This document shows, piece after piece, positions 1 to 14,747 of a stretch of DNA of 14,747 bases; positions within the stretch are counted from its first letter, which is position 1; each line of letters starts with the position of its first letter. The position numbers and the translations under genes were made by a program. Source of the DNA: Octopus sinensis (lineage: Eukaryota); contig NW_021825683.1 of NCBI RefSeq assembly GCF_006345805.1, positions 1 to 14,747 of the forward strand, given 5' to 3'. A model generated the notes under the pieces. It worked only from the letters and a program-made list of their open reading frames with translations. It searched no databases and was not told where the DNA came from.

Positions 1-221
1 TGGACCAACGCCCCGAAGGGTTTTAGCGGGACATATCGACCCCAATACCCTTTTACCCTTTTACCGGTTTCAGCCATGCGGCTGCGGCCATATTGGAGTC
101 CCACCGGGTACTTATTCTATCAATGCTTTTTGCCAAGCCGCTAACTTAAAGGGAGCGTAAACAAACCAACACCAAGCGTCAAGCGGTGGAGTGGGGCAAA
201 CACAAAGACACTTACACAATC

Positions 222-281
<60 letters not shown>
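1..281 (-). mobile_element. 3' parts of SINE family A (two abutting fragments, 1-46 and 47-281) including the internal (CA)n tract
   Basis: 61-225 aligns by eye with 9799-9985 (ttttac..gtttcag.ca....ctgcggccat..tgga; ggtacttattctatc; ttttgcc.a.c.g; gtcaagcg). The 8-mer tail (ACCCTTTT)x2 is at 47-62. 1-46 matches the part of the family ending in atcgacccca. Confidence 0.8.
225..281. repeat. (AC)n microsatellite
   Basis: Perfect AC run. Confidence 0.98.
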
Positions 282-285
<4 letters not shown>

Positions 286-564
286 CTATCCGATGAAATT
301 GCAATCGCTGGTTGCAATATGCTTTGTCGTCCATCTCTATGTCGTGAACACGATCAACGTTTTCCTCGATGGTGGCAGTTGCACGATGCCACCTTCAAGA
401 CTCTCCCTTCCACTCCCAAATTCACCTGCTCAATTTTGCATTGTTGATAAAACAGGAGCATCATACCCTAATGCAACAACCATGTCAGCATGAATGTCGT
501 TTTAGGGGCTAAACACTTTTTCTGCAGGTACTTCATAACACCATTTATACTAAATGTTGTCCAT
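282..564 (-). pseudogene. mariner transposase N-terminal HTH region, with frameshifts and stops
   Basis: Manual minus-strand translation from ATG at 564 across frameshifts: MDNI*Y / GVMKYLQKKCLAPK / DIHADMVVALGYDAPVLSTMQN*AGEFGSGRESLEGG / ATATIEENVDRVHDIEMDD. This matches the mariner pattern (..TVxKWxxEFxxGRESLEDDPRSGRPxTATTxENIxxV..). Confidence 0.85.
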
Positions 565-746
565 TTTCAAGAGAATTCGTTACCAGTTACTTTTGAAATC
601 CTCTTTGAAGAGCCAGATATCAGTTTGCCTGGAAAGTAGCAATGCAGTTATTAAGAAGAAGGGCCGAAGTGAATGCATGCAAGATTTCACAGCTCTAGCA
701 TCATTCCTTCATAGCCAGCCTTTGAACTTTTCAGCCCCCTCTTGTG
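282..746 (-). mobile_element. Tc1/mariner (mariner-type) transposon 5' end, decayed and truncated
   Basis: Minus strand starts TA|CACAAGAGGGGGCTGAAAAGTTC, resembling mariner TIRs, with TA at 747-748. A decayed transposase N-terminus follows. The second TIR is absent. Confidence 0.85.
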
Positions 747-768
747 TATGCATGTAAATACGTATGTA

Positions 769-805
<37 letters not shown>

Positions 806-832
806 AAAAATGTAAGTACGTATGTATGTATG

Positions 833-863
<31 letters not shown>

Positions 864-877
864 ATATATATATATAT
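745..877. repeat. compound (TG)n/(TATG)n/(TA)n microsatellite
   Basis: Seen directly. Confidence 0.95.
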
Positions 878-1070
878 GGAGAGTTTATGAAAAAACAAAA
901 GACGAAGACAGGTGGTGTACAAAAAACAAACAGATGTATTAGTATAACGCTCCGGAATAGAAAAAGTCTTTTACGTTTCGAGCCTACGCCCTTCTACGGA
1001 AAGGGACACATAAAAAAAAACAAGGAGAGAAACAAGGAGAGAAAAAAATGTGTGTAGTGGCTAACGATCT
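878..1070 (-). mobile_element. probable Penelope-like element terminal fragment
   Basis: Contains acgtttcgagcctacgcccttc (974-995 region), which resembles the gaag...cgaaacgt end motif of Penelope-like elements. Recognised from memory only; no coding remnant found. Confidence 0.4.
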
Positions 1071-1081
1071 ATCATAAATAA

Positions 1082-1156
1082 GTTCAGCAAAAATTTAGAT
1101 TCAGATGAATATGGTACTTAAGTTAAAGGCACCGGAATTTGGTATGGTATTATCCA
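1082..1156 (+). repeat. dispersed repeat copy 1 (second copy at 6750-6823)
   Basis: gttcagc[a/g]aaaatttagattcagatgaatatggtacttaagtt is 42/43 identical between the copies; similarity continues to ggtattatcca. Confidence 0.9.
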
Positions 1157-1181
1157 AATAAATCAAATGGGGTGATTATAA

Positions 1182-1320
1182 TGTTTCGTTCATTGCCCTT
1201 AAACAAACCTTATCCAGAGACCTTTTAAGCGGGATGGGCTACGCGACCTGAAGAAAATTCTAACTGGGGCTCACCTGCAAGGTCATGCACTGTTAATCTT
1301 GATATGAGGTCACCATATCG
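1182..1320 (+). mobile_element. internal fragment of the retroposon family also present at 14153-14747 (opposite strand)
   Basis: Aligns with the reverse complement of 14342-14466 (tgtttcg.tca...ccttaaa; tgaagaaaattc.aactggg; cacctgc.aggtcatgc.ctgtt.atcttgatat.aggtcaccat.tcg). Confidence 0.85.
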
Positions 1321-1516
1321 TTAATTTCACGAGCAGGCTGTTTCGCTGATCAAAATCAAACTGTAACATTAGTCGTCGTAACCGACGGAGTGCCAGTTAG
1401 AATGTGATGTGAGGGAAAAGCGGCTGCTATCTCTCACAGTTCAAGTGGCAATGTGGAGGCTCCTTCGATAATCTCGCTGTAGAATTGTCAAGCCATAACA
1501 AAGTTCGGCAGTAAAA

Positions 1517-1779
1517 CATCATCATCATCATCATCACCATCGTTAACTTCTGAACATTAGTGTCTCGAGTTCAATCTTCATGGCGTATAAATGGCCGAGA
1601 GGAGAACAATCCCCTGGGATAGGACGCCAGTCCGTCACAGGTTTACTCACAGCTGAGTGGAATGGAGCAACGTGAGAGGAAGTGTTTTGCTCAAGAACGC
1701 AACCCGTCACCCGATCCCAGAAACGAAACTGCAATCTTGCGATCATCAGTGCAACACGCTAACCAGTAGGCTGCGCACC
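1517..1779 (-). mobile_element. tRNA-derived SINE (family C) with (GAT)n tail
   Basis: Minus strand: ggtgcgcagcctactggttagcgtg (A-box-like), gtttcgtttctgg (degenerate B-box), body ttcttgagcaaaacactt...gttgctcca.tccactcagctg. The (CAT)n tail is at 1517-1541 on the plus strand. Confidence 0.7.
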
Positions 1780-1935
1780 TTAGCAGTAGAACAGCTCAAT
1801 AGAAAAATATTTCCTGATAAATTAGGATCCTATAATCATTTAAAACAGTCCCTCACCAACAGGGTTGGTTAGTGTTTATATTTTACAAGAAACAAATACT
1901 ATCGACACTACCACCACCACCACCACCACCAAAAT

Positions 1936-2135
1936 GGCAGAATCGCCAGAAGCCCGGGCAAAATGCTTCGAGGTTTTCGTCCTTCTTCACAATCTCACCT
2001 CAAATTCCGCTGAGGTCGACCATGCTTTTTATCCTTTCGGGTGTCGATAAAGTAAGTACCAGTTGAACACTGGGGTCGATGTAATTGTCTTACTCCCTCG
2101 CCCCAAATTACTGGCCTTTGTGCCAAAATTTGAAG
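1936..2135 (+). mobile_element. SINE family B copy
   Basis: ggcagaatcg...caaattccgctgaggtcgacc.tgc.tttt.atcctttcggg.gtcgataaa...gtaccag...ctggggtcgat...gtgccaaaatttgaa. Homologous to reverse copies at 7146, 10670 and 13379. Confidence 0.85.
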
Positions 2136-2459
2136 GCAATGTATTTAAGCCATTGATGATTTGATGGGAAACTTAACTGCTGTTTCTAGAAAGTTGGTTG
2201 ACCTGGTAGAAGTTCGTTGGTTAGATGACCCACATCAAATGGTGAGGATAATAACGGAGCCGATATCACAGACTTGTGTCAAGATCCGTCTATGGCGGTG
2301 GAAATGTTCAGCGCACGGCCTTCAGAAGTGTTTGTGTGTATAGATGTCATAACAGATCTGGTGTAATGGTCTGCATGGGCAGAAAGGGCGGAAGAAGAAA
2401 AGGGGAGTGGTACCTGAATGTTTGGATGCAGTTAGGGAGAAACTTATGGGGGTGGGTCT

Positions 2460-2613
2460 GAGAGAGAAAGAGGGAGAGAGAAAAGGAGAGAGATAGAGAG
2501 GGAGGCAATGGCAGAGAGACTGAGATATGGAAGGAAAAAGAAATATGCAATGACAACGGTTATACATACATATATGCATGCATATATATATATATATATA
2601 TATGCGTGCATAC

Positions 2614-2693
<80 letters not shown>

Positions 2694-2745
2694 TAGTATG
2701 TATAATCATATATATATATGTGTATATATATGTGTATATATATAG
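2460..2745. repeat. degenerate (GA)n followed by (TA)n microsatellite
   Basis: GA-rich at 2460-2525, TA-rich at ~2561-2745. Confidence 0.95.
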
Positions 2746-3054
2746 CAGCCATGTATGATATATGGGTTGAACTAGAATGAGGGAGCGTCCTTCGGTGGCA
2801 ACAATGCAACCCCAAACAAATGAGGGAAGATTCAAATAAATAAATATAATGGTGGGTGAGGAGTGAAGATGCTGAGTTTAGTGGGCTGGGGTATAATTGT
2901 AGGGTTGTTGGCGCTTTAATAATTTACGGGTACGATGGCGCCGCCACGTGAGGGAGAAGGCAGCTCGCATCGCCGTCGCCGCCAACGCAATGGCCGCCAT
3001 TAGCAACATCACCAGCATCATTGCCCCTGCATACAGCTATTGTTATAATTAGCG

Positions 3055-3069
3055 ACCTCCTCTTTCTCC

Positions 3070-3101
<32 letters not shown>

Positions 3102-3284
3102 ATCATCATCATCATCATCCTCATCCTCATCATCATTAGCAGCAGCAGTAGGATCTTCAGTAGCAAGAACATCCTCCTCCTGTTCCTCCTCTCTTTCCAT
3201 CCCCCGTTCTTCTTCACTTCTTCTACCACCACCACCAACATCACCATCATCTCCAGCATCATAACCGTCACCGCCGCCGTTGTA

Positions 3285-3320
<36 letters not shown>

Positions 3321-3325
3321 ATCAT
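3055..3325. repeat. compound trinucleotide array (CCT/CAT/CAC/GTC)
   Basis: Seen directly; it accounts for the poly-D/E, poly-L/I and poly-R/M ORFs. Confidence 0.95.
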
Positions 3326-3474
3326 CTTTCAGGATGTAAACATCGTTGTTGATATTACGCCACACGCACGCAAGTAAACTCAGACTTATACTCACACTTA
3401 CACTTACACCCTCACTCACACTCAATCACATTCAAGCACACAAAGAAAGCCACACTCATTTAACAATCTGTAAG

Positions 3475-3512
3475 CATGCATATATGTATATATAGATACA
3501 TACATCTATATT

Positions 3513-3570
<58 letters not shown>

Positions 3571-3743
3571 GTATATATAAATGCATAGATATAAGTATAT
3601 ACATATACATATATAGATACATACCATATATATATATATATATATATATACACAAAAATATATGTGTGTGTGTATATGTATGTACTTACATGTGTGTATG
3701 TGTACATATTATAATTATGTATGTACATATTTATATATTATGT

Positions 3744-3774
<31 letters not shown>

Positions 3775-3900
3775 ATATATATATATATATATAATATATA
3801 TATATATATATAAATATATATACTTTATATACGTATAAATATATCTAAATATGTAATATATATATAATACTCAACACCCCCCCATATATAAATATATATG
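3475..3900. repeat. (TA)n-rich microsatellite
   Basis: Seen directly. Confidence 0.95.
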
Positions 3901-3989
3901 CTGCTGAGCGGAAGGGAGTGATAAATAGGCGCCTATTAAAATATATAAAGACTTATACAGAAACAGGCGAATGAGCATGAGCGCCACTA

Positions 3990-4145
3990 TCAGTGACTCA
4001 TGAATAAACTTCAATTCTCCACCTACCACCACAGCCCCTTTAGCCCTTCAGGGGTCACGCGGAGGGGTGCTGCTGCCCATCCTTATTTCAGCAGGTCGAG
4101 ATAAGTGAAGTCAAATAACTTGCCCAAGGTTATCAAATAAAGCGC
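3990..4145 (-). mobile_element. old CORE-like SINE remnant
   Basis: Minus strand reads accttgggcaagttatttgacttcac...ctgaaataagg, resembling the CORE/MIR central domain (gaccttgggcaagttacttaac). Confidence 0.45.
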
Positions 4146-4404
4146 CAGTAAGCATCTATTGACTTGGCACTCAATAACAAGCGTGTCCTGAGGGCCAGAC
4201 GTGCAACAACAGGCGTGCGTTGAAGATATTGCGCGGAAGGGCACACGTATACACACCTACGCGTACGCACACACACATACATATATATACACACACATAT
4301 ATGTATAATTGTACACTTACACGCGCATACACACACGCACGCTAGTACATACACTAATGTGCTTATATACAATTATATCATAGATGCCCTCATACAGATT
4401 TAAG

Positions 4405-5036
4405 GGTTAATATAGGGCGTAACAAATATCAGAAAATCAAAAAAAAAATGTGTGTAATAGGTGTAAAACAACTTCCTATGAACGAATATGAAAAAAAAAA
4501 ATTCGCGCACGCGAAAGGGGGGTGGGGGAGAGGCCTCGGAAAATTCACATCGGGAAGTTCCGAAAGCGTCTGAGGAGCTGACTCGGGCACCAAACAAAAA
4601 AAAAATAGTGTAATATGTGTAAAACAACTTGCTCTAAACGAATATGACAAAAAAAATGCGCTCTCGCGAAAGAGGGGTGGGGGAGAGGCCTCGGAATATT
4701 TATATCGGGAATTTCCGAAAGCGTCTGAACCGGGCACAAAAACAAAAAACAAACAGCGTAATAGGTGTAAAACAACTTGCTCTAAACGACTATCATAATG
4801 AAAAAAATGCGCGCTCGCGAAAGGGGGGTGGGGGAGAGGCTTCGGAAATTTCACATCTTCAGTCCACGGCCTTTAAACTAAGAAAAAATAGTGTAATTGG
4901 TGTAAAACTACTTGTTCTAACGAGTATCAAGAACACACACTCACACATGAATCATAAACTCCGTATTTTTGTACATATTTCGCAAAAAAAAATAAAGAGA
5001 AGAAATTCTGGAAAAAGTGAAGAAATGTTGGATCTC
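4405..5036 (+). repeat. left terminal inverted repeat (632 bp) with three full and one partial internal sub-repeats
   Basis: Motif GTAAT[A/T][G/T]GTGTAAAAC[A/T]ACTT starts at 4454, 4610, 4758 and 4893. A GC-rich block cgcgaaag[g/a]ggggtgggggagaggc.tcggaa occurs three times. Confidence 0.97.
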
Positions 5037-5715
5037 CGCCATGTGAATCAAAATACGTGTCAGAAACATCTTGAAATACTACAGAAATTATGTTACGAAA
5101 ATGATAATGTATACATACCTCTTTGAGTGGTCCATCGATAATGATTAAAGAAATGAGTTGGATTTGAACTCAGAATATTGACTAACACAACTACATACTA
5201 CAAGACTCAAAATATTCAGCCAAGTCACCACCCTTTAACTAGCAATAATAATAACATCAATAACATAACAGCCAAAAGATTTATTTGTTCTGAAAATAAC
5301 AATCATAGTAAATAAACATGTTCTTTAATATTCACATTCATGTGCACAGTTAAACACACTTACATACAAACAGTCAGGCATGCATAATACAAAACGGAAC
5401 ACATAAATGAAGGATCCATTACTTAGTATATATTACATCTAGAGAATTTTGATTAATAAGTCAAATATGCAAATTATAAAGATAATTAATTGCTTTACTA
5501 AACAGTGTTGTAAAGGTGAAAAAATAAATTTGGGAAAAAAATACACGCCAAAACTAATTAATAAAGGATAATTAGGGAAGATTGACACAAAATAATAATT
5601 TTTTCTGTCTCTTTTTTTCTGATAAATGCATCTTAATAAGTGAGAATTGCATATATCTGAACTATTTCAAAGAAAAGCATAAATTTAATGTTTAAAATAG
5701 CTTTAACCAAGGAAT

Positions 5716-6333
5716 GAGATCCAACATTTCTTCACTTTTTCCAGAATTCTTCTTCTCTTTATTTTTTTTTTTTGCGAAATACGGAGTTTATGATTCATGT
5801 GTGAGTGTGTGTTCTTGATACTCGTTTAGAACAAGTAGTTTTACACCAATTACACTTTTTTTCTTAGTTTAAAGGCCGTGGACTGAAGATGTGAAATTTC
5901 CGAAGCCTCTCCCCCACCCCCCTTTCGCGAGCGCGCATTTTTTTCATGATAGTCGTTTAGAGCAAGTTGTTTTACACCTATTACGCTGTTTTTGTTTTTG
6001 TTTTGTGCCCGGTTCAGACGCTTTCGGAAATTCCCGATATAAATATTCCGAGGCCTCTCCCCCACCCCTCTTTCGCGAGAGCGCATTTTTTTTGTCATAT
6101 TCGTTTAGAGCAAGTTGTTTTACACATATTACACTATTTTTTTTTGTTTGGTGCCGGGTCAGCTCCTCAGACGCTTTCGGAACTTCCCGATGAATTTTCC
6201 GAGGACCTCTCCCCCACCCCCTTTCGCGTGCGCGAATTTTTTTTTTTCATATTCGTTCATAGGAAGTTGTTTTACACCTATTACACACATTTTTTTTTTG
6301 ATTTTCTGATATTTGTTACGCCCTATATTAACC
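5716..6333 (-). repeat. right terminal inverted repeat (618 bp)
   Basis: Base-by-base reverse-complement alignment to the left arm shows 12 difference sites, almost all indels. Confidence 0.97.
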
Positions 6334-6354
6334 GATTTAAGCACCTCTGGGTTG

Positions 6355-6423
6355 AATGTATGTAGTATGTATGTGTAATATGCATGTCTATATCTATCTA
6401 TATATAATTTGTATACATATGTA

Positions 6424-6485
<62 letters not shown>

Positions 6486-6538
6486 TATATATATATATGT
6501 ATAGAATAAAAATAAAAATATACATACATACTATACAG

Positions 6539-6577
<39 letters not shown>

Positions 6578-6740
6578 TATATAATTGTATATATATGTAC
6601 ATACATACATCCTTATTATAGTATATATATACATATATATGTATATATATATATATATATATTATAATATGCATGGATATATAATATATATATATATATA
6701 TATCTATATATATGCATGTCTGTCTATATATTTTGTATAT
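6355..6740. repeat. (TA)n/(TATG)n microsatellite
   Basis: Seen directly. Confidence 0.95.
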
Positions 6741-6749
6741 AGTAGATTA

Positions 6750-6823
6750 GTTCAGCGAAAATTTAGATTCAGATGAATATGGTACTTAAGTTGAGGCACA
6801 AGAATTTTGTAGGGTATTATCCA
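6750..6823 (+). repeat. dispersed repeat copy 2 (first copy at 1082-1156)
   Basis: Direct-orientation match to 1082-1156. Confidence 0.9.
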
Positions 6824-7145
6824 TACAATTTTAAAGTAAGGTCATTAAAATTAAAATAAGCAACAAGAATATTCAGAGGTAATGCAGTACGATCGTTTCA
6901 TGCAACTCCATTTAATTTAACAATGCAATTATTACATCAATTTAAATGCAGAGCAATCTTCAGCTGCACAAAGACACAGAATTTAATTAAATTAAAACAG
7001 ATGTACACATTAGTATAATTGTACCTAAAATCTCCAAGAAGTTAAGGATATATATATATATAACCGTAAGAAACTAAGGGAAGCATTTTTGTCTAGAGCA
7101 ATAATGATTTAGCAGTTCATCGCCTTCAGTCAGTAACACTTAATA

Positions 7146-7298
7146 TTGGTTTCAAATTTTCGCACAAGGCCAGCAAGTTCGCAAAATGATGAAAAACAGA
7201 GCCGACCTCAACGGAATTTGAACTCTGAACATAAAGACAAAGGAGATGTCGCTAAGCGTTTTGTCCACCGTGCTAACGATTCTACCAGTTCGCCACCT
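7146..7298 (-). mobile_element. SINE family B copy with internal deletion
   Basis: ggtttcaaatttt.gcacaaggcc...gccgacctcaacggaatttgaactc...gtgctaacgattctaccag.tcgcc. It lacks the gtcgataaa..gtaccag segment present in the other copies. Confidence 0.8.
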
Positions 7299-7439
7299 TA
7301 TATATTCTTTACTGTTTTATTTATTTTTTGTGGCAATGTATTAGTCTTATGTAGTTACTACCAGACCGGTTTCTACTTTTACTTATACTCCTTAGAGTTT
7401 ACATCTTCTCTATCGCATTGCGTGAGAAATTGGCCATGG

Positions 7440-7835
7440 AGTGGTTTCTCTGATTATCCTTATTAGCTTCTCTTTGTTTCCAGGTATTTTATTCCACTAT
7501 TGTTATTTTGTAATAGTTTACATTTTCGATCAGACCCTAGTCCCCATCTGTATGGGACAGATACACACTGTGTTTATATCAGCTAAGGGACGCAATCAGC
7601 AGTTTCCAGGTCTTTCTGTCTAAGCTCTTCAATTCGCTGATCTTCCAGTCCATTATTTCAAAAGCTGTAATTCATAACAGCTATGGCCACCATATTGATG
7701 CCAATTATTTCATTTCTAGCATCGAGTTCTTTTTACTTCTTTTGAAATATTAGAACGATTCTTTTGTGAAATTCTTCTCTAATTTTCTCCTTCATTTCTG
7801 TTTTATATTTTTATCACTTTCGTCTAATCCTGATT
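7440..7835 (-). pseudogene. decayed non-LTR retrotransposon (R4/Dong-like, RLE clade) RT C-terminal/thumb fragment
   Basis: Manual minus-strand translation: TEMKEKIREEFHKRIVLIFQKK*KELDARNEIIGINMVAIAVMNYSF / EIMDWKISELKSLDRKTWKLLI...SVYLSHTDGD*GLIENVNYYKITIVE. This follows the R4-clade pattern (ELNAxNKIxAIN...YSF..IxW...LDRKTRKLL...RLYLPRxEGGRGL). Confidence 0.8.
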
Positions 7836-7857
7836 TCTATTGGTGCTTCTTGTATAA

Positions 7858-8310
<453 letters not shown>

Positions 8311-8615
8311 ACCCATTACCCCTTTATTAAGGTTTATAATTTAATTTCCGTAATTATCTGCCCTCACCGCCACACCCACATCCACCACCACCACCACCAC
8401 CCTACAAACAACTCTTCCTCCTCCTTCTCCTCCACCCCACCCCCTTCTGGCTGGCTGATTGTTGTTCATTTACGTTTTACATGATACGAGGGGCGTGGTT
8501 AAACGATGACGGGTGAGGGAATGATGGGAGTGAGGCTGGTGGTGGTGGTGCGGAAGGGGGTAGTAAGGGGGGGTAGGAATAAAAAAAAGGGGGTTAGAAG
8601 ACGGCCTGGTGGTGT

Positions 8616-8910
8616 GGTAGATTTAGGGCTAGGGGTAGAGAGAGGTGTTGGGTATTGACTGGTGGCAGAGTTGGAAGGATGATGATGTTGGTGGAGGGGG
8701 AAAATTGGGCTGGGTAGGAGAAGGGGGTCACTGGTTGTACGGTAGATTTAGTGGTGATGGTCATGGCAGGGTGTAGAACTGAATGTTGCTGCTAGGGTGA
8801 ATGGTGATAGAGTTGGAAGGAAAGAAGTGTTGGTTGCGGGGACAAACGGTGGGGGTGGGACTGGGAGTTTGGGACTGGTTGTATGGTAGATTTGATAGTG
8901 GTGGTCACGG
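8616..8910 (+). repeat. degenerate G-rich tandem repeat, period ~125-144 bp
   Basis: ggtagattt at 8616, 8741 and 8885; actggttgta[c/t]ggtagattt at 8730 and 8874; agagttggaagga at 8667 and 8809. Confidence 0.65.
8851..8873 (+). other. canonical G-quadruplex motif
   Basis: GGGGG-T-GGG-ACT-GGG-AGTTT-GGG fits G3+N1-7 x4. Confidence 0.6.
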
Positions 8911-9056
8911 TGAGTCAAGTAGTGTGAGGGGAGGTATTGCAAAGGATTTGGTGGTGGTGTGTGTGCATGGGGGTGGTGGTTATGATGTTGTTATTATTGG
9001 CGAAGCAGGCTTTGGTGTTGTTGTTGCTGTTGTTAGTGATGGTGGTGGTGTTTATT

Positions 9057-9120
9057 TCTGATTTCGTGTGATATAAACGCTGGTGGACCTCAAGGTTCTT
9101 GTGATGCTTCTCACTCTGTT
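9057..9120 (+). pseudogene. possible tiny LINE reverse-transcriptase relic (GVPQGS motif)
   Basis: tct gat ttc /tgt gat ata aac gct ggt gga cct caa ggt tct = SDF/CDINAGGPQGS, then a frameshifted V..A..TL. It resembles the LINE RT motif 'I(N/T)xGVPQGSVLxPTLF'. Very short. Confidence 0.4.
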
Positions 9121-9237
9121 GAGGGTCCTAAATACGGCACAGCTAACTTTTGTTTGTCATCGTTCCTGGGCCGATAGTTACATGAACCGAACGCGTAGAT
9201 AAGTTGATATATTCGACAGTATCGTGGACTGTGCAAA

Positions 9238-9495
9238 CCCCCTCCTCTCCCTCCTCCTCCTCCTCCTCCTCTTCTTTCTTCTATTCCCCCTCCCTCCTTC
9301 TCCTCCTCCTCCTCCTCCTTCTCCTCCTCTCCTCCTCCTGCTTCTCCTCATTGACATAATAATAATGACGATAGTGATGATGCTAGTGGTGGTAGTGGTG
9401 ATGATGATGATCAGGATGATGAAGATGATGGTGGTGGTGGTAGTGGTGTTGGTGGTGATAATGATGCTGACGACGATAGAATACAACAATGATTG
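9238..9495. repeat. compound trinucleotide array (CCT then GAT/GGT)
   Basis: Seen directly. Confidence 0.93.
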
Positions 9496-9777
9496 AACAA
9501 CCACTGAGGTCGCTACTGATAGAGCGGCCAATTCTGTGTTAGCATTCAGTTGTTAGCAGATTCTTGCTACTGACGAAGCGCAATGAGGCAGAAATGCACT
9601 GTTTCCAATTCAACCACCGCTACTGCTCTATGATTTTTGTCTGCTCCTGATATATATACGTTTCTAACAGATACTTTCTCGAGATGAATGAAACAGTTAT
9701 TTAGACTTTCATAATGTCATCTACTTTAAGTATAACACACAGATTGTTATTTTAAACTAACACCGCTTTTGACGCAT

Positions 9778-9997
9778 ATTCTTTTATTCTTTTATTCTTT
9801 TACTTGTTTCAGTCATTTGACTGCGGCCATGCTGGAACATCGCCGGTAATCGAACAAATCGACCCCAGAACATATTCTTTGTAAGCCTGGTACTTATTCT
9901 ATCGGTCTCTTTTGCCGAACTGGTGCGTTACACACCAACATCGGTTGTCAAGCGACAGTGGGAGGGACAACACAACACAAGCACACAAATACATACA

Positions 9998-10057
<60 letters not shown>

Positions 10058-10234
10058 TACACATATATATACATATATATGCAACAGGCTTCTTTCAGTT
10101 TCCGTCTACCAAATCCACTCACAAGGCTTTGGTCGGCCCAAGGCCATAGCAGAAGACACTTGCCCAAGGTGCCACGCAGTAGGACTGAACACGGAACCAT
10201 GTAGTGGGAAGCCAGCTTCTTACCACTCAGCCAC
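9778..10234 (-). mobile_element. full-length tRNA-derived CORE-like SINE (family A) with internal (TATG)n/(TA)n tract and 8-mer tail
   Basis: Minus strand: head gtggctgagtggtaagaag (A-box-like) and ggttccgtgttcagtcc (B-box-like), then ggcaccttgggcaagtgtc (CORE-like), an internal microsatellite at ~9985-10080, a 3' body, and tail (AAAAGAAT)x3 at 9778-9801. Confidence 0.88.
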
Positions 10235-10336
10235 ATACATAAGTTAAATAATATTTACTGTATGTATGCCATATTTTCTAATATAACCCATGGCATCAAA
10301 TAAGTAGTAATTCAATGATCAGCTACATCTCTTCAA

Positions 10337-10383
10337 GGTGGTACTACAGCATGGCCGCAGTCCAGTTGCTGTAACCGGTAAAA
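10337..10383 (+). mobile_element. 3' terminal fragment of SINE family A
   Basis: ggtggtactacagcatggccgcagtc..ttgctgtaaccggtaaaa matches the reverse complement of 9799-9845 and of 59-105. Confidence 0.7.
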
Positions 10384-10403
10384 ACCGGTTATAAGTGATA
10401 GTC

Positions 10404-10406
<3 letters not shown>

Positions 10407-10449
<43 letters not shown>

Positions 10450-10451
10450 TG
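10407..10451. repeat. (TG)n microsatellite
   Basis: Seen directly. Confidence 0.97.
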
Positions 10452-10669
10452 TTCCACCGCTGCCATGTGACATCTTTTTACTGGCAGTGATCCAGGATGG
10501 CCACAGCTGAAACACGTAGTAGATTAAAAGACAATATATGCACACACCGACGCGCATTAAAAAGAAATTCATGAACCTTAGGTCTTGTAAGGTGGATTAC
10601 ACGGTTTGCCTTGAATGGGATGCCAGGCTGTAGAGATCAAGGTCGGACATTTTGACAGACGAGATAAGT

Positions 10670-10833
10670 TCAATACATCGACCCCAGTAGCTGACTGGTA
10701 CTTCATTTTATCAACCTGAAGGGATGAAAGTAAAGTTGATCTCGTTGGGATTTGAACTTACAACGCAAAAAGCCAGAAGTATTACTAAACAAGCATTTTC
10801 TCCGACGTGCTAACGATTCTGCCAGATCGCCCC
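10670..10833 (-). mobile_element. SINE family B copy
   Basis: catcgaccccagtag.tgactggtactt.attttatc...gggatgaaag...gatttgaact...gtgctaacgattctgccag.tcgcc is the reverse complement of the 1936-2135 type. Confidence 0.85.
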
Positions 10834-10969
10834 TTATACATACATACATACATACATACATGCAAAAATACCCTGTTGTTGATGTTGAAATTTCAATGAA
10901 GGAGCCTTGGATCTAGGTTAGAAACCGGTTCTTTCTCTATTGGTGAAACCCTGAAATAAAACTAAATAA

Positions 10970-11128
10970 TGACATACATACATACCACATACACATATAT
11001 ACGTACATACACATACATACAAAGTGTATATATATACATATACATATGCATATATATATACATATATATATATATATATTTAAATATATATACATATATA
11101 TATACATACCTACATATATATATATACA

Positions 11129-11180
<52 letters not shown>

Positions 11181-11240
11181 ATATATATATATGCACACAC
11201 ATACACATGCACACACAAACACACGTATGTATATATGTAT
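10970..11240. repeat. (TACA)n/(TA)n microsatellite
   Basis: Seen directly. Confidence 0.95.
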
Positions 11241-12327
11241 AAGAATGTAAGCCTGATTGTCACATCACCCGATTCAACAGGTAGATTTTAAGAAATGAAT
11301 CAAATTTTTCGCTTTTCAACATAATCATTGTATTGTGTGTGTCTTTACGCAACAATGGAGCAAACAGGAATTAGATGCTCGACTCATTGTATAAGAAAAC
11401 AGCGGCAAGTTTCGTATTAATTCACCATTGATGTCCTCCTTTAACTTCATTTTCTTCTTCTTCTTCTTCCTTATTCCCCCCGTAATTTCAGACAACATTT
11501 TTGTAGCTGTTTAACTGACCTCCACATCACTGTACACCACTGTTTTTGTCTCTTTGTTGCGCATGGATTGCCCCAAGGGGTTATTTTCATTGGAATGTTT
11601 AACCAACTCTTTCCCCTTAGTTCGCTTTCTTTCTCACCCCTTACTTTGTCTTATTCATTTGTATATATTTAAAGGTGCGTATGTATTCATTCATTACCAA
11701 TAATATAAGTTTGGTTGTGTTCTGTCAAGGCCAATCCTATCGCCGAAAGCCATTGAATGCAAATCTTTTTGTTTGTTTGCTCTGCAATCAAATCTCAGAG
11801 GAAGCTTGGAGCTGCCTGACATTTGCTTTTATTTCATTTCATTTTTTTATCATTATTTAACAATGGACTCTACTCTTGGCCCCCTCTCTCACGCCCCACC
11901 ACACGCCATTTCCTATTGGATTACAGTAGCTCGGGGCTGTCTCAGTCTATTTTATTAATCAAATATTTGCAAGACATCGCTTAGTTCTATATGTCGAAGC
12001 TGTATTATTTCACGTGTGACGTAACACAAAATGTCTACCGCAACTACATCAGAAGCCGTCAATTTATCTAACCTCGCTGAACTGTGTTACAAGCTATCGC
12101 TCTGGTTAATTTTACTAAACTACAATGTAACAATACAAGTTCATAACCACACCTATTAAGGCTCGTTCGAAAATTAGACCCAGGTGGGCCGTTGCAGCGG
12201 CTTCGCTTGTGAATTGAACCAACTCGGTTTTAATGTTAAGACACGCTTACTTCCCTTTCCAAACTGACGATGATAGAAGTTCAAAGCTGCTCACTAAAGA
12301 GTAAAGATATATTTCAGTGTTAACTGG

Positions 12328-12336
12328 CACACACAA

Positions 12337-12369
<33 letters not shown>

Positions 12370-12642
12370 CCCAAACGCATACACTAAACACACACACAAA
12401 CACAAACACACACTCATACACACACACACACACACAAACACACATACAAACACAGACACAGACACACAAACACACACAAACATAAACACATACACACACA
12501 CACACAGAAACACACACACAAACACAAACACACACACACAAAACACACACACAAACACACATACATACACACACACACACACACAAACACACACAAACAC
12601 ACACACACAAACATACACACATACACTAAACACACACAAACG

Positions 12643-12674
<32 letters not shown>

Positions 12675-12676
12675 CA
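12328..12676. repeat. degenerate (CA)n array with CAAA/CATA/CAGA interruptions
   Basis: Seen directly. Confidence 0.95.
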
Positions 12677-13110
12677 ACGGACAGATGCTGATTTATAACG
12701 TAATCTTCACTGTTCTATTGAAATCTCATCGGAGATTGTCTCATCCGTTGAATCTTCGATTTCCAGATAATATTTAGCAATCAATATTTAACGAAGACGA
12801 GAGAAATTTCGAGACGAGTTTCTCCGCATCTATTCAAGTTTCATCTTGTGATCAAATATAACATCTAATGTGGTTAAGATAAGACTTAATCTCTACATGA
12901 TTATCCTAATCTATAACGATCAAGGAGTTTTAAGTTGTCACCGTATTCGTTCGTTATTTGATACTGCTAAATAGAACTCTTATATCTGGCTGAATACGGC
13001 TCCTTGGGTGTTAGAACAACGATGGTATTCTGTTGACAAAACAAGATATTTGAAGAACTTTAATCCGTGGATTATGATTGTAAGAAAGGATTGAATCAGT
13101 ATCGTTCACT

Positions 13111-13316
13111 GCTTAGAAGTACATACATACATTCATACACTCATACATACATACATACATACATACATTCATTCATACATACATACATACACACACACAT
13201 ACATTCATACATACATTCATACATACATACACACATACATGCATACATACATACATACATACATACATACATACATACGTGTTTGTGTCTGTGTGTCAGA
13301 TGATCCATAATTCTCT

Positions 13317-13353
<37 letters not shown>
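13111..13353. repeat. (TACA)n/(TTCA)n array (13111-13278) and (TC)n (13311-13353)
   Basis: Seen directly. Confidence 0.95.
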
Positions 13354-13356
<3 letters not shown>

Positions 13357-13378
13357 GCCATCTCAATAACAATATTAA

Positions 13379-13590
13379 TGGTTTCAAATTTTTGCACAGG
13401 TCCAGCAATTTTGGTGTGGGGCTAGTTGATTATATCGACCCCAATGTTTAACTGGTATTTATTTTGTCGACTCCAAAAGGATGAGAGGCAAAGTCGACCA
13501 TGGTGAAATTTGAAGCCAGAACGTAAAATCGGAAGAAATGCGACTAAACATTTTTTCCTGGCAAAGCAATTATCTGCCGGCTCCTCGCCA
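13379..13590 (-). mobile_element. SINE family B copy
   Basis: tggtttcaaatttttgcaca...atcgacccca...ctggta.ttattttgtcgac.cc.aaaggatga.aggcaaagtcgacc..gg..aaatttgaa.ccagaacgtaaa. Confidence 0.85.
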
Positions 13591-13591
13591 C

Positions 13592-14150
13592 GCACGCGCA
13601 GGCGACAAAGAGCCGGAAAAGATGGCAAAATACAAGCAACTAAGAGACAAAATTGCTCGTAGGGTAATGAAGGGAGTAACTATTATCCCAGCAGTTGTCA
13701 GGGCAGAGGGAGAACTAATAATGAAGTTTGAGTAATATGTCGGAGAAACTTGAACTGACATGAGGGTAGAACAGTGCTTTTCAAACTTTTTGCTGGAGCG
13801 GAACCCCAAGGAAACATTCCACTGGCTCGAAGAACCCCTGTGCAATAATTTAATAGTCTTCTGCACACATATCTGCATAGGAGACTTAAAAATTACTGCC
13901 AATTTTTGCAGTTTTGTAACTTCTTGCGGAACTCCTGGACTGTACTGGCGGAACCCTGGTTGAAAACCACTGGGGTAGAATGTGTCTGAAAAACTGCTCT
14001 ATTGGGAGACAGCAAGGATTTTAAGATTTGTACTCGGGTGGAAAGAAAGCCTCGTGGAATGATACCTAGTGAGAACTTTGACAACAGATTGCTGTTCGTT
14101 CTTATAGAACCGGAGCAAGTAAATTCGAGAGCTCTAAAAAGTAAAATGAA
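13592..14150 (+). pseudogene. 3' end of an R4/Dong-like (RLE) non-LTR retrotransposon: C-terminal endonuclease region plus presumed 3' UTR, interrupted by a hAT MITE
   Basis: ARAGDKEPEKMAKYKQLRDKIARRVMKGVTIIPAVVRAEGELIMKFE*YVGET*TDMRVE [MITE] CV*KTALLG/TARILRFVLG matches the RLE C-terminal pattern KExEKxxKYxxL...V.IIPxVxGAxG...QKTALLGTARILRxVL. Confidence 0.88.
13772..13972. mobile_element. hAT (Charlie-like) MITE, 201 bp
   Basis: TIRs are CAGTGCTTTTCAAAC and GTTGAAAACCACTG. Perfect 8-bp TSD GGGTAGAA at 13764-13771 and 13973-13980, with TAGA at positions 4-7 as in the Charlie NTCTAGAN preference. Subterminal GCGGAAC[C/T]C motifs are repeated. Confidence 0.92.
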
Positions 14151-14152
14151 TA

Positions 14153-14214
<62 letters not shown>
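14153..14214. repeat. (TTA)n microsatellite, about 20 units
   Basis: Seen directly. Confidence 0.98.
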
Positions 14215-14747
14215 GTGATTGTGAGAGCAGTGCATGCCATCAAAGTGTCACTGGGTATAAATATACGAAGCCCATTATACCCAACATGACTACCCATCTG
14301 ATATGGGTAAACCAGGCACATGCATCACAACCATATGTGCACGACATGGTGACCTTATATCAAGATAAACAGCGCATGACCTCGCAGGTGGAGCCCAGTT
14401 TGAATTTTCTTCATCGTGCTCAAAAGGTCCCTGAATAAGGGTTCTTTAAGGATGTTGAGCGAAACATCCATGTTTCCAAAGGTGAATTATTCAAACCTCA
14501 AAGAATCCCTCTCAACTCATGGCTATGATGCTCCCCCACTACTTCTACTCGTGACCAGAGATGCACATATCGTCAGCCACAAAGGGACATGCTCAACTAG
14601 TTAAGGTCAATCAACTGACAAGCAAATCTGTGGTATTGAGCAGAATATTTGCTGTAACCCATCTTTATACCAAGACAAAACAAATGTACATGATAACACT
14701 TCCAATCAAGTTAAAATCACAAGCCATGAGAGCCACTGTCTGGTACT
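14153..14747 (-). mobile_element. retroposon (SINE or LINE 3' region) with (AAT)n tail, running off the window end
   Basis: Minus strand ends ...gtgtcactttgatggcatgcactgctctcacaatcact-(aat)n. An internal part is duplicated at 1182-1320. Family name not known to me. Confidence 0.7.

What the first reader, a model, noticed from the sequence alone, without database searches (positions are those of the whole stretch)
4397..6341. Young foldback-type transposon: ~620-bp modular TIRs, perfect 8-bp TSD, no transposase
This is the most structured object in the window. The 1,929-bp element is about 65% inverted repeat, with 5'-GG termini and an exact GATTTAAG duplication on both sides. The arms are unusually CpG-rich for this AT-rich background. 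GG termini with an 8-bp TSD and long repeat-containing TIRs fit Merlin (IS1016-like) elements; long modular TIRs also fit MULE/Foldback elements, which more often have 9-bp TSDs. hAT is unlikely because the TIRs are long and lack a (C/T)AG start. I do not recognise the family, so it may be undescribed. An intact TSD and near-identical arms imply recent mobilisation by an autonomous partner elsewhere in the genome.
Basis: partly seen in the sequence, partly recalled or inferred. Interest (0 to 1): 0.8.

Follow-up and report, generated by a model that had tools for sequence, protein, structure and literature searches.

The report
Foldback-type non-autonomous transposon in octopus DNA
This is a real 1.9-kb "foldback" jumping gene without its own enzyme, sitting in octopus DNA between an exact 8-base target duplication; it is a tidy example of a known kind of element, probably moved by a Merlin-type transposase, and is not a new kind of system.

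Summary
Element 4405-6333 (1,929 bp) lies between two exact GATTTAAG copies. Its arms (632 and 616 bp) differ by 2 substitutions and 14 small indels. Each arm has a unique 31-bp GG-starting terminus, about 3.3 tandem units of roughly 150 bp, and a unique inner domain. The arms flank a 681-bp AT-rich, non-coding middle. The arms are not CpG-depleted (o/e 1.3); the middle and flanks are (0.46-0.83).

The host is an octopod. This is a non-autonomous foldback-type cut-and-paste transposon (about 0.9).

The superfamily is unresolved. Merlin is favoured (about 0.5). GG termini and an 8-bp duplication match its published hallmarks. I also found an 8.7-kb octopus Merlin element with GG termini, about 354-bp inverted repeats and 8-bp duplications at three sites. 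Its ends are unrelated to this element, and no autonomous partner was found. A Mutator-like/Foldback origin (about 0.3) fits equally on structure.

The ~150-bp unit also occurs as a six-unit one-directional array in another octopod's sequencing runs. No copy was found in 92 kb of sampled octopus DNA.

"Young" is only partly supported, because arm identity does not date an insertion. Interest is modest.

The parts
4397..4404 (.). Left copy of the 8-bp target-site duplication, GATTTAAG
   Evidence: Exact match to 6334-6341 and directly abutting the terminus.
4405..4435 (+). Left terminal domain: unique sequence starting 5'-GG (GGTTAATATAGGGCGTAACAAATATCAGAAAAT)
   Evidence: The 26-mer occurs only at the two ends, on opposite strands. 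It has no significant similarity to the sub-repeat.
4436..4920 (+). Left tandem sub-repeat array: units 4436-4591, 4592-4739 and 4740-4874, plus a partial fourth unit from 4875
   Evidence: TRF gives period 155 x 2.8. Start-to-start spacings are 156, 148 and 135. The nhmmer unit profile hits at E 1e-35 to 1e-40. Neighbouring units are 67-83% identical.
4921..5036 (+). Left inner domain: unique sequence, mirrored in the right arm
   Evidence: Global arm alignment. Contains the 12-bp indel near 4964.
5037..5717 (.). Middle domain (loop): 681 bp, 27.6% GC, CpG o/e 0.46, non-coding
   Evidence: Composition. No ORF of 70 aa or more and no Pfam hit on the 75-aa stretch. No match in octopus loci.
5718..5784 (-). 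Right inner domain (mirror of the innermost part of the left inner domain, approx. 4961-5036; the rest of that domain's mirror lies in the next row)
   Evidence: Arm alignment.
5785..6302 (-). Right tandem sub-repeat array: mirror of left 4875-4960 (partial fourth unit and the start of the inner domain) at 5785-5870, then mirror units 5871-6003, 6003-6149 and 6150-6302
   Evidence: Mirror units are 96-99% identical to their left partners. TRF gives period 148 x 2.7.
6303..6333 (-). Right terminal domain, ending ...CC-3'
   Evidence: Exact reverse complement of 4405-4430.
6334..6341 (.). Right copy of the 8-bp target-site duplication, GATTTAAG

Best explanation
This is a non-autonomous, foldback-type class II (TIR, cut-and-paste) transposon in an octopod genome.

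Inferred mechanism:
- A DDE transposase encoded elsewhere binds the two identical GG-starting termini, and probably repeated sites in the ~150-bp sub-repeats.
- It excises the 1,929-bp unit and inserts it at a staggered 8-bp cut.
- Repair of that cut produced the two GATTTAAG copies.

The most likely mobilising enzyme is a Merlin-type (IS1595-like, DDE_Tnp_IS1595) transposase.

Shown here: the anatomy, the TSD, the absence of coding capacity, and the octopod host.

Inferred only: the superfamily, trans-mobilisation, and a binding-site role for the sub-repeats.

I put about 0.9 on 'foldback-type non-autonomous TIR transposon'. The confidence field below applies to the full statement including Merlin.
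For: Structure:
- Exact 8-bp TSD and GG...CC termini.
- Arms of 616-632 bp with 2 substitutions.
- Domain plan of terminal domain, tandem units, inner domain and non-coding middle. This is the same plan as published foldback elements such as Tetris (PMC4079207).
- No transposase.

Merlin hallmarks from the literature:
- Conserved terminal 5'-GG and 8- or 9-bp TSDs (PMC8101967).

Host:
- The window shares many interspersed repeats, at 70-92% identity, with O. sinensis, O. vulgaris and O. bimaculoides loci.
- O. bimaculoides is reported as unusually Merlin-rich, with 191 sequences.
- O. vulgaris has recently active Merlin families.

Local precedent:
- An 8.7-kb element carrying a DDE_Tnp_IS1595 gene (L003:4265-12996) has GGCGATG.../GGCATAG... 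ends and about 354-bp TIRs.
- Its 8-bp TSDs at three different sites are GCAAATCT, CAAGGCTT and GAAACTTT.
Against: - Only one copy with termini is known, so TSD length rests on n = 1.
- No autonomous element sharing these termini was found.
- The ends of the octopus Merlin comparator are unrelated to this element beyond GG.
- The arms (616-632 bp) exceed the 24-462 bp TIR range quoted for Merlin.
- MULEs also give 8-bp TSDs and long TIRs with sub-terminal repeats. Most foldback elements are attributed to Mutator.
- O. vulgaris has ten times more recently active Mutator families than Merlin families, 21 against 2.
Confidence: 0.5

Rival explanations
1. The structure is the same, but the element belongs to the Mutator-like (MULE/Foldback) superfamily and is mobilised by a MuDR/FB-type transposase.
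For: - MULEs typically have TIRs over 100 bp and 8-10-bp TSDs.
- Muta1 makes 8- or 9-bp TSDs, carries sub-terminal tandem repeats in its TIRs, and is called a type 2 Foldback element (PMC5225508).
- Most foldback elements are assigned to Mutator. Tetris, with the same domain plan and 8-10-bp TSDs, was tentatively placed there (PMC4079207).
- O. vulgaris has 21 recently active Mutator families against 2 Merlin families.
Against: - The terminal GG is reported as an invariant Merlin hallmark. I could not check MULE termini in octopus.
- An exactly 8-bp TSD is the lower end of the MULE range.
Confidence: 0.3
2. It is a non-autonomous member of another superfamily with 7-8-bp TSDs: hAT, P/Galileo-like, or a rarer one such as Zisupton.
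For: - hAT makes 8-bp TSDs (PMC2874221).
- Galileo (P superfamily) is foldback-like, with very long TIRs, ~140-bp tandem repeats and occasional 8-bp TSDs (PMC4168063).
- hAT has 21 recently active families in O. vulgaris.
Against: - hAT TIRs are 5-27 bp.
- Galileo TSDs are mostly 7 bp with a GTANTAC consensus, which GATTTAAG does not fit.
- From my own knowledge (Yuan and Wessler 2011; the paper was not held), hAT and P termini start YARNG and CANRG, not GG.
Confidence: 0.08
3. It was never mobilised as one transposon. It could be an inverted duplication of a pre-existing ~150-bp satellite array, two independent array-bearing insertions in opposite orientation, or a long-read assembly artefact.
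For: - The unit exists elsewhere as a purely one-directional six-unit array without these termini (L011).
- Arm differences are dominated by indels, 14 against 2 substitutions. That pattern suggests consensus errors in a palindrome that is hard to polish.
- The composition of the middle domain resembles host DNA more than it resembles the arms.
Against: - An exact 8-bp direct repeat abuts both outermost bases of a perfect 26-bp terminal inverted repeat. Neither fold-back read artefacts nor local inverted duplication produce this.
- The left and right flanks are different unique sequences.
- A 681-bp unique spacer and a 12-bp arm indel do not fit a chimeric-read palindrome.
Confidence: 0.07

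Closest known systems
Merlin superfamily (IS1595/IS1016-related DDE transposons), including the 8.7-kb octopus Merlin element at L003:4265-12996
   Same: - Terminal 5'-GG, an 8-bp TSD and long TIRs.
- The host lineage is Merlin-rich.
   Different: - No DDE_Tnp_IS1595 gene or remnant.
- The termini are unrelated to the octopus comparator.
- The arms are longer than the 24-462 bp range quoted.
- The comparator's TIR has no ~150-bp tandem units.
Tetris and other Drosophila Foldback elements (FB), and Muta1-type MULEs
   Same: - The same domain plan: unique terminal domain, variable tandem repeats, inner domain and non-coding middle.
- 8-10-bp TSDs.
- No autonomous copy is known for Tetris.
- Tandem units also occur as independent arrays.
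   Different: - Units are about 150 bp here, against 220 bp in Tetris and 12-15 bp in Muta1.
- There is no sequence similarity.
- The terminal domain here does not resemble the unit, whereas in Tetris it does.
- The host is a mollusc, not an insect.
Galileo (P superfamily foldback-like element)
   Same: Very long TIRs that can contain ~140-bp tandem repeats thought to add transposase-binding sites.
   Different: - Galileo TSDs are 7 bp, rarely 8, with a GTANTAC consensus.
- It encodes a THAP-domain transposase.
- Its termini are not GG (the last point is from memory).

Membership tests
Foldback-type TIR transposon (structural class) | Long inverted arms making up most of the element, built from a terminal domain plus tandem sub-repeats, around a non-coding middle | tested here: met
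   Arms are 64.7% of the element, with about 3.3 units per arm and a 681-bp non-coding middle. The plan matches the description in PMC4079207.
Foldback-type TIR transposon (structural class) | Flanking target-site duplication showing insertion as a unit | tested here: met
   Exact GATTTAAG on both sides.
Foldback-type TIR transposon (structural class) | Multiple dispersed copies with the same termini and different TSDs | tested here: inconclusive
   - No second copy in the window or in 92 kb of octopus DNA.
- Collection scans gave only chance hits.
- A related unit array exists in another octopod but lacks the termini.
- No octopus whole-genome search was available.
Merlin | 8- or 9-bp TSD | tested here: met
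   8 bp. The criterion comes from PMC8101967.
Merlin | TIR begins with 5'-GG | tested here: met
   GGTTAAT... at both ends.
Merlin | TIR length within the reported 24-462 bp | tested here: not met
   Arms are 616-632 bp. This is a descriptive range rather than a strict criterion. The octopus comparator has about 354 bp.
Merlin | A DDE_Tnp_IS1595 transposase in the element, or in an autonomous partner sharing its TIRs | tested here: inconclusive
   - None in the element, as expected if it is non-autonomous.
- Five octopus Merlin loci were examined and none shares the termini.
Mutator-like (MULE/Foldback) | 8-10-bp TSD and TIRs over 100 bp, often with sub-terminal repeats | tested here: met
   8-bp TSD and 616-632-bp repeat-bearing arms. 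The criterion comes from PMC5225508.
Mutator-like (MULE/Foldback) | A MULE transposase in an autonomous partner sharing the TIRs | not testable with these tools
hAT | Short TIRs (5-27 bp) with an 8-bp TSD | tested here: not met
   The TSD length fits, but the TIRs are over 600 bp.
P/Galileo | 7-bp (rarely 8-bp) TSD with a GTANTAC-like consensus | tested here: not met
   GATTTAAG is 8 bp and does not fit the consensus.
piggyBac/Kolobok (TTAA target) | TTAA TSD directly abutting matching termini | tested here: not met
   TTAA lies inside GATTTAAG. Taking it as the TSD leaves mismatched tips (G+GGTTAAT against ATC+GGTTAAT).
Helitron-derived tandem-repeat MITEs of molluscs | No TIRs and no TSD | tested here: not met
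   This element has both. The family description is from my own knowledge.

The most novel reading that the evidence does not exclude
This is the first characterised foldback derivative of the Merlin superfamily, with TIRs longer than any reported for Merlin. Its CpG-retaining ~150-bp unit is conserved across octopod species and spins off free-standing satellite-like arrays. That would make it a mollusc counterpart of the Tetris transposon-to-satellite route. Alternatively, its partner transposase belongs to no described superfamily.
Probability: 0.2. Interest if true: 0.5.

Novelty: new member of a known kind. Interest (0 to 1): 0.3.

Why it matters
Foldback elements are hotspots for hairpin formation, deletion, ectopic recombination and inversion, and they can seed satellite DNA.

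A cleanly bounded octopus example offers three things:
- a handle for finding its autonomous partner in a genome where TIR elements are reported as recently active;
- a possible case of a Merlin-driven foldback, when most foldbacks are attributed to Mutator or P;
- a unit shared between octopod species that could be traced from transposon arm to tandem array.

It does not open a new biological question on its own.

Tried and rejected
**Searches for other copies**
- Protein-database search with the minus-strand arm ORF found nothing.
- Exact look-ups of three arm ORFs found nothing on record.
- DNA pattern scans gave: metagenomes, 0 hits and then 1 chance hit; prokaryotic genomes, 1 chance hit; viral contigs, 0 hits.
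- Searching printed sequence strings in papers returned only unrelated SARS-CoV-2 primer matches or nothing.
- BLAST, short-word BLAST and an nhmmer unit profile against 92 kb of octopus DNA and 44 kb of ENA loci found no copy.

**Host identification**
- A protein search with a degraded LINE-tail fragment found no candidates.
- The host was instead identified through shared repeats.

**Similarities rejected as chance**
- CGAAAGAGGGTGGG in the octopus Merlin locus against the sub-repeat: score 23, against a null of 20 +/- 2.5.
- Terminal domain against the sub-repeat.
- Terminal and inner domains against the L011 flanks.

**Other negatives**
- ENA Merlin loci L008-L010 are not octopus.
- Rfam and tRNA scans were empty.
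- Yuan and Wessler 2011 is not held.

Full report
**1. Observation**

The structure is in the sequence exactly as described. GATTTAAG occurs at 4397-4404 and again at 6334-6341, directly abutting the two ends of a 1,929-bp segment.

The first 26 bases, GGTTAATATAGGGCGTAACAAATATC, recur as an exact reverse complement at the other end and nowhere else in the window. None were expected in 200 shuffles.

A global alignment of 4405-5036 with the reverse complement of 5718-6333 gives 606 matches, 2 substitutions and 14 indel events (32 columns). That is 99.7% identity ignoring gaps and 94.7% counting them.

Each arm has three parts:
- a unique 31-bp terminal domain;
- about 3.3 tandem units of 135-156 bp (TRF period 155 x 2.8 and 148 x 2.7; spacings);
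- a unique inner domain.

Mirror-image units in the two arms are 96-99% identical, whereas neighbouring units within an arm are only 67-83% identical. The tandem array is therefore much older than the event that made, or last homogenised, the two arms.

The 681-bp middle (5037-5717) is 27.6% GC.

As single-stranded DNA the whole element folds into a 606-bp stem at -791 kcal/mol. Shuffles give -165 to -194 kcal/mol.

**2. Composition and coding**

CpG observed/expected is 1.31 and 1.32 in the arms, 0.46 in the middle and 0.65-0.83 in the flanks. There are 31 CpG in each arm and 6 in the middle.

Among the three full units, 6 of 12 CpG sites are kept in all three. That is about what the overall column conservation predicts (0.705 squared). 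The units have therefore diverged by roughly 20% without any special loss of CpG.

No element ORF has a Pfam match above chance. tblastn with 120 Merlin-type proteins finds no remnant in the window. The Rfam and tRNA scans were empty. The element is non-coding.

**3. Host**

The window is extremely rich in simple repeats and carries SINE-like copies.

After fetching Merlin loci from three octopus assemblies, BLAST showed that the window shares many interspersed repeats with them at 70-92% identity. Examples are 9784-10234 against L006 at 81% over 465 bp, and 13812-13938 against L003 at 92%. It shares none with three ENA metagenome loci.

The host is therefore an octopod. The species is not determined.

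**4. What it is**

An exact 8-bp direct repeat flanking perfect terminal inverted repeats is the signature of insertion by a cut-and-paste DDE transposase that makes an 8-bp staggered cut. With no transposase of its own, the element must be mobilised in trans.

Its domain plan is that of published foldback elements. Tetris of Drosophila virilis has a terminal domain, a variable number of ~220-bp tandem repeats, an inner domain and a non-coding middle. It has 8-10-bp TSDs and no known autonomous copy (PMC4079207).

The tandem repeats in Galileo's long TIRs carry extra transposase-binding sites. By analogy, the conserved blocks of the unit here are candidate binding sites. These blocks are GTAATAGGTGTAAAAC.ACTTGCT and TTCGCGCTCGCGAA...GTGGGGGAGA..C.TCGGAA. 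This is inference only.

**5. Superfamily**

*Case for Merlin.* Published hallmarks are a conserved terminal 5'-GG, 8- or 9-bp TSDs, TIRs of 24-462 bp and a DDE_Tnp_IS1595 transposase. Octopus bimaculoides is singled out as unusually rich, with 191 sequences (PMC8101967).

I used one of that paper's octopus proteins as a seed and recovered octopus homologues and their loci.
- One element, L003:4265-12996, is 8.7 kb and carries a 305-aa DDE_Tnp_IS1595 gene.
- It is 99.6% identical to a copy on another O. sinensis chromosome and about 98-99% identical to an O. vulgaris copy.
- It has GGCGATG.../GGCATAG... ends and about 354-bp TIRs.
- Its 8-bp TSDs at three different sites are GCAAATCT, CAAGGCTT and GAAACTTT.

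Octopus Merlins therefore do produce the signature seen here.

*Case against.*
- That element's ends are unrelated to this one, and its TIRs lack ~150-bp units.
- The arms here exceed the quoted Merlin range.
- Animal MULEs also give 8- or 9-bp TSDs with long, repeat-bearing TIRs (PMC5225508).
- Most foldbacks are attributed to Mutator.
- O. vulgaris has 21 recently active Mutator families against 2 Merlin families, plus 49 unclassified TIR families (PMC13282606).

*Other candidates.* hAT is unlikely because its TIRs are 5-27 bp. Galileo-type P elements are unlikely because their TSDs are 7 bp with a GTANTAC consensus. A TTAA reading of the target leaves mismatched tips.

My probabilities are Merlin about 0.5, MULE about 0.3, other superfamilies about 0.08, and not a unitary transposon about 0.07.

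**6. Relatives elsewhere**

No second copy was found by any of these routes:
- the window itself;
- 92 kb of octopus DNA, by BLAST, short-word BLAST and an nhmmer unit profile;
- the metagenome, prokaryotic-genome and viral collections, which gave only chance hits;
- printed sequence strings in papers.

A full HMMER search of 1.84 billion representative proteins with the plus-strand arm ORF gave one hit, P0121 (E 4.7e-6). It is encoded on three short Logan contigs from SRR11869394, SRR11869391 and SRR11869385.

L011:195-1111 is a one-directional array of six units of 139-175 bp. These units are homologous to the window's unit over their whole length, at about 67-76% identity. L011:1-153 matches a common octopus repeat at 78-82%, so that sample is also an octopod or a close relative.

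The contig shows no GGTTAAT... terminus, no inverted partner and no inner-domain match. The unit family is therefore shared between octopod species and occurs in arrays of different length. Whether L011 is a foldback arm truncated by short-read assembly, a satellite seeded by the element, or the satellite from which the arms were built cannot be decided here.

**7. Age**

TIRs are not regenerated at each transposition. The 0.33% substitution difference between the arms therefore dates the formation or last homogenisation of the palindrome, not the insertion.

The octopus literature calibrates a Jukes-Cantor distance of 0.09 to about 25 My. On that scale the arm difference corresponds to roughly half a million years. 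This is my arithmetic and is rough.

An intact 2 x 8-bp TSD would survive several percent divergence, so it constrains the age only weakly. The lack of CpG depletion in the arms is consistent with recency, but also with an unmethylated state or with constraint.

The indel-to-substitution ratio (14:2) is odd. About 8 of the 14 indels lie in homopolymers or short repeats. This could reflect slippage or residual consensus errors in a palindrome. Reads are needed to tell.

**8. Artefact check**

Fold-back chimeric reads or a local inverted duplication would not place an exact 8-bp direct repeat outside a perfect terminal inverted repeat. They would not leave a 681-bp unique spacer, different unique flanks, or a 12-bp indel between the arms. 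I consider an artefact unlikely.

**9. Verdict**

This is a real, well-bounded foldback-type non-autonomous DNA transposon in an octopod. Merlin is the leading candidate for the mobilising superfamily and MULE is the serious rival. It is a new, or at least here uncatalogued, member of a known kind. Interest is modest at 0.3.

The decisive work is a genome-wide census of copies, their TSD lengths, and any longer copy carrying a transposase. None of these could be run with the collections available.

Noticed in passing
L003:4265-12996 (O. sinensis CM016860.1), L005:4252-12997 (CM016861.1), L004:~3880-12953 (O. vulgaris OX597829.1): An 8.7-kb Merlin element with a 305-aa DDE_Tnp_IS1595 gene, about 354-bp TIRs, GG ends and 8-bp TSDs. 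It is 99.6% identical between two O. sinensis chromosomes and about 98-99% identical to an O. vulgaris copy, each at a site with a different TSD. It looks recently active. It also contains an internal 344-bp inverted-repeat pair (4638-4981 / 9412-9755, 98.8%) that may be a nested element.
   Followed up: partly
L011:195-1111 (Logan SRR11869394; the same contig occurs in SRR11869391 and SRR11869385): A one-directional array of six 139-175-bp units homologous to the window's sub-repeat, flanked by an octopus interspersed repeat on the left and, by eye only, SINE-like sequence on the right. The organism and library type of these runs are unknown to me.
   Followed up: partly
window 10640-10835 (-), 13410-13560 (-), 7184-7305: Copies or fragments of a SINE-like repeat (for example ...gttcaaatcccaacgag...ctttcatcccttcaggttgataaaatgaagtaccag...). 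They match repeats in O. sinensis and O. bimaculoides loci at 72-80%.
   Followed up: partly
window 9776-10234: A roughly 460-bp interspersed repeat with an internal (ATAC)n tract. It occurs many times in the octopus loci, up to 89% identical over 180 bp in L006, and at L011:1-153.
   Followed up: no
window 3480-3866, 6389-6713, 12328-12676, 8014-8154 and elsewhere: Extreme simple-repeat load: (AT)~195, (TA)~164 starting 48 bp to the right of the element, (CA)~174, (TTA)47, and several trinucleotide tracts. The element sits in a microsatellite-rich stretch.
   Followed up: no
window 1075-1156 vs 6743-6823; 1181-1321 vs 14341-14467 (inverted): Two further low-copy dispersed repeats within the window, at 89% and 75% identity. 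In the first pair, each copy lies downstream of a (TA)n tract (~200 bp and ~30 bp away).
   Followed up: no
window 13514-14050 (+): Frameshifted pieces resembling the C-terminal tail of a retrotransposon ORF (KYKQLRDKIARR...VTIIPAVV...LLYWETARILRFVL). They partly overlap a SINE-like copy on the other strand. The protein search found no candidates.
   Followed up: partly
L008:5936-9196 (ENA ERZ26222911, not octopus): Three identical-length 104-aa DDE_Tnp_IS1595 ORFs spaced 1,473 bp apart next to a 268-aa one. This is a tandemly repeated Merlin fragment in an unidentified eukaryotic contig.
   Followed up: no
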